From contig JAYZBQ010000004.1 in the NCBI GenBank assembly GCA_036338695.1, positions 15,713 through 79,712 on the forward strand: a stretch of DNA of 64,000 nucleotides, written 5' to 3'. Under the pieces are notes generated by a model that made no database searches, had not been told where the DNA came from, and saw nothing but the letters and a program-made list of their open reading frames with translations. The translations under genes were made by a program, and so were the position numbers. Each line of letters starts with the position of its first letter. Position 1 is the first letter of the stretch. Source of the stretch: Myxococcota bacterium. Its GTDB lineage: Bacteria; Myxococcota; UBA4151. Of the stretch, positions 1-64,000 are shown one piece after another.

Positions 1-67
1 CCTGGCTAAATGACGTCATGAACGCTAGCTTGAGTGAGGATTCATTCACAGCGGGCAGGGAGACGAC

Positions 68-1051
68 GTGATCGATCGATTTATGGAGCACACAGGCGCG
101 CAGGTGCCGCTGATCTGTGGCGCGATGTATCCCTGCTCGAACCCGGAGCTGATCGCAGCGGTCTCAGGCGCCGGCGGGATCGGCGTCATTCAGCCGATCT
201 CGATGAGCTACGTGCACGGGCACGATCTGCGTGAAGGGATCCGGTTGATCCAGTCGATGACCGACAACCCGGTTGGGTTCAACGCGCTGATCGAAAAGAG
301 CGTGAGCGCCTATGAAGAGCGCATGAAGCGGTGGATCGACATCGCCCTCGAAGAGGGCGTTCGGTTCTTTATCACCGCGCTCGGCAATCCGCGCTGGGTC
401 GTCGACAAAGTCCACGCGGTCGGCGGCGTCGTCTACCACGACGTGACGGAGCGAAAGTGGGCGCTCAAGGCGCTCGACGGCGGCGTGGATGGACTCATCT
501 GCGTGAACGGACGAGCCGGTGGTCATGCGGGGACCCACTCACCGGCGGAGCTGTTCGAGAGCATGGCGGACCTCGGCGTGCCCTTAGTGTGCGCCGGCGG
601 GGTCGGTGATGAGCGTCAGTTTGTGGACGCGCTGCAGCTCGGATACGGCGCGGTCCAGCTCGGGACCCGCTTTATCGCCACCCAAGAGTGTCGGGCGCAT
701 GCCGATTACAAGACGGCGATCGTCGATGCTGCGGCAGAGGACATCGTCCTGACGACCCGGATCTCAGGTGTCCCGGTCTCGGTGATCAAGACCCCGTACA
801 TTGAACGGGTCGGGACCGAGACCGGCTGGGTGGCGCGCAAGCTGCTCAAACACCGCAAAGCCAAGCATTGGATGCGCACCTACTATGCGGTCAAGAGCAT
901 GCTGCAGCTCAAGAAAGCGAGCCTTCGAGGGCTCGACTACAAAGACTACTTCCAGGCGGGCAAGAGCGTCGATGGGATCGAGCGTGTCGAGCCGGCAGGG
1001 GACGTCGTTGAGCGCTTCGCTCAGGCGGCGCGCGCTGGCGCTCTGTACTAG
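68..1051 (+). CDS. Nitronate monooxygenase / FabK-like FMN-dependent oxidoreductase
   Basis: Motifs PLICGAM, AAVSGAGGIG, AGGHAG, PLVCAGG, AVQLGTRF and QAGKSV, typical of the NMO/2-nitropropane dioxygenase TIM-barrel family; SD GGGAG upstream of the GTG start. Confidence 0.85.
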   Translation: MIDRFMEHTGAQVPLICGAMYPCSNPELIAAVSGAGGIGVIQPISMSYVHGHDLREGIRLIQSMTDNPVGFNALIEKSVSAYEERMKRWIDIALEEGVRFFITALGNPRWVVDKVHAVGGVVYHDVTERKWALKALDGGVDGLICVNGRAGGHAGTHSPAELFESMADLGVPLVCAGGVGDERQFVDALQLGYGAVQLGTRFIATQECRAHADYKTAIVDAAAEDIVLTTRISGVPVSVIKTPYIERVGTETGWVARKLLKHRKAKHWMRTYYAVKSMLQLKKASLRGLDYKDYFQAGKSVDGIERVEPAGDVVERFAQAARAGALY

Positions 1052-1761
1052 ATGACCTTGAGGGCGTAGCGGGCGACAGCCCACATGTGAACGGCTAGGT
1101 GGGCGATCACGGTGAGGTGAAAGATTTCGTGGTAGCCAAATCGCTTGGCGTTTCGGCCAGGCCACGCCAGCGCGTAGAACACCGCGCCGATGCTCAGCAC
1201 GATCCCGGTCCCGAGCATGGCGAGGATGGTGTCTGTGCCGACGTGGGTCTCGAGCTCCTTATAGATCAACATCCCGGACCAACTCATCGCGATGTACAAC
1301 ACGACGCTGAGCATGCGCGGCGCCATCACCCAGACGAGCTTGAAGAACCCGCCTAAGACCGTGACCACCCAGAAGATGGCGATCAGTCTCTGTGAGAGCG
1401 GCGAGTTGAGCAACAAGAGGGCGTAGCCCGTGTACACGCCGGCGATCACGACAAAGATCATCGTGTGGTCAACTCGCCGCATCCAGACGCGCACTTCCGG
1501 GTGCCAGTTGATGGTGTGGTAAGCGCCCGAGACGGTGAAGAGCGCCGTGATCGAGCCCAGGCTCATGAAGCCTGCGAGCCAGTTCAGACCCGGCTCGGTG
1601 CGCCACAGCACCGCGACGGTAAAGAGGAGGCTCAGGTAGCCGGCGTAACGGTGGCTCAAGCCACGCCAAGCCGGTTTGGAGCCCGGGTCGCCCATCGCCG
1701 CAGCGAGCGCCGCATTTTGTTCGGCGATGGTCTTGCTGAGATCCGCAGGCTTGGCGTTCAT
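1048..1761 (-). CDS. Hemolysin III / PAQR family membrane protein
   Basis: KPAWRGLSH, SGAYH, RRVDHTMIF..IAGVYT and GYHEIFH motifs with about 7 hydrophobic segments. Start moved from ORF-track 2058 to ATG 1761 to avoid overlap with the + strand gene. Confidence 0.9.
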   Translation of the reverse strand: MNAKPADLSKTIAEQNAALAAAMGDPGSKPAWRGLSHRYAGYLSLLFTVAVLWRTEPGLNWLAGFMSLGSITALFTVSGAYHTINWHPEVRVWMRRVDHTMIFVVIAGVYTGYALLLLNSPLSQRLIAIFWVVTVLGGFFKLVWVMAPRMLSVVLYIAMSWSGMLIYKELETHVGTDTILAMLGTGIVLSIGAVFYALAWPGRNAKRFGYHEIFHLTVIAHLAVHMWAVARYALKVI

Positions 1762-1834
1762 AGTAGACAGAGTACGCTGTCCTGCGCTCAGGTGCCACTT
1801 ATTGGATGGGGCGCTGGTCAAGGGGGGTGAGCGG

Positions 1835-2326
1835 ATGAGACGTGCGATGATCCTTACGGTCGCTGTGGTCGGCTGCGGCGATGTGCCAGGAGGGGAGCCT
1901 TGCGCCGGCGCTGCGTGCGGCCCGGGCGCTCGGGTGGCGTTGACCGCCCAGGCTGGCTTTGGGGTTTTACGATGCCAGGGCGAGGCGACCGACTGCGTCA
2001 TCGACTTTGGGGTCGTCGCGCCCGGTGAGTCGGTGGAGAGCTGGACGGACCTGACCAATACGGGGGACCAAACGCTCCAGCTGCGCGCTTTTGAGCTGAG
2101 CGGACCGGTCTTTGAGGCGCAGCTTCCAGCGGTTGAGCTCGAGCCCGGCGAGGCGCTGAGCTTCCGAGTGCGCGCCCGTCTCGATCAAGCAAGCAGCAGC
2201 GAGGAGCGCTCACTGCGTCTTGAGAGCAACGCCGTGAACGGCGCGAGCGCCGAGGGGTGCGATGACCCTGCATCGCCTTGTCGAGCCGTATCGATCCTCC
2301 TGAAGGTGCGCACAGATTCCTCCTAG
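1835..2326 (+). CDS. Lipoprotein with an ASH/choice-of-anchor-D-type Ig-like domain
   Basis: Lipobox AVVGC; pattern IDFGVV.PGE...LTNTGDQTLQL...LEPGE..SFRV...LESN; SD AGGGGG before ATG 1835. Confidence 0.6.
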   Translation: MRRAMILTVAVVGCGDVPGGEPCAGAACGPGARVALTAQAGFGVLRCQGEATDCVIDFGVVAPGESVESWTDLTNTGDQTLQLRAFELSGPVFEAQLPAVELEPGEALSFRVRARLDQASSSEERSLRLESNAVNGASAEGCDDPASPCRAVSILLKVRTDSS

Positions 2327-2385
2327 CGCGTGTTGAACGATCGACTAGAACGTGTTTCAACGTGCCGAGTTGATCGGGAGGCTGC

Positions 2386-3624
2386 GTGCGTACATCCATT
2401 TTCTTGTCTCTGACCTGCCTCGGGGCGATCGCCTGCGCACCCGCTGACGACGCCTCGCTCGACGCCGGACCGCCAGTTGATGCGGGCAAGCCGCTCAGCG
2501 CCATGCCGGCTATCGCCGACTTAGAGGGCGAGACCTGGCATGCCATCGAGCCGGGCGGGGATACGATCTGCTCGCGCGGTCAACCCTGGGCTTTCTTCTT
2601 CAGACCGGGCGTGGTCAACAAGCTCGTGGTCGAGTTTCAAGGCGGTGGGGCGTGCTGGAACTATCCGACCTGTTCGGTCGCCGACATGATCTTCAAGGAC
2701 AACATCGATGACATCCGCGGCACCGTGCTGGGCGACGCCTGCGCGAGCGACTCCGACTGCGCCGAGGACAGTGAGTGCCTGACGAGTGGTTATTGCCGCC
2801 GTCCGGACCCCGAGCGCGGTATCTACGACCACAGCAACGACGACAACCCGGTCAAAGGCTGGAACCACCTCTTCATCCCCTACTGCACGGGCGACATCCA
2901 CTGGGGTCGTTCGGTCGTCGAGTATGCGTCAGAAGGTGGCGCCGCGCCGTTCATGCTGAACCACCAAGGCGCCGTGAACGCTGAGGTGGCTTTGCGCTGG
3001 GTGCGCGAGAACGTCCCGCAGCCAGAGACCATCTTTATTGGTGGCTGCAGCGCAGGCGCCTATGGCGCGATCGGCTGGGCACCTCACGTGATGCGCGACT
3101 TCCCGGAGTCCAAGGTGGTGCAGCTTGGCGACTGCGGCGCCGGCATCATCACCGACAGCTTCTTGCGCGACTCGTTCCCGGTATGGTCGGCGCTTGAGAC
3201 GTTGCCAGCCTGGATCGATGCGCTCGATCCGAACACCATCGACATCAACACCATGGAGCTCAAGGACCTCTACGCCGAGGTGGGCAAGTTCTACGGTGAC
3301 CAGACGATCAGTCAGTACAACACGGTCTTCGACAACAACCAGGTGTTCTACTACGACACCATGGGCGGCTCGGGCGGCGCCGAGCAATGGTCGGCGAAGA
3401 TGCGCGACCAGATCTACCGTATCGGTCAGGAAGCGGACAACTTCCGCTCGTACATCGCCCCGGGCGATCAGCACTGCATCATTCACCGCAACGAGCTCTA
3501 CTCGGTCGACACCAACGGGGACGGTTCAGGGGTTAAGCTCGTGGATTGGATCCGCGAGATGGTGGACTCCGATGCGCCCGACAGCGTAGCCTGCTCGGGG
3601 TGTGAGCCTGAGCCGCTGCCCTGA
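2386..3624 (+). CDS. Pectinacetylesterase/Notum-family hydrolase lipoprotein
   Basis: Lipobox AIAC; FQGGGACW, FIPYCTGDIHWG, nucleophile motif GCSAGAYG, C-terminal HC motif. Confidence 0.85.
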   Translation: MRTSIFLSLTCLGAIACAPADDASLDAGPPVDAGKPLSAMPAIADLEGETWHAIEPGGDTICSRGQPWAFFFRPGVVNKLVVEFQGGGACWNYPTCSVADMIFKDNIDDIRGTVLGDACASDSDCAEDSECLTSGYCRRPDPERGIYDHSNDDNPVKGWNHLFIPYCTGDIHWGRSVVEYASEGGAAPFMLNHQGAVNAEVALRWVRENVPQPETIFIGGCSAGAYGAIGWAPHVMRDFPESKVVQLGDCGAGIITDSFLRDSFPVWSALETLPAWIDALDPNTIDINTMELKDLYAEVGKFYGDQTISQYNTVFDNNQVFYYDTMGGSGGAEQWSAKMRDQIYRIGQEADNFRSYIAPGDQHCIIHRNELYSVDTNGDGSGVKLVDWIREMVDSDAPDSVACSGCEPEPLP

Positions 3625-3632
3625 GCGTATGA

Positions 3633-4664
3633 GTGTTTGAGGTCAGTTACACCGCAGCCCGCGCCGCCTTCCGTCAAGAGGCGCTGGCGATCGGTGCAGA
3701 GCTGACCTCGATTCCGCTGGATGCGCAAGGCGAGCGCGCGGCCGATGGCTCGGCGCTGACCATCGACGTGGCAGCTTGGGGACGCGGCGACCGGACCATC
3801 GTGTTGAGCTCCGGGCTCCATGGCGTCGAGGGCTACGTCGGCTCGGCGACGCAGCGGCTCATGATGGTGACCCCTGAGCAAGCGGACTGTCGCTACGTCA
3901 TGATTCACGCTCTAAACCCATGGGGCATGGAACATTTTCGCCGGGTCAATGAGCGCAACGTCGACCTCAACCGCAATTTTTTGCCAAGCGACGAGGCGTA
4001 CAGCGGAAGCCCAGAGCAGTATGCGCGGCTCAACCCCTTGCTCAATCCGGCGCGCTCGTTCACCGCGCTCGAGTTCGCGCTGCGCAGCGGCTGGCAGATC
4101 CTTCGGTACGGGTTTGAACCGCTCAAGCAGGCGATCGCAGGGGGGCAGTACGACTTCCCGCAGGGCTTGTTTTGGGGCGGCGCAGAGCTTGAAGAGGGGC
4201 CTCATAAGCTGATGGAGCGCGTGCTCGAGCTGGTCGGAGCAGAGGGTGACATCGTGTGGGTGGATCTGCACTCAGGGCTCGGCGCCTTTGGTGAGCTAAC
4301 GTATTTGCTCGAGGCGAGCTCGGGGTCGCGGCTGACCCAGCGCCTCAACGAGAAGCTCGGGGGGCGCGTCCAAGCCTGGGATGAAGAGGGCGGGGTCGCT
4401 TACGCGATCCGTGGCGGCTTCCCGGCGGCGCTGGATCGGGTGTTCGGTGATCGTCTGACGATGTTGACTTGCGAGTTTGGGACCTGCTCGGCGGTCACGG
4501 TGTTGCGGATGATGGTGCTCGAGAATCAGATCGTGCAGCATGGCGGTGATCGATCGTTGGCGCAGCAGGCGATGCGCCGCGCGTTCTATCCGAGCGAGCG
4601 AGCGTGGCAGGACAAAGCGCTCGCAAGCGCCGCTGAGCTGGTCGGTCTTGTCGGGTCGCTCTAG
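3633..4664 (+). CDS. M14-like zinc carboxypeptidase (DUF2817 family)
   Basis: SSGLHGVEG (HxxE), RRVNERNVDLNRNF, VDLHSGLG and EFGT motifs; start codon GTG uncertain. Confidence 0.85.
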   Translation: MFEVSYTAARAAFRQEALAIGAELTSIPLDAQGERAADGSALTIDVAAWGRGDRTIVLSSGLHGVEGYVGSATQRLMMVTPEQADCRYVMIHALNPWGMEHFRRVNERNVDLNRNFLPSDEAYSGSPEQYARLNPLLNPARSFTALEFALRSGWQILRYGFEPLKQAIAGGQYDFPQGLFWGGAELEEGPHKLMERVLELVGAEGDIVWVDLHSGLGAFGELTYLLEASSGSRLTQRLNEKLGGRVQAWDEEGGVAYAIRGGFPAALDRVFGDRLTMLTCEFGTCSAVTVLRMMVLENQIVQHGGDRSLAQQAMRRAFYPSERAWQDKALASAAELVGLVGSL

Positions 4665-4726
4665 CTCCTTTGCGAACTTGTGACTCGAGGCGTCATTCGC
4701 TAAAATAGAGCGCGCTGGAGCCTCTT

Positions 4727-7700
4727 ATGTTGCGATGTGTACCGTTGGTTTGCCTGCTTTTGGGGTGCTCACTGCGCGAGGCGCCGGCACCAGCAACCCC
4801 TGTCTGCGGTAATGCGCTCGTTGAGCGCGGCGAGCGCTGTGATGACGGCAACACCAGCGACGACGACGGCTGCTCGAGCCGTTGCGCGCTGACCTATTGC
4901 GGCGACGGCCTCGTTCAGCCTTGGGAAGGTTGCGACGACGGGAACGCGGTGGATACGGACGGCTGCTCGAACGTCTGCCGTTCGGCTCAATGCGGTGACG
5001 GCATCGTCCAGAGCGACGAGGAGTGCGACCTCGGCGACGCCAACGGCGCCACCGCAGCCTGCTCGCCGCTCTGCCGCAACGCGGTCTGCGGGGACGGCTT
5101 TGTTCAAGAGGGTGAAGCCTGTGACGACGGAAACGCCGTCAACAACGACGCCTGCACGAACGCCTGCGCGCTGCCTCGCTGCGGTGATGGGATCGTCCAG
5201 CCATGGGAAGCCTGCGATCCCGGTGAAGGCGCTGAGGATGCTGGCGCCGGGCAGTGCGTCAATTGTCGCGCAGCGCAGTGCGGCGATGGGGTCGTTCAAG
5301 GTGATGAAGAGTGTGATGACGGGAACGCAGCGAGCGACGACGAGTGCACCGTTTTGTGCCGTCGCCCGGTCTGCGGTGACGGCTTCGTACAAGGCACTGA
5401 AGAGTGCGACGACGGCAACACCAACAATATGGACACCTGCACGAACGGCTGCACGGTCGCGGTCTGTGGTGACGGACACCGCTCGCCTTGGGAAGGCTGT
5501 GATGATGGCAACCGTGAGGGGGGCGACGGCTGCGACGCCAACTGCCGCAGCGAAGCGTGCGGTAACGGGCAGATCGACGGCGACGAAGCCTGCGATGACG
5601 GCAATGAGGTCGACACCGACGCCTGCACCAGCGCCTGCCAGATCGCTCGCTGCGGCGATAACTTTGTCTGGGAAGGGCGCGAGGAGTGTGACGACGGTAA
5701 CGAGTCTGCGACGGACGCCTGCCTCAATACGTGCGTGATCGCGCGCTGTGGCGACGGCGTCCCGCGTGAGGACATCGCCGAAGGGCAGCCGGGTCATGAG
5801 GCCTGCGACGACGGCAATGGCTTTAACGGTGACGCCTGCACAGATCGGTGCGAGCGCGCGCGTTGCGGCGACGGTCACGTCGGTCCGGGCGAGTCATGCG
5901 ATGACGGGGACAACGACGACGCCGACGCCTGCCGTAACGACTGCTCGGACGCCCGATGCGGTGATGGTCAGCGCCGCAACGACCTCGAGGCGGGTCAAGA
6001 GGGGTTCGAGGCGTGCGATGACGGCAATGAGGACGACGGCGACGCCTGCGTCGGTGCATGCCAGGTGGCGCGCTGCGGAGACAGTTTCGTTCAGCGTGGT
6101 GTCGAGGATTGCGATGACGGTAACCAGGTCCAGTCGGACGGCTGCCTCAACGACTGCACGGCGTCGCGTTGCGGCGACCAGATCGTCGGTCCCGGTGACG
6201 CGTGTGATGATGGTAACGAGCGCAACGACGACGGCTGTACCAACCGCTGCGCGTTGCCCGGTTGTGGAGACGGCTTCGTTCAAGACGGAGAAGAGTGTGA
6301 CGACGGCAACGAGGTGAACACCGACGGCTGCCTGAACAGCTGCTTGAGCGCTGCCTGCGGTGATGGCGTGTTGCGCGGCGATTTGCAGGAGGGTGAGGGC
6401 GGCTTTGAAGCGTGCGATGACGGCAACCAAGTCGACACCGACGCCTGCACCAGCGGTTGTCTGGCGGCGCGCTGCGGTGACGGTTACGTGCGCGTCGGCG
6501 TGGAGGATTGTGATGACCGGAACCCCGCTGACGACGACGCCTGCACCAACGCGTGCCGCTTTGCGACCTGCGGTGACGGCGTGCGGCGTACGGACCTACC
6601 CGAGGACAACGAGGACTATGAAGCCTGCGACGATGGCAACCGCGATGAGCGCGACGCCTGCCGCTCCAACTGCATCGCCGCCGCTTGCGGTGACGGCATC
6701 CTGCGCAACGACCTGCAGGAGGGCGTGGATGGCTATGAAGCCTGTGATGACGGCAACATCATCCCCACGGACGGCTGCACGCACTTATGCTTGGTCGCAC
6801 GCTGCGGCGATGGGGTGATCCGTCAAGGGATCGAAGCCTGCGATGACGGCAACGAGGTCAACACTGACGGCTGCTTGAACACCTGCAGCGTTGCTCGCTG
6901 CGGTGACGGGGTGCTGCGAAACGACCTCGAGCTTGGTCAGCAGGGTCACGAAGCCTGCGATGATGGGAACCTCAACCAGCGAGACGCCTGCCTGAACCAT
7001 TGTCAGGTGGCGATCTGCGGTGATGGCTACGTCCGGGGGGACGTCCCAGAGAATCACGAAGCGTACGAGGAGTGTGATGAGAACGACAACTGCGTGGACT
7101 GCCGCCGCCCAGAGCCGAATGGAGGCGGTCAGGAGGATGCAGGGGTCATGGGGCTCGACAGCGGCATCAACGGGCGACCGGATGGGTTCTCTGAAGGGCC
7201 GCCCGAGGGGGGTCTCCCCGACCTCGGCTTCCCGGACCTGCCCGAGGCGGGCAATGACGCCGGACCGAGACCGGACATTGACAACCTGATCCGAGACGCA
7301 GGTCCGCGGCCTGACCAGGGCCTGATCTTTGAGGCGGGCAATACGGACGTCTTTATCTTGATCGGCGATGCGCGCCCGCCGGGCTGGGATGGTCCTGTCG
7401 GAGTCATCGACAGCGGTCCTCAGGACGTGCAGGGGAATCAGAGCCCGGATATTCCCGGTATACCCGACGCGAACATGCCTGAGGTTAACCAGAATTTTGA
7501 CATCGGGATGCAGCAGACCACGATCTGTGATCTGTGGAACTCGGGCATATTTCAGATCTGCACCAACTGTCACGGGAACTCAGGCGGTGTTCGAGTGGAT
7601 CACACCTCGCCGCGTACGCTGCATGATAGCTTCGTTAACGTCGCTGGTAACTCAAACCTCGACCTCGTCTCGCCGCGTAACCCGCAAGGCTCTTATCTGT

Positions 7701-7846
7701 ACGCCAAAATGCTGGGTGCGCAGAACTTCTATCCCGGTGGCGGGGGCGGGCGCATGCCTCAAGGTGGACCGTATTACAGCCAAGAAGACCTTGCGCCTCT
7801 GCTGCGCTGGATTAACAGCGATAACCTCGCAGCGTGTCTGCCCTAG
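4727..7846 (+). CDS. Myxobacterial Cys-rich repeat (DUF4215-like) lipoprotein with a C-terminal CxxCH cytochrome c-like domain
   Basis: Lipobox LLGC; 23 CG(D/N)x..CD(D)GN..C...C repeats; Pro/Gly/Asp linker; CTNCH at 7559-7573 and a distal RMP motif. Confidence 0.85.
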   Translation: MLRCVPLVCLLLGCSLREAPAPATPVCGNALVERGERCDDGNTSDDDGCSSRCALTYCGDGLVQPWEGCDDGNAVDTDGCSNVCRSAQCGDGIVQSDEECDLGDANGATAACSPLCRNAVCGDGFVQEGEACDDGNAVNNDACTNACALPRCGDGIVQPWEACDPGEGAEDAGAGQCVNCRAAQCGDGVVQGDEECDDGNAASDDECTVLCRRPVCGDGFVQGTEECDDGNTNNMDTCTNGCTVAVCGDGHRSPWEGCDDGNREGGDGCDANCRSEACGNGQIDGDEACDDGNEVDTDACTSACQIARCGDNFVWEGREECDDGNESATDACLNTCVIARCGDGVPREDIAEGQPGHEACDDGNGFNGDACTDRCERARCGDGHVGPGESCDDGDNDDADACRNDCSDARCGDGQRRNDLEAGQEGFEACDDGNEDDGDACVGACQVARCGDSFVQRGVEDCDDGNQVQSDGCLNDCTASRCGDQIVGPGDACDDGNERNDDGCTNRCALPGCGDGFVQDGEECDDGNEVNTDGCLNSCLSAACGDGVLRGDLQEGEGGFEACDDGNQVDTDACTSGCLAARCGDGYVRVGVEDCDDRNPADDDACTNACRFATCGDGVRRTDLPEDNEDYEACDDGNRDERDACRSNCIAAACGDGILRNDLQEGVDGYEACDDGNIIPTDGCTHLCLVARCGDGVIRQGIEACDDGNEVNTDGCLNTCSVARCGDGVLRNDLELGQQGHEACDDGNLNQRDACLNHCQVAICGDGYVRGDVPENHEAYEECDENDNCVDCRRPEPNGGGQEDAGVMGLDSGINGRPDGFSEGPPEGGLPDLGFPDLPEAGNDAGPRPDIDNLIRDAGPRPDQGLIFEAGNTDVFILIGDARPPGWDGPVGVIDSGPQDVQGNQSPDIPGIPDANMPEVNQNFDIGMQQTTICDLWNSGIFQICTNCHGNSGGVRVDHTSPRTLHDSFVNVAGNSNLDLVSPRNPQGSYLYAKMLGAQNFYPGGGGGRMPQGGPYYSQEDLAPLLRWINSDNLAACLP
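4805..7107 (+). repeat. Coding tandem repeat array, 23 Cys-rich units of about 31-39 aa
   Basis: Counted in the translation; recurring DNA words tgcggtgacggc and tgcgacgacggcaac. Confidence 0.9.
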
Positions 7847-7998
7847 GCGTCTGAGGCGTCAACCTCGAAGCCGAGCTCGGCGCAGGTGCTCATGAGGCGC
7901 CCCAACCACGCCGTACCTTACCCGAAACCGCACGGTGATCGTCAGATGGTATGGGTTGACCCCTCGGTCAGGTTGATGGAGAGGCTCCCGTGCCCCTC

Positions 7999-8036
7999 AA
8001 AAACGAACAGAGCGCCCGAGGACGGACGCCCTGCTC
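7999..8036 (-). terminator. Rho-independent terminator of the alpha-2-macroglobulin gene
   Basis: Minus strand reads GAGCAGGGCGUCCG-uccu-CGGGCGCUCUGUUC (14-bp stem, complete only on this strand because of G-U pairs) followed by GUUUUU, about 22 nt after the stop at 8059. Confidence 0.8.
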
Positions 8037-8058
8037 GATGACCGCTGCGTGTGAGCGC

Positions 8059-11000
8059 CTACGGGTCGACCACGACCGAGCTTGCGCCTGTGGAGGCTTG
8101 GTCATCGGGGTTGTAGTAGCTGTACGCTCGGCTCGGCGGGTGCTGAGCCGAGACCGGGCGTGTTGCCTGAAGACCGAAGCGAAGCTGCCGGCGCTCGCGC
8201 GGCTGCAGCGCCATGAGGTAGAACGTGATGCGGCGATCCGTGCGCTCAAAGCGCTGAACCGCGCCTGACTCGACCAAGCGGTTCAAATCATCGGCGAGCG
8301 CAACCATTCCCGGCGCCGTCGCCACGCTGACGATCACCTGGTCCATAGCGCCCTCATCAAGACGCGACGTCACCTCTGCGTCGACGCGCACGATCTCACC
8401 GACGCCTACCTGGCTGCGGTCATAGGTCACGCTCAGACCAAGCGATCCGACCTGCGCCGGCGGCCGGCTCCACGGCTCATAGCGGGTGCCGATCACCTGA
8501 TACATGAGGGTCCCTTCACCTGCGAAGCGCAGTGCGATGTCGGCTGTGTCGCTGCTCAGCGTCTGCCCGCTCAGGTCCAAGGTGTGGTGAACGTCGGCGT
8601 TCTCCTCGCTCAGGGTGATCTCGCCGACCTGCTCGTCCCCTAAAAGCACCTCCACCGTGCCGTTGGCGTTCGCCGTCGCTCCGGCCGCTGCAAGCGTCAG
8701 CGCCCGCAGGGAGTTCATCGTCGCCTGGGTGGAGTACCAGTTGCCGAAGGCGTCCTTGGTCGCGGCAAGGAAGGTCAAACCGTCCGCCGCCACCGCCGCA
8801 TGCTGACCGGCTTGCAGCATCGCTTGCACGACGAGTCCGGTCATCTCCACCTCACCAGGCGTCCCGCCGCCGCGCGCGCCTGTCCAGGAGTTGCCGGCAA
8901 AGGCCCACTTGATCTGACCGTCGGTCACCGTTTCTCCCGCCTCGACCAAGCGGTTGAGCATCACGGTCAGCAGCGGATCATCCGGTGCGGCGAGCGCAAA
9001 CAGGTTGGCGACCAGGGCTACGGCGTAGAGGTCGTCGGTCTGCTCGACGCGGGCTCGCAGGTAGCGCAGCGCCAGCTGCACCGAGCTGCCTGCTTTGCCG
9101 TCGTAGTGGAGCCCCGTAGCGATGTAGGCGGTCGAGCGCAGCACGTCCTCGCCGAGTGACTCGTTGCCAGCGTGCAAGGCGTCCCCAGCGGGCCACGAGC
9201 CGTCCGTCGCTTGCTGTTCGATCAGCCAGGCGCGGTGGCGATCCGCAACGGCCTCATCGGTGGCGATGATGCCCTCGAGGTCTGCGAACTGCCACAGCGC
9301 GATCGCGGTGAGGATGCGGTTGCCTGGGTCGTTGTTGCCCCACCAGTTGTACCCACCGGTCGGTGATTCAAAAGTCAGGATGCGCTGGTAGCCTGAGCGC
9401 AACAGGTCGATCGCTCGATTGAGCAGCTCGTCGTCGTCTTGCCCCGTGGCGAGCAGGTAGTTGTAGACCATGATGTTCGGCCAAGCCGTGGAGGTGGTCT
9501 GCTCGAAGCAGCCGCTCGGCATCTTGAGCATCGAGTCGATGCCCTCAACCGCCGACGTCGCGAGCCCTGGGTAGAGCTTCACCAAGAGCTCGTTGGCGCC
9601 CTCTACGCCCTCTGGCAGGTTCATCGAGACGTTCGCTGGAGCCGCGCCCAAGCGACCGCCTACGGTCTGGATCTCAGCGTCACCATCGGGTTGGATGCGG
9701 ACGCTGCGCCGGACGGCGTCGGCCTCCTCGCCAGCGATCGCCTGCACCTCGATCTCAACGGTCCCGACGCGCTCTGCGCGCAGGATGTAGGTGGCGCGCT
9801 TGACCTCGCGCGGCCCGAGCTCAACGCTGAGCTCCGCACCGCCGATCAGCGTCATCCCCTCGACCGGCTGGAGCGTGAGCGCCACGCGTTGAGCGTCCTC
9901 AAGGTAGTTGTAGACGATCACCGGGACATGGACTTCATCGCCGCGCGTCATGCTCACCGGGAGGTCGAGGTCGACGAAGAAGGGCTGAAAGACGATCAGG
10001 TCGCCCTCGCCGCTGCCGATGTGTCCCGTCGCCGAGTTGGCTTGCGCTGCGATCTTCCACGTCGTGATCGAGTCGGCGACGCGCAGGCCTTGCTCGGCGC
10101 GGCCGTCTTCATCGGTGATGATCATCGGCGCTGCGATGAGTGTCTCGGGGAACCAGCTGCGCACGCGCGGTGCGCCAGGCGCTGCGCCCCCGCCGCCTTC
10201 GTTCTGCTCGACGTTCGCTTCGGGTGGCTCAGGTTGACCGGGGTCAGCCTGTTCTGGCGCGCCCGCCGCCATGTCATCCGCTTCGGCAAAGCCCGTCCCG
10301 CGCTGCTGAGCGATGGCGACGCTCAGGTCGGCGGCGACCCGCAGGTCATCGACGGTGCCAAAGACCTCGTCGGCGCCACTCGAGACCAAGGTCGCCTGCC
10401 AACCGCCGACCTCGAACTGGTAGATTTTACCGAACGGGTCGGCGCGGCCAGTGAGCATGCGCTCCATGACGCCCTCGTAGTTTTCAAAGTCGACGTCGCC
10501 CGCTTCCCATTGGTTTTTGAGCTCCTCGACCAGACCGTCGAGCTCCCGCTGGAGTCGAGCGGTGAGGTGGGTCTTCGCTGCAGCCTGGTCGATCACCTCA
10601 GAGTCTTGATTGACCGTTGCGCCGGCGCCGCTCAAGCGAGCGAAGGCTGCCTCGGCGACGGTCTCATCTCGGCTCGAGAGGGCGCGATTGATGCTCACCG
10701 AGGGCGCAGGGCTCTGATCTTGCCCCGGGCGCAGCCCGAGGTCGAAGTAGCTCTCCGAGACCCCAGGTTTCGCCGGGGAGAGACCAAAGACGGATTCGTC
10801 GACCGCGGTCAAACCGACAGCGGCCTGCTGCGGGTTGCCCTCGGCGTCGCGCACCTGGATCGCCAGCCGCGCGTTCTCGCCGGGTCGGTAGCTTGGCTTC
10901 TCGGGCGTGATCGCCACGTTGATCACCTTACCGCCGTCAACGTGCACCAGGCTCAGGCCAGTGTAGAGCGCCCCCTCGGCGCTGCGTTGCAGCGCACGGA

Positions 11001-12849
11001 TCTGGACCCCGCCGTGTAGATCGGTCGGGAGGTTGAGCTGCGCGGTGGCGCGTGCGTCGCTGATCTCGACGGAGCTGGACGCAAGCACCTTGCCCTCGCG
11101 CAGCGCATCGACGATCACTCTGCCGTTGTGGCTCGAGGTGAGGTCGACGTTGAGCGCCTCGCCCGCTCGCACAAAGCGTTTCTCGGGCGCCACGAGGATC
11201 CCATCCACCAAGCCATCGATCATGACCTGAGCGCTGTGCGCCTGAGCGCCCAGCACGTCGACGCGCAGCTCGGTGGCGAGCTCCATGGCGGGCAGCTCGA
11301 TGCGCGCAACGCCTGAGGCGTTGCTGGTGGCCTCGAGCGCTCCGCCGCCTGGAAGGGTCACGCGCAGCTCCGCTTGGATGGGCTGACCACCCGGGTTGGT
11401 GACCAGGATGAGCGCAGGTTGAGCGACCTTCTTGAGCCAGCGGCCTGCGCTTGGCTGGATCAGGACGCGGCTCGGACCACCAGCCACGGGGAGCGTGCGC
11501 TGGCTCTGGAGCCGCTGCCCGGCGCTGTCCGTTGCGGTGAGGGTGAGCCGATAAGCCGCCTTGCCCTGCGCGACCAGCAGCGGGTCAAAGCGGCCGACGT
11601 CGAGCTGGAAGTCGAGCTGCCCGGCGGCGTTCGTGCGCCCCTCAAAGCGAGTGACCGTCGAGGCTGCGCCGTCGCGAACGGCGTCGCCGAGGAGCTCGAT
11701 CGTGGCGTTGGGCACGGGCTGACCAAAGGGGTAACGCAGGCTGAGTGAGCCGCTGAGCTGACCGCCGGGGCTCAGCCAGCTGCGCTCGAGCTGGAAAGTC
11801 ACCAGCATCCGAGGGAGCCGGTAGCGCTCGACGATCACCCGCTCTTCGACGGCGGTCTCACCGACCTGCGTGCGGATCAAGTAGGTGCCTTCGTTGACTC
11901 GATCGGCGAGCTTGAAGTCGATCGCCGCCACGCCATAGGCGTTGCTCGTCTCGGTGTGGCGATGCACGCGGTTCTCAGCGCCATCAAAGATCTCGAAGAC
12001 GATCGGCTGGTTGGCGCTCGGGCTGCGGTCACCCGCCTCGACGGCGAGCACGCGCAGGTGCATCGTCTGACCGGGTTGATAGCGAGGCTTATCGGTCGTG
12101 ACTTGGATGCGCTTGGTGCTCACAAAGTCGATCGGTACGCTCAAGAGCGCCTGACCCGAAGCACCGGCGCTGCTGAGGCGAAGGGTCGCTGCACCCGCCG
12201 TGAAATCGGTCAGGTCGGCTTCGAGCTCGGCGAGCCCGGAGGCGTCGCTGGTGGCTGAGCCGAGCGTTTTCAGCTCGCCCTCACCTTGTTGCAGACCAAA
12301 GTCGACCACGGCGCCTGCCACGACCTCGCCGGAGCTGGCGTCGCGCACGTAGCTGCGAAAGACCGTCGATGAGTTGACCGCAAGTTGGCGCGAGCCGATG
12401 GCGTGGAGCGCCAGGCGTGAGACTGCGCTGAACAGCGAGCGGCGCGCCCGGACGCGGTGATCACCCGCCGTCACGACCGCCTCGACGACATACTTAGCGA
12501 GGTCGCCCAGCGCGTCGACCTGGACCCCGCTGAGCTCGGCTGAGACTCCGGCGCCTGGTGTGCTCAGGGTCACGCTTGCGGTCTCTTTTGCCACCGTCAC
12601 GTCGCGCTCAGCGGCGAGGTTGATGAGCCGCATCTCGACCCTGGCGTCTTCGCTCCCCTCGCTAAGCGCCACAGGGACCGCCAGCGTGACCGTGTTGCCG
12701 CTGAGTGAGGCTGTGATCAGGTTTTCATCCAACGAGAGCGGGCCGGAGACCAGCTTGTCCGGCAGGAGCCGATCGCCGCTGCTCGGCTGGGTACAGCCGA
12801 TGGCGACGAGGGTGAGTCCGGCGAGAGCGGCGCGTGGCAGACCGAGCAT
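8059..12849 (-). CDS. Alpha-2-macroglobulin / thioester-containing lipoprotein
   Basis: MG-domain motifs TTDKPRYQPGQ and PEKPSYRPGE, RVRSWFPET, DSITTW, FQPFFVDLDLP, thioester motif GCFEQ (9499-9510), STQAT; lipobox VAIGC; SD GGAGG before ATG 12849. Confidence 0.92.
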   Translation of the reverse strand: MLGLPRAALAGLTLVAIGCTQPSSGDRLLPDKLVSGPLSLDENLITASLSGNTVTLAVPVALSEGSEDARVEMRLINLAAERDVTVAKETASVTLSTPGAGVSAELSGVQVDALGDLAKYVVEAVVTAGDHRVRARRSLFSAVSRLALHAIGSRQLAVNSSTVFRSYVRDASSGEVVAGAVVDFGLQQGEGELKTLGSATSDASGLAELEADLTDFTAGAATLRLSSAGASGQALLSVPIDFVSTKRIQVTTDKPRYQPGQTMHLRVLAVEAGDRSPSANQPIVFEIFDGAENRVHRHTETSNAYGVAAIDFKLADRVNEGTYLIRTQVGETAVEERVIVERYRLPRMLVTFQLERSWLSPGGQLSGSLSLRYPFGQPVPNATIELLGDAVRDGAASTVTRFEGRTNAAGQLDFQLDVGRFDPLLVAQGKAAYRLTLTATDSAGQRLQSQRTLPVAGGPSRVLIQPSAGRWLKKVAQPALILVTNPGGQPIQAELRVTLPGGGALEATSNASGVARIELPAMELATELRVDVLGAQAHSAQVMIDGLVDGILVAPEKRFVRAGEALNVDLTSSHNGRVIVDALREGKVLASSSVEISDARATAQLNLPTDLHGGVQIRALQRSAEGALYTGLSLVHVDGGKVINVAITPEKPSYRPGENARLAIQVRDAEGNPQQAAVGLTAVDESVFGLSPAKPGVSESYFDLGLRPGQDQSPAPSVSINRALSSRDETVAEAAFARLSGAGATVNQDSEVIDQAAAKTHLTARLQRELDGLVEELKNQWEAGDVDFENYEGVMERMLTGRADPFGKIYQFEVGGWQATLVSSGADEVFGTVDDLRVAADLSVAIAQQRGTGFAEADDMAAGAPEQADPGQPEPPEANVEQNEGGGGAAPGAPRVRSWFPETLIAAPMIITDEDGRAEQGLRVADSITTWKIAAQANSATGHIGSGEGDLIVFQPFFVDLDLPVSMTRGDEVHVPVIVYNYLEDAQRVALTLQPVEGMTLIGGAELSVELGPREVKRATYILRAERVGTVEIEVQAIAGEEADAVRRSVRIQPDGDAEIQTVGGRLGAAPANVSMNLPEGVEGANELLVKLYPGLATSAVEGIDSMLKMPSGCFEQTTSTAWPNIMVYNYLLATGQDDDELLNRAIDLLRSGYQRILTFESPTGGYNWWGNNDPGNRILTAIALWQFADLEGIIATDEAVADRHRAWLIEQQATDGSWPAGDALHAGNESLGEDVLRSTAYIATGLHYDGKAGSSVQLALRYLRARVEQTDDLYAVALVANLFALAAPDDPLLTVMLNRLVEAGETVTDGQIKWAFAGNSWTGARGGGTPGEVEMTGLVVQAMLQAGQHAAVAADGLTFLAATKDAFGNWYSTQATMNSLRALTLAAAGATANANGTVEVLLGDEQVGEITLSEENADVHHTLDLSGQTLSSDTADIALRFAGEGTLMYQVIGTRYEPWSRPPAQVGSLGLSVTYDRSQVGVGEIVRVDAEVTSRLDEGAMDQVIVSVATAPGMVALADDLNRLVESGAVQRFERTDRRITFYLMALQPRERRQLRFGLQATRPVSAQHPPSRAYSYYNPDDQASTGASSVVVDP

Positions 12850-13107
12850 AGAGAGCCTCCTTGAGCGCGTCGGGTTAGCGACCCGAGCGTAAGCAGTCGG
12901 TAGACTAGCCGAATATTGAGTTGGCGCAAACACCTGCGGTGATCCAGCGAGGCCGAGGATGCCGGGGCGAGGGCGCTGCGCACGGGACCTCCCGGACTCG
13001 ACTTGGCGCTGCGGCCATGTTTTGGCAGTAGGTGCCCACGAGGGCGGCGCCTCGCGCGGCGCTTGTGACTTATCAAGCCCTTCCTTCGGGCGGACGCAGG
13101 ACCTGTT

Positions 13108-14925
13108 ATGGTAAATCATGATTTCCCCACCACGTGGGTTCCGAGCCCGGACGCTGCTGCCGCGACCCATATAGGCCGGCTGATGCGCCAGCGAAATCAA
13201 AGTTTCGAGGCGCTCTGCGCCGACGCTGTCGACGACCCCGAGAGTTACTGGGCGCACGTGCTCGGCGCGCTTCAGGTTCGATTTGACCGCCAGCCCGACG
13301 CGGTGCGTTCGCCGGACGGGGCTTGGCTGCCCGGCGCCGAGTTGAACATCGCCGCCTCGGCGCTCGCGTGCGGGGATGAGGGGGACATCGTCTTGGTTCG
13401 TGGGCTCGAGACTGGCTCGATCGAGCGCTGGACGCGTGCCGACCTCACAGCGAGGGTTCGGCGAGCCGCCGCAGCGCTTGAGGCCATGGGTGTGAAGCCG
13501 GGTGATGCGCTGGCGATCGCGATGCCGATGACCGCCGAGTCGGTGGTCTTGTACCTTGCGATCGTGTGGGTTGGGGCCGCCGTCGTCTCGATCGCCGACT
13601 CGTTCTCAGCGCAAGAGATGCGGACACGGCTTGAGATCAGCGGCGCACGCGTCGCGTTTACACAAGACCTGATCGCGAGAGGCAGCAAGCAGATCCCGCT
13701 GTATGAACGCCTCGTCGAGGCGGGCGCCGAGCGCGTGGTGGTGCTGCCCCTCGGCGAGACCGTGAGCGTGCCGCTCGCCGAGGGCCATACGGCTTACGAC
13801 CAGTGGCTCGCAGCAGGGGAAGGGCTCAGCGTGGAGCCGCACAGCGCCTCGATCGAGCGGATCTCGAACATCCTCTTTTCGTCGGGGACGACCGGTACCC
13901 CCAAGGCGATACCGTGGACCCAGTTAACCCCGATTAAGGCGGCGGCCGACGCGTGGGCTCATCACGACGTGCAGCCCGGCGAGGTGGTGGTCTGGCCGAC
14001 CAACTTGGGTTGGATGATGGGGCCCTGGCTGATCTACGCCGCGCTGCACAACGGCGCGGCGATCGGGCTGTTCGAGGGCAGCCCGCTCGGGATCGGCTTC
14101 GCCCGGTTTGTCGAGACGGCGGGTGTGCAGATGCTCGGGGTCGTCCCAAGTTTAGTGAAGGCTTGGCGGCGCGGCGGCGTGCTCGATGATGCAGACTGGC
14201 GCAAGGTACGGCGCTTCAGCTCGACCGGCGAAGCCTCCAATCCGGCCGATATGGCTTGGTTGATGGCGCAGGCTGACGGTGCGCCGGTGCTGGAGTACTG
14301 CGGCGGCACCGAGATCGGCGGCGGCTACCTGTGCGGTAGCATGGTTCAAGAGCAGCGAGTCGGGCAGTTCTCGACCGTTGTCCTGGGCTGTCGGCTGTAC
14401 CTGCTCGACGATGAGGGGCAGCCGAGCGAAGCGGGTGAGGTCGCCTTGGTCTCGCCCCAGTTTGGCGCCAGCGAGCGCTTACTTAATGGCGATCACGAGC
14501 GCGTCTACTTTGCGGGGATGCCGGCTGGTCCCAACGGTGAGCGGCTCCGGCGTCACGGTGATTTTATGGAGCGCTCCGAGGACGGTTTTTACAAGGCGCA
14601 CGGTCGCGTGGACGACACGATGAACCTAGGCGGTATCAAGGTCTCGTCTGCGGAGATCGAGCGGGTGATCAACCGCCTTGAGGGGGTGGTTGAGAGCGCT
14701 GCGGTGGCGGTGACGCCCTCATCCGGGGGACCGAGCGAGCTGGTGGTGGTGGTCGTTCCGAGCACCGACGACGTCGAGGCCCTGCACGCGCAGGTGGCTC
14801 AGGCTGTCCGAAGCGACTTGAACCCGCTGTTTCGGGTCACCAAGACGGTGGCGCGCCCATCGCTCCCCCGGACGGCGTCGAACAAGGTCATGCGGCGCGT
14901 GCTGCGCGCCGAGCTCGAGGGCTAG
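13108..14925 (+). CDS. AMP-forming acyl-CoA synthetase (acetyl-CoA synthetase-like)
   Basis: ILFSSGTTGTPK P-loop, YCGGTEIGG, HGRVDDTMNLGGIKV, LPRTASNKVMRR. Confidence 0.9.
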   Translation: MVNHDFPTTWVPSPDAAAATHIGRLMRQRNQSFEALCADAVDDPESYWAHVLGALQVRFDRQPDAVRSPDGAWLPGAELNIAASALACGDEGDIVLVRGLETGSIERWTRADLTARVRRAAAALEAMGVKPGDALAIAMPMTAESVVLYLAIVWVGAAVVSIADSFSAQEMRTRLEISGARVAFTQDLIARGSKQIPLYERLVEAGAERVVVLPLGETVSVPLAEGHTAYDQWLAAGEGLSVEPHSASIERISNILFSSGTTGTPKAIPWTQLTPIKAAADAWAHHDVQPGEVVVWPTNLGWMMGPWLIYAALHNGAAIGLFEGSPLGIGFARFVETAGVQMLGVVPSLVKAWRRGGVLDDADWRKVRRFSSTGEASNPADMAWLMAQADGAPVLEYCGGTEIGGGYLCGSMVQEQRVGQFSTVVLGCRLYLLDDEGQPSEAGEVALVSPQFGASERLLNGDHERVYFAGMPAGPNGERLRRHGDFMERSEDGFYKAHGRVDDTMNLGGIKVSSAEIERVINRLEGVVESAAVAVTPSSGGPSELVVVVVPSTDDVEALHAQVAQAVRSDLNPLFRVTKTVARPSLPRTASNKVMRRVLRAELEG

Positions 14926-15470
14926 GGCGTCGTCGGCGTCGGCGCCGCAGGTGCGTTGTCGACCGCCTGGATATCGATCAGCGCGCGCGCCTGACCGACG
15001 CGCCCTCTCATGTGCTCGATCAGATGAAAAAGGGTCCGCTTTTTGAGCTTGCCCTCAAAGGCGGGCGCCCCGCCATGTCCTTTCCAGACGCGTTCGATCA
15101 TGGGGTCGATGGCGTTGTTGATCAGCTGTGGCTGCTCGACGTAGTTCGGCGCACCTTGGATGACGCCCTCACCATTGGCGCCATGACAGATCTCGCAGTT
15201 GCGTTTGGACAGGCTCATGAGGTCGTTGCTGTTGGGGTCCGGCTGGACGCCCGGCGGCAGCGCCGGAGGGTGGAGCGGTGTGCCGTCATCGAGCACAGGC
15301 GCCGGAGGACCCGTCGGGAGCCCCTCGACGAGCTGCGGCGGGAGCGAGGGCTGCGAGGAGACCGTCCCTGGGTCGAGCATCTCCACCTCGACAGGCTGAT
15401 CAATGATCTCAGGCCCTGCTTGTTGGCAAGCTGCGACGAGTCCCAAGGTGACAAAAGCTGCAAAGCGCAT
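14922..15470 (-). CDS. Monoheme c-type cytochrome lipoprotein
   Basis: Lipobox VAAC, Pro-rich tether, CEICHGANGEG; SD GGAG 9 nt before ATG 15470. Confidence 0.75.
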   Translation of the reverse strand: MRFAAFVTLGLVAACQQAGPEIIDQPVEVEMLDPGTVSSQPSLPPQLVEGLPTGPPAPVLDDGTPLHPPALPPGVQPDPNSNDLMSLSKRNCEICHGANGEGVIQGAPNYVEQPQLINNAIDPMIERVWKGHGGAPAFEGKLKKRTLFHLIEHMRGRVGQARALIDIQAVDNAPAAPTPTTP

Positions 15471-15489
15471 CACACTAAGCTCCAGAGCG

Positions 15490-16245
15490 ATGACGAGCAC
15501 CGAATACGACCCAGAACTCTATCATTTGTTGCATCGTGGCAACCCCGGCGATCTGCGCTGGTATCGTCAGCGCTGCGCAGGCGCGCAGCGCATCTTGGAG
15601 CTAGGGTGCGGCGATGGTCGGCTCCTCGTGCCGCTCGCACAAGACGGCGCACAGGTCGTCGGAGTCGATGCCTCCAAGGCGATGCTGGCTCGCTGTGCAG
15701 AGCGCTTCCACCGCGCAGGACTGCGCGCCGAGTTGGTCTGCGGCGATATGTCTGCCTTCGCACTGCCTTGGCGCTTTGATCGGGTCTTGATCCCGTACAA
15801 CAGCTTGTACTGTTTGACGACGCATTCGGCTCAGCTCGCCTGCCTCAAAGCGGTCGCCAATCACCTCGAGCCCGGCGGTCAGCTCCTGCTCGACGCCTAT
15901 GCCGCCGACCCCGTAGCGGCCGGCGAAGCCGCCGCCGAGCCTGTGGCCGAGCATGTGGTCGCGCTGTTCCATGACGGCGATCGACAGGTTGAGGTGCGCG
16001 AGCGCAGCGAGGAGCAGCCGGATCAGCAGCTGATCAACGCGACCTACGACTATCACCTCATCAGTGGGGATGGGACGTATTCACTGCAGAGCTGGTCCAT
16101 CCTGCAGCGCTACGTGTTCCCGCATCAAATGCGGCAGCTCGTCGATCAGGCGGGGCTTGTCCTTGAGGCCGTTTACGGTGATTTTGACCAGACGCCATTT
16201 ACAGACGTCAGCGCGCAGATGGTGCTGGTGGCGTCGAAGTTGTGA
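15490..16245 (+). CDS. Class I SAM-dependent methyltransferase
   Basis: RILELGCGDGR motif I, GVDAS, GDM, HLEPGG. Confidence 0.9.
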   Translation: MTSTEYDPELYHLLHRGNPGDLRWYRQRCAGAQRILELGCGDGRLLVPLAQDGAQVVGVDASKAMLARCAERFHRAGLRAELVCGDMSAFALPWRFDRVLIPYNSLYCLTTHSAQLACLKAVANHLEPGGQLLLDAYAADPVAAGEAAAEPVAEHVVALFHDGDRQVEVRERSEEQPDQQLINATYDYHLISGDGTYSLQSWSILQRYVFPHQMRQLVDQAGLVLEAVYGDFDQTPFTDVSAQMVLVASKL

Positions 16246-16256
16246 GGAGCGGGTAC

Positions 16257-17114
16257 ATGGGATGTCGATCCGGCTTGGTGTGGTTGGCGGTGATCGGTGG
16301 GGCAGGGTGTGTTCACGCCGTGCCGGTGGTGGACGCACGTGAGCACTTTGCGCAGGTGCACCAAGAGGCCAAATCGCGCGCCGCTGCAGCGCTTAAAGAA
16401 GCCAAAGAGGCGGACCGGCTCGTTCGTCGATTGTCGGATTTGATCGAGGACCGGACGCAGAAGCCGCTGCCTGAGCTCAAGCGGCTAGCCTCTGCCATGT
16501 CGGCGGCGGCGCAGAGCCTTCGAGCCCGAGCCCGAGCGATTCAGAAGGCGCGCACGCGCCTCGCCAAGCTGGGCCGCGGACGCACCGAGCTGCGGCGCAA
16601 TGAGCCTGGCTGGAAGCTCTATGAGACCCTCCAGCGCGACCTCGCTCGGCTCGACGCCGACAGCCGCACAGCGTATCGGAACTTTCAATTGCAACCGGAT
16701 GCGATCAAGCGCCTCTGCGCCGAGCATGGTGTGGGCCCGATGGATACCAGCGGCTTTGGTGACCGAATGGGTGCCAAGATCAAGGCGATGGATGCGCAGG
16801 TGCGAGAGGCGAGCGCGCACCTGGAGCGGGTCGAGTATCTGCTGGAGGAGGAGTCGGTGGATCCCGAGTCGATGCGTGCGGTGCAGGCTGCTCGCGTTCA
16901 GCTGCAAGCGATCACAGAGACCCGCGCCGAGGTCCGGCGAACGGCGCTGCGTTTTCGCCTTGAGACGAAAGCCGGTCCCGACGCCGTCATCGCGCCCGGT
17001 ATGGTCACCTCCGACCTGTTTGAGCGGCTGGACAACCTGGCCGCAGACATCAAGGCCTCGGCTCGGCGCATCCAGAAGCTGACCCAGTCCCTGCCCTCGA
17101 GAGACAGCGAATGA
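16257..17114 (+). CDS. Hypothetical helical/coiled-coil lipoprotein
   Basis: Lipobox-like GAGC; Ala/Arg/Leu-rich heptads; SD GAGGAG 7 nt before ATG 16257. Confidence 0.6.
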   Translation: MGCRSGLVWLAVIGGAGCVHAVPVVDAREHFAQVHQEAKSRAAAALKEAKEADRLVRRLSDLIEDRTQKPLPELKRLASAMSAAAQSLRARARAIQKARTRLAKLGRGRTELRRNEPGWKLYETLQRDLARLDADSRTAYRNFQLQPDAIKRLCAEHGVGPMDTSGFGDRMGAKIKAMDAQVREASAHLERVEYLLEEESVDPESMRAVQAARVQLQAITETRAEVRRTALRFRLETKAGPDAVIAPGMVTSDLFERLDNLAADIKASARRIQKLTQSLPSRDSE

Positions 17115-17578
17115 ATCAACCAACGAACGAACCAAACTACACGACGGTCATGATCATCTGGGGGGCGATGGTCTTCGCCGTGGTGCCGAACGTGATCGTG
17201 GCGGTCATGATTGCTGAGCCGAAAGAGGAGCCTTTCGAACAGACCATCATTGCCGTGATGTGCTTGATGGCCGTGTTCAATCTGGCGCTCAGCGTCGGGA
17301 TCAGGCGCTGGGCGAGTCAGCCGGCGCGGCTGCTCAGCGGCGGCCTGTCGCCTCAAGAGCTGAGCGAGCGTCAGTTCCCGATCCCGATGCAGCAGCAGAT
17401 CTTGACCTGGGCGCTCGCCGAGTCAGCGACGATTTTCGGGTTGGTGCTCAGCGTTCTGTCGGGCGATGCGCAATACGCGATCGCTTTGGGCGTTCTGACG
17501 ATAGCGACGATGTTCGTGTTCCACCGCCCCCGGCGTCTCATCCCCGAAGATTTCTTTGATGGGAGCCACGGGCTGTAG
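17111..17578 (+). CDS. Hypothetical membrane protein (about 4 TM)
   Basis: Four hydrophobic segments, WALAES..IFGLV motif; ATGA overlap with the upstream gene. Confidence 0.7.
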   Translation: MNQPTNEPNYTTVMIIWGAMVFAVVPNVIVAVMIAEPKEEPFEQTIIAVMCLMAVFNLALSVGIRRWASQPARLLSGGLSPQELSERQFPIPMQQQILTWALAESATIFGLVLSVLSGDAQYAIALGVLTIATMFVFHRPRRLIPEDFFDGSHGL

Positions 17579-17600
17579 GGCGAACAGAAGGGGAGAAGGC

Positions 17601-18263
17601 ATGGACGCACCGATCGAGAGTATCCCAGACGACGCGCTGACACAGCTGCCCCTGTTTCCCTTACCCAACGTCGTCTTCTTCCCCGGGATGTTGCTGCCCC
17701 TCAACGTGTTTGAGCCGCGCTATCTTGAGCTGATGACGCACTGCCTTGACGGGCATCGCGTCGTCGCCATCCCGCTGCTCAAACCCGGCTATCAAGAGGA
17801 TTACGACGGCCGCCCCCCGATTCATTCGGTCGTCGGCGCCGGGGTGATCAGCGGTCACAGGCGCCTCGATGACGGTCGCATGATGGTGGTCTTGCAAGGG
17901 CTTGAGCGCCTGCGCATCACGGGCGAGCTGCCGCCTGATCAGGCCTTTCGGCTGGCGCGCGCCGAGCGGGTAGTCGAGGTGGGGCGCGACGCAGACCTAA
18001 GCGAGGAGTGGGTCGTCCTGAGCAATCTGTTGAGCCAGCTCGGTCAGGCGCGCCCGCAGGCTGCGTTGGTGCTTGCGCAGATCGAAGAGGTGGCCGATAC
18101 GATCCCCGAGCTGGTCGACTTGCTCGCGGCGTACATCGTCGGTGACGTGGCGCTGCGCCAAGAGCTGCTCTCAGAGCTCAACGTCGAGCAGCGGTTTGCT
18201 CGCTTGACTCAGATCATCGCCGACATCGTCCTCCAGGTCAGCGCTGATGAGGTGCTCCACTAA
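17601..18263 (+). CDS. Stand-alone LON N-terminal (substrate-binding) domain protein
   Basis: LPLFPLPNVVFFPGMLLPLNVFEPRY and RQELL.E.NV..R; no AAA+ or protease domain. Confidence 0.9.
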   Translation: MDAPIESIPDDALTQLPLFPLPNVVFFPGMLLPLNVFEPRYLELMTHCLDGHRVVAIPLLKPGYQEDYDGRPPIHSVVGAGVISGHRRLDDGRMMVVLQGLERLRITGELPPDQAFRLARAERVVEVGRDADLSEEWVVLSNLLSQLGQARPQAALVLAQIEEVADTIPELVDLLAAYIVGDVALRQELLSELNVEQRFARLTQIIADIVLQVSADEVLH

Positions 18264-18451
18264 GCTCCGGAGCACGCCCCTTGGACGATGAGGTAGGGGA
18301 TGAGGATGTACAAGATGGTGTCCCGAACGAGGTAAAACAGGATGAAGCCGACAACGAGTCGCCAGCCATAGCGGTCGAACAGACCGCGCCAGCCGGACTC
18401 CTTGCGGACCCGCTTCATGGTCTTAAACCAATTTGACTTCTCCTCAGTCAT
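18260..18451 (-). CDS. Small hypothetical membrane protein (63 aa)
   Basis: Basic N-terminus then hydrophobic YGWRLVVGFILFYLVRDTILYILIPYL; SD GAGGAG; overlaps the symporter stop codon. Confidence 0.65.
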   Translation of the reverse strand: MTEEKSNWFKTMKRVRKESGWRGLFDRYGWRLVVGFILFYLVRDTILYILIPYLIVQGACSGA

Positions 18452-20270
18452 GGCTGGGCTCCTCGGCGTTGGGTCGCCCTGCCTGATCCCCTCGACGTTG
18501 ACAAGCGGCTGTGGGGCTAGCCTCGATCCGCCTGGCATAGCGGAGCAGCACCACGACATAGGCGACACCCCCTGCCGCCAGCAGGAAAGAGCCCCCTTGC
18601 GCGCCGCTCAGCGCGCGCTGTGCGCCGACGGCGCTGAGCAAGAGGGCGACGAGCGCCGCCAGCGCAAACAACCACCAAGTCGAAGGAACGACCTGTGTGC
18701 GCGCCATAAATCGATCGACCTGCTGGGTATCACTGGGGGTGCGCCCGGCGGTGACAAGGCATGCCACCAAGCCGGTCGCGCCGACGCTCGTCATCTGCCA
18801 GGCAAAGGACAGCGGCTCCCATGGCCCCCATAGCACCAGCGCCGACACCAAGGTGCTTGCGCCAAAGGCGTTGAGCTCGGCTTGCGCGTTGATGCGGGGC
18901 AGAAACCAGCGCAGCAGAGTCGGTGCGCCGAGCCCCGCTCCCAGGACCAGAAGGACCTTCCAGGCTGCTGCGATCGACTCGAGGTGCACCGCCAAGACGG
19001 CGGCGGTCAGCGCCATGACCGGCTGAGCCCAGCGGCTGACACTCAGCCTGCGTGCGTCGGTTGTGCGTGCCGGCAGCAGGTCGTTGGCTAGGTAGCTGGC
19101 GCCCCAGTGAAGGTGTGTGTCTGCGGTCGAGACCAGCGCTGCGACCATGCCCCCGAGCGCCAAGCCGAGCACGCCAGAAGGGAGCCACGACAGCATCGCG
19201 TCGGGATAGCTTTGCTCAAAACCGCTGCCCGGAGGGACGCTCAACAAGAGCCCGACCACCAAGCCGGTCGCTACCCATGCCCATGGGCGGAGCATATAGT
19301 GCGCTGCGGTGAACCAGCCCATGGCGAGGGTTGCGTCGCGCGGGCTCTTGCACGCCAGCATACGCTGAACCAAGATGCCGCCTCCGTCTGCGTTCTTGTT
19401 CGCCCACCAGCTCAGCAGCAGCGCGATGATGACGAGGTCGGCGTGATCGCCGACGAGATCGAGCGAGGTGGGGGTGCTGCGGGTGAGCTCGAGCCAGCTG
19501 GCGTCGAGGGGGTCGAGCGCGGCGAGGACGCTGAGGTCCGGCGTGAGCAACCCGTTGCGCTGTTGCTCGATCAGCTGCGCCACGCCCTCGACGCTGCCGA
19601 CCGACTGATAGGCGATCCAGGCGAGCGCGACGGCGCCGAACATCGCGAGGCTGAATTGCAACAGGTCCGTCCAGACCACACCGCGCAAGCCGGCGACCGT
19701 GCCATAGGCGAGCGCGATGATCAGCGCACAGCCCAGCCCGAGCACCGAGGCGCCATCCAGGCTGCCGAGCGCAAGCTGCGCCAGCGTGTCGTGACCGACC
19801 CATTCGGCGAAAGGGATGAGGCTGCCTAAGACCTTGGCGCCTGCGTGCAGCACCCACCCAAGAACAAAGAGGTTGATGGGCACCATAAAGTACACAGCCC
19901 GCAGACGGCGCAGCGTGCGCGCAGCGACGCCGTCGCCGTAGCGCAGGGTCACTACCTCGGCATCTGTCGTGCATTCGGTCGCTCTCCACCGAGCCGCCAG
20001 ACCAAAGGTGACCAAAAGGTGGGAGCCGAGCAAGCCCCACCAGAACCAGTTGGCGGCGAGGCCCTTTTGGGCGGTCAGCCCGGCGACGACCAGCGGCGTA
20101 TCGACGGCGAAGGTGGTGGCGACCATAGAGGTCCCCGCAGCCCACCACGGCAGGCTGCGTCCTGCGAGCAAGAAGTCGTCGGTGTCGGCGTCTTGGCGCG
20201 CACCCGCCAGCCCGAGCCCGAGGGTGCCGAGTACGACGAGACATAAAAGGGTAAGATCAAGCGCAGTCAC
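18444..20270 (-). CDS. Sodium:solute symporter (SSS) family protein
   Basis: DFLLAGRSLPWWAAGTSMVATTFAVDTP, GLRGVVWTDLLQF, VQRMLACKS, STADTHLHWGASY; many TM helices. Confidence 0.9.
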   Translation of the reverse strand: MTALDLTLLCLVVLGTLGLGLAGARQDADTDDFLLAGRSLPWWAAGTSMVATTFAVDTPLVVAGLTAQKGLAANWFWWGLLGSHLLVTFGLAARWRATECTTDAEVVTLRYGDGVAARTLRRLRAVYFMVPINLFVLGWVLHAGAKVLGSLIPFAEWVGHDTLAQLALGSLDGASVLGLGCALIIALAYGTVAGLRGVVWTDLLQFSLAMFGAVALAWIAYQSVGSVEGVAQLIEQQRNGLLTPDLSVLAALDPLDASWLELTRSTPTSLDLVGDHADLVIIALLLSWWANKNADGGGILVQRMLACKSPRDATLAMGWFTAAHYMLRPWAWVATGLVVGLLLSVPPGSGFEQSYPDAMLSWLPSGVLGLALGGMVAALVSTADTHLHWGASYLANDLLPARTTDARRLSVSRWAQPVMALTAAVLAVHLESIAAAWKVLLVLGAGLGAPTLLRWFLPRINAQAELNAFGASTLVSALVLWGPWEPLSFAWQMTSVGATGLVACLVTAGRTPSDTQQVDRFMARTQVVPSTWWLFALAALVALLLSAVGAQRALSGAQGGSFLLAAGGVAYVVVLLRYARRIEASPTAACQRRGDQAGRPNAEEPSHD

Positions 20271-20284
20271 CGCTACGGGGTGAC

Positions 20285-20323
20285 AAAAAAGAGAACGGAC
20301 GACCAGAGGGGTCGTCCGCGCTC
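20285..20323 (-). terminator. Rho-independent terminator after the phasin-like gene
   Basis: Perfect 9-bp stem CGGACGACC/GGTCGTCCG (20296-20318) followed on the minus strand by a U6 tract (20290-20285). Confidence 0.8.
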
Positions 20324-20349
20324 ACGCCAAGTCGTCTTTGACGTATGAC

Positions 20350-20865
20350 TTATGCTTGCTCGATCAGGGCGATCAGGTCCGCCTTGCGGATGCGGTTCGG
20401 GACCGCGATCGCGCGCTCGGCTGCCAGGGCGCGTAAGGCCTTGACGGTCAGCGCTTCAAGTCCAGGCTCGGCTTCGACCTCATCCGCCACGACGGGTGCA
20501 GGCGCCGGAGCAGCTACTGGCTCATCGTTCGCCGGCGTCGACGTGACCTTGTTGCGGAGCTCAGCGACTCGGTTGGTCAGGTCGGTGACGCGTGCGCTCA
20601 GGTCACCGAGCAGACCCTCGATGTCCGACTCGAGCGCGTCGAGGCGACTCTTGACCCCGTCGAGATCGACGGCGTTCTTGAGGTTGAGCCGGTCGATGAC
20701 GACTTTGACGTTGCCTTCGACCTCATCTTTGACGGCCAAGCCGCTTTTGACGACGGTCTCGAGCTTGCCTTGCAGCGCTTTGTTCTTGGACAGCGCTTCG
20801 GCTGCTTGGCTGACGGTTTGTTCGCCCAGTTTGGTGAGGCGATTGATGACGGCTTGTGGTGCCAT
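20350..20865 (-). CDS. Phasin (PhaF/PhaI)-like coiled-coil protein with a C-terminal Rho-N/HeH-type domain
   Basis: N-terminal amphipathic region RLNL....DLDGVKSRLDALE, Ala/Pro linker, C-terminal LEALTVKALRALA..RAI....RIRKADLIALI; SD GGAGG. Confidence 0.55.
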   Translation of the reverse strand: MAPQAVINRLTKLGEQTVSQAAEALSKNKALQGKLETVVKSGLAVKDEVEGNVKVVIDRLNLKNAVDLDGVKSRLDALESDIEGLLGDLSARVTDLTNRVAELRNKVTSTPANDEPVAAPAPAPVVADEVEAEPGLEALTVKALRALAAERAIAVPNRIRKADLIALIEQA

Positions 20866-20910
20866 GGTGTGATCCTCCGGTGAGCTACGGGATGTCGTGC
20901 TCTCACCGGG

Positions 20911-20960
20911 TAGATAGCTTTTTGACGCGCCGTGTCAAAAGGTTTTGACGCAGTGCGTCA
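20911..20960 (-). promoter_or_regulatory. Sigma70-like promoter overlapped by two TGAC-N7-GTCA palindromic operators
   Basis: Minus-strand TTGACA (20938-20933)-N16-TATCTA; palindromes TGACGCGCCGTGTCA (20923-20937) and TGACGCAGTGCGTCA (20946-20960). Confidence 0.65.
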
Positions 20961-20976
20961 TCCGGCAACTGTCCGA

Positions 20977-22101
20977 TCAGCGCGCCGTCTTGAGCGGTGG
21001 CGGCGGCTTGATGCCCTGAGCCTGCAGTTCGACGTTAATCAGGGCTTGGAGCGCGTCGGCGTTGACGAGGTTGTAGAGCGGCTGACCGTTGATGAAGAGG
21101 GCAGGCGTCCCCTCGACGAGGCCTCGCTCGGCGGCCGCTATGTCCTTGTCGATCACCTGTTTCTTCTTGGGGTCGTCGAGGCAGCGTTCGAAGGCCTTCA
21201 GGTCGCCGACGCCGACGGCCTTGGCGTGCCCTTTGAGCCCTTCGCGCTCGAAGTTCGTGCGCTGCGCAAAGATCCGGTCATGGAAGCCCCAGAACTTCCC
21301 TTGGTCGTGGGCACAGACGCTCGCTACGGCGATCTCGGCGGCGAATTTGTGGAAGTCGAGCGGGAAGTGTCGGTACACCCAGCGGACCCGTTCTCCATAG
21401 TGCTCCGCAAGTGCCTCGTTGATCTGAGCTTGGCGACCGCAGTAGGGGCACTCGAAATCCGAGAAGATGACGACCGAGACCTTGGCGTCCTTACCGCCAA
21501 GGCTTGGCGCGCTCGCTCGGTCGACGTCCATGCGCGGCAGCTTTGGCGGCGCCAGCGTCGGCGTAAACGGGAAGCGCTCGAGCAGGCGGTCCCGGATCTC
21601 CTGCGCCTGGTTGGCTTTGAACTCCTGGGCAAGCTGCTGCGAGATGACATCCTGAACCTGCTCGAGCGTCTGCCCTTTGAAGTGCTGTTGGTTGCCCATA
21701 AACACCGCCTGGACGATCTCGGGCGTCACGGGATTGAGCGGGACCTCTTGCTCCATCTTCTTTCGGAACGCGTCGACGCTGACCCCGGCCGCCTTCGCCC
21801 CGACCTCAAGCGCGCGGTTGCCGGCGGCTTCGAGAGCTAGGTTGCGCAGGATGCTCCAGCGGTCGAGCGCCGCTTTTGCGTCGTGTCGCACGAGGGCGGC
21901 GCGCTGGCTCTCGGTGAGGTCTTTGAGCGTGACGGGTTGACCGCCGAGCGTTCCGAGCGCCGCCGTCGCAGGCGCTGAGGGCGCCGTCGCCTGCTGCGCA
22001 GCTTTAACCGCTTGGGTCGCTGGTTTGGCATCAGCGGTGGTGGTCGCCGGGGTGCAGCCGAGGCTGACGGCGAGAAGAACGAAGGGGGTTCGGGCGCTCA
22101 T
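20977..22101 (-). CDS. DsbA/Com1-like thioredoxin-fold lipoprotein with an N-terminal helical domain
   Basis: FSDFECPYC, YRHFPL, GKFW.FHD, GTPALFING; lipobox SLGC; ATG 22101 overlaps the add stop codon. Confidence 0.88.
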   Translation of the reverse strand: MSARTPFVLLAVSLGCTPATTTADAKPATQAVKAAQQATAPSAPATAALGTLGGQPVTLKDLTESQRAALVRHDAKAALDRWSILRNLALEAAGNRALEVGAKAAGVSVDAFRKKMEQEVPLNPVTPEIVQAVFMGNQQHFKGQTLEQVQDVISQQLAQEFKANQAQEIRDRLLERFPFTPTLAPPKLPRMDVDRASAPSLGGKDAKVSVVIFSDFECPYCGRQAQINEALAEHYGERVRWVYRHFPLDFHKFAAEIAVASVCAHDQGKFWGFHDRIFAQRTNFEREGLKGHAKAVGVGDLKAFERCLDDPKKKQVIDKDIAAAERGLVEGTPALFINGQPLYNLVNADALQALINVELQAQGIKPPPPLKTAR

Positions 22102-23189
22102 GAGGGCCTCCGAGTTTGAAATTGTTCGTCGATCTGCGCCACCGGCGCGCCGCCCATGGCGTCGAGCGTATCGGTGACCTCGCGCAGCAGCGCCTTCTTC
22201 TGACGGTACGGGAGGAAGGCAGACTTGAAACCCTGCACGGTGATGCGCTTGAGGGCGGTAAAATCGAAGTGAAAGGTGTTCGCCGCGAGCAGGTACTCGT
22301 CGGTCACCGTGGTGTCGGTGATCAGGCGGTTGTCGGTGCTGATCGCGAGCCGCAGGCCCGCGTCGTAATAGAGCCTGAGCGGGTGTTGCTCGATGTCGCT
22401 GACGGCGCGCGTCTGCAGGTTGGACTTCAGGCAGATCTCGATCGGGATCCGGCGGTCGTTCACGTAGTTCAGCAGGCTCCCGTCTTCGACCAAGCGGACC
22501 CCGTGACCGATCCGGTGTGCGCCGCAGTAGTGGATCGCTTCGTGCACGCTCTCGGCACCCGCCGCTTCCCCTGCGTGCAAGGTGCACGCGATGTTGTTGT
22601 TGCGGATCAGATAGAAGGCTTCGACGTGGTCCTTCGCTGGGTGGTCGTACTCGGCTCCAGCGAGGTCAAAACCGACGACCCCGCGGTCCTTGAAGCTGAC
22701 GGCGAGGCGCGCAAGACGCAGCGAGGTGGGTGGGTCAATGTTGCGTAAGCCACAAATGATCAGACCGGAGTCCACCCCAAAGTCTCGCCGGCCGCGCTCC
22801 ATGCCGGCGAGCACCGCCTCCACCACCTGAGTATCTCGAAGCCCTTTGTTGAGGTGGAGCACAGGGCAGTAGCGAATCTCGATGTATCGGACCCCGTCGG
22901 CGTGCGCATCGGCGATGAGTTCGTAGGCGACGCGCTCGAGCGCCCAGTCCTCTTGGAGCACGCTGAGGGTGACGTCGAAGGCTTTGAGGTAGTCGACGAG
23001 GTCCTCGCAGAGCTCGCCCATATGGATCGCCCGAGCCAGGCCGTCTTCGTCATGCGCTGGCAGCGGGACGCCTTGCTCGCGTGCCAGGTCGATGATGGTA
23101 CTCAGCCGTAGGCTGCCGTCGAGGTGGCAGTGCAGATCGGTTTTCGGCATCGCTCGAACGAGGTCTGCGGTTATCTCGGGGTTGTTCAT
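22098..23189 (-). CDS. add: Adenosine deaminase
   Basis: PKTDLHCHLDGS, GVVGFDLAG.E, TLHAGE, RIGHG, STDNRL. Confidence 0.93.
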   Translation of the reverse strand: MNNPEITADLVRAMPKTDLHCHLDGSLRLSTIIDLAREQGVPLPAHDEDGLARAIHMGELCEDLVDYLKAFDVTLSVLQEDWALERVAYELIADAHADGVRYIEIRYCPVLHLNKGLRDTQVVEAVLAGMERGRRDFGVDSGLIICGLRNIDPPTSLRLARLAVSFKDRGVVGFDLAGAEYDHPAKDHVEAFYLIRNNNIACTLHAGEAAGAESVHEAIHYCGAHRIGHGVRLVEDGSLLNYVNDRRIPIEICLKSNLQTRAVSDIEQHPLRLYYDAGLRLAISTDNRLITDTTVTDEYLLAANTFHFDFTALKRITVQGFKSAFLPYRQKKALLREVTDTLDAMGGAPVAQIDEQFQTRRPS

Positions 23190-24502
23190 GGTTTCTCCGG
23201 GGGCTTGTCTTTGAACTCGCGCGTGGGCTCGTCAAGGAAGAGCGTCTCGGCATCCGCCAGATCACCGAACCACGAGGGCGCTAAATGGCTCTCACGAAAG
23301 CTCGAGGGCCGCAGGTCAAAGGGGAGTGCTTTCGCGACAGCGGGTAGGAGCAGCGAGCCGCCGGGCATGGCGAAGAGCGCGAGGGCTGGAATGGTCCGCC
23401 CCAGATCGCGGAAGGTGGCTCTGAGGGTGCCCCACTCTTCATCGTTGAGGGATTCTCCCATCGCTGACTTGCGGATCAGGTTCAGGCTGTCCGAGGTCTC
23501 CTTGAGCTCATTGACGATGCGCTCTGAGTTGATGCGGAGTTGGGCGGCGAGCTCGGAGCGGTCGAGTACCTGTCGGCGCTTACTGACCCAAAGCCGCTCG
23601 ATGAAATCGTCTTGCATGAAGAGCCGCTGAGCGATGTCGGCGCCGAGCTGGTCGAGCACCTCTTCGCTGACGCCGCCAGCCTTAGCGAGGGCGGACAGCG
23701 TGCGCAGCTCGGCTTCGGACTGATAGCCGTCGATCGCGGCGGCGACTAAACCGGAGCGAAGCAGCTCAAGCGCCGGTAGACCGCCGGGTAACTCGATCAT
23801 CTCTCGCGCCGATGGGCTGCGTCTCAACCACGCCTCGATGCGCTCGTGACCCGATCGGTCGAGCCGCAAATTCTGGAGCTGCCCGCGGATCGTACGCTCG
23901 ACCTCGTCCGGGAGTTCGGCGTCGCCAGCGTTCATCATGATGAGCACGCCGGCGAGCTGGAGGCGGCGCTGGCGCGCTTGGTGCGCCAGGCTCGCTTGGG
24001 TCGCATCGTCAAGCTGGCCGAGCGCGCAGCTCATGATCCAGGTCATCGCGTTGTGCGCCTCGACGCTCGCCAGCCCGGCGAGCAACGGAAGACCGGAGAT
24101 CGGCAAGCCTTGCGTCAGCCCAAGCGTCTCCAGCGCATCGCCCATACGCTCTACCTGCGCCGAGGACTCGGTCAGCGACGCGATGAGCTCGCAATGTCGC
24201 TGCTTGAGGTGGTCCTCATCGACGAGGTGCCCGTTCTCGAGGCGGAGCGCTTGGTCGAGCACCTCGAGCGTCCAGCGCGTAAAGGCGAAGAGGATCACGC
24301 GCGTGCCGTCTCGCTGGGCGTCGAGCCGCTGGATCAGCTGGGCGGGGAGGTGGGGGAGTCCCAGGTCAAACCCGCTCTGCTCAAGCTGGCGCGTCGCAAA
24401 ATCGTTGAGCGACGGGCGGGGCGCTTCGGAGAACAGGCGTTGGCGCCGCGCCATGTGGCGTGAAACCAACCGCTGATACCATGAGATCACCTGACTCGCC
24501 AT
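23186..24502 (-). CDS. Hypothetical protein with a TerB-like region and a C-terminal LETM1-like motif
   Basis: AAAIDG..SEAE...L..LA...G (TerB-like); DLGRTIPALALFAMPGGSLLLP..AKALP..LRPSSF (LETM1-like). Start uncertain (24502 or 24454). Confidence 0.65.
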   Translation of the reverse strand: MASQVISWYQRLVSRHMARRQRLFSEAPRPSLNDFATRQLEQSGFDLGLPHLPAQLIQRLDAQRDGTRVILFAFTRWTLEVLDQALRLENGHLVDEDHLKQRHCELIASLTESSAQVERMGDALETLGLTQGLPISGLPLLAGLASVEAHNAMTWIMSCALGQLDDATQASLAHQARQRRLQLAGVLIMMNAGDAELPDEVERTIRGQLQNLRLDRSGHERIEAWLRRSPSAREMIELPGGLPALELLRSGLVAAAIDGYQSEAELRTLSALAKAGGVSEEVLDQLGADIAQRLFMQDDFIERLWVSKRRQVLDRSELAAQLRINSERIVNELKETSDSLNLIRKSAMGESLNDEEWGTLRATFRDLGRTIPALALFAMPGGSLLLPAVAKALPFDLRPSSFRESHLAPSWFGDLADAETLFLDEPTREFKDKPPEKP

Positions 24503-24666
24503 GGCGATGAGTGTGCCATGGAGGGCGCGACCTGTCTCGCAAAAGCGGCGCTCGTTGCTCAAAAATTTCGGTCATTTTTTTGACCGGCTCAACGCGTGCC
24601 CTCAAATGGAGGTGCTTGGAGGTGCAAACACACCCACGCACCTCAAGCCACCGAAGGGACCTCGTC

Positions 24667-25776
24667 ATGCGCACACTCGCCGTCACCACCGCCTCATTGC
24701 TTGGGATTCTTTGGGTTGCGCTCGGCGTTCAGGACGTCGACGTCCTCTGGGGGCTCTCGAAGGCGGCGACCGCGCCGAAGAAGGTCGAAGTGGCGAAAGA
24801 GCAGAAGCCGAAGGTAAGCCTCGATGCGCTCGATCCCAAGCTCGAGAAGCAGCTCGAGCAGATGCTGAGCAACTACGGTGTCGAGTATGGCGCTGTGACG
24901 ATCATCGACGTGCCGTCGGGTGGCGTCCTCGCCGCCGCAGGGTCGTCTCGGCGCGAGCCTGAGCAAGGTCGGGCGCTGGCGTTTGCGCCACGCTACCCGA
25001 GCGCCTCGGTGTTCAAGGTCGTCGCAGGCGCAGGCTTGCTTGAGCAGCCCAGCTTTGACTCCGGTGCATGCGTCGCCTACCGCGGCGGGCGACGCCGAGT
25101 GAACGCCAAGCTGCTGATCCCGCGGCGCGGCGAGGGGCGCTGCGCAAATCTCGAGGGGATGTTGGCGCGCTCGGTCAACGTGGCGATCGCACGCTCAGTC
25201 AAGAGCCACGTGAGCCGGGACGACCTGGTCGATGTATCTCGCCGCATGGGCTTCGGCGCCGTGTTCCCCGGAGCGGACGCATTCGGTGTCTCGACCGCTG
25301 ATCTGCCCCTGGACGACGACGCCCGTGCGATCTCGGCTGCTGGCTTCGGTAACCACCGAATCAGCCCGTATCACGCCGCCTCGATGATGGCGATGATCGC
25401 ACGCGGTGGTCGCTGGGGTGCTCAGCGCCCGGCCGGCGTTCCGGACCAAGCCTTGTCGCCGAAGCTGGCGCGTAAGCTGGGACAGATGATGATCGCGACC
25501 ACCAAGAAGGGCACGGCCCGCAAGACCCTTGGGCGCATCCGCGGTGTGGACATCGCCGGCAAAACCGGCAGCCTGATCGTCGACGGCTTGGACTACAGCT
25601 GGTTCGCTGGCTACGCGCCAGCCGACGACCCGCGCATCGCCTTCGCCGCTGTCGTGGTCAACGACCCGCAGAAGCTCTGGCACATCCGCGGGACCCACCT
25701 GGCGAAAGCAGCTGCTAAAGGCGCCCTGTTCGGCGACACCCCACCGCGTGCTCAGTCGCTCGTGGCGATGCGCTAG
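24667..25776 (+). CDS. Penicillin-binding protein, transpeptidase domain only
   Basis: N-terminal anchor; SxxK (SVFK), SxN (SVN) and KTG (GKTGS) motifs; SWFAGYAP. Confidence 0.85.
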   Translation: MRTLAVTTASLLGILWVALGVQDVDVLWGLSKAATAPKKVEVAKEQKPKVSLDALDPKLEKQLEQMLSNYGVEYGAVTIIDVPSGGVLAAAGSSRREPEQGRALAFAPRYPSASVFKVVAGAGLLEQPSFDSGACVAYRGGRRRVNAKLLIPRRGEGRCANLEGMLARSVNVAIARSVKSHVSRDDLVDVSRRMGFGAVFPGADAFGVSTADLPLDDDARAISAAGFGNHRISPYHAASMMAMIARGGRWGAQRPAGVPDQALSPKLARKLGQMMIATTKKGTARKTLGRIRGVDIAGKTGSLIVDGLDYSWFAGYAPADDPRIAFAAVVVNDPQKLWHIRGTHLAKAAAKGALFGDTPPRAQSLVAMR

Positions 25777-25845
25777 GCCTGATCGTTTCGGTTGACGCTG
25801 GCGCTCGGGCCCTTTAGACGCCGGGCGCATGTTTTCGGAGTTGTT

Positions 25846-26106
25846 ATGGCACGCGTTACTGTTGAGGATTGTCTGGATAGGGTCCCGAACCGATTTGCGC
25901 TGGTGCACTTAGCCGCCCGTCGGGCTCGCGACCTGATCAAAGGGGACACCCCGACGGTCGAGCACGCCAAGAACAAAGAGACGGTCCTGGCGCTGCGCGA
26001 AGTCGCCGCCGAGCACGTCCGCTTCGTCGGCGACATCAGGGAGTCCCTCCTGCGCCCGGTCGACGACCTGCGCGCAGACCACGAGGCGCGCACGGGCGAC
26101 TTCTAA
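25846..26106 (+). CDS. rpoZ: RNA polymerase omega subunit
   Basis: [42 protein letters not shown]. Confidence 0.95.
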
Positions 26107-26118
26107 ACCGGCTCGTTC

Positions 26119-26982
26119 ATGGAACGTCTGACGCCCGCACAGCGGCTGCGGCTGGCTGGTCTCCGAGCGAAGAAAGCTTGGGGGCAAAACTTCCTCCACG
26201 ACGCAACGATCTCGCAAGCGATCGCTGAGGCGGCCGTGGCGGGGACACCTGAGTCGATGCCTATCCTTGAGATCGGCGCAGGGCTCGGTGATCTCACGGA
26301 GCGCCTGCTGGCGACCGGACGTCGGGTCGTGGCGATTGAGCGCGACCGCGACTTGGTCCCCATCCTGCGTGCGCGGTTCCTCGGCGAGGCGCTCGAGGTG
26401 ATCGAGGGCAACGCGCTCACGCACACGCTCGATGAGCAGGACTGGGTGGTCGTGGGCAACTTGCCTTACCACATCTCCTCGCGGCTGATCTTCCAGTACC
26501 TACCGCAGCGGGCTCGCTGGCGACAGATGACCATCATGCTCCAGAAAGAGCTGGCCGAGCGCGCCGCAGCGCCTGAGCCGGGCGCGCCCGGGTGGTCGAG
26601 CTTCTCGGCGCAGATCGCGCGCGTCTGCGAGGTCTCGTGGGTGCTCGATGTGCCCCCCGGCGCCTTTACACCGCCACCAAAGGTGCGCTCAGCGGTGATC
26701 CAGCTGCAGCCGAAAACGGAGGTGATGGAGGTCGATGAGGGGGCGTACGAGCGCTGCCTGCGCGCAGTCTTTGGGACGCGCCGAAAAACGCTGAGAAACA
26801 ACCTTAAGACCTGGTTTCGGGAGGACCCGGAGGAGTTGGATCGGTGCCTTGAGCGCCTGGCGATCGACCCTATGCGGCGCGGTGAGACCTTGACCCTCCA
26901 CGAGTTGGTCCGGTTAGCCGAGGCGCTCAGCGATCGGCGCCCTGTGACGAAACGCCGTGAGCGAGGACGTCCCGGCCAGTAA
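26119..26982 (+). CDS. rsmA: 16S rRNA m6,2A dimethyltransferase KsgA
   Basis: KKAWGQNFL, LEIGAGLG, VGNLPYHISS, F.PPPKV.S, RRKTLRN. Confidence 0.95.
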   Translation: MERLTPAQRLRLAGLRAKKAWGQNFLHDATISQAIAEAAVAGTPESMPILEIGAGLGDLTERLLATGRRVVAIERDRDLVPILRARFLGEALEVIEGNALTHTLDEQDWVVVGNLPYHISSRLIFQYLPQRARWRQMTIMLQKELAERAAAPEPGAPGWSSFSAQIARVCEVSWVLDVPPGAFTPPPKVRSAVIQLQPKTEVMEVDEGAYERCLRAVFGTRRKTLRNNLKTWFREDPEELDRCLERLAIDPMRRGETLTLHELVRLAEALSDRRPVTKRRERGRPGQ

Positions 26983-27186
26983 GCGAGGCGTCCTTACGCT
27001 GCCGTGAGAAGGCCTACAGAGGCAGGGCAGTTGAGCAGCGCATCGAGTGGTCGAGGGGCCAGGTTGGTCGCGCTTGAGGCGAGGGAATACCCTTGCCGGC
27101 CGTTGCGCCGCGTGATGAACATTCGGCGTCGTCCGGTCGTCTGAGATGTGCGCCGCGCGTTGGCGGCTCGTAACTAGGAGAACAGG

Positions 27187-27744
27187 ATGAGACAGAGCGT
27201 AGGGACGATGCTGGCGCTGTTGCTGACGGCAGGGTGTGCGGTGATCGGTACGGATGAGGGCAACCGCGACGGGACCTGCGGCGAGCACAGCAGCTGCCCG
27301 AGCGATCAAGCGTGCGGCGCCGGGCAGTGCGTTGACCTGCTCAACCGCACCTACCTCGTGACCCAGGTTGACGTTGAGCTGTGTTCAGAGGATCTCGACG
27401 GCGTACCATTTGATTCCGGAGACGGCTCGGCGCCGGATCCCCAGGTCGAGCTGCGCTTTGGTGGTCAGACCGTCTACACCAGCGGGGTCCAGTCTAACGC
27501 GCTCGAGGCGACCTTCTCGGTGACCGACACCGAGGTCGTGATTCAGGACTTCTCGGACACCTTTGTGGTGGAGGTGCGCGACGACGACGGCGACACGTCG
27601 CAGCTGATGGACACGCTGTCGGTGGACGTCAGCTACCCGGGGCTGCGCGTCGGTGAGGTCGTGGTCGTCAACGAGGCGGACTGCTCGGAGAGCCCCGTGA
27701 CCCGCGTCGGCGTCTTACTTCAGGCGCAGGATGGAGCCTGGTAG
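27187..27744 (+). CDS. Lipoprotein with a small Cys-rich module and a C2-like domain
   Basis: Lipobox LTAGC; C....SCPSDQAC....C; PDPQVEL..YTS.V..N....F...VEVRDDD....LM pattern. Confidence 0.55.
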   Translation: MRQSVGTMLALLLTAGCAVIGTDEGNRDGTCGEHSSCPSDQACGAGQCVDLLNRTYLVTQVDVELCSEDLDGVPFDSGDGSAPDPQVELRFGGQTVYTSGVQSNALEATFSVTDTEVVIQDFSDTFVVEVRDDDGDTSQLMDTLSVDVSYPGLRVGEVVVVNEADCSESPVTRVGVLLQAQDGAW

Positions 27745-27746
27745 GG

Positions 27747-28403
27747 ATGCGTTACATCGGCTTTGAGGGCCCCATCGGGGCGGGTAAGACCACCCTTGTG
27801 CGGGCGCTGGAGCAGCGCCTCAACGGCAAAGTGATCCTCGAGCAAGCCGACGAGAACCCCTTCCTTGAACGGTTCTATCAAGACAAAGAGCGCTACGCCT
27901 TTCAAGCGCAGATCTTCTTCCTGCTGTCGCGTTATCAGCAGCAGCGACAGATTCTCCAAGGGGACCTCTTTCACGAGTACTTCTTGGGCGATTATGTGTT
28001 CTCGCGCGACACGATCTTCGCACGCATGACGCTGAGCGAGGATGAGCTCGGGTTGTACTCGACGATCTACAACGCCCTCGTCGAGCAGATCCCTCAACCG
28101 GATCTGGTGGTTTACTTGCGCGCCAAGCCCGAGACGCTGATGGAGCGGGTGCGGATGCGCGGTAAGGACTACGAGGCGGCGATGACGCTCGATTACTTGC
28201 GCGAGTTGTGTGGCATTTACGAAGAGTTCTTTCGCCATTACGATGACACACCGCTGCTCATCCTCGACACCGATGAGTTCAATTACCGAAGCGACCCGGA
28301 CGAGCTGAGCCGGGTCTGTGATTTAGTTATGGAGACGCTCAATCGTCACATCAGCGCCCGAGAGATGGCGAGCATGACCCCAAGCGAAGTCCCGACGTCG
28401 TAG
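27747..28403 (+). CDS. Deoxynucleoside kinase
   Basis: IGFEGPIGAGKTTL, NPFLERFY, AFQAQIFFLLSRY, PDLVVYLRA. Confidence 0.93.
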   Translation: MRYIGFEGPIGAGKTTLVRALEQRLNGKVILEQADENPFLERFYQDKERYAFQAQIFFLLSRYQQQRQILQGDLFHEYFLGDYVFSRDTIFARMTLSEDELGLYSTIYNALVEQIPQPDLVVYLRAKPETLMERVRMRGKDYEAAMTLDYLRELCGIYEEFFRHYDDTPLLILDTDEFNYRSDPDELSRVCDLVMETLNRHISAREMASMTPSEVPTS

Positions 28404-28406
28404 TCG

Positions 28407-28469
28407 CAAGCTTTGACCTCATCGTGAGGCGGAGACTTGAACAAGCGATCGGTGACGACGGTGGTTGCT
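28407..28469 (+). promoter_or_regulatory. Candidate structured leader upstream of panB (pan-motif-like)
   Basis: CAAG-CUUUG-a-CCUCA-ucg-UGAGG-CGGAG-a-CUUG (14 bp, two bulged A), then a second stem AGCGAUC/GGUUGCU. Confidence 0.35.
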
Positions 28470-28496
28470 CGAGCTGAACAGAGGAGGAGGTGAACC

Positions 28497-29351
28497 GTGA
28501 AGAAGGTCACCATCGTCAACCTCGCCGAAGCGAAGGTTCACCAACAACCCATCACCATGGTCACGGCGTATGACGCCACCATGGCGAGAATTATTGAAGA
28601 CGCTGGCGTCGAGACGATCCTCGTGGGCGACTCGCTCGGGATGGTCATCGGCGGCTTAGAGAACACCCTCGAGGTCACGCTTGAGGAGGTCGCTTACCAC
28701 TGTCGCGCAGTCCGCCGGGGCGCGCCCAACCCCTTCTTGGTCGCTGATATGCCCTTTATGAGCTATCAGGCGAGCCCCGAAGAGGCGGTCCGAAACGCGG
28801 GCTATCTGGTGCGCCAAGGACGAGCCGAGGCGGTTAAACTTGAGGGCGGGCGGAGCATCGTTGCGCAGGTGCGGGCGATCGTCGACGCGGGCATCCCGGT
28901 CGTCGGGCATGTCGGTCTCACGCCGCAGAGTGTTCACGCGATGGGTGGCTTTAAGGTTCAGGGGCGTCACCAGGCCGCGGCGCAGCGCGTGCTCGAGGAT
29001 GCACGCGCCGTCGTTGAAGCCGGGGCTTGCATGGTCGTTCTGGAGGGGATCCCCAAAGAACTGGCGGAGCAGATCACCAGCAGCTTGCCGGTCCCGACCA
29101 TCGGGATCGGCGCGGGCGTCGGCTGCGACGGGCAAGTCTTGGTCTGCACCGACCTGCTGGGCATGAACCCATCGTTTCGACCCAAATTCGTGCGCCCCTT
29201 TATGGACGGTTACGCGCAGATGCGCGGCGCTTTTGAGGGGTACGTTCGAGCGGTCAAAGAGCGCAGCTTTCCAAGCGCAGAGGAGAGCTTCTCATCGCCT
29301 GCCGCGGGAGGGCGTCAAGCCGTGGGTGACAAGGTCACGCGGCTCTATTGA
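28497..29351 (+). CDS. panB: 3-methyl-2-oxobutanoate hydroxymethyltransferase
   Basis: MVTAYD, ILVGDSLGM, ADMPFMSY, VKLEGG, GHVGLTPQS, TIGIGAG..CDGQVLV; strong SD GGAGGAGG. Confidence 0.97.
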   Translation: MKKVTIVNLAEAKVHQQPITMVTAYDATMARIIEDAGVETILVGDSLGMVIGGLENTLEVTLEEVAYHCRAVRRGAPNPFLVADMPFMSYQASPEEAVRNAGYLVRQGRAEAVKLEGGRSIVAQVRAIVDAGIPVVGHVGLTPQSVHAMGGFKVQGRHQAAAQRVLEDARAVVEAGACMVVLEGIPKELAEQITSSLPVPTIGIGAGVGCDGQVLVCTDLLGMNPSFRPKFVRPFMDGYAQMRGAFEGYVRAVKERSFPSAEESFSSPAAGGRQAVGDKVTRLY

Positions 29352-29375
29352 GCGGCGCACAAGGACTAGAGGCTC

Positions 29376-29855
29376 ATGGGCAAGGGTAAAGGGCAGCCGG
29401 ATCGCACGTCATCGCCGAGCATCGTCAACCGGCGGGCGCGCCGCGACTACGAGGTCTTGGAGGAGCTAGAGGCAGGCTTGGTGCTGATGGGCTCAGAGGT
29501 GAAGAGCATCCGCGCCGGGCGCTGCTCGATCGCCGAGGCCTACTGCGCCCTCGTGAGCAACGAGGTCTTCTTGATCGGGTGCCGGATCGAGCCCTGGCCT
29601 GGCGCCTCTCACTTTGGCCACGAGCCTGATCGCAGCCGCAAGCTGCTGCTGAGCAAGCGTGAGATCGATCGCTTGAGTAAAGCGGTTCACGCCAAGGGGC
29701 GCACCATCGTGCCGCTGCGCATGTACTTCAACGCACGCGGGCTGGTGAAGCTCAAGATGGGCGTGGGGCGCGGTAAGTCCGACTATGACAAGAGGCAGGA
29801 CATCAAAAAGCGGGACATGGATCGGGACATCGCCCGGGTCATGCGTCGCGGCTAG
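29376..29855 (+). CDS. smpB: SsrA-binding protein
   Basis: NRRARRDY, EAGLVL.GSEVKSIR, RKLLL.KREI, GK..YDKR. Confidence 0.97.
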   Translation: MGKGKGQPDRTSSPSIVNRRARRDYEVLEELEAGLVLMGSEVKSIRAGRCSIAEAYCALVSNEVFLIGCRIEPWPGASHFGHEPDRSRKLLLSKREIDRLSKAVHAKGRTIVPLRMYFNARGLVKLKMGVGRGKSDYDKRQDIKKRDMDRDIARVMRRG

Positions 29856-29936
29856 GCACCCCTTCCAAAAAGTCGACATTCTGCTGGCGCCGGCGGGCTC
29901 CGAGCGCGTAAAGCCCGCCCTGTGAGGGAGAGCGTG

Positions 29937-31736
29937 ATGAGCACATTGCTGGAGCAGGGTCGGAGTCACACCTGCGGTGAGCTGCGGTCCGAACATCTCG
30001 GTGCTGAGGTCGTGTTGATGGGCTGGGTTGGTGCCTGGCGAGACCTCGGTGGGCGCCGCTTTATTGACCTGCGCGATCGCTACGGTTTGACGCAGGTCAC
30101 CTTCGGCGAAGAGCTCGATGCCGAGCTCTCAGCGCGCGGTAAAGCGCTGCGCAGCGAGTGGGTGATCGCCGTTCGAGGCGTGGTCGAGGACCGGGTGGCG
30201 AACGGCGGCTCGGTGAACGCGCAGCTCGAGACGGGCGCTGTCGAGGTGCGAGTCACCGAGTTAGAGGTCTTGAGTGAGTCGGAGACGCCCCCTTTCTTGA
30301 TCGCTGACGAGGTCGACGCGCGTGAAGAGCTCCGGCTCAAGTATCGCTACCTCGACCTTCGGCGGAAGCCCTTGCAAGAGCACTTGGTCGCTCGCCATCG
30401 CTTTAATCAGGCGGTTCGGACCTACCTCGACAGCCACGGTTTTTTGGAGCTTGAGACCCCTTTCCTTGTGCGCTCGACCCCCGAAGGAGCGCGTGACTAC
30501 GTGGTCCCGAGTCGCGTCCACGCGGGGACCTTCTTTGCGCTCCCGCAGAGCCCACAGATCTTCAAGCAGCTCTTCATGGTCGGAGGGTACGATAAGTACT
30601 TTCAGATCACGCGCTGCTTTCGCGACGAGGACCTCCGGGCGGACCGTCAGCCCGAGTTCACTCAGGTCGACATGGAGATGAGCTTCCCGACCGAAGATCG
30701 GATCATGAACTTTGTCGAGGGGTTGATTCGGCACGTGTTTCGCGCCGTGATTGACGTCGAGCTCGACGAGACGCTGGAGCGGTTGACCTACGCCGAGGCG
30801 ATGCGGCGCTTTGGGAAAGACGCGCCGGATCTTCGCTTTGGGATGGAGCTCGCTGAGCTCAACGACTTGGTGGCTGAGTCGGGCTTTAGTGTGTTTCGCT
30901 CGACGGTGGAGTCGGGTGGTCTGGTCAAGGCGCTGGCGCTGCCGGGCGGCGCCGAGCGTTCACGAAAGCAGATCGAGTCGCTGCAAGACGTCACCAAGCC
31001 TTACGGCGCTAAGGGGTTGGCGTGGGCGAAGGTCAACGCGCAGGGCTGGCAAGGTGGGATCTCCAAGTTTTTCGACCCGTCCGAGCAGGCGGCGATCACC
31101 GAGCGCGCCGGCGCTCAAGAGGGCGACCTGCTCTTGTTCGTGGCGGACCGAGAGCAGGTCACCAACGCGGCGCTCGGGAATCTGCGGTTGCACTTGGGCG
31201 ATGAGCTCGGCTTACGCCCCAAAGGGACGTTCAAGGCGCTCTGGATCACGGATTTTCCGATGTTTGATGAGGTGGAACTCGACGACGGCACGACGCGCTG
31301 GGTGGCGTGTCATCACCCGTTCACAGCGCCTCAAGCTGACTACGCGGTCAGCATGGAGACGGACCCCGGTCAGGCGCTCGCCCAAGCGTATGACCTGGTC
31401 ATCAACGGTCATGAGATGGGCGGCGGGTCGATCCGTATCCATCAGCGCGAGGTCCAAGAGCGGATGTTCCGGGTCCTCGGGATGCCCGAGGAAGAGCAGC
31501 GTGAAAAGTTCGGCTTCTTACTCGACGCCTTCCGCTTTGGTCCTCCGCCACACGGCGGCCTCGCCCTTGGGGTGGATCGCTTGGTGATGGAAATGGTCGG
31601 CGCCTCGAGCTTACGCGACGTGATCGCGTTCCCGAAGACCAACCGCGCCCAAGACGTGATGCTCGATGCCCCCGGCCGGATCGACGCAGAGCAGTTTGAG
31701 GAGCTCCACATCCGCCCGGTCGTCAAGGACGGCTAA
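29937..31736 (+). CDS. aspS: Aspartate--tRNA ligase
   Basis: RSHTCGELR, RLKYRYLDLR, STPEGARDY, LPQSPQ.FKQL, CFRDEDLRADRQPEFTQ, PPHGG.A.G.DR, VIAFPK. Confidence 0.98.
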   Translation: MSTLLEQGRSHTCGELRSEHLGAEVVLMGWVGAWRDLGGRRFIDLRDRYGLTQVTFGEELDAELSARGKALRSEWVIAVRGVVEDRVANGGSVNAQLETGAVEVRVTELEVLSESETPPFLIADEVDAREELRLKYRYLDLRRKPLQEHLVARHRFNQAVRTYLDSHGFLELETPFLVRSTPEGARDYVVPSRVHAGTFFALPQSPQIFKQLFMVGGYDKYFQITRCFRDEDLRADRQPEFTQVDMEMSFPTEDRIMNFVEGLIRHVFRAVIDVELDETLERLTYAEAMRRFGKDAPDLRFGMELAELNDLVAESGFSVFRSTVESGGLVKALALPGGAERSRKQIESLQDVTKPYGAKGLAWAKVNAQGWQGGISKFFDPSEQAAITERAGAQEGDLLLFVADREQVTNAALGNLRLHLGDELGLRPKGTFKALWITDFPMFDEVELDDGTTRWVACHHPFTAPQADYAVSMETDPGQALAQAYDLVINGHEMGGGSIRIHQREVQERMFRVLGMPEEEQREKFGFLLDAFRFGPPPHGGLALGVDRLVMEMVGASSLRDVIAFPKTNRAQDVMLDAPGRIDAEQFEELHIRPVVKDG

Positions 31737-32458
31737 GGCTGCTCGAGCGCCTTGAGCGCCTCAGAGCTGAGCGGTAACAGCTTGCCGGTGACCTTGCCGT
31801 CGATCAGCACCGCCATCCGGTGATCGCCTCCTTGGTGCAGGTAGATCCACTTCTCGACAGGCGGGGTGGCGCGCACGTCTCGAAAGACCCGGTCAGGCGG
31901 GCACAGCGCCAGCTTAGCGGCGCCTGCGTCCATCTCGCTGACGAGTCGTCCTTGGGTGACCGCCGAGCGCGTCGCAGGGTTCAAGCCCGCAAGCCCCTTC
32001 GGCGGCTCATGTCCAAAGCGCTGATCCAGCCAGCTCAAAACCGCCTCGGCGTCGCCCAAGTGCTCAGGGATGACGAGGACTGCGCGGCTGCTGCCGCTGA
32101 GCAGGTGAAGCCAGGCGAGGTGTCGAGGGCTGCGCAGCGGGCGCATAACCCGCTCAAAGCGTGTCGGGAAGCTGATGCGGTCGATACGCCAGATCGAGCC
32201 TGGGTGGACGCGGTTGAGCTTGGCCTCCAAGGGCAGCGGCTCGCCCCGAGCGTTGAGCGCGAGGAAGCGGGCGCCCACGCGATGCGCGCTCACCAAATCG
32301 CGGGTCGGGTCGTCGAAAAAGGCGGATCGGTGCAGCGCGCACTGCGCATAGACCTTATGCCCGAGCAATTTGCCCTCGAGCTGGACCTGGAGGTCGGGCT
32401 TTGTCCCTTCGAGGGTAGCGCAGGAGGCGAAGACGAGGGATAAGGCGAGGGCTCTCAT
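31733..32458 (-). CDS. Hypothetical lipoprotein with a C-terminal SmpA/BamE-like segment
   Basis: Lipobox FASC; AV..GRLV.EM....AKLAL.PPDRV....EKWIY pattern. Confidence 0.6.
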   Translation of the reverse strand: MRALALSLVFASCATLEGTKPDLQVQLEGKLLGHKVYAQCALHRSAFFDDPTRDLVSAHRVGARFLALNARGEPLPLEAKLNRVHPGSIWRIDRISFPTRFERVMRPLRSPRHLAWLHLLSGSSRAVLVIPEHLGDAEAVLSWLDQRFGHEPPKGLAGLNPATRSAVTQGRLVSEMDAGAAKLALCPPDRVFRDVRATPPVEKWIYLHQGGDHRMAVLIDGKVTGKLLPLSSEALKALEQP

Positions 32459-32510
32459 AGCGCACTGGTAGGCCGGAGCCGTGAGGACAGCAAGCCCTGA
32501 AAGGACGTTG

Positions 32511-33239
32511 ATGAGCGTGTTCTTTGAGAAGTGGGAGGGCTTGGGCAATCACTTTGTCGTGCTCGAGTCGTTGCCTGAGGACACCACCGTTCAAGAGCTT
32601 TGCGACGCACGGCGAGGGGTCGGCGCCGACGGCGTCCTGCTCTTGGATCGCTCGCCGCCGAGCATGACGATTTTCAACGCAGACGGTTCGCGTGCCGCCA
32701 TGTGCGGGAACGGGCTACGCTGCGCGGCGCGCTGGTTCGCCGCGCGAGGCGTGGGGTTAGATGGTGGGATCGCCACCGACAGCGGGACCTTGCGCGTGGG
32801 CGAGGTCGGCGAAGGCGTGGCGGTGGAGGTCGGCCGGGCGAAGCGGGTAGGAGCAGGTCAGTTTATGGGGTTTCGCTATGTCTCGGTCGACATCGGCAAC
32901 CCGCATGCCGTCTTTCTCGACCCCGCTGCGTCTTTTGATCTCGAGTCGGTTGGAGCGGCGATGCAAACGCACCCAGACTTCCCCGATGGAGTGAATGTCC
33001 ACGAGGTGCGTTCGGGCGCTTCGGCGCTGATCGTCGTACCGTTTGAGCGCGGGGTGGGCTTGACCCAAGCGTGCGGGACCGGGGCAGCAGCGAGCGCTTA
33101 TGCCGCGCATCAGGAGCTCGGGCGCCCCTGGCCGATGATGACCGAGCTGCCCGGTGGTTTGCTCTCGTTCGACCCTGGCGACGACGGCGTGCTGTGGATG
33201 CGCGGCCCCGCTCGAAAGGTCTTTACGGGGACGTGGTGA
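32511..33239 (+). CDS. dapF: Diaminopimelate epimerase
   Basis: F.K..GLGN.F, GVGADG, FNADGS.A.MCGNG.RC, GNPHAV, ERGVGLTQACGTGA. Confidence 0.95.
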   Translation: MSVFFEKWEGLGNHFVVLESLPEDTTVQELCDARRGVGADGVLLLDRSPPSMTIFNADGSRAAMCGNGLRCAARWFAARGVGLDGGIATDSGTLRVGEVGEGVAVEVGRAKRVGAGQFMGFRYVSVDIGNPHAVFLDPAASFDLESVGAAMQTHPDFPDGVNVHEVRSGASALIVVPFERGVGLTQACGTGAAASAYAAHQELGRPWPMMTELPGGLLSFDPGDDGVLWMRGPARKVFTGTW

Positions 33240-33930
33240 CGCTCGGCGCTGCTTTCAAGCCGAGCTTCTCGAGTAGCTTCTTGTTGTAGGCGCGCGCCCA
33301 CCGCTTCCGCTCCTTCTTTGCCATGGCTCGGGCTTTGCCGAGCGGGCGCGCCGCAGCCCCTGTTTGGTTGACCCCATAGACCGCCAGCCCTCCACCTGCG
33401 AGCGCGCCCACAAGCAAGCCGTAGATCGGCCGCATCATGTTGGAGCTGTTGCAGCTGTCGTATGCGGCGCGCGCATCGTCGCTGATGCTCGGCCGCCGGC
33501 CGCAGTCGGTGTCCGGTAGGATATAGGCTGTCAGGGGTCCAGCGAGCAGCGCCGCCCCGGCGTAGCGGAACCAGCGAGACGCCTGCTGCACGGCTTGGTA
33601 GTGTTTGGTCGGGTTCTCAACATCCTCAGCGATCCCAGCGCGCTGAAGCTCGGGGAGGTAATCCCTCAATGCGTAGTAGCTCCCGTCTTGAGCAAGCAGC
33701 GAGTGGTCACTGTATCGTCTGGTGCTCGAGGACAAACGTCCGCGCATCACGACGGTGGTGGTTTTGGATGCGAGGCTAAAGGCGTGCTGCTCGAACTGCT
33801 CTCGACGCGCCTCAAGGTCACCGGCGGGCTTGAGCTCCGCCATGGAGCGCGGCGGGTTCGGTGTGTGTTTGATAGGTACGCCTGCGCACGCGGTGGTGAG
33901 CAATGTGAGTCCAAAGATGGCGTATCTCAT
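33223..33930 (-). CDS. Hypothetical lipoprotein with two C-terminal hydrophobic segments
   Basis: Lipobox TTAC; hydrophobic stretches flanking a Cys-pair loop. Confidence 0.6.
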   Translation of the reverse strand: MRYAIFGLTLLTTACAGVPIKHTPNPPRSMAELKPAGDLEARREQFEQHAFSLASKTTTVVMRGRLSSSTRRYSDHSLLAQDGSYYALRDYLPELQRAGIAEDVENPTKHYQAVQQASRWFRYAGAALLAGPLTAYILPDTDCGRRPSISDDARAAYDSCNSSNMMRPIYGLLVGALAGGGLAVYGVNQTGAAARPLGKARAMAKKERKRWARAYNKKLLEKLGLKAAPSVTTSP

Positions 33931-33958
33931 GGGCACCCCCCCAGCGATTTAGCGCTGG

Positions 33959-35821
33959 TCATCTGGATGATTTGGGATCCGTTGGCAAGATGGCGCAGCA
34001 GCGCGTGCCGCCCTCAGGCCGCCGCGTCACCTCCAGCCGTCCGCCTTGATCCGCCAGCACCTCCATCGCAAGAGCCAAACCCAAACCGGTTCCGGTCGGC
34101 CTGCCGTCGATGAACGCTTGCCCTAAGCGCTCAAGCACGGTCTCGGAGATCCCTGGTCCGTTGTCGTCGATCAAGAGGGTGACGGCGTCTTGCGCGACCT
34201 CAGCGTGAAGGTGGACCGAGCCGCTGCGCTCATCGACCGCCTGCAAGGCATTCTGGACCAGGTTGATGAGGACGCCACGCAGCCCGTCTGGGTCGATCCA
34301 AGCCGACAGGTCGTCATCGACCGCAAAGCTGAGGCGGTCATCGTTCAAGAAGCGAATCAGATCCCCGACGAGCGGAGCGAGCAGCGTGTCTTGGGGCTTG
34401 GGGTCAGGCAGGCGCGCCATCTGCAGATAGGCTTGCGTCACACGCTCAAGGCGCGCCGCCTCGGAGCGGATCTGATCGAGCCAGCCTTCCGGGTCGGATT
34501 GCTCAGGGAGATCGTCGCTGAGCATGCGCGCCGCCAAACCGATCGTGGACAACGGGTTGCGGACTTCGTGGACGACCTGGGCGGCGAGACGACCGGTCGC
34601 CGCAAGCCGCTCGTGGCGACGCAGCGCCAGCTCCGCATCAAAGCGTCGTGTCACCTCTTCGATCACGAGGATGGCGCCTCGGATCGGGGGAGCCAGCCGG
34701 CTGCTGTCGCGGTCTTGCAAGCTGCTCAGGTGCACCGCCACGCGGCGCGCCTCGCCAAAACTGAGCTCGTTGGCATAGGTCCTGTCGGCGATCGAGAGCA
34801 CCTCACCGAGCGCCCCTGGGTCGTCGATGAGCGGCGCCGCCGGGGTTTGGCTGAGCGCTTTGCCAAGGAAGGCGTCCGGGTTGGCGGCGAAGAGTCGGCG
34901 GCAGCTTTGGTTGATGCGCGTGACGCGCCCTTGGGGGTCGAGCACGACGAGCGCCTGTGGCACGCTCTCGATCAAGTTGACGATCTCGCTCTGCGCCTGC
35001 CGGAGGCGGCTGCGCTCGTCTTTGAGCGACTGCTCTCTGCCTTGGACCGTCTCCGCCATACGCTGGACGGCGCGCAGCGTGGCGCCGACCTCGTCGTTAC
35101 CCGCTTGAAGCTGGGGAACGGGCTGTCCCGCCTCGACACGCGCCACCGCTGATCGGAGGTGTTCGAGGCTGCGCAGCGGCGCAATTAAGGTCAGCGTTAA
35201 GATGAGCACGCCGATGGCGCCTAAGGCAGCTAAACCGATGAGCCACTGGACCTCGCGAGCGCCCGAGAGCGCCGCCTCGCGTGAGCGGGTTTTGATCTCG
35301 GCGCGCGCCAGCACGAGCACCAGCCGGAGCTCACGGTCGATGTCGACGAGCGCTTCGACAAAGTTTGAGCGTTCCGTCAGCGTGCTCAGGTCGTTCAGAC
35401 GTTTGAGCGACAGGTCGAGGTGCCGGCGAGGGACAGATTGCCGGATATCGGGGCGGTTTTTGGCGAGGTCGCTCAGCGCGATCAGGGCGCGCCGTCTCGC
35501 CTCAAAGCTGCCGCGAAAGGTCTCGATCTCGTCGCTGAGGTCGCGCTCGGGATCGACCTGGTCGATGTAGGTGCGTGTCCCCGCAATGAGCGAGCGCAAT
35601 TCACCGATCTCAGCCACCAGCGGGAGCAGCACGGCGCCGTTGACCTCGAGCGCTGTGGTCGTGTTGTGGATGCGAAACGCGGCGATACCCGTTACAGTAC
35701 CGGTGACCAAAATGAGGAGCGCGTAGGCGAGGACGAGTCGTCGAAGGATGCTGAACGATCGGCTGTTTGTCGGTCTATGTGCCAATTGACCTGCCCTAGA
35801 CTGCGTGATAGCGGCTCGCAC
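33959..35821 (-). CDS. Membrane sensor histidine kinase (TM-HAMP-PAS-HisKA-HATPase)
   Basis: Two TM segments, DEVG (HAMP), PAS-like LVVLD.QGRV..IN, H-box HEVRNPL, NLVQNA, DNGPGI, GTGLGL; start uncertain. Confidence 0.92.
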   Translation of the reverse strand: MRAAITQSRAGQLAHRPTNSRSFSILRRLVLAYALLILVTGTVTGIAAFRIHNTTTALEVNGAVLLPLVAEIGELRSLIAGTRTYIDQVDPERDLSDEIETFRGSFEARRRALIALSDLAKNRPDIRQSVPRRHLDLSLKRLNDLSTLTERSNFVEALVDIDRELRLVLVLARAEIKTRSREAALSGAREVQWLIGLAALGAIGVLILTLTLIAPLRSLEHLRSAVARVEAGQPVPQLQAGNDEVGATLRAVQRMAETVQGREQSLKDERSRLRQAQSEIVNLIESVPQALVVLDPQGRVTRINQSCRRLFAANPDAFLGKALSQTPAAPLIDDPGALGEVLSIADRTYANELSFGEARRVAVHLSSLQDRDSSRLAPPIRGAILVIEEVTRRFDAELALRRHERLAATGRLAAQVVHEVRNPLSTIGLAARMLSDDLPEQSDPEGWLDQIRSEAARLERVTQAYLQMARLPDPKPQDTLLAPLVGDLIRFLNDDRLSFAVDDDLSAWIDPDGLRGVLINLVQNALQAVDERSGSVHLHAEVAQDAVTLLIDDNGPGISETVLERLGQAFIDGRPTGTGLGLALAMEVLADQGGRLEVTRRPEGGTRCCAILPTDPKSSR

Positions 35822-35879
35822 CCTTGAGCCGTATACCCATTCCCCACCCTCGGGGAAAGGTCACTTGAACGGAGCTTTT

Positions 35880-37640
35880 GTGATTCGTAAATGTCTGATT
35901 TTTGCTCTGGTCGCAGGGCTGATCCCGAGCGCAGCGAGCGCCGAGGATGACGACTTTTTGTCGGACGCCGTGGTGGAGTCAGAAGAGGAAAAGAAGCCGA
36001 AAAAGCCACTCTTTTTGATCCCACTGCAGCCGGTCTGGAAGACGATTGAGCCTGCAAAAATTGATGATGCGGTCAAGAACATCGCGTCGGAGCTAGGCGA
36101 CTCGGCGGGCTTTGCGGTCGAGCAGTACAACCCGCGCCTAGGGAGCGCGCGGTTCGATGACCCTGAGCCGCGGCTCAAGAAGCGCTGGGAGAAAGAGATC
36201 CGGGTCGCTGAGAACAACACGCGCAAGCGTCGCTTCTCGCAGGCGATCAAGAGCGCAGGGCGGGTCGTGCGGCAGGTCATGCAGAACCCTGAGCATCTCC
36301 GCGATGCGCGGCTCTACTGCCGCTCGATGATCCTCGTCGCCGAAGGCGAGCTGCGCCGGGGGCGGCGCAACAAAACCATGAGCATCCTCGACATCGTCGC
36401 CTCGTCCTGCGCCGAGCTGTTTGATGGCAAGGGCGCAGCTGAGCTCTCGGACGCCTTTAGCGATCTGCTCGCCGACGCGGTCGCCGAGGTGCGCCGTCGC
36501 AGCGCCGGCTCCTTGGTGGTGCAAGCGGATGAGCCCGGCGCCACCGTTTTTCTCAACGGGGTCTCTCTGGGGCCGGCGCCGCTGATCATCCGGAACCTAC
36601 CGCCCGCCAAGCACCTGCTGGCGGTCGTCAAGGCGGGCCATAAGCCGTTTGGCAAGGTGGTCAAGGTGGGTAGCGATGAGGTCCGCGTTCAGGCTCGTTT
36701 GACCAAGCCCTTAGGGGGAGGAAAGACCGGGCGTATCTTTACGGAGATGCGCGACAACCGAGTCAGCCCCGACGCCATTTCGCTGGCGGCTGAGCTGCTC
36801 CGAAAGCACGGCGGGAAATCCACTGTGGCGCTGCTCGGTGGCATCGCCAAGGTGGACGCGGTGATCAAGGTGAGCATGATCGCCGTGGATCGCAAAGGTC
36901 AGGCGGTTCGCCTTAAGTCGATGAGCATCGACGAAGACTTTCTGGGGCTTGCGCCGGAGATGCTCGGCTTCAACGAGAAGCTGATCAAGCTTGCGGCGTC
37001 GTTTGTCGGTGGAAAATTCAAGGGTGGTACGCTGATCGAGGGGCTCAAGGCGCCGCAGCAAGAGGCTCAACCGGTCAAGTGGGCAAGCCTGGCGCTCGGT
37101 GGGAAGCGCAAGAGCCTGGCGCAACAGGGTAACGCGCGCGGACCGCTCAAGCGCGGCGAGCGGGCGAAGCCTCGGCGCCGCGCCGAGAAGCCCAAAATGA
37201 ACCTCGAGGGTGCTTCGGAGCGCTCGAACCGGCGCGACCGAGAGGACGCCACCGAGCGGCGCGAGGAGCGCGTGGACAGGCGCCGGGCGGAGCGCGCCAG
37301 CCGGCGCGCCGATCGGGGCGCTAAGGATCCTGCGCCGCGCCCGCGGCGGCGAGCCTCGAGCGCGCGTAGCGACGATGAGAAGCCTCGGACCCGCAAACGC
37401 CGTGATCGGTCCCGCTCGAGGGGGCGCACTCAGGCGAGGGCGCAGATTGATGAATGGGGTGTGAGCAGCAAGCCACGCCGCTTGCGCAAGCGCACGCGCA
37501 GTCAGGTCAACTGGCCGCTGATTACCGGCGCTTCGCTGGTGGGCGCGGGGGTGATCGGTGGCGGTGTTGCCCTCTGGTACAGCCTGGCTGCCACCCCGTC
37601 TGCGGTCAACGCCTCGGTGACATGGAGTACCCCCGAATGA
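35880..37640 (+). CDS. PEGA-domain protein with an Arg/Lys-rich linker and a C-terminal hydrophobic segment
   Basis: Signal peptide (ASA cleavage); GSLVVQADEPGATVFLNG..LG.APL...L.P..H.L.V.K.G (PEGA); SD GGAG before GTG 35880. Confidence 0.8.
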   Translation: MIRKCLIFALVAGLIPSAASAEDDDFLSDAVVESEEEKKPKKPLFLIPLQPVWKTIEPAKIDDAVKNIASELGDSAGFAVEQYNPRLGSARFDDPEPRLKKRWEKEIRVAENNTRKRRFSQAIKSAGRVVRQVMQNPEHLRDARLYCRSMILVAEGELRRGRRNKTMSILDIVASSCAELFDGKGAAELSDAFSDLLADAVAEVRRRSAGSLVVQADEPGATVFLNGVSLGPAPLIIRNLPPAKHLLAVVKAGHKPFGKVVKVGSDEVRVQARLTKPLGGGKTGRIFTEMRDNRVSPDAISLAAELLRKHGGKSTVALLGGIAKVDAVIKVSMIAVDRKGQAVRLKSMSIDEDFLGLAPEMLGFNEKLIKLAASFVGGKFKGGTLIEGLKAPQQEAQPVKWASLALGGKRKSLAQQGNARGPLKRGERAKPRRRAEKPKMNLEGASERSNRRDREDATERREERVDRRRAERASRRADRGAKDPAPRPRRRASSARSDDEKPRTRKRRDRSRSRGRTQARAQIDEWGVSSKPRRLRKRTRSQVNWPLITGASLVGAGVIGGGVALWYSLAATPSAVNASVTWSTPE

Positions 37641-39598
37641 AACGCATCTGGTCAATGATGGCTCTCGCCGGCGGGGTCGCTTCGTGCAGCCCCACGGTGG
37701 ATCTCAAGGTCGAAGGCGCCTTTATGTGCGTCAACCGTGACTACCACCGCTCGGTGAGCACCGTGAAAGTGCAGATTGTGGACCCGACAGGGCGCAACCC
37801 CGACCTCGCCGATGGACAACGCAGCGTCGCCGGTACGTTCGTCGAGGGCGGGCTGAGTCTTCCAGCGATTCCGGTCTACACCGACGAGGCGGGTAATCTC
37901 GATTCGGCGATGCAGGTGCGCTGGTACGGGTCGCGCTCGAGCAATGTCGACTTCGCCCCTGAGGACCTGGTGGGTTACGGCTCGACCGCCCACATCTGGC
38001 ACACCAACGATCTCCAGCCGGACGGTACGGTCTATGTGCCGCTGCTCGAGACAGGGCGCTTTAGCCCGACGACGGATCTGGCGCAGAGCGCAGCGGGTGG
38101 AAGCGGTCAAGATATCTGCACGCAGATGATCACCGGGCGCTTCGGTCACACGGCGACCTACATCCCAGCCATTGGGAAGGTGTTGATCGTCGGTGGACGC
38201 GGTGTCTGTCAAAGCGGCGAGCGCTGCGTGACGCCCTCAGGCGAGAGCCGCGGCATTCGAGACATCGCCGACGCGGAGCTCTTCGACCCAGCGACGGGGA
38301 CCTACATCCCGCTCCCGGCGCCGCCGGCTGGCGGTCGAGCCTTCCACAGCGCCACCTTGATCGGGGACGACACGGTGCTGATCGCGGGGGGGCGAGTCTT
38401 TACGGATGCTAACGGCGCAGAAGACGTTCTCGGGACCGCCTTTTTGTTCAGCACGCAGGGGTACACTCGCTGGCTGAGCGATACGTCTCAGCGGCCTTGG
38501 TCTGACGTGATGAATATGGGGCCGGGCAACGCCTACCGACGGGCAGACCACGCCGCGGTCAGCGTGGACAGCCGCCGCGCCGTCTTGGTGGGCGGTGTGA
38601 GCGATGTGCGGACTGACGCAGGCGGCTACCCGAACCTTCGCCTTGAGATCGTTCAGCTCACCAACACCTTGCCTGGCGTGATCGTCTTCGACCTCGACAG
38701 CGACCGACAGACAGGCGCCTTCAAGGCGGTGGGGACGCCGCTCCAAAAGCCGCGCGCCGGCGCTCGCCTCGCGCTGCGAAACAGCGGTAATGGTCCGGAG
38801 ATTATGGTCGTAGGCGGTTATGACGCAGGCAACGCCGTTGGCGCCATCGAGATCATCAAAAACCTCAACGGGGCGACCGACCAGATTCAGGTCGACAGCT
38901 TCGGTAACCTTCAGCCGGCTGTCTTTGGGCACACCGCCACCGTGGTGGCGGATAAGCTGGTCGTCTACGGCGGACTGACCCGCTTTCCGGACCTGAGCTC
39001 CGACCCGAGCGTCAACTGCACCCAGCCGGGCACCAACGCCTTTTGCTACCTTGAGCATCTGCGCCTCCGCTTCCCCTCGGCGGCGGATGGCGACTCCTTC
39101 ACGAACCTCGACGCAGCGTTCGCTGAGGAGGTGCAGGTCATGACGCTAGCGCTCGACCAAGCGAACGTGGTCAACGCCACCCGCGGGGATGAGCAGAACG
39201 AGTTTTACGACAAGAACATGCTGCGCGGCCGCCTCTGGCATGAAGCGGCCGCCGTCCGTGGTAACGCGCTGGTGGTCGTCGGTGGTCTCGCCAAGGCTGT
39301 CCTTGGGGATCGACCGTCGACGATCACGCTCGACCGGGGTGGCGCCGCCGAGCTGTGCTTGGTGGGACAGAACACGGTGTGCAATGTGCCGACTCGGCTG
39401 GTTGGCGGAAGCCAGCGCAAGCGCTTTAGTTTGCAAGGAAGCGACTCGGGGCGCGCCGAGTTTCAGCTGACCTCGCTGCCCGGCGACGTCTTGCTCGTAA
39501 CGGGCGGTCGGATCGGAGACAGCGGCGCACAGCAAGGTGAATCGATGCAGGCTGCTACGAGCACCTCGCAGCTGGGGGTCGCTCCCTTCGTACGCTAG
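37637..39598 (+). CDS. Kelch-repeat (7-blade) lipoprotein
   Basis: Lipobox VASC; seven R..H.A....VL..GG-type blades; ATGA overlap with the PEGA gene. Confidence 0.85.
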   Translation: MKRIWSMMALAGGVASCSPTVDLKVEGAFMCVNRDYHRSVSTVKVQIVDPTGRNPDLADGQRSVAGTFVEGGLSLPAIPVYTDEAGNLDSAMQVRWYGSRSSNVDFAPEDLVGYGSTAHIWHTNDLQPDGTVYVPLLETGRFSPTTDLAQSAAGGSGQDICTQMITGRFGHTATYIPAIGKVLIVGGRGVCQSGERCVTPSGESRGIRDIADAELFDPATGTYIPLPAPPAGGRAFHSATLIGDDTVLIAGGRVFTDANGAEDVLGTAFLFSTQGYTRWLSDTSQRPWSDVMNMGPGNAYRRADHAAVSVDSRRAVLVGGVSDVRTDAGGYPNLRLEIVQLTNTLPGVIVFDLDSDRQTGAFKAVGTPLQKPRAGARLALRNSGNGPEIMVVGGYDAGNAVGAIEIIKNLNGATDQIQVDSFGNLQPAVFGHTATVVADKLVVYGGLTRFPDLSSDPSVNCTQPGTNAFCYLEHLRLRFPSAADGDSFTNLDAAFAEEVQVMTLALDQANVVNATRGDEQNEFYDKNMLRGRLWHEAAAVRGNALVVVGGLAKAVLGDRPSTITLDRGGAAELCLVGQNTVCNVPTRLVGGSQRKRFSLQGSDSGRAEFQLTSLPGDVLLVTGGRIGDSGAQQGESMQAATSTSQLGVAPFVR

Positions 39599-39693
39599 GC
39601 TCTGCCTTTGCTGCGCGAAAGTTGGCAGCGGGGGCCTTCCTCAGCTAGGGTACAGCGCAAGAAGGCCCGGTTGATTGGGGCCTTGGAGACCCT

Positions 39694-42600
39694 GTGCGCC
39701 TAGCTGTTGCCCTTTTGGCTCTGCTCACGGTCCCGAGCGTCGCTCAGGCCACCGTCCTTGGACAGTATCCCACTTTTGAGCGCAGTTTCGAGGTTTTCGG
39801 AGACCGCGAGGTCACCGGAAACACGCTCATGGTGTACAACCAAAACGTCAACAAGGCGCTGATCCAAGGCGGGTCGGTCGGCACCGTCGTCGACGTGCCC
39901 CAAGGCGCTACCGTCGAGGCGGCGTACCTGTTTTGGACCGGCACCTACGACCAGACGCCCGACCGCAACGTCGACTTCACGCTGCCGAACGGGGCGGTGC
40001 TCAACGACCTCAGCGTCAACCAAGCCTTACCGGGCGAGGACCCTGCGGTGGTGCAGGGGCAAGATTGCATCACGCGGCGGCGCAACTTTCGCTTCGGCCG
40101 ATTCGTCAACTTCGACGTCGACTTCTTCTATTGCCGGCGAGACATCACACACTCCATGAGGGGCTTGGGCGCCAACATCAACGGCGACTACCGAGTCAGC
40201 GATGTCCAAGCCTTTCCGGGCTGGCCGCAAGACGGTCAAAGCTACGGGACCAACGACAACCGCTGCGCCGACTCGAACCAGCTCGAGCAGCGTCTGCGGT
40301 TTGGCTGCCAGACGATGTACGCCGGGTGGTCGATGGTGGTCATCTGGAGTCATCCGGACGAGCGCGTGCGCAGAAACATCACGGTCAACGACGGCTTCTT
40401 GCTGATGGATGATGACCAGACCTCGGCAGGGATCACCGAGGTCACGATGGAGAACTTCCAGGTGCCTGAAGGGGCGTCGGGTGAGTTTAGCTTCTTTGGC
40501 CTCGAGGGGGACCCGGACTACGGCTCCATCCAAGCGCTGCTGCCGCCGGGACCGACGCGCTGTGTCAACTGTCCCGACTTCGTGGCAATGAGGACGTCGG
40601 GCAACCCGAACGAGACGCAGCTGTTCTCTGAGCCCGGCAACAGCGTGGGCAATTTGTGGAACGGCTCGATCATGACGGTCGGCGGCGGCGTCTCACCGGG
40701 TGTGGACATCGACGTTTACGATGTCGGCACAGGAGGGCTCGGGATCCTGCGCGAAGGGGATCGCTCAGCGACCTTCCGGATGGGGACTGGCGACGGCGTG
40801 GCGGGACAACAGTCGGATGGCAACGGCGGCTTCATCGGCAACGGCGAGATGGTGCTGCTCGGCTGGACGGCTTTGAGCTTAGACGTGGTCTCGCCCAACC
40901 TGAACAACGCCTCGACGCGTAAGGCGGTGTCGCGAACGGACGCCGGCCCTGGAGATCTGATCCAGTATCAACTCACGATCACCAACGACGGCTCGGCGCC
41001 AGCGAGCGATGTGACCATCGTCGACGTGATCCCGACGGGGACGACCTACGACCCTGGGAGCACGGTGACCACCTGTGATGCGGACCCGAGCGACGTCAAC
41101 GGCACCTCGCCGCTGGTAGGAGGCTTCAACATCGGCGCGCTGCCGCACCAGCCGGTGAGTCGCGCCTCGTGCGTGATCACGTTTCGAGTGCGGGTGAACG
41201 ACGACGCTGAACCTGGCTCCATTATCCGCAACACGGCTCAGGTGACCTCGACGGAGCAAGCCGAGTTTTCGACCAATCAGGTCCAGACGCAGATCGTCGG
41301 CCCTTCGCTCGGGACGCCCCTGCTTCGGGTCACCGATCTGAACGGTGGGGTCTTTGAGATCGGTGACACGGTGCTCTACGAGCTCGAGGTCCGTAACATC
41401 GGCGCATCGGGCGCCGCCGGGCTGACGCTCACATCTACCTGGCCGGCGCAGCTGAGCAACCCGTCCATCTTCGGTGGTGGCTTCCCGTCGAGCTACGATC
41501 CGCAGACGCGCACCATCACCATCTCGGACGTGGCCGTCTCGGCGAACGACGAGGAGAGCGTGTTTATCCAAGGGCAGATCCAGGGCGCCGAGCCGGCGTT
41601 GGTCAGCCATCAGTTCTCGATGAACGCCGACTATCTTGATCAGCCCGTACTCAGTGATGACCCGAGCGTTCCCGGCCCCTTCGACCCGACTGTTTTTGGG
41701 GTGGTCGATGGTCCGAACCTGACGAGCTCGAGCAAGTTTGGCGAGGACGTCAACGGCGCGCCGCTCGTGCCGGGCGATCAAGTGCGCTACACCATCACGT
41801 TGCGTAATTCCGGGAACCGTGAGGCAAACTTCAGCGTGGAGGACGTGCTCCAGGCTCCGCTTACCGGCTGCTCGGTTCAAAGCTTCGACCAAGTGTTGAT
41901 GAACGCCGAGTGCAACGGTCAGACCTTGACGGTCTCGGGGCGGCTCCCGGCGGGTGAGAACCGCAGCATCGTGCTCCTCTCGACGGTGGCGAATGTTCAG
42001 GACGGGACCCTCGTGACGAACGAGGCGACGCTGACGGTGCAGGGTGAAGGCGAGACGGCGCTGACGTCGCCCAACCTTGTCGTGGCGCAGGGCGGTATCC
42101 TGGTGACGTCGAGCATCGACTTTACGGACGAGCAGGCGCCGCTGACACCGGGTGATGTGATCGTGCTTGAGTTCACTGCGCGCAACACCGGGGGAGCCCC
42201 GGTGCGAGACCTCGTCGTCTCGACGGTCCTCGATCCGCGGCTCAGCGTTGAAGAGGTCAACGACGGTGGCGCAGTGCAGGGCGCCAACGTGCTCTGGGAG
42301 AACCTCGGTGATTTAGCGGCGGGTGCGACCCGCACGGTGACGGTGCGGGTCCGTATTCAGGCGGGGCTCGCCAGCGGGACGACGATCGCCGTCGGCGGGC
42401 GCTTTGATGGTCAAACCCTCGAGCCCTTTGACGCCGAGCCGATCAGCTTGGTGATCGATGCGGTGCCGACGCTCACCTTGAGCAAGGCCGTCGCCCCGGC
42501 AGACGATGGGCAGTACAACCCCGGTGATCTGGTGCGCTACACGCTCGTCGTGACGAACACATCGCAGGTTTTAGCTCAGGACCTCGAGCTGCGCGATCCG

Positions 42601-45600
42601 TTCCCCGATGGCTTGGTTCAGGTCGCCGCGAACAACGGGGGCACGATCGCAGACGGTGTGGCGCTCTGGAGCGCCCAGACGACGCCGGCCCTCGCCAGCC
42701 TTGCGGCGGGTGGTTCGATTGAGTTGGAGCTGACCGGGCGGATCGCGAACCCTATGGAGGACCGCCGTGAGCTCATCAATCAGGCGCGCTTGAGCGCCAG
42801 CGACGCCCTCGCCGTTGACAGCGACGACCCGGACACTCCGCTTGCGGGTGACCCGACCAGCATCACCGTGCGCTCGGAGACGACGCTGGTGGTCGAAAAG
42901 ACCGACGAATCGGTTGGCGACGCAGACTACGTCCCTGGCTCCCAGGTGCGTTACCGGATTCGGATCGGCGCAGGTGGCACGCAGCGGGCGCGCGGATTAG
43001 TGGTCACAGACCAGCTCCCAGACGGCGTCAGCTTCGTGAGCTCGGAGCCGGCTGCGGAGGTGACCGGACGGACCTTGAGGTGGTCGTCGACTCAGGCGCC
43101 GGGGCTCGGCAACCTGACGCCCGGGAACGAAGAGACGCTCACGGTCACGGTACAGATCGACGCACGCGCCCAGGCGGGGACACGGATCGCCAACCAGGTC
43201 CAAGTCGCTGGAGAGACGCACAACGGCGACATCCTTAGCAACGACCCAGACACCCTTGAGGTCGATGACCCGACCGCCTTCTTGGTGGGCGGCAATCCGG
43301 ACATCTCTGTGGTCAAAACCGTCGAGGAGTCGGTCGCGGATAATGTCTGGCGGATCGGCGAGACGGTGCGTTACCGCGTGGTGGTTCGAAACCAAGGGAC
43401 CGTCGACGCGCTCGACCTCGCGATCCTCGACATCATCGATCCCAACCTCGAGCAGGTCCAACTCGACGGTGACTGGGGCACGTTCGCAGACGGGCGGATC
43501 ACCGGGAGCATCGAGCGGTTGGACGCAGGCCGCGACGTGACGCTCAGCTTTACCGCTGTCCTCGGCGCTGCCCCGGACGGGACCCTCGTGGTGAACCAGG
43601 CGAGCATCCAGCCGGCCGGGAGCAACCAACCGATCTTAAGCGACGACCCGGCGCTTCCGGGCGAGGCGGACACCACCAACTTGACGCTCACCGCCGAGGA
43701 AGGCGTCACCCTGCTCAAAACGGTCGAAGACCTCAACGGCGGCGCCGTGTTGCCGGGTGATCGGGTGCGTTACACGATCACGATGACCAACACCGGTCAA
43801 AACGGCACGGGCGTGCTCGAGGTGCGCGACACCCTCGATGAGCGCTTGGAGTTGATCGGTGTCGAGCCAGGTGTGCCAAGCGTGACGCAAGACGCGACGA
43901 TCGTCTGGTCCCAAGGGGGCTTGGGTGCGGGTGAGTCGGTCGAGCTCTCGTTCATCGCTCAGGTCGCTCAAGGTCTGGTCGAAGGCACCGCGATTCCGAA
44001 CCAGGCGCAGACGTCCTTTGGCGGTGAAGACGTCCTGAGTGACGACGGCGTCGTCGGCGAGAACGACCCTTCACCGACTTTGATTACCATCGGCGTGATC
44101 CCGACGCCTGATCTGACGATCACCAAGGCTGTCGAGCCGGTCACGGCTGCACGCGGCGACGTCGTCGAATGGACGATCACCGTCGTGAATGACGGCGAGG
44201 GTGCGCTTGAGGGCGGCATTTTGACCGACGTACTCGACGAGGCGCTCGAGCTGATCGACGTCACCGGCGCCGCTAGCCAAGGCAACCAGATCGAGGCGAG
44301 CCTGAACATCGAGCCCGGTGCGCGCGCCGAGGTCGTGGTGCGCACCCGCGTGGCGCAGAGCGCACAAGAGGCGGTCAGTAACCAGGCGGAGCTCGCCTTT
44401 GGCGACGTGGTCGTCCGCAGCGATGACCCTGCGACGGACGAGGCCGATGACGCCACGGTTCTGACGATCGAGGCGGCGCCGCTGGACCCTGTCCTTGAGA
44501 AGGTCGCGGTGGATCTGAACGGTGAGCCGCTCGAGCCGGGCGATGAGGTGGAGTATCAGCTGACCCTGATCAACCGCGGCACCGAGGCGCTGCCCTCGTT
44601 GCAGGTCACCGACGTGCTCGACAGCGGCTTGGTTTATCTCGACGATTCGCTCCTTGTCGACGGCGCGCCCGTACCTGGGCCGTTTCCGCTCGAGGCGGGC
44701 GTGACGGTGCCGGAAGGTCTGGCTCCTGGCGCGCGCGTTCAGATGGTCTTCCGTGCGCGCATCGTCGAGGAGGCGGAACAAGGTCAGGTGATCACCAACC
44801 AGGCGACGCTCGCGAATGACGACGGCGCTACGTGGCGCAGCGACGACCCGAACCTGCCCGGCTCACCGCAGCCGACGGTGCTGCAGGTCGGCAGCGCAGG
44901 CGCAGTCGCTGCGTTCAAGCGTGTCCTCCCCGCTGAGATTCAGCGCGGCGATGAGGCGACCTGGACGATTGAGCTGCTCAGCACGGCGAACGGGACGCGC
45001 ACCGTGCGCCTGAGCGACGCGTTGCCCCAAGGGTTGGCCTATGTCGCCAACAGCGTGACCTTAGACGGGGCACCGCTGTCGGACGCCGTCGATGATGACG
45101 AGGTCAGCGTCGACGCAGGCGCTGGGCGCCTTGAGCTCGTGATCGACCTTGGACCGCGCCGAAGCCGCGCCGTGCTCACCTTTAGGAGCCGCGCTGCCGT
45201 CTCAAACCGCACGGTGATCAATCAGGCCGTGCTCGACATCAACGGCGAGGCGGGCCTCTCAGACGGCGACCCGCAGACCCCAGGGCAGCAGGGTACCCCG
45301 CTGGTCATTATCCCAGATGGTGCGGGCCTCGAAGGCGAGAAGTCGGCGACCGATGTCAACGGCGGTACGGTGCAACCGGGCGATGAGATCGTCTACGAGA
45401 TCCGACTACGCAACGAGGGGGATCAGGACCTGATCATCCCTGCCGGTGCGCTCGAAGACCCGCTTAATCGGATGACCTACAAGGCGGACAGCGCCGAGCC
45501 GGCGGTCCTCGCGCTCGGCGGGAACACCCTGCGCAACACCGAGCCCTTGACGGTCTCGGCGGGGGGGAACCTGACCCTGCGGTTGACGGCGATCCTCGAC

Positions 45601-48600
45601 GCCGATTTGGAAGAGGGCGACGCAGTCCCGAATACCGTGTTCGTGCGCGAGCCGGTCGAGTTCTCGGCGGAGTCACGCCTGGTCGTCGGCGCCGAGCCGC
45701 CGGGAGCCACCCTCAGCGGGGTGGTGTACCTCAACGGCTCCAGCGAGCGCAAACTGCAGAACTGGCTCGTGCGCGTCGCGAACAGCCGAGACAAGGAGCA
45801 GACCCTCGAGACGCAGACCGACGAGCAAGGGCGCTTCTCCTTCTCCGGGCTGACCTGGGAGACGGTCGAGCTCATGGCGCTTAACAGCCAAGGGACGCGC
45901 TTCTTCGCCAAGCAGGTGGGCGGCTTGAATGATGGCGCCCAGGTGACTCAAGACTGCGCCATTGATCCCTCGGGCATCATCTACGATCAGGTCTCCGGCG
46001 CGCCGATTGCCGGCGCCACGGTGCAGATCCTTTACGACGTCTCAGGGGACCCTGTCCTCGACGCAGATCTACCTGAGGGTCAGCAAGGGCAGGTGACGGG
46101 CGCAGATGGTTTCTACCGCTTCGACGTCAAGCCGCCTCATATTTATCGCCTTTCGGTCGTGCCGCCTGGTGCGTTTCATAGCTTCCCGAGCGATGAGCTT
46201 CGACCGATCGGCGCGACGCTGTCTCGCCGCTTTGGGCGCCCGTCCAGGATGAGTCAGGATCCAGACCGCAGCGACTTCTTTGAGCCGGTCGATGGTGACG
46301 GCAACCCGATGGAAGGGCGCGCCGTCGTTCGAGAGCCGGTGCCCGACGCCGCTGCGCGGATGCCCTACTTCCTGCGTTTCGACATCCAGAGCGGTGAAGA
46401 CGCCGTCTTCAACAACCACGTGCCGCTCGACCCCTTGCGCAAGAGCATCCGCGTGACGCGCCGGGCGAGTAAAAGCCAGGCGAGCGCCGGTGACGTCGTG
46501 ACCTTCACCGTGGAGGTCGAAAACCGAAGCAGCCAGACCTTGGACAGCCGCCTCGACGGAGGGGTCGACTTACTCGATATGCTGCCGCCAGGCCTTTTGG
46601 TCCTACGCGAGGACGGCAACCGCGCCGTGGAAGCCTTTGAGCGGGTCGACGCCGAAGGCCGGCGCGCTGTGGTGACCGATCTACGCAGCGACGGCGACGG
46701 GTTTTTGCGCTCGCTGCGGGGGATCGTCCTGCAACCCGGTAGCCGCCTCTTGTGGCATTATCGTGTGCAGGTCTCGAGCTCGATGGCAGCGGGCGAATTA
46801 TTGTCATCCAACAACCTCGTGACGCGCATCGGCCGGATGCCGGTCTCCGAGCTTGCCGAGCATCGCCTGATCTTGATCGAAGACCCGGTGCTGCGAGAGG
46901 CGACCTTGATCGGGCGCGTGTACTGCGACACGAACGGTGACGGTCATCCGGGACCGAACGAGTTCGGTGTCCCTGGCGTGCGCATCTATGCAGATCACGG
47001 GGTCCGGGTCGACACGGACGGCTACGGCCGGTTCCACTTTAGCCGGCTCAACCCGGGCTTGCGGCGCTTTAAGATCGACGTGCGGACGCTGCCGCCGGGG
47101 CTCAAGCTCACGGGTACGCCTGGACGCAACCGCCTGGTAACGGCCGGCGTGCCGCTCACGCTGGATTACACGCTCAATTGTCCCAAGGACCTGACCCCCG
47201 CTGAAGAGATCGCAGCGAACCCCCATGCGGAAGGGCTCGAGGCGCCGCCTCCACCCGATCCGCCGCCGGCTATTCGGGTCCGAGCTGACCTCGTCGAGCA
47301 GAAGGTCTCGGCGGACGGAGTGCCGCTCAACGGGCCGGTGGTCGAGGCGACCGCCACCGTCGTGGACGGTGACCCAAGCTTTGATCTGCCCCAAGGACCG
47401 AACCTCGACCCCATGGACACAACGCTTGAGCTGCACGCTCGGGTCGCTGGTCCGCTGCCGCTCACCAACTGGGAGTGGCGTGTGGTCAACGCCGACGGGC
47501 GCGCGGTGTTCTCGAAGAAGGGGCAGGGCGCCGCGCCGGAGCTGCTGCGCTGGATCATCCCGGACAATGTGCCGCGTGATGCGCGCTACGAGGCGATGTT
47601 GCTGGTCACCGACGCCGGTGGCGACAGCGCAGCGAGCCGAGTCATCCCGGTGGGCTTAGGTTTGGGTCTCGCTGGGGCTGACAAGCGCCGCAAGCTGGCT
47701 CGTATCAACGAGATCAACGGCGGTTTGTTTGTGGATCAAGGGTCGACGCCAGCGCCTCGACTGCGGGGTTGGTTCAACGACCGCATCGCACGACTGCGCG
47801 GCGAGGATGAGCTGATGGCGCAGGTGTTCGTGTATGGCGCGCCCAAGAAGGGCGCCAAGGACTCGGCGATGGCTTACACTCAGCGGCGAGCGCGTACCCT
47901 TGAGGGCATGTTGCTGGCAGCGGGCTTGCCGCGCGACCGATTCCGTGTCCAAGCGATGGGCAACGTACGCAAGCTCGCGCCCGAGAACGACCCGCGCCTG
48001 TCGCGGCTCAACCGCCGCATCGAGGTGCGCTACCGCCCGGTCGCGAAACAGCACCCCCCGCTCGAGCCTGAGGCGCAACCGGTCGCTCATCTGCTGGTTA
48101 ATGGAAGCCCCGCTGAGCTGAGCAAAGAGGGGACCGCTGAGGTCAAAGCGAAGGTCCCGGTCGGGCACTTCTTGCGCGTCGATATCGTCTTCGCGAGCGG
48201 CGCTCGGACCGTCCTTCGTCGGTTGCGTCACCCGGACGGGCTGAGCCCCCGTGCGGTCGTCCTGCGCGGTCAGGGGGTCCCGGTGAAGGGTAGCCTCCGG
48301 CGCGAGCGGCAGCTGACCGTTGGTGGGCAGGCGATTAATCTCGACGCGCTCTCGGTGCGCCTGCGCCCGATGCACGTCGCCGTGCCGCTCAACCCGGCGG
48401 GGACGGACTTAGCTGAAGACGGCAAGGGCGCGAAGGCAGCCTGTGTCGGGATGTGTTTCGGCACCTCGAGCGACATGGCGATGGAGGGCTGGGAGCTGCG
48501 TGTGTTCTCGGTCGAAGACGGTGACATCAAGCCAGGTCAGAACGCCGGTGCGCCGCGTGAGCCGGTCTTGATCCACACCGTCAAAGGGGTCGGACCGGTC

Positions 48601-51600
48601 CCGCCTGTGATCAACTGGGACGGCAAGAACGCGCAGGCGAACTTTATCTTGCGAGAGGGCGTCTACAGCGCCCGACTCATCGCTCGCGGCAAAGGCGGAC
48701 TCGTCGGGCTGTCTCGACCGGTCTACTTCAGAGCTTACCGCCCACAAGAAGACTTCCGGATGGTGCTGCCAGATCCCTTCGGCGACCTCAAAGGTAAGAG
48801 CCGCCTCCCGAGCTTTTCGCTCAAAGGGAACGCTCAGCGTGACTTTGACCGCTTCGTCAAGTTGGCGAACCGCGTGGGCGGCTCGATCGAGCTGACCGGC
48901 CACGTCGACGTGCGCCTGCGCGCCAGCCAAGCCGACACGATGAGCGGGAAGATGGCTGAGGCGGTACGCGAGGCGCTCGTGGCACGCGGGGTCGACGCGG
49001 GGCGTGTTCGCGTGCGCGGCGAGGGGAGCTCGAACCGACTGGTCGAGCGCGCCCGCAAGGCGTCTGATCACGCCAAGAACCGAAGGGTTGAGCTGGTCCT
49101 TCGCAGCGATGAGCTGCCCAGTTTGCCGCCGCTACGCAACCGCTCCGCGCGGGTGCACAGCCCGGCGGGTGACCTGCTCGCTCAGCGCGACGGGACCGTC
49201 TCGGGGGAGTTGTTTCCTGATGCGTCCGGTCAGCTGATGATTCAGGTGGAGGACGGCTCTGGGCGATCGGCTCAGGTGCCGCTCGATCTCGACGTTGAGG
49301 CGCGCATCCCTGATATGGAGATGGTCCTCGTGACCCCGGCTGTGTCGGCGGATGGGAACGTCTTACCCGAGACCGACGCCACGCGTCTGCGCGCCCAACT
49401 CCCGAAAGAAGGCGCTGTGCTCAGCGCGCAGCAGCTCGGGGTCTACGGTGTCAGCGCGCCCGGGTTGAAGGTGCGCGTCAACGGCAAGCTCGTCGAGGTC
49501 CACCCACTGTCTGGGCGCTTCGGCGCTGCGCTCCACCTCAAAGAAGGTGAGCAGAAAATCGTGGTCGAGGCCGAGGACGCCGACGGGCATCGTGCGCGCA
49601 TCAGCCGCACGGTCAACGTGAAGCCGAGCGGTCGCTTTGTGATGGCGATCGCCGATTTGGGCTACCAAACCGTTGCGGCTCGTCTGCCGGGTCTGCGCGA
49701 TGACCGCAGCGTCGACCTCGGTGCATACGGTCGACTCGGCGGGCGCGCCATGGCGTGGTATAAAGAGCGCTGGGACCTTGGGGACTCAAGCTTCTTCAAG
49801 CGGATTGACCTCAACGCTTATGTCGACACCGACCGCCGCTGGGGTGAGTTCCAAGAGATCACTCGGGACGATCTGAGCCTGCGCCTCTTGCCGCCTGAAT
49901 TCGGCGATGAGTCGAGGGAGGTTCAAGAGGTTCACGCCGCTGGGCCGTTGTTCCTCGATCTCAAGGCTGACGAGAGCCGCTTGAGGGTTGCGAACTTCAA
50001 GACCGCGCTGCCGAACCGCAAGTTGTTGAAGTACGACCGCGCATTTTACGGGCTCGACGTGACCTTCAATAAGGCGTTTGGTGACCCCAAAAAGCCCGAG
50101 CATGTGAGCGCACAGCTCTACGCTGCGGACACCGCAGCGGGTCTTCGCACCGCAACCAATCTCCTGCGTGGGACCGGTTCAAGCTTCTATCGACTGCGTC
50201 ATCGCGCCATCCTGCCAGGCTCGGAGCGGGTTCGCCTGGTGGTCCGAGACGCTGGCAACGGCCTCGTGCTCTATGAGCGCAGCTTTGCGCGCACCACCGA
50301 CTACCGTATCGACGCCACCGAAGGTTTGCTGATGCTCAATCAGCCGCTGCCCTCCACGGCAGGTACGCAGATGGCTTCAGCCTACGGCGTCAGTACGGCG
50401 GATCTGGGCGGGCATCCGGTGTTCTTGCACGTGACCTACACCCACCGTGACAGCCAGCGGCTCGCAAGCTTTGCCACGGGTGGGCGAGTCGACGGATCCT
50501 CGAAGCGGTTTGGGGTCAAGGGCGGCGTCTCGTATGCCTATGAGGGGCGCGCCGACGGCGCCGACGCCTTCCAAGCTGCTGGGGCGTTCGCCGGCTGGAA
50601 GCATAAAGACGGTCATATGGCGCGCGGCGAGTTCGGCTGGAGCCGAGCGATCGACGGCGACCATTACGCTAGTGCGGACGGGGGCAACAGCTTCAGCCGG
50701 CTCGGCGAGGACCCGGCGCAACAGCCGATCGACTTCAACGGGAGGCTCTATCCCACCAGCTTCAACCCGACCGGTGGACCGCGTACAGGGATCGCATGGT
50801 CGCTCTCGGGTAAAGTGGTGGCTGGGCAGTGGCTCAAGCGGAAGAAGAAAGAAGACGCCACGCTCGACGCCTATGTTCGCCAGACGACACCTGGATTCTA
50901 TGGTGGCGGCGCGAGCTTGGACCAGGGGCAGACGCGCTGGGGCTTGCTGAGCGCGTACAAGGTCGATCACCGCGACCGCGCCACGCTGAGGTACGATGGG
51001 AGCTATAGCTTAGTCTCCGCGCCGCTCAGCCTCGAGGCAGGGATTCTCCCGGAGCCGGCGCTGCGTGAGTACCGCCGCATTCACCGTGAGGCGCTGACCG
51101 CACGCTACGAGCGCCGCCACAAGCACTGGCAAGGCGGTCTCGAATATCAGCTGGGCTATACGGGCGACTCGATGAACTATGTGGACGCCGCGGAGGGCGC
51201 CCGTGCGGACGTGATCTCCAACGTCATCAGCGTCGATGGCTTGTATCGGCTGAATAAGCGTTGGAGCGTGGGCGGCGCACAGCGCGCCATCCTGAGCGGT
51301 GACGATCTGCGCTTCACCGACCCCTTCGCTCGCCTGCTCACCGCCGCAAGGGCGCGCTACGCCATCGACCAGAAGCTGGCCGTTGAACTCGAGGAAGAGC
51401 TGCGCTGGAATGGCGATAATCAGACGCGGTTGAGCCTCGTTCGGCGCCCGAACGCGACGCTTGAACAGTACGTTCAGGAGCGCCTGACGACGCAGAGCGG
51501 TGGCTTCTACAATACCACCGTGCTCGGCGCCATGGAGCGCAAGAAGAAGACTGGTGAAATGGCGCGCGCCGAGGTGCATATGGATCATGCGCTCGGCCAA

Positions 51601-52638
51601 GACCGTATGAGCGGCGTGATCGGATTAGGGCGTCGCTACAAGCTGTTACCGGGGCTGACGCTGTCGATGAACTATGAGCGCGTCCAGGTGCTATCGGGTG
51701 GACCGGCGCTCGCGCGCCCGACTCCGGTGACCGGTCAAGCGTCGTCGCGTGGGAGCACCGGCCGGGTGGTCGGTTCGTCTGACCTGATCGGGCAGCCGAG
51801 CGCACCTCAAGCGGGGAGCCCCTTGCTGCAGAGCGGCATGAACGGTTGGGGGCTTGCGCCTGTCAGCGGTTCACGAGACGCCTTGGCGATGAGCGCGCAG
51901 TACAAGCAGCGACGCAAGCTGCTGCTCACCGCCCGCTCCGAGCTCCGGCTCGAGCTGGCGAGTGAAGCGCAACTCGATGACGCAACCCAGCAAGATCGGG
52001 TCATTCAGTTCCACGAGCTTAATGGGCGCTTCCGGCTCAACCCCGATCTGGCGGTCTTGGGACGCTTTGCGCTCGCTGAGGTCCACAATCTGACCACGGC
52101 GCGCCGCGAGCACCTCGCCAACGAGGTGAGCGTTGGCTTGGCGCTGCGCCCGATGCACACCGATCTGTACCGTGGCTTGCTGCGCTACAGCCGGCGTCAG
52201 GACATGCGCGGTGACAGCCGATGGTTGACCAAGGACCTGCTCGCGTTTGAGCCGATCTTTAGGACCCCATGGTATCTGCAGATCGCACCGAAACTTGCGC
52301 TCAAGGCGGACTCGGAGAGCGATCCGTTGCTTCGAAACAGCACCGCGCTTACCGCCTTGTTCGTGCCCCGGTTTGACTTCGAGTTGACCCGGTTGCTTCG
52401 GCGACAGCAGGCGGTGCCGATCCCTGGCGACATCGAGCTCTGGGCGGAGTACCGCTTGATGGCTGACCTCACGGTCGGGGCAGCGAGCAACGGGCTGGCG
52501 CTCGGTCTGAGCTACCTGCCGATCAAGCACATGCGGATCGGTATGGGGTATAGCTTCACGGCGGTACCGGATCAGCTGACGACCAGCGAGACGGTCGACG
52601 GCTCGGGCTTCTTTCTTCGGATCAGCGGTCTTTACTAA
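39694..52638 (+). CDS. Giant (4314 aa) surface protein: head domain, DUF11-type repeats, SdrD-B/Cna-like domains, two OmpA-like domains, probable C-terminal beta-barrel
   Basis: Signal peptide (AQA); 12 tandem K...PGD.V.Y.I...N.G repeats; GRVYCDTNGDG....E.GVPGVRI; NRRIEV and KNRRVEL; amphipathic beta-strand-rich C-terminus ending [10 protein letters not shown]. Confidence 0.85.
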   Translation: MRLAVALLALLTVPSVAQATVLGQYPTFERSFEVFGDREVTGNTLMVYNQNVNKALIQGGSVGTVVDVPQGATVEAAYLFWTGTYDQTPDRNVDFTLPNGAVLNDLSVNQALPGEDPAVVQGQDCITRRRNFRFGRFVNFDVDFFYCRRDITHSMRGLGANINGDYRVSDVQAFPGWPQDGQSYGTNDNRCADSNQLEQRLRFGCQTMYAGWSMVVIWSHPDERVRRNITVNDGFLLMDDDQTSAGITEVTMENFQVPEGASGEFSFFGLEGDPDYGSIQALLPPGPTRCVNCPDFVAMRTSGNPNETQLFSEPGNSVGNLWNGSIMTVGGGVSPGVDIDVYDVGTGGLGILREGDRSATFRMGTGDGVAGQQSDGNGGFIGNGEMVLLGWTALSLDVVSPNLNNASTRKAVSRTDAGPGDLIQYQLTITNDGSAPASDVTIVDVIPTGTTYDPGSTVTTCDADPSDVNGTSPLVGGFNIGALPHQPVSRASCVITFRVRVNDDAEPGSIIRNTAQVTSTEQAEFSTNQVQTQIVGPSLGTPLLRVTDLNGGVFEIGDTVLYELEVRNIGASGAAGLTLTSTWPAQLSNPSIFGGGFPSSYDPQTRTITISDVAVSANDEESVFIQGQIQGAEPALVSHQFSMNADYLDQPVLSDDPSVPGPFDPTVFGVVDGPNLTSSSKFGEDVNGAPLVPGDQVRYTITLRNSGNREANFSVEDVLQAPLTGCSVQSFDQVLMNAECNGQTLTVSGRLPAGENRSIVLLSTVANVQDGTLVTNEATLTVQGEGETALTSPNLVVAQGGILVTSSIDFTDEQAPLTPGDVIVLEFTARNTGGAPVRDLVVSTVLDPRLSVEEVNDGGAVQGANVLWENLGDLAAGATRTVTVRVRIQAGLASGTTIAVGGRFDGQTLEPFDAEPISLVIDAVPTLTLSKAVAPADDGQYNPGDLVRYTLVVTNTSQVLAQDLELRDPFPDGLVQVAANNGGTIADGVALWSAQTTPALASLAAGGSIELELTGRIANPMEDRRELINQARLSASDALAVDSDDPDTPLAGDPTSITVRSETTLVVEKTDESVGDADYVPGSQVRYRIRIGAGGTQRARGLVVTDQLPDGVSFVSSEPAAEVTGRTLRWSSTQAPGLGNLTPGNEETLTVTVQIDARAQAGTRIANQVQVAGETHNGDILSNDPDTLEVDDPTAFLVGGNPDISVVKTVEESVADNVWRIGETVRYRVVVRNQGTVDALDLAILDIIDPNLEQVQLDGDWGTFADGRITGSIERLDAGRDVTLSFTAVLGAAPDGTLVVNQASIQPAGSNQPILSDDPALPGEADTTNLTLTAEEGVTLLKTVEDLNGGAVLPGDRVRYTITMTNTGQNGTGVLEVRDTLDERLELIGVEPGVPSVTQDATIVWSQGGLGAGESVELSFIAQVAQGLVEGTAIPNQAQTSFGGEDVLSDDGVVGENDPSPTLITIGVIPTPDLTITKAVEPVTAARGDVVEWTITVVNDGEGALEGGILTDVLDEALELIDVTGAASQGNQIEASLNIEPGARAEVVVRTRVAQSAQEAVSNQAELAFGDVVVRSDDPATDEADDATVLTIEAAPLDPVLEKVAVDLNGEPLEPGDEVEYQLTLINRGTEALPSLQVTDVLDSGLVYLDDSLLVDGAPVPGPFPLEAGVTVPEGLAPGARVQMVFRARIVEEAEQGQVITNQATLANDDGATWRSDDPNLPGSPQPTVLQVGSAGAVAAFKRVLPAEIQRGDEATWTIELLSTANGTRTVRLSDALPQGLAYVANSVTLDGAPLSDAVDDDEVSVDAGAGRLELVIDLGPRRSRAVLTFRSRAAVSNRTVINQAVLDINGEAGLSDGDPQTPGQQGTPLVIIPDGAGLEGEKSATDVNGGTVQPGDEIVYEIRLRNEGDQDLIIPAGALEDPLNRMTYKADSAEPAVLALGGNTLRNTEPLTVSAGGNLTLRLTAILDADLEEGDAVPNTVFVREPVEFSAESRLVVGAEPPGATLSGVVYLNGSSERKLQNWLVRVANSRDKEQTLETQTDEQGRFSFSGLTWETVELMALNSQGTRFFAKQVGGLNDGAQVTQDCAIDPSGIIYDQVSGAPIAGATVQILYDVSGDPVLDADLPEGQQGQVTGADGFYRFDVKPPHIYRLSVVPPGAFHSFPSDELRPIGATLSRRFGRPSRMSQDPDRSDFFEPVDGDGNPMEGRAVVREPVPDAAARMPYFLRFDIQSGEDAVFNNHVPLDPLRKSIRVTRRASKSQASAGDVVTFTVEVENRSSQTLDSRLDGGVDLLDMLPPGLLVLREDGNRAVEAFERVDAEGRRAVVTDLRSDGDGFLRSLRGIVLQPGSRLLWHYRVQVSSSMAAGELLSSNNLVTRIGRMPVSELAEHRLILIEDPVLREATLIGRVYCDTNGDGHPGPNEFGVPGVRIYADHGVRVDTDGYGRFHFSRLNPGLRRFKIDVRTLPPGLKLTGTPGRNRLVTAGVPLTLDYTLNCPKDLTPAEEIAANPHAEGLEAPPPPDPPPAIRVRADLVEQKVSADGVPLNGPVVEATATVVDGDPSFDLPQGPNLDPMDTTLELHARVAGPLPLTNWEWRVVNADGRAVFSKKGQGAAPELLRWIIPDNVPRDARYEAMLLVTDAGGDSAASRVIPVGLGLGLAGADKRRKLARINEINGGLFVDQGSTPAPRLRGWFNDRIARLRGEDELMAQVFVYGAPKKGAKDSAMAYTQRRARTLEGMLLAAGLPRDRFRVQAMGNVRKLAPENDPRLSRLNRRIEVRYRPVAKQHPPLEPEAQPVAHLLVNGSPAELSKEGTAEVKAKVPVGHFLRVDIVFASGARTVLRRLRHPDGLSPRAVVLRGQGVPVKGSLRRERQLTVGGQAINLDALSVRLRPMHVAVPLNPAGTDLAEDGKGAKAACVGMCFGTSSDMAMEGWELRVFSVEDGDIKPGQNAGAPREPVLIHTVKGVGPVPPVINWDGKNAQANFILREGVYSARLIARGKGGLVGLSRPVYFRAYRPQEDFRMVLPDPFGDLKGKSRLPSFSLKGNAQRDFDRFVKLANRVGGSIELTGHVDVRLRASQADTMSGKMAEAVREALVARGVDAGRVRVRGEGSSNRLVERARKASDHAKNRRVELVLRSDELPSLPPLRNRSARVHSPAGDLLAQRDGTVSGELFPDASGQLMIQVEDGSGRSAQVPLDLDVEARIPDMEMVLVTPAVSADGNVLPETDATRLRAQLPKEGAVLSAQQLGVYGVSAPGLKVRVNGKLVEVHPLSGRFGAALHLKEGEQKIVVEAEDADGHRARISRTVNVKPSGRFVMAIADLGYQTVAARLPGLRDDRSVDLGAYGRLGGRAMAWYKERWDLGDSSFFKRIDLNAYVDTDRRWGEFQEITRDDLSLRLLPPEFGDESREVQEVHAAGPLFLDLKADESRLRVANFKTALPNRKLLKYDRAFYGLDVTFNKAFGDPKKPEHVSAQLYAADTAAGLRTATNLLRGTGSSFYRLRHRAILPGSERVRLVVRDAGNGLVLYERSFARTTDYRIDATEGLLMLNQPLPSTAGTQMASAYGVSTADLGGHPVFLHVTYTHRDSQRLASFATGGRVDGSSKRFGVKGGVSYAYEGRADGADAFQAAGAFAGWKHKDGHMARGEFGWSRAIDGDHYASADGGNSFSRLGEDPAQQPIDFNGRLYPTSFNPTGGPRTGIAWSLSGKVVAGQWLKRKKKEDATLDAYVRQTTPGFYGGGASLDQGQTRWGLLSAYKVDHRDRATLRYDGSYSLVSAPLSLEAGILPEPALREYRRIHREALTARYERRHKHWQGGLEYQLGYTGDSMNYVDAAEGARADVISNVISVDGLYRLNKRWSVGGAQRAILSGDDLRFTDPFARLLTAARARYAIDQKLAVELEEELRWNGDNQTRLSLVRRPNATLEQYVQERLTTQSGGFYNTTVLGAMERKKKTGEMARAEVHMDHALGQDRMSGVIGLGRRYKLLPGLTLSMNYERVQVLSGGPALARPTPVTGQASSRGSTGRVVGSSDLIGQPSAPQAGSPLLQSGMNGWGLAPVSGSRDALAMSAQYKQRRKLLLTARSELRLELASEAQLDDATQQDRVIQFHELNGRFRLNPDLAVLGRFALAEVHNLTTARREHLANEVSVGLALRPMHTDLYRGLLRYSRRQDMRGDSRWLTKDLLAFEPIFRTPWYLQIAPKLALKADSESDPLLRNSTALTALFVPRFDFELTRLLRRQQAVPIPGDIELWAEYRLMADLTVGAASNGLALGLSYLPIKHMRIGMGYSFTAVPDQLTTSETVDGSGFFLRISGLY
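40900..45690 (+). repeat. Coding array of 12 tandem DUF11-type Ig-like domains
   Basis: Repeats delimited by eye in the translation; 8 of them end in an SDDP-type acidic loop. Confidence 0.85.
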
Positions 52639-53914
52639 GGCTGCCTGCGACGATGCGCAGCAGCTCGCCCATCTGCGAGAGCTCGGCTTCGCTGAGGAGC
52701 ACCAGCGGACGCTCTGGCTCGACGAAGCGGTCGCGCGGGTCGACAAGGTAGCCGAGACCTGACCCGCTCATCGAGACCACCCACTGATCGCCGGAGGTGC
52801 TCGGGACGAGGCCGTTGCTCACCTCTCCCGAGACGAACGTGAGCCCGATGCGCCCGAGCCGGAGCAGGTGCGTTTGGACTTCGTTTCGACCGAGCCATTG
52901 GTGAAGCCAGGGCGCCACGACGAGCCCTGCGGCGACCGGGAGGCGTGGCTCGAGCGCGGGCAGTTCGATCTGCTCGAAGGCGAGACCCGTCAGCGCCGTG
53001 CTCTGATTCTCGGCGATGGTTGCGAGGCCGCCGAGCGTGTGCGCCAACATCTCCGCGAGGCGGTCGGGGTGACGCTGCGTCGCGACCGTCGCATGAGCGG
53101 TTCGACCCGGTAGGAAGATGACCTGATGGTAGCCAGCTTGTTCTTCGAGGATGCTGGCGACGCGCGCAGGGTAATCACCGTCTGCATGCTGCGCGCGCCG
53201 CGACACGAGGGTGGGGTGCGCTGCGTAGGACCACAACAGCAGGCGGCGACCTGATGCGTTGAGGGTGATCGCCCGGAGGCGGTCATCGACGGGTGACGAG
53301 GCGCCTGGGCTCCGATTCGCGATGTAGGTGGAGAGCTGTGAGTCGGATGACCCCATACGCACCTTGGTGTAGTTTTGCTTCGCCTGGTCGGCTGCGTAGG
53401 CGACGGCTGCGGCGAGCTTTTGGTCCTCAAGCTCGGGCTCGCCAAAGGCGATGCGCAGCGCCGGACCAAATGGTGGCCTTGGGCCGGCGTGGGTGTGCGT
53501 CGCCACGATGAGGATACGTTCGGGCGGTATCGCAAGGGCTTCTCCGGCGTAGGCGCGGATCAGCGCGCTGGTGCGACGGGGCGTCGAGAGCAGCTCGGCC
53601 GTCACGAGAACGGCTTCGGGTTGCCCCCGCTGACCGAGGATCAAGACCGACAGACGGGGCGGCAAGCCTGCCCGCCCCGTGCGCACGGTCGATGTGCTGC
53701 CTTCTTGGTGTAGTTTGGCGATCGGGAGATCGACTCGACCCCAACCAGCCTCGAGCGGCGCAGGGTCGGCACTCCATGCTTTGGCCACCTTGGCGAAGGC
53801 CGCCTTTTTCGTCGCCTCGGGAAGCTCAAGAGCCGATGGGGTCGGGCGCAACCGAACACTCGCCAAGATCACGGCGAGGACGGCGAGCGACAAGCAGATC
53901 AAGTGCCTCCTCAT
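52622..53914 (-). CDS. Neutral/alkaline ceramidase-like protein
   Basis: [28 protein letters not shown] and GEV motifs; N-terminal signal/anchor. Confidence 0.7.
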
Positions 53915-54013
53915 TCCGCTCACCTCACCATTGCGCACGTACGGAATTTCAACTTATCTCCCTCGCCGGCGCCGAGTTCGCGCAAACTTTGTCGGCGGCG
54001 TCAAGGAGGCATC

Positions 54014-55114
54014 ATGGGTATCTTTTCAGAGATGACGGAAACAGATCACGAGCAGCTGGTCTTTTGTTATGATCCGGTGAGCGGCTTGAAAGCCATTATC
54101 GGGATTCACGACACGACGCTCGGTCCGGCGCTCGGTGGTACACGGATGTGGTCTTATGCTCGTGAAGAAGACGCCGTCACGGATGTCCTGCGCCTGAGCC
54201 GAGGCATGACCTATAAGGCAGCGATCACGGGGCTCAACCTAGGCGGCGGAAAAGCGGTGATCATCGGTGACGCGCGCACGGACAAGTCCGAGGCGTTGTT
54301 TCGCGCTTACGGGCGCTACGTTGACTCACTCAATGGGCGCTACATCACGGCTGAGGACGTCGGGACGACGGTCGCAGACATGGAGCATGTGCGCATGGAG
54401 ACCGATCACGTCACCGGGATCTCGGTGGCGCTTGGCGGTTCGGGCGACCCGAGCCCGGTGACCGCGATGGGAACCTATGAAGGGATGAAGGCGGGTGCGC
54501 GGCGGCTCTGGGGTTCTGAGTCGTTGAACGGACGCCATGTCACCGTTCAAGGGGTGGGGCATGTCGGCTACTATCTGGTCCGGCACCTCGCTCAAGAGGG
54601 CGCCAAGATCACCGTCACCGACATCGACGCTGAGAAGATCGAGACGGTGGTGAAAGAGTTTGGTGTCGAGGTCTGCGGGCTCGACGATATCTACGATATT
54701 GACTGTGATATCTACGCGCCTTGCGCGCTCGGTGGTACGATCAACGACGACACCATCAAGCGCATCCGTTGTCAGCTGATCGCAGGCTCAGCCAACAACG
54801 TCCTCGGCGATGAAGAGAAGCACGGGCGGCAGCTGCGTGAGCTCGGGATCTTGTACTGCCCCGATTATGTGATCAACGCAGGGGGCTTGATCAACGTCGC
54901 CAACGAGCTCGAGGGGTACAACCAACAGCGAGCGCTGCGGCAGGCGGCCCAGATTCACGACACCATCGATCGGATCTTCGCCTACTCGGACGAAAAGAAC
55001 ATCCCGACCTTCCTCGCTGCGAACGAGCTCGCTGAGCGTCGTATCCGGCGTTTGGGCAAGGTGAAGGGGACGTACCTCGGGCCGCGTAAGCGTAAATACC
55101 GCGGGATCTGCTGA
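54014..55114 (+). CDS. Leucine dehydrogenase (Glu/Leu/Phe/Val dehydrogenase family)
   Basis: [69 protein letters not shown]. Confidence 0.93.
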
Positions 55115-55137
55115 GTCACTTAGCGCGCATTTTAGGC

Positions 55138-55174
55138 AAAAAAGAGAACCGGCGCACCCTGCGGTGCGCCGGCT
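55138..55174 (-). terminator. Rho-independent terminator of the fasciclin gene (possibly bidirectional)
   Basis: 10-bp perfect stem CCGGCGCACC/GGTGCGCCGG (55149-55172) with a U-tract on the minus strand. Confidence 0.85.
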
Positions 55175-55216
55175 CCTGAGTTCAACATCACAACCGTGAC
55201 TCGGTTGCGCCAAGCC

Positions 55217-56632
55217 CTACGGGTTCGGCACGAGCACGGCATCGATGACGTGAACCACGCCGTTGGTTGCGCCGACATCGGTCAGCACGATCCCTGCGGA
55301 GTTACCGCCGACCAGGCTCACGGTGGGCGGGTTGGCGCCTGCGTCGAAGGTGAGTCCGCCGATCAAGGCGCTGACCTCAGCGTTGGTGTCGGCGGGCAGC
55401 CCCGAGGCTAACACCGGCGTGGCACCTGCGAGCACATGACCACCCAAGACGCCCAAGATCGCTGCGTTGTCGCTGGGCAGACCGCCTGGGAAGGCGGTCC
55501 CGAAGGCGTCGTCCGTGGGCGCAAAGACGGTCAAGGCGCTAAGCGTCGAGATCGCGTCGAGCACGGGGACGTCGTTTTCGTTGCCGACCAGGCCGGCAGG
55601 GATCGGCGCCGAGGCGCCGACAGCGGCGACCAGCTGGGTGAACCCGCCGACGGTCGCAACCTGAGCAATGTTCAGCGGCAACAGCACACCATCAATGACG
55701 TGTACCACGCCGTTGGTACCGCGCACGTCTGCGATGACAACGTTGGCGGTGTTGTTCAGGCGCACACCGGCCGATGTGTCGATGAAGAGGTCCAGGTTGA
55801 CCGAGACCGCAGCGTCGCCTTCGCCGAAGCTCTGCGTCGCGAGCGTGTCCACGTTCCCGCTGGTGACCTCACCGGAGGTCACGGCGCCCGAGAGGACGTG
55901 ATAGGTCAGGATCTGGGTGACGTCGAGCCCGTCGGTCTCGTCGGGGAAGGCCTCGTTCGTCGGCGCAAAGACCGTGAAGGGGCCATCGCCCGAGAGCGTG
56001 TCGGTCAGGCCGGCTGCGGCGACCGCTGCGCCGAGTTCAGTCAGACCTGCGTAACGGGCGAGATCTGCGACCGTGGGCGGAAGGAGGACGCGATCGATCA
56101 CGTGGACGACCCCGTTGTCAGCGGTGACGTCGGCTGTGGACACGTTGGCACCGCCAGCGACGGCGTTGCCGCCGTTGAGCGTCACACCCCCTTCGGTGCC
56201 GACGACCAGCGAGAGCTCGGCGACCGTGTTGACCACCCCTGCCGAGAGGGACGAGGACAGCACCGACCCAGCGACGGCGTGGTAGGTGATGATCTGAGCC
56301 GCCTGCTCAGCGCTCAGCGCATCGAGCGCTGCCTGGTCTAAACCGGACGCGGTGAAGGCTTCGTTCGTTGGCGCAAAGACCGTGAGCGGGCCGTCGCCTG
56401 CTAAAACCGAGACGAGGTCGGCTTTCTGGACGACCGCAAGCAGCGTCGAGAAGTTCTCGTCCGAACTCGCAATGTCCGCGATCGTGTTGGATGCGGGACC
56501 GGCATCGGCAACCGCTGCGGGGCCCGCGTCCGCCGGCTCATCGGTCTCCTCAGCGGGGCAAGCGGTCGTTCCAAAGGCAACCAAGACCACCGCAGCGAGT
56601 CGATTTGATCGTTTTAGGGTCGAAAAATTCAC
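55217..56632 (-). CDS. Fasciclin (FAS1) x3 lipoprotein
   Basis: Three TVFAPT(N/D).AF ... NGVVHVID.VL.P units; lipobox TTAC; SD AGGAGG before GTG 56632. Confidence 0.93.
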   Translation of the reverse strand: MNFSTLKRSNRLAAVVLVAFGTTACPAEETDEPADAGPAAVADAGPASNTIADIASSDENFSTLLAVVQKADLVSVLAGDGPLTVFAPTNEAFTASGLDQAALDALSAEQAAQIITYHAVAGSVLSSSLSAGVVNTVAELSLVVGTEGGVTLNGGNAVAGGANVSTADVTADNGVVHVIDRVLLPPTVADLARYAGLTELGAAVAAAGLTDTLSGDGPFTVFAPTNEAFPDETDGLDVTQILTYHVLSGAVTSGEVTSGNVDTLATQSFGEGDAAVSVNLDLFIDTSAGVRLNNTANVVIADVRGTNGVVHVIDGVLLPLNIAQVATVGGFTQLVAAVGASAPIPAGLVGNENDVPVLDAISTLSALTVFAPTDDAFGTAFPGGLPSDNAAILGVLGGHVLAGATPVLASGLPADTNAEVSALIGGLTFDAGANPPTVSLVGGNSAGIVLTDVGATNGVVHVIDAVLVPNP

Positions 56633-56873
56633 CGTTATTCCTCCTGAAGTGGTGATTGGTGAACGGAATAGTCGATTCGCGGATGATTTCAACTAAAAAT
56701 AATCGATATAAACGAATTTATTTCTATTGGTGTGCTCGGTTTGGTCGTTTTCTCGTTGGCGAGGCCGTTGCCCCATGGCCTCGGGGGCGGTCGATAGCCG
56801 CTGGGAGCTTGACGAATCGTCGATAGAGACACGAGACTCCAGCGTCCTCGACGGCGTATGGATAGGGGCTCGA

Positions 56874-58073
56874 ATGCAGAGCGAAATAGGCCACTTGCTG
56901 CGCGGTCTCGATGAGAGCGTAGCGGGAACCATGAGTTTTCAACCGGTCTTGAGCAGCATCCGTCAGGTGCTGGTCGAGCGAGGGATCGACGCCGACCGCG
57001 TGCAGTTACCTATGACCCAGATTTTGGGTTTTCGGCACCCGACCTTGTGGGGGGTGATCTTGACCTGGCACCGGCAGCGCGCATTCGCTGACACCATCAT
57101 CCTTGACCATGACACCGCGGCGGAACGTGGGCTCAGTATACACGGTCCGGCGGATCCGGTCTTTGTCGAAGACGGCGTGCCGAGGACGCCCTATTTTTAT
57201 GTGTTTGGAGACCGGGATTGGTTGTTTCAGTGCGACCTCAACACCCCCCCGCATGACTTCCCCGTGTTTGAGGAGATGCGCGCCGACGGCTTCAACCACT
57301 ACGCTTGCTTTCGTTTGGACATGCCCGCAACGCGCACACCGGCGGTGATCAGCTTGAGCAGCGAAGCGCCCTTTCCTGAGGATCTGCGCGCTCGTTTAAA
57401 GTCGCTGCGAGGGCTTTTAGGTTTGGTGGTGTACGCTGCGTGCCGCACGTCTCAAGCGCACAAGATCGCCGTGACGTATGTCGGCCCGCAGACCGGCCCC
57501 CGGGTTCTCGATGGGTTCGTGGTGCGCGGCTCGTCCCAGACCGTGCGAGCGGGAGTGATGTTCTGGGATGTGCGCGGGTTTACGGCGCTCTCGGCGCGCG
57601 TCGGCGAACAAATTGTGCCGATCATGAACCAGATTTTTGAGGTCATCGGCGCGGAGGCGAAGCGACGTGATGGCGAGATCCTGAAGTTTATTGGCGACGC
57701 CATGTTGCTGATGTTTCCGATCGATGAAGGGTCTGAGGCGCGCGTCGCACAAGCGATGGTCGATACGGTGATGGAGGCGCTCAAGCGAGTCGACGAGAAG
57801 GCGAAAGAGCTCGGTTACGAGCTCGCCGCCGGCTTTGGCTGTCACATCGGTGAGGTGATCTACGGCAACATCGGGACACCCGACCGGCTCGATTTTACGG
57901 TGATGGGCTCCTCGGTCAACCTCGCGAGCCGTCTCGAGAGCCTGTGCAAAACCGTCCAAGCGCGCGGGGTGTTCTCGGCGCAGGTTCAAGCCCACTGTCG
58001 CGGCTTAGAGGCCGGAGGCGCTCACCAGCTCAAGGGGATCGAGGAGCCCGTACCGGTGTGGATTATTCGCTAG
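56874..58073 (+). CDS. Class III adenylate/guanylate cyclase with an N-terminal sensory-like region
   Basis: FWDVRGFT, LKFIGDAML, YGNIGTPDRLDFTVMG.SVNLASRLE; start uncertain (56874 chosen). Confidence 0.9.
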   Translation: MQSEIGHLLRGLDESVAGTMSFQPVLSSIRQVLVERGIDADRVQLPMTQILGFRHPTLWGVILTWHRQRAFADTIILDHDTAAERGLSIHGPADPVFVEDGVPRTPYFYVFGDRDWLFQCDLNTPPHDFPVFEEMRADGFNHYACFRLDMPATRTPAVISLSSEAPFPEDLRARLKSLRGLLGLVVYAACRTSQAHKIAVTYVGPQTGPRVLDGFVVRGSSQTVRAGVMFWDVRGFTALSARVGEQIVPIMNQIFEVIGAEAKRRDGEILKFIGDAMLLMFPIDEGSEARVAQAMVDTVMEALKRVDEKAKELGYELAAGFGCHIGEVIYGNIGTPDRLDFTVMGSSVNLASRLESLCKTVQARGVFSAQVQAHCRGLEAGGAHQLKGIEEPVPVWIIR

Positions 58074-60582
58074 CCTTTGTCCGCTTGGTGTCTGAGCCTT
58101 TCTGGTTGGACCGACTTTTGATTTTTGGGACCGCTTTGGGGTCGGGGCGACGCACCAAGAGTTGGTCGATCAGGTCGCTGTACTCATCCGCATAGACAAA
58201 GTTCAGCCCTCGCCGGACCCCTTCAGGGATCTCTTCGATGTCCTTTTGGTTGCCGGCCGGCACGATCACGGTCCGGTTTCCGTGCGCCTTCGCCGCAACG
58301 ACTTTCTCCCGCAAACCGCCGACCGGGAGCACCTCACCGCGCAGCGTCAACTCGCCGCTCATGGCGATGCGCGAGCGAGCGCGGCGCCCCGTGAGCAGGC
58401 TGATCAGAGCCGTGGCGATCGTAATCCCTGCGCTCGGACCGTCCTTGGGAACGGCGCCCGCCGGAAAGTGGACGTGCAGGTTGTGCTGCTCAAGGACGGC
58501 TTGTGGGATGCCGAGCTCTTCGCTGCGCGAGCGCACGTAGCTCAGCGCGATCTCGACGCTCTCTTTCATCACCTGGCGGAGGTTGCCCGTCACGCGCACC
58601 ATACCTTTTCCTGGCATCAGGGTGGTCTCGATCAGGAGGACATCGCCGCCTGAGGGCGTCCACGCCAGCCCAACGGCGATCCCCGGGCGTTTGAGGCGCT
58701 GCTCGGTGAGCTCGCTGAAGCGAGGTGGACCGAGCCACTCGTGAAGCTCGCCGGCCTCGACCTTGAGCGGAGCGGTCGCCTCCTCCATCACCAGCTTGGC
58801 GGTCGCCTTGCGCGCCAGGGCTTGGACGTGGCGGTTGAGGTCGCGCACACCCGCCTCGCGCGTGTAGCCTTGGATGACCTTGCGCAAGGTCGCAGCGGGT
58901 ACCTGAAGCTCGCTGCGCTCAAGCGCATGCTCCTTGAGCGCTTTCGGGACCAGGTAACGGCGCGCAATCTGCAGCTTTTGCTCGGGGATATACCCGTCGA
59001 GCGTCACCACCTCCATGCGGTCATAGAGCGGTTTGGGGATCTTGTTCAGATCGTTCGCCGTAGCGATGAACAGGACCTTGGAGAGATCACAGGGGACGTC
59101 GAGATAGTGATCCTGGAAGTCGTGGTTTTGAGAGGGGTCGAGCACCTCGAGCATGGCGCTTGATGGGTCGCCGCGCCAGTCTGAGCCCAGCTTGTCGATC
59201 TCGTCGAGTACGAAGACCGGGTTGATCGACCCGGCGCGTTTGAGCCCCTGGATGATCTTGCCTGGCATGGCGCCGACGTAGGTGCGGCGATGCCCTTTGA
59301 TCTCGGCTTCGTCGCGCATCCCCCCAAGGCTGACGCGATGCAGCTTGCGCCCGAGCGCTTCGGCGACCGACAGCGCGATGCTGGTCTTTCCGGTCCCGGG
59401 TGGGCCTGCCAGGCAGAGGATCGAGCCCTTGTGTTCGGGGTTGCGGATCCGCACAGCGAGGAATTCGAGCAGCCGGTCTTTGATCCGCTCAAGCCCATAG
59501 TGGTGTTTGTCTAAGATCCGCTTGGTGCGCTTGAGGTCTAGGTGGTCTTGGGTTTCGACGCCCCACGGTACGTCGGTGAGCCACTCAAGATAGTTACGCA
59601 GCATGTTGTACTCGGTCGCCTCCGGGCTGAGCTGCGCCAGGCGGCTCAACTCTTGGTTGCCCTTCTCACGTACCTCATCCGGCACCCCTTCCGCTGCGAG
59701 CGCCTCACCGAGTCGCTCCAGCTCGACCTCGCGCTCGTCGCGCTCTTCGCCGAGCTCCCGCCGCATCAGCTTGATCTGCTCGCGGATCATGTACTCGCGC
59801 TGCGACTTCTCGATCTTTTCGTGGATCTCGCGATGGAGTCGTTCACCGAGCTCCGCCATCTCGCGCTCGCGCCCCAAGTAGATCAGCGCAAGCTCGACGC
59901 GGTTGCGCACCTCCATGTTCTCGAGCAAGCGCTGCCGCTCGGGTTTCTTCTGCAGGAAATTCGCGCCGGCAAAATCGGCGAGCGGTCCAGCGCCCTCGAG
60001 ATGCGCAACAAAATCTGCCGCCTCGCCTGGAAGGTCGGGACGCATTCGGATCAGCTCTTGGACCTCGTGCATGAGGCGCTGCCGAAGGACCTCGAGCTCT
60101 TTGGTTTCCACCTCGTTTCGGGCGCTGATCTCCGGTGGGTAACTCACCTTGGCGACCAACAGCGTATCGGCGCGCCGAAAACGCTCAAGGTAGAATCGGC
60201 GACCGGTCTGGCATAGGAGGCGCAGCCCGTCGTCGGGGAGTCTTAGCACGCGCACCACGCGTGCGAGCACACCCATCCGGTAGAGCTGCTCCGGGAGGGC
60301 TTGCTCGGGGTGCTCGTCGGTGTTGCGCTCGTCTTTGATGGTGACGAAGCCGAGCGTTCGCCCGCCGTCGAGGATCTGATCAGCGACCGTGCGGGCGTCG
60401 CCCGTTGGGGGGATATCGACCGGCACGAGCATGCCTGGAAAGATGACCGCATCGTCTAAGGGGTAGAGGATCAGATTGTCCGGCGCTTCATCCGACAGCG
60501 ACGTCATCGAGGCGTCGGACCAAGCCTCCTCGATGTGCTCTAGGATCTCGAGTTCGTCGTCCGTGTGGAAGTCGTCGGTCAC
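58063..60582 (-). CDS. lon: ATP-dependent Lon protease
   Basis: Walker A GPPGTGKTS, GHRRTYVGAMPG, LDEIDK, PKDGPSAG (catalytic Ser), GGLREK (catalytic Lys); SD AAGGAG. Confidence 0.97.
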   Translation of the reverse strand: MTDDFHTDDELEILEHIEEAWSDASMTSLSDEAPDNLILYPLDDAVIFPGMLVPVDIPPTGDARTVADQILDGGRTLGFVTIKDERNTDEHPEQALPEQLYRMGVLARVVRVLRLPDDGLRLLCQTGRRFYLERFRRADTLLVAKVSYPPEISARNEVETKELEVLRQRLMHEVQELIRMRPDLPGEAADFVAHLEGAGPLADFAGANFLQKKPERQRLLENMEVRNRVELALIYLGREREMAELGERLHREIHEKIEKSQREYMIREQIKLMRRELGEERDEREVELERLGEALAAEGVPDEVREKGNQELSRLAQLSPEATEYNMLRNYLEWLTDVPWGVETQDHLDLKRTKRILDKHHYGLERIKDRLLEFLAVRIRNPEHKGSILCLAGPPGTGKTSIALSVAEALGRKLHRVSLGGMRDEAEIKGHRRTYVGAMPGKIIQGLKRAGSINPVFVLDEIDKLGSDWRGDPSSAMLEVLDPSQNHDFQDHYLDVPCDLSKVLFIATANDLNKIPKPLYDRMEVVTLDGYIPEQKLQIARRYLVPKALKEHALERSELQVPAATLRKVIQGYTREAGVRDLNRHVQALARKATAKLVMEEATAPLKVEAGELHEWLGPPRFSELTEQRLKRPGIAVGLAWTPSGGDVLLIETTLMPGKGMVRVTGNLRQVMKESVEIALSYVRSRSEELGIPQAVLEQHNLHVHFPAGAVPKDGPSAGITIATALISLLTGRRARSRIAMSGELTLRGEVLPVGGLREKVVAAKAHGNRTVIVPAGNQKDIEEIPEGVRRGLNFVYADEYSDLIDQLLVRRPDPKAVPKIKSRSNQKGSDTKRTKASE

Positions 60583-60720
60583 GCGCTGCTCCTTGTTGGC
60601 TACAACGTGTGCACGCGACCACGCCGGCGCAAGCCCTGGGCGGAGAAAGGCTCGATGAACTGGGCGCTATGGCCATGGCCGTGGCCGCTCCGACAATTAG
60701 GCGATAGCGGTGGTTTCTCT

Positions 60721-60749
60721 TTGACACCCTGGCAGGCCGTCCGTAACAG
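60721..60749 (+). promoter_or_regulatory. Sigma70-type promoter of the str operon
   Basis: Perfect -35 TTGACA, 17-nt spacer, imperfect -10 TAACAG, about 80 nt upstream of rpsL. Confidence 0.6.
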
Positions 60750-60829
60750 AGCCGCCCGCTGACCGGGGTGATCCCGGCGGTTGGGCTCGTGCGAGCGAGC
60801 GCATTGTATAGGTAGCGAACGGAGCCAAG

Positions 60830-61204
60830 ATGCCCACGATTAACCAGTTGGTACGCAAGGGACGTAAGAAGCGCGTGTTTAAGAGCGCCAGCCCTGCCCT
60901 TAAAAAGTGTCCGCAGCGGCGGGGTGTTTGCACTCGCGTGTACACCACTACGCCCAAGAAGCCGAACTCGGCGCTTCGTAAGGTGGCTCGTGTTCGCCTG
61001 ACGAGTGGGCTCGAAGTGACGAGCTACATTCCGGGTGAAGGGCACAACCTCCAGGAGCACTCGGTGGTGCTGATCCGCGGTGGTCGTGTGAAGGATTTGC
61101 CCGGTGTTCGTTACCACATCATCCGCGGAAAGCTCGACGCCACCGGCGTCGACGATCGACGTCAAGGTCGTTCGAAGTACGGCGCCAAGCGCCCGAAGAA
61201 GTAA
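60830..61204 (+). CDS. rpsL: 30S ribosomal protein S12
   Basis: [38 protein letters not shown]. Confidence 0.99.
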
Positions 61205-61684
<480 letters not shown>

Positions 61685-61729
61685 CAACAAACCCTTAGGA
61701 GCCCAGATCTCTGGGTGGTGAGAACTCTC

Positions 61730-63814
61730 ATGGCACGCGATTATCCCCTGGAACGCACCCGCAACATCGGCATCATGGCGCACATCGACGCCGGTAAGAC
61801 CACGACGACTGAGCGCATCCTGTATTACACCGGAAAGTCGCACAAGATCGGTGAGGTCCACGACGGCGCTGCAACCATGGACTGGATGGAGCAAGAGCAA
61901 GAGCGTGGGATTACCATCACCTCGGCGGCGACCACCTGCTTCTGGCGTGATCACCGCGTCAACATCATTGACACCCCCGGACACGTCGATTTCACCATCG
62001 AGGTGGAGCGTTCCCTGCGCGTGCTCGACGGCGCCATCTGCGTCTTTGATGGCGTCGCCGGTGTGGAGCCTCAGTCGGAGACGGTCTGGCGTCAGGCGGA
62101 TCGCTACGGCGTGCCGCGCTTTTGTTTCATCAATAAGCTCGATCGCATGGGCGCTGACTTCTTCTACTGCGTCGACACCATCGTCGATCGCCTCGGCGCG
62201 ACGCCGGCGGTGATGCAACTCCCGATCGGTAAAGAGGCGGACTTTGTCGGCATGGTCGATCTCGTGCAGATGAAGGCGCTGATCTGGACCGGTGAAGACC
62301 TGGGCGCAGCGTACGACGTGGTCGACATCCCCGCCGACTACGCCGATCAGGCGGCTGAATATCGTGAGCAGCTCATCGACGCCGTCTCTGGTGCGATGGA
62401 CGACGAGACCATGGAGCGTTACCTCGAAGAGGGGGACCTCGACGAGGAGAGCCTCAAGGACGCCATTCGCGCCGCCTGCTTGGACGGCTCGGCGATCCCG
62501 GTCTTCCTGGGCACGGCGTTCAAGAACAAGGGCGTTCAGCCGCTCCTTGACGCTGTGATCGACTACCTGCCGAGCCCGGTGGACATCCCGCCGGTCGTCG
62601 GTACCGACCCGGACGACGAAGAGAAGTCGATCGAGCGCCCTGCGGACGACACGGCGCCCTTCTCGGCGCTTGCGTTCAAGATTATGAATGACCCCTTCGT
62701 CGGGTCGCTGACCTTCTTCCGCGCCTACTCCGGTACACTGGACGCAGGCAGCTACGTGCTCAACGCCTCCAAGGGTAAGAAGGAACGTATCGGTCGTATC
62801 TTGCTGATGCACGCTGACAAGCGCGAAGAGATCAAGACCGTGCACGCAGGCAATATCGCAGCCGCAGTGGGTCTGAAGGTGACGACCACCGGTGACAGCC
62901 TCACCGACCTCGACAACCCGGTCATCCTTGAGTCGATGCACTTCCCGGACCCGGTGATCTCGGTGGCGGTTGAGGCGAAGACCAAAGAGGCCAGCGACAA
63001 GCTCGGCTTGGGTCTTCAGCGGCTCTCCATGGAAGACCCCTCGTTCCGTGTTCACACCGATGAAGAGACGGGTCAGGTGATCATGGCGGGCATGGGCGAG
63101 CTGCACCTTGAGGTGCTGGTCGACCGCCTGCGCCGTGAGTTCAAGGTCGAGTGCAATGTCGGCGCGCCGCAGGTGGCGTACCGTGAGACCGTGCGCAGCA
63201 CCACAAAGGCTGAGGGCAAGTTTGTCCGTCAGTCCGGCGGGCGCGGTCAGTACGGACACGTCTGGATCGAGATGGAGCCGCAAGAGGCGGGCGAAGGCTA
63301 CGAGTTCGTCAACAAGATCGTCGGTGGGATCATCCCGCGGGAATACATCCCGGCGGTCGATCAGGGGATCCAAGAGGCCTCGACCAACGGCGTGCTCGCG
63401 GGTTACCCCATGGTCGACTTCAAGGTCACTCTGTACGACGGCAGTTACCACGACGTGGACTCCAGCGAGATGGCGTTCAAGATCGCTGGCTCGATGGCGT
63501 ATAAGAACGCAGCCGCCAAGGCGACGCCTGTGATTCTTGAGCCGGTCATGAAGATCGAGGTCGTCTGCCCAGAAGATTACATGGGCGACGTGATCGGTGA
63601 CCTGAACTCCCGCCGCGGTCGGGTCAACGGCATGGACCAGCGAGGCGCTGCCCGTGTCGTCACCGGTGAAGTGCCGCTGGCGAACATGTTCGGCTACGCA
63701 ACATCGCTTCGCTCCAAGACCCAGGGTCGTGCGAGCTACTCGATGGAGTTCGGTCAGTATGAAGAGGTCCCTGGCGGTGTCGCCAAAGAAATCGTCGCCA
63801 AAGCGGGCGGCTGA
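61730..63814 (+). CDS. fusA: Elongation factor G
   Basis: [54 protein letters not shown]. Confidence 0.99.
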
Positions 63815-63860
63815 TAACTCAACACGAAGCATTTCACTTTAGATCCAAGGAATAAAAACA

Positions 63861-64000
63861 ATGGCTAAAGAAAAGTTTGATCGTTCCAAGCCGCACTGCA
63901 ACATCGGCACGATCGGTCACGTCGATCACGGCAAGACCACCCTGACTGCGGCGATCACCCGCGTGCTGGCTGACGCTGGCTCGGCTGATTTCCAAGCCTT
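63861..64000 (+). CDS. tuf: Elongation factor Tu (5' fragment, truncated by the window end)
   Basis: Translates [40 protein letters not shown]; follows fusA. Confidence 0.98.

Follow-up and report, generated by a model that had tools for sequence, protein, structure and literature searches.

A window of 64,000 nucleotides of bacterial DNA carries, on its minus strand, a gene for an α-macroglobulin of the animal type. The encoded protein is a member of the α-macroglobulin superfamily, with an MG ring, a bait region and an insert in MG6, a CUB–TED unit, MG8 and a CxEQ thioester motif (Table 1). As judged by similarity scores, it is far closer to animal A2ML1 and CD109 than to the known bacterial macroglobulins. 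By analogy with these two, we lean towards reading it as a tethered covalent protease trap that can bond to hydroxyls.

Table 1. Features of the macroglobulin gene and its product (window coordinates; residue numbers refer to the protein)
Feature	Position	Strand	Remarks
α-Macroglobulin gene, animal-type	8059..12849	−	1596 aa; no frameshift or intron
Ribosome-binding site AGGAGG	12856..12861	−	precedes ATG 12849
Signal peptide, predicted lipoprotein	12793..12849	−	lipobox-like LVAIG-C19; +2 residue Thr
Additional N-terminal β-sandwich domain before MG1	12418..12762	−	residues ~30–144; AF2 model, high pLDDT
MG1–MG6a macroglobulin ring	10780..12414	−	residues ~146–690; Pfam MG2 and A2M_BRD
Folded insert just N-terminal of the bait	10309..10617	−	residues 745–847; ends in a pseudopilin-GspG-like DPFG...SSGADEVFGTVDD motif
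Bait-like region	10183..10308	−	residues 848–889; disordered, Gly/Ala/Pro/acidic, hypervariable; then conserved VR..FPET
MG6b and MG7	9688..10164	−	residues ~896–1054; Pfam A2M PF00207
Thioester domain	8695..9552	−	residues 1100–1385; Pfam TED_complement, E 3e-37; model pLDDT 90
Thioester motif GCFEQ	9499..9513	−	Cys1114 and Gln1117; Cys1114 codon 9510–9508, TGC
His1226	9172..9174	−	specificity-site histidine; codon 9174–9172
MG8/receptor-binding-type domain	8062..8457	−	Pfam A2M_recep; Met1502 and YSYY 1576–1579 align to A2M

The ATG at 12849 is preferred as the start because of the ribosome-binding site, the lipobox and the lengths of the homologues. An upstream GTG at 13257, opening a 1732-aa ORF, was rejected, as it would overlap a divergent ligase gene. 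The gene is flanked by one that codes for an acyl-CoA ligase and another for a cysteine-rich repeat protein; the GC3 of the macroglobulin gene, 0.82, exceeds the genome median (0.77). In one metatranscriptome run (X1), positions 8042–12881 are tiled by RNA contigs from a strain that is nearly identical, with one contig ending at 12881; this counts for little, because the run was picked for containing the macroglobulin gene. In the same run, a 19.9-kb control stretch was covered patchily, in 16 of 30 bins, and at highly unequal depth (117 for one gene); three further runs (X2–X4) covered the macroglobulin gene in scattered pieces only.

The N-terminus bears out the lipid anchor claimed in an earlier note on this DNA, insofar as a lipobox-like sequence is seen there, and a simple lipobox pattern matched 63 of the 69 full-length closest homologues. 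Lipid-anchored localisation at the envelope is predicted from this motif only. The animal chains start aligning at residue 146, beyond the additional N-terminal domain. A profile of the insert matches GspG structures (E 1.3e-4 to 6e-3), with Pfam T2SSG under the cut-off; its haemagglutinin matches (E above 0.25) were set aside as generic helix similarity. The bait-like region has a pLDDT under 50 in the AF2 model, and the alignment to A2M picks up again directly after it. Among 187 sequences measured, the bait is 47–212 aa long (median 68), Lys-poor and variable. The only cysteines in the protein are Cys19 and Cys1114. The chain stops at MG8, and Pfam found neither an anaphylatoxin nor a C345C domain in its 1596 residues.

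Full-length sequence comparison ranked A2ML1 first (173 bits), followed by A2M (170), CD109 (163), TEP1 (117), C4 (101), C3 (87) and, lowest, the bacterial YfhM (52). The thioester domain alone gave A2ML1 92, CD109 85, A2M 73, TEP1 65, C4 47 and C3 at most 32 bits. As a control, we took the canonical macroglobulin from the same genome, whose C-terminal 923 aa scored 184 bits with Salmonella A2M and 169 with ECAM, versus 29 with CD109. Thus, the earlier description of the thioester domain as animal-type stands, whereas its label 'TEP/C3-like' gives way to 'A2ML1/CD109-like', which fits the order of scores better. In fold searches, the MG-ring model reached Z 36.5 with active CD109 and 35.4 with A2ML1, as compared to 22.5 or less with ECAM and Salmonella A2M. 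C3, C4 and C5b match the ring as well as CD109 and A2ML1 do (Z 33–36, nearly tied), and Foldseek placed C3 first, which counts against the trap reading. The thioester-domain model matches animal thioester domains at Z 29–32 and a TM of about 0.75–0.8.

The motifs quoted in the earlier note were located in this minus-strand ORF, and the histidine to which it pointed is indeed 112 residues downstream of the thioester Cys1114. In phmmer alignments, His1226 pairs with the histidines of A2ML1 (His1066 in 7q1y, His1084 in the full-length chain; spacing 114), CD109 (spacing 114) and TEP1 (His972, or His951 in 4lnv; spacing 113), and with an asparagine of A2M (Asn1062 in 7voo, Asn1088 in full). These positions were counted from the printed alignments, full-length numbering adding 18 for A2ML1 (an inferred offset) and 26 for A2M. 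The phmmer matches to human C3 stop just short of the His region and give no residue-level alignment to its histidine; equivalence of the two relies on PMC7864068, where A2ML1 His1084 is equated with the C3/C4B histidine.

Non-conservation of the histidine among orthologues had been named as a possible refutation, and the opposite was found. All 101 rows of the window clade retain His1226; they span about 38–100% identity and were drawn from a tree made without the His-loop columns. C, E and Q of CxEQ are likewise invariant in these rows; for the remaining three histidines of the thioester domain, retention is 8%, 4% and 16%. The window clade carries His-Ala-Gly at the site and not the His-x-Glu that occurs in 23 of the 152 His-bearing relatives, a point against the trap reading.

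Across all 382 family rows, the column holds His in 152, Ala in 114 (a count inflated because an Ala-type protein was the centre of one search), a gap in 34, Asn in 23, Arg in 21, Asp in 12 and Glu in 10. At least 20 His/non-His changes are needed on the tree; both trees are prokaryote-only FastTree reconstructions with long-branch warnings. The family varies between His, Asn and Asp, like animals do. Such turnover would suit a structural or neutral histidine in a trap confined to amines, of the ECAM or A2M sort, as would the A2M N1088H mutant, in which the His alone brought little gain in hydroxyl reactivity (PMC7864068), a result that also speaks against our trap reading. However, the invariance within the clade and the exact alignment with the His sites of three animal proteins make this reading highly improbable to us, and the same source attributes the variation among animals to the role of the site in setting specificity.

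A2ML1 inhibits proteases as a monomer and requires His1084 for conjugating amine-free protease via hydroxyls; monomeric macroglobulins depend on covalent capture, and the acyl-imidazole lives for under a second (PMC7864068). CD109 is a membrane-anchored protease inhibitor (PMC12927315). Given that an orthologue-conserved histidine occupies this site, hydroxyl reactivity of the bacterial protein is a fair prediction, and its coincidence with the hydroxyl-bonding site of A2ML1 makes covalent catching of attacking proteases likely by analogy. In such a trap, the Cys1114–Gln1117 thioester would form and be shielded by MG8, as in A2ML1 and CD109. An attacking protease would cleave the bait, whereupon the thioester domain would swing outward and His1226 would accept the acyl group, giving a short-lived acyl-imidazole. 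This would react with the nearest amine or hydroxyl, mostly of the protease that made the cut, so that Lys-poor or glycosylated proteases would be caught too. The captured protease would remain tethered to the cell's own membrane by a single-use trap at the envelope. The trap would act as a second, standalone system next to the canonical YfhM-type macroglobulin (contig C60) and PBP1c (contig C95) of the same genome.

The earlier note had taken the histidine as the mark of an opsonin as opposed to a protease trap, a distinction that fails, since A2ML1 and CD109 carry it and are protease inhibitors. We regard it as unlikely that the protein is a surface-exposed tagger or covalent adhesin of the TEP1/C3 kind, ester-bonding carbohydrate of prey, particles or matrix once cut. 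The idea draws on the histidine at the C3/C4B/TEP1 site and on the close match to TEP1, an opsonin of equal layout, because of which the layout itself is compatible with tagging. Like TEP1-type proteins, ours has a thioester, the His and neither anaphylatoxin nor C345C, but this combination is not diagnostic, because A2ML1 and CD109 share it; the lack of both domains also sets the protein apart from complement. A type II secretion secretin scores over the cut-off in the genome and could expose lipoproteins, which, together with the GspG-like motif before the bait, would fit a surface location. Moreover, in the short subclade, five loci from one family of 9–13 Mb genomes carry His and are nested among Asp-bearing rows (FastTree), a change comparable to the C4A/C4B switch. 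On the other hand, neither the window nor a scan of 50 neighbours in relatives showed a conserved partner, and no receptor-like, convertase or LRIM1/APL1C-like gene was seen in the neighbourhoods. The family is present in many phyla without known predatory habit, and none of our findings links the protein to prey. The sub-second lifetime of the acyl-imidazole (PMC7864068) also makes the protease that cuts, or the envelope of the cell itself, the favoured target.

The own envelope would be the target if the protein were a protease-triggered sensor or patch that, once cleaved, would cross-link to peptidoglycan, LPS or matrix of the same cell or would report damage. This we consider quite doubtful. 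A zf-HC2 anti-sigma finger opens the sequence of some relatives (4 of the 10 candidates scanned), yet the window protein lacks such a finger as well as a membrane-spanning linker and a sigma gene next to it, and a rough finger pattern occurs in only 10 of 316 full-length homologues. Among relatives, one gene (L056) lies directly behind an ECF sigma gene, two (L100 and L102) have a sigma-like ORF upstream, as identified by motif, and pspC lies upstream of two others (L037, with pspA, and L051).

The protein belongs to a large family, comprising 759 clusters. This family was found in 115 of 301 genomes of the same phylum, closed single-contig genomes among them, in 45 of 151 Planctomycetota genomes and in records labelled Armatimonadota, Planctomycetes, Verrucomicrobiota, WOR-3, Spirochaetes, Eremiobacterota and Methylomirabilota. 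Orthologues are 80–85% identical in two same-genus genomes and 63–65% in the same family; one same-genus genome (59% complete) yielded the canonical type only. Recent transfer from animals, or contamination, was rejected in view of the bacterial composition and these orthologues. A single-protein search of genome contigs returned 5 loci, and the ESM Atlas returned thioester-domain clusters only. No NCBIfam macroglobulin model matched the window protein or six others, and a plasmid search with the window protein gave no match. Some databases name family members 'YfaS'. Our literature search did not find this branch described, although Budd 2004 may already include some members.

In some relatives the thioester cysteine is probably replaced by selenocysteine. 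In all 20 TGA-bearing relatives, the in-frame TGA falls at the position of the thioester Cys and is followed by 456–496 codons in a frame open to the normal end. Their genomes have selA over the cut-off in 11 of 11 cases, and 10 of the 11 have a tRNA-Sec scoring at least 67 bits; of the other Planctomycetota genomes with a family member, 30 of 36 carry selA too. Folding just downstream of the UGA was in excess, with a mean z of −2.3 (n = 20), as compared to −0.5 for Cys genes (n = 50), and about 0 farther downstream, while RNAalifold on the 20 sequences returned no consensus SECIS structure. These relatives are thus likely selenoproteins with selenium at the reactive site. The window gene is not of this type, its Cys1114 codon being TGC, and selA was not found in the genome of its organism (93.6% complete).

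A broader proposal, which we put forward as a long shot, is that free-living bacteria hold a third macroglobulin class, from which animal A2M, CD109, TEP and C3/C4 arose or to which they are the sister group. Its warhead would be tuned by a His/Asn/Asp switch, as in C4B, A2M and C4A, and changed to a selenoester in some lineages, and the His-bearing window member would bond hydroxyls on foreign surfaces and proteases as a forerunner of opsonisation. With a large branch in free-living bacteria that is much nearer to the animal proteins, a tree could test in which direction transfer went and where complement-type thioester chemistry arose. Having natural versions of one bacterial, non-glycosylated scaffold with His, Asn, Asp and probable selenocysteine, the family is also a series for the study of thioester specificity. 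If true, a selenoester serving as covalent warhead would put selenium to a use that neither of the two catalogues checked contains.

In the literature, bacterial macroglobulins fall into two types, structurally apart from the animal ones and thought to be animal-derived. Type I proteins (ECAM/YfhM and SaA2M; 4rtd, 4ziq, 5a42, 4u48) are lipoproteins with a bait and CxEQ that act as covalent traps, as is predicted for the window protein. However, YfhM has two additional N-terminal domains and an adjacent pbpC, whereas the window protein has one such domain and no adjacent pbpC, and PBP families were absent from the 50 scanned neighbours of relatives. The canonical rows form a separate branch on the tree, 7 of 8 with a gap at the His column. 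Type II proteins (Pseudomonas MagD, E. coli YfaS) share the macroglobulin fold and bait, but lack CxEQ and come from an operon of six genes (PMC5764988), whereas the window gene has the motif and stands alone.

Among the animal proteins, Anopheles TEP1 (4lnv, 2pn5) and C3/C4B have a similar thioester fold, TEP1 with an aligned His, and the ring model fits C3, C4 and C5b, but their sequence scores are lower, and C3 and C4 carry the anaphylatoxin and C345C domains. Human CD109 (8s3o, 9fx3) is the first fold match for both models, with an aligned His; it is held by a C-terminal GPI anchor and freed on cleavage, in contrast to the predicted N-terminal lipid anchor of the bacterial protein, and the accessible part of PMC12927315 does not show hydroxyl reactivity. 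Human A2ML1 (7q1y, 7q5z, 7q60-62) is the top sequence match, with a common MG1–MG8/CUB/TED layout, bait and His site. It is soluble, glycosylated and disulfide-linked with CGEQ, whereas its bacterial counterpart contains CFEQ and only two Cys, along with a lipobox, one additional N-terminal domain and the GspG-like pre-bait insert. As a monomeric covalent trap, A2ML1 provides the model mechanism for the bacterial protein.

The macroglobulin gene of the window has AGGAGG six bases ahead of its ATG, and its closest named loci are Myxococcota records with 81-85% identity. The protein matches MG2, A2M_BRD, A2M, TED_complement (E 3e-37) and A2M_recep in Pfam, and has zero matches in NCBIfam. Besides Cys1114 its sole cysteine is Cys19, which sits in a lipobox-like signal; a rough lipobox pattern was found in 63 of the 69 closest full-length homologues, as against 3 of 107 in the Armatimonadota-type group. 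In the translated ORF, His1226 lies 112 residues past Cys1114, exactly where the earlier note had placed it.

Coordinates of the macroglobulin gene and of related features (G, genomes, G000 being the window's own; C, its contigs; L, loci of related macroglobulin genes)
Feature	Location	Strand	Remarks
Macroglobulin ORF	window, ATG 12849 (likely start) to stop 8059	-	1596 aa
Thioester Cys1114 codon, in GCFEQ	window 9510-9508	-	translated ORF
His1226 codon	window 9174-9172	-	translated ORF
Folded insert with GspG-pseudopilin-like motif	window 10309-10617		residues 745-847, just ahead of putative bait
Lipoprotein-like protein, 19 myxobacterial cysteine-rich repeats	window 4727-7846	+	1039 aa; converges on macroglobulin gene
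Canonical YfhM-type macroglobulin, GCMEQ	G000 C60:13967-20173	-	ORF 2068 aa
PBP1c gene	G000 C95:10682-12868
Co-oriented lipoprotein following macroglobulin gene	L028:4154-5254, L037:1576-2670, L051:4656-5744, L053:10674-11765, L054:10415-11524		~365 aa
TGA-bearing loci	L055:3897 and 10579; L069, L071, L073, L075-L078, L093-L103
TGA-bearing genomes	G076, G086, G311, G316, G358, G374, G379, G390, G409, G417, G434

The window protein is clearly of the animal type and not of the YfhM type. Against solved structures, the full protein scored 173 bits with A2ML1, 170 with A2M, 163 with CD109, 117 with TEP1, 101 with C4, 87 with C3 and 52 with E. coli YfhM. The canonical macroglobulin of the same genome served as a control: its C-terminal 923 aa scored 184 with Salmonella A2M, 169 with ECAM and 29 with CD109. 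That canonical gene and the PBP1c gene are on separate contigs and do not adjoin. The genome also has a type II secretion secretin. For the thioester domain, the AlphaFold model (pLDDT 90) matched animal domains with Z 29-32, CD109, A2M and TEP1 being tied. In the model of residues 24-1056 (pLDDT 88), the alignment with the N-terminus of animal chains starts at residue 146, with Z of 36.5 for active CD109, 35.4 for A2ML1, 35.2 for C5b and 33.3 for C3, as against at most 22.5 for bacterial structures, a contrast that depends on conformation, native A2ML1 and CD109 reaching only about 21. Foldseek ranked C3 top for this model. Since C3 and C5b score near CD109 and A2ML1, the modelled fold alone does not separate a trap from complement.

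The signal peptide is followed by a single additional beta-sandwich domain and then by MG1-MG6a, a linker, the folded insert, a disordered stretch (residues 848-889, pLDDT <50), MG6b-MG7, CUB-TED and MG8. The disordered stretch is variable across homologues, rich in Gly, Ala, Pro and Asp and poor in Lys; in sequence, it looks as a bait region would look. Two homologous proteins have other folded domains inserted where the bait lies: P0149 has YscJ/FliF ring domains (residues 1029-1317), and P0164 has carboxypeptidase-regulatory-like repeats (residues 882-1079). The motif closing the folded insert, as an 11-sequence profile, matches five GspG pseudopilin structures (E 1.3e-4 to 6e-3), single-sequence Pfam matches being below the cut-off. 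In GspG, the corresponding loop binds calcium. The motif pattern occurs in 189 of 305 full-length homologues and was not seen in four loci of a shorter subclade. C3 carries its anaphylatoxin domain near the position of this insert. The window protein has neither an anaphylatoxin nor a C345C domain. Its Met1502 and YSYY correspond, in the alignment, to residues in MG8 of A2M that shield the thioester.

In alignments, His1226 falls on the His in A2ML1, CD109 and TEP1 and on the Asn in A2M; as counted there, these residues lie 114, 114, 113 and 116 positions from the Cys, respectively. The column holds His in 92 of the 120 listed homologues and in all 75 of the best. In a FastTree tree of 390 rows with the His-loop columns excluded, the window protein falls in a clade of 101 rows (support 98), in which His1226 is invariant; the residue is kept in orthologues, as the earlier note's reading supposed. 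The same clade keeps His1205 in 8% of its rows, His1248 in 4% and His1350 in 16%. Among 382 family rows, a sample skewed by one search built around an Ala-type protein and with the loop aligning poorly in distant rows, the column has His in 152, Ala in 114, a gap in 34, Asn in 23, Arg in 21, Asp in 12 and Glu in 10, with at least 20 changes between His and non-His. Canonical macroglobulin rows have a gap there in 7 of 8 cases.

Such a His had been taken to mark an opsonin-like protein that tags surfaces, and its absence a protease trap. This division fails, because A2ML1 uses its His1084 and yet inhibits proteases, and CD109, also His-bearing, is a covalent inhibitor. According to the passages available from PMC7864068, A2ML1 is a monomeric protease inhibitor whose His1084, equivalent to the C3/C4B His, is used for reaction with glycerol and for conjugating amine-free thermolysin, while a His introduced into A2M brought little gain. 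Those from PMC9156758 agree on the A2ML1 His and describe the bacterial structures as quite distinct from animal ones; those from PMC12927315 present CD109 as an inhibitor that has a GPI anchor and captures proteases covalently, and do not mention hydroxyl reactivity. Surface tagging or adhesion by the window protein is, in our judgement, unlikely, and a trap that reacts with amines only, its His being neutral, seems very doubtful. We lean towards a tethered, hydroxyl-capable covalent protease trap; its sequence features are observed, whereas we infer that the thioester forms, that the protein is cleaved, how it reacts, where it is located and what it targets.

At 50% identity, 759 clusters scored E <=1e-30 and 4404 scored E <=1e-3; the best 150 were inspected, so that animal and canonical proteins may be among the wider counts. 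Of the 301 genomes of the window's phylum, 115 had matches at E <=1e-20, as had 45 of the 151 genomes of the phylum to which a Planctomycetota record belongs; in another search, canonical copies had scored far weaker. Other named sources were Armatimonadota, Verrucomicrobiota, WOR-3, Spirochaetes, Eremiobacterota and Methylomirabilota. The shorter subclade, for which animal A2M is likewise the closest match, has Asp (ALD) at the His site, except for five loci of one large-genome family (L042-L046) with His (ALH), suggesting a separate gain.

With a divergent acyl-CoA ligase on one side and the convergent cysteine-rich repeat protein on the other, the gene stands alone; a relative of the repeat protein gene lies two genes further on in L024. 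Among 50 of 94 candidate ORFs from 26 related loci, scanned together with one N-terminal piece, neighbours vary from locus to locus and PBP1c is absent. The downstream lipoprotein of five loci has no Pfam match; pspC lies upstream in L037 and L051, and pspA also in L037. RNA contigs of the metatranscriptome run X1, mostly 95-99% alike, tile window 8042-12881. Cover of a control stretch was patchy, and one gene there reached depth 117. The result hints that a close strain transcribes the gene, in a run that was selected because it contained it. One X1 RNA contig at depth 117, far above its surroundings, covers a minus-strand gene (window 20350-20865) for a 171-aa protein whose tail is rich in Ala and Pro.

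Some relatives open with an anti-sigma zinc finger (L056:5774-11514, L100, L102, L098, P0149, P0234, P0342 and P0365). The L056 gene is directly behind an ECF sigma gene; in L100 and L102, sigma was recognized by motif only. In these relatives, an anti-sigma factor may have the macroglobulin as its outer sensor domain. The fusions prompt a reading of the window protein as an envelope patch or sensor, which we consider rather improbable.

In 20 matches from 11 genomes (3 from the scan of the window's phylum, 17 from that of the Planctomycetota), one TGA each replaces the thioester Cys codon (GUFEQ); L078 reads U-C-E-Q, with Cys directly after the TGA. The frame stays open for 456-496 codons past the TGA, and the 15 ends printed resemble a normal C-terminus. 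All 11 genomes have selA over the cut-off, and 10 a strong tRNA-Sec; selA is likewise present in 30 of the 36 remaining Planctomycetota genomes that have a family member, and is therefore necessary but not discriminating. The 60 bases after the TGA are more stably folded than their synonymous shuffles, with a mean z of -2.3 (n=20, kin not being independent), as compared to -0.5 for Cys genes (n=50) and about 0 for downstream stretches; no consensus structure emerged from the 20 sequences. His is at the specificity site in 8 of the 20, and on a rough tree 6 changes between Sec and Cys are required. With the TGA at this codon, selA and predicted hairpins downstream, these relatives are likely selenoester macroglobulins. 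Term searches found no macroglobulin in the text and four supplements of the selenium catalogue PMC12013277, nor was one in the text of PMC9312934. The window gene has TGC at this codon, and no selA turned up in the genome that carries it (3.36 Mb, 93.6% complete).

Our literature search, whose coverage did not extend to Budd 2004, found no description of an animal-type bacterial branch. The parts available of two 2026 reviews mention bacterial A2M only of the known kind, and those of PMC5489563, PMC12324236 and bioRxiv 2022.08.08.503129 hold nothing further on this branch, the last reporting macroglobulins in Patescibacteria. As described in the available parts of PMC5764988 and PMC3735191, type I bacterial A2M is characterized by pbpC and two extra domains, and type II by the lack of CxEQ and an operon; the window protein and its gene differ from both types on each count, and the protein differs from complement C3/C4 as well. 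By analogy, its working mode would be most like that of A2ML1 and CD109.
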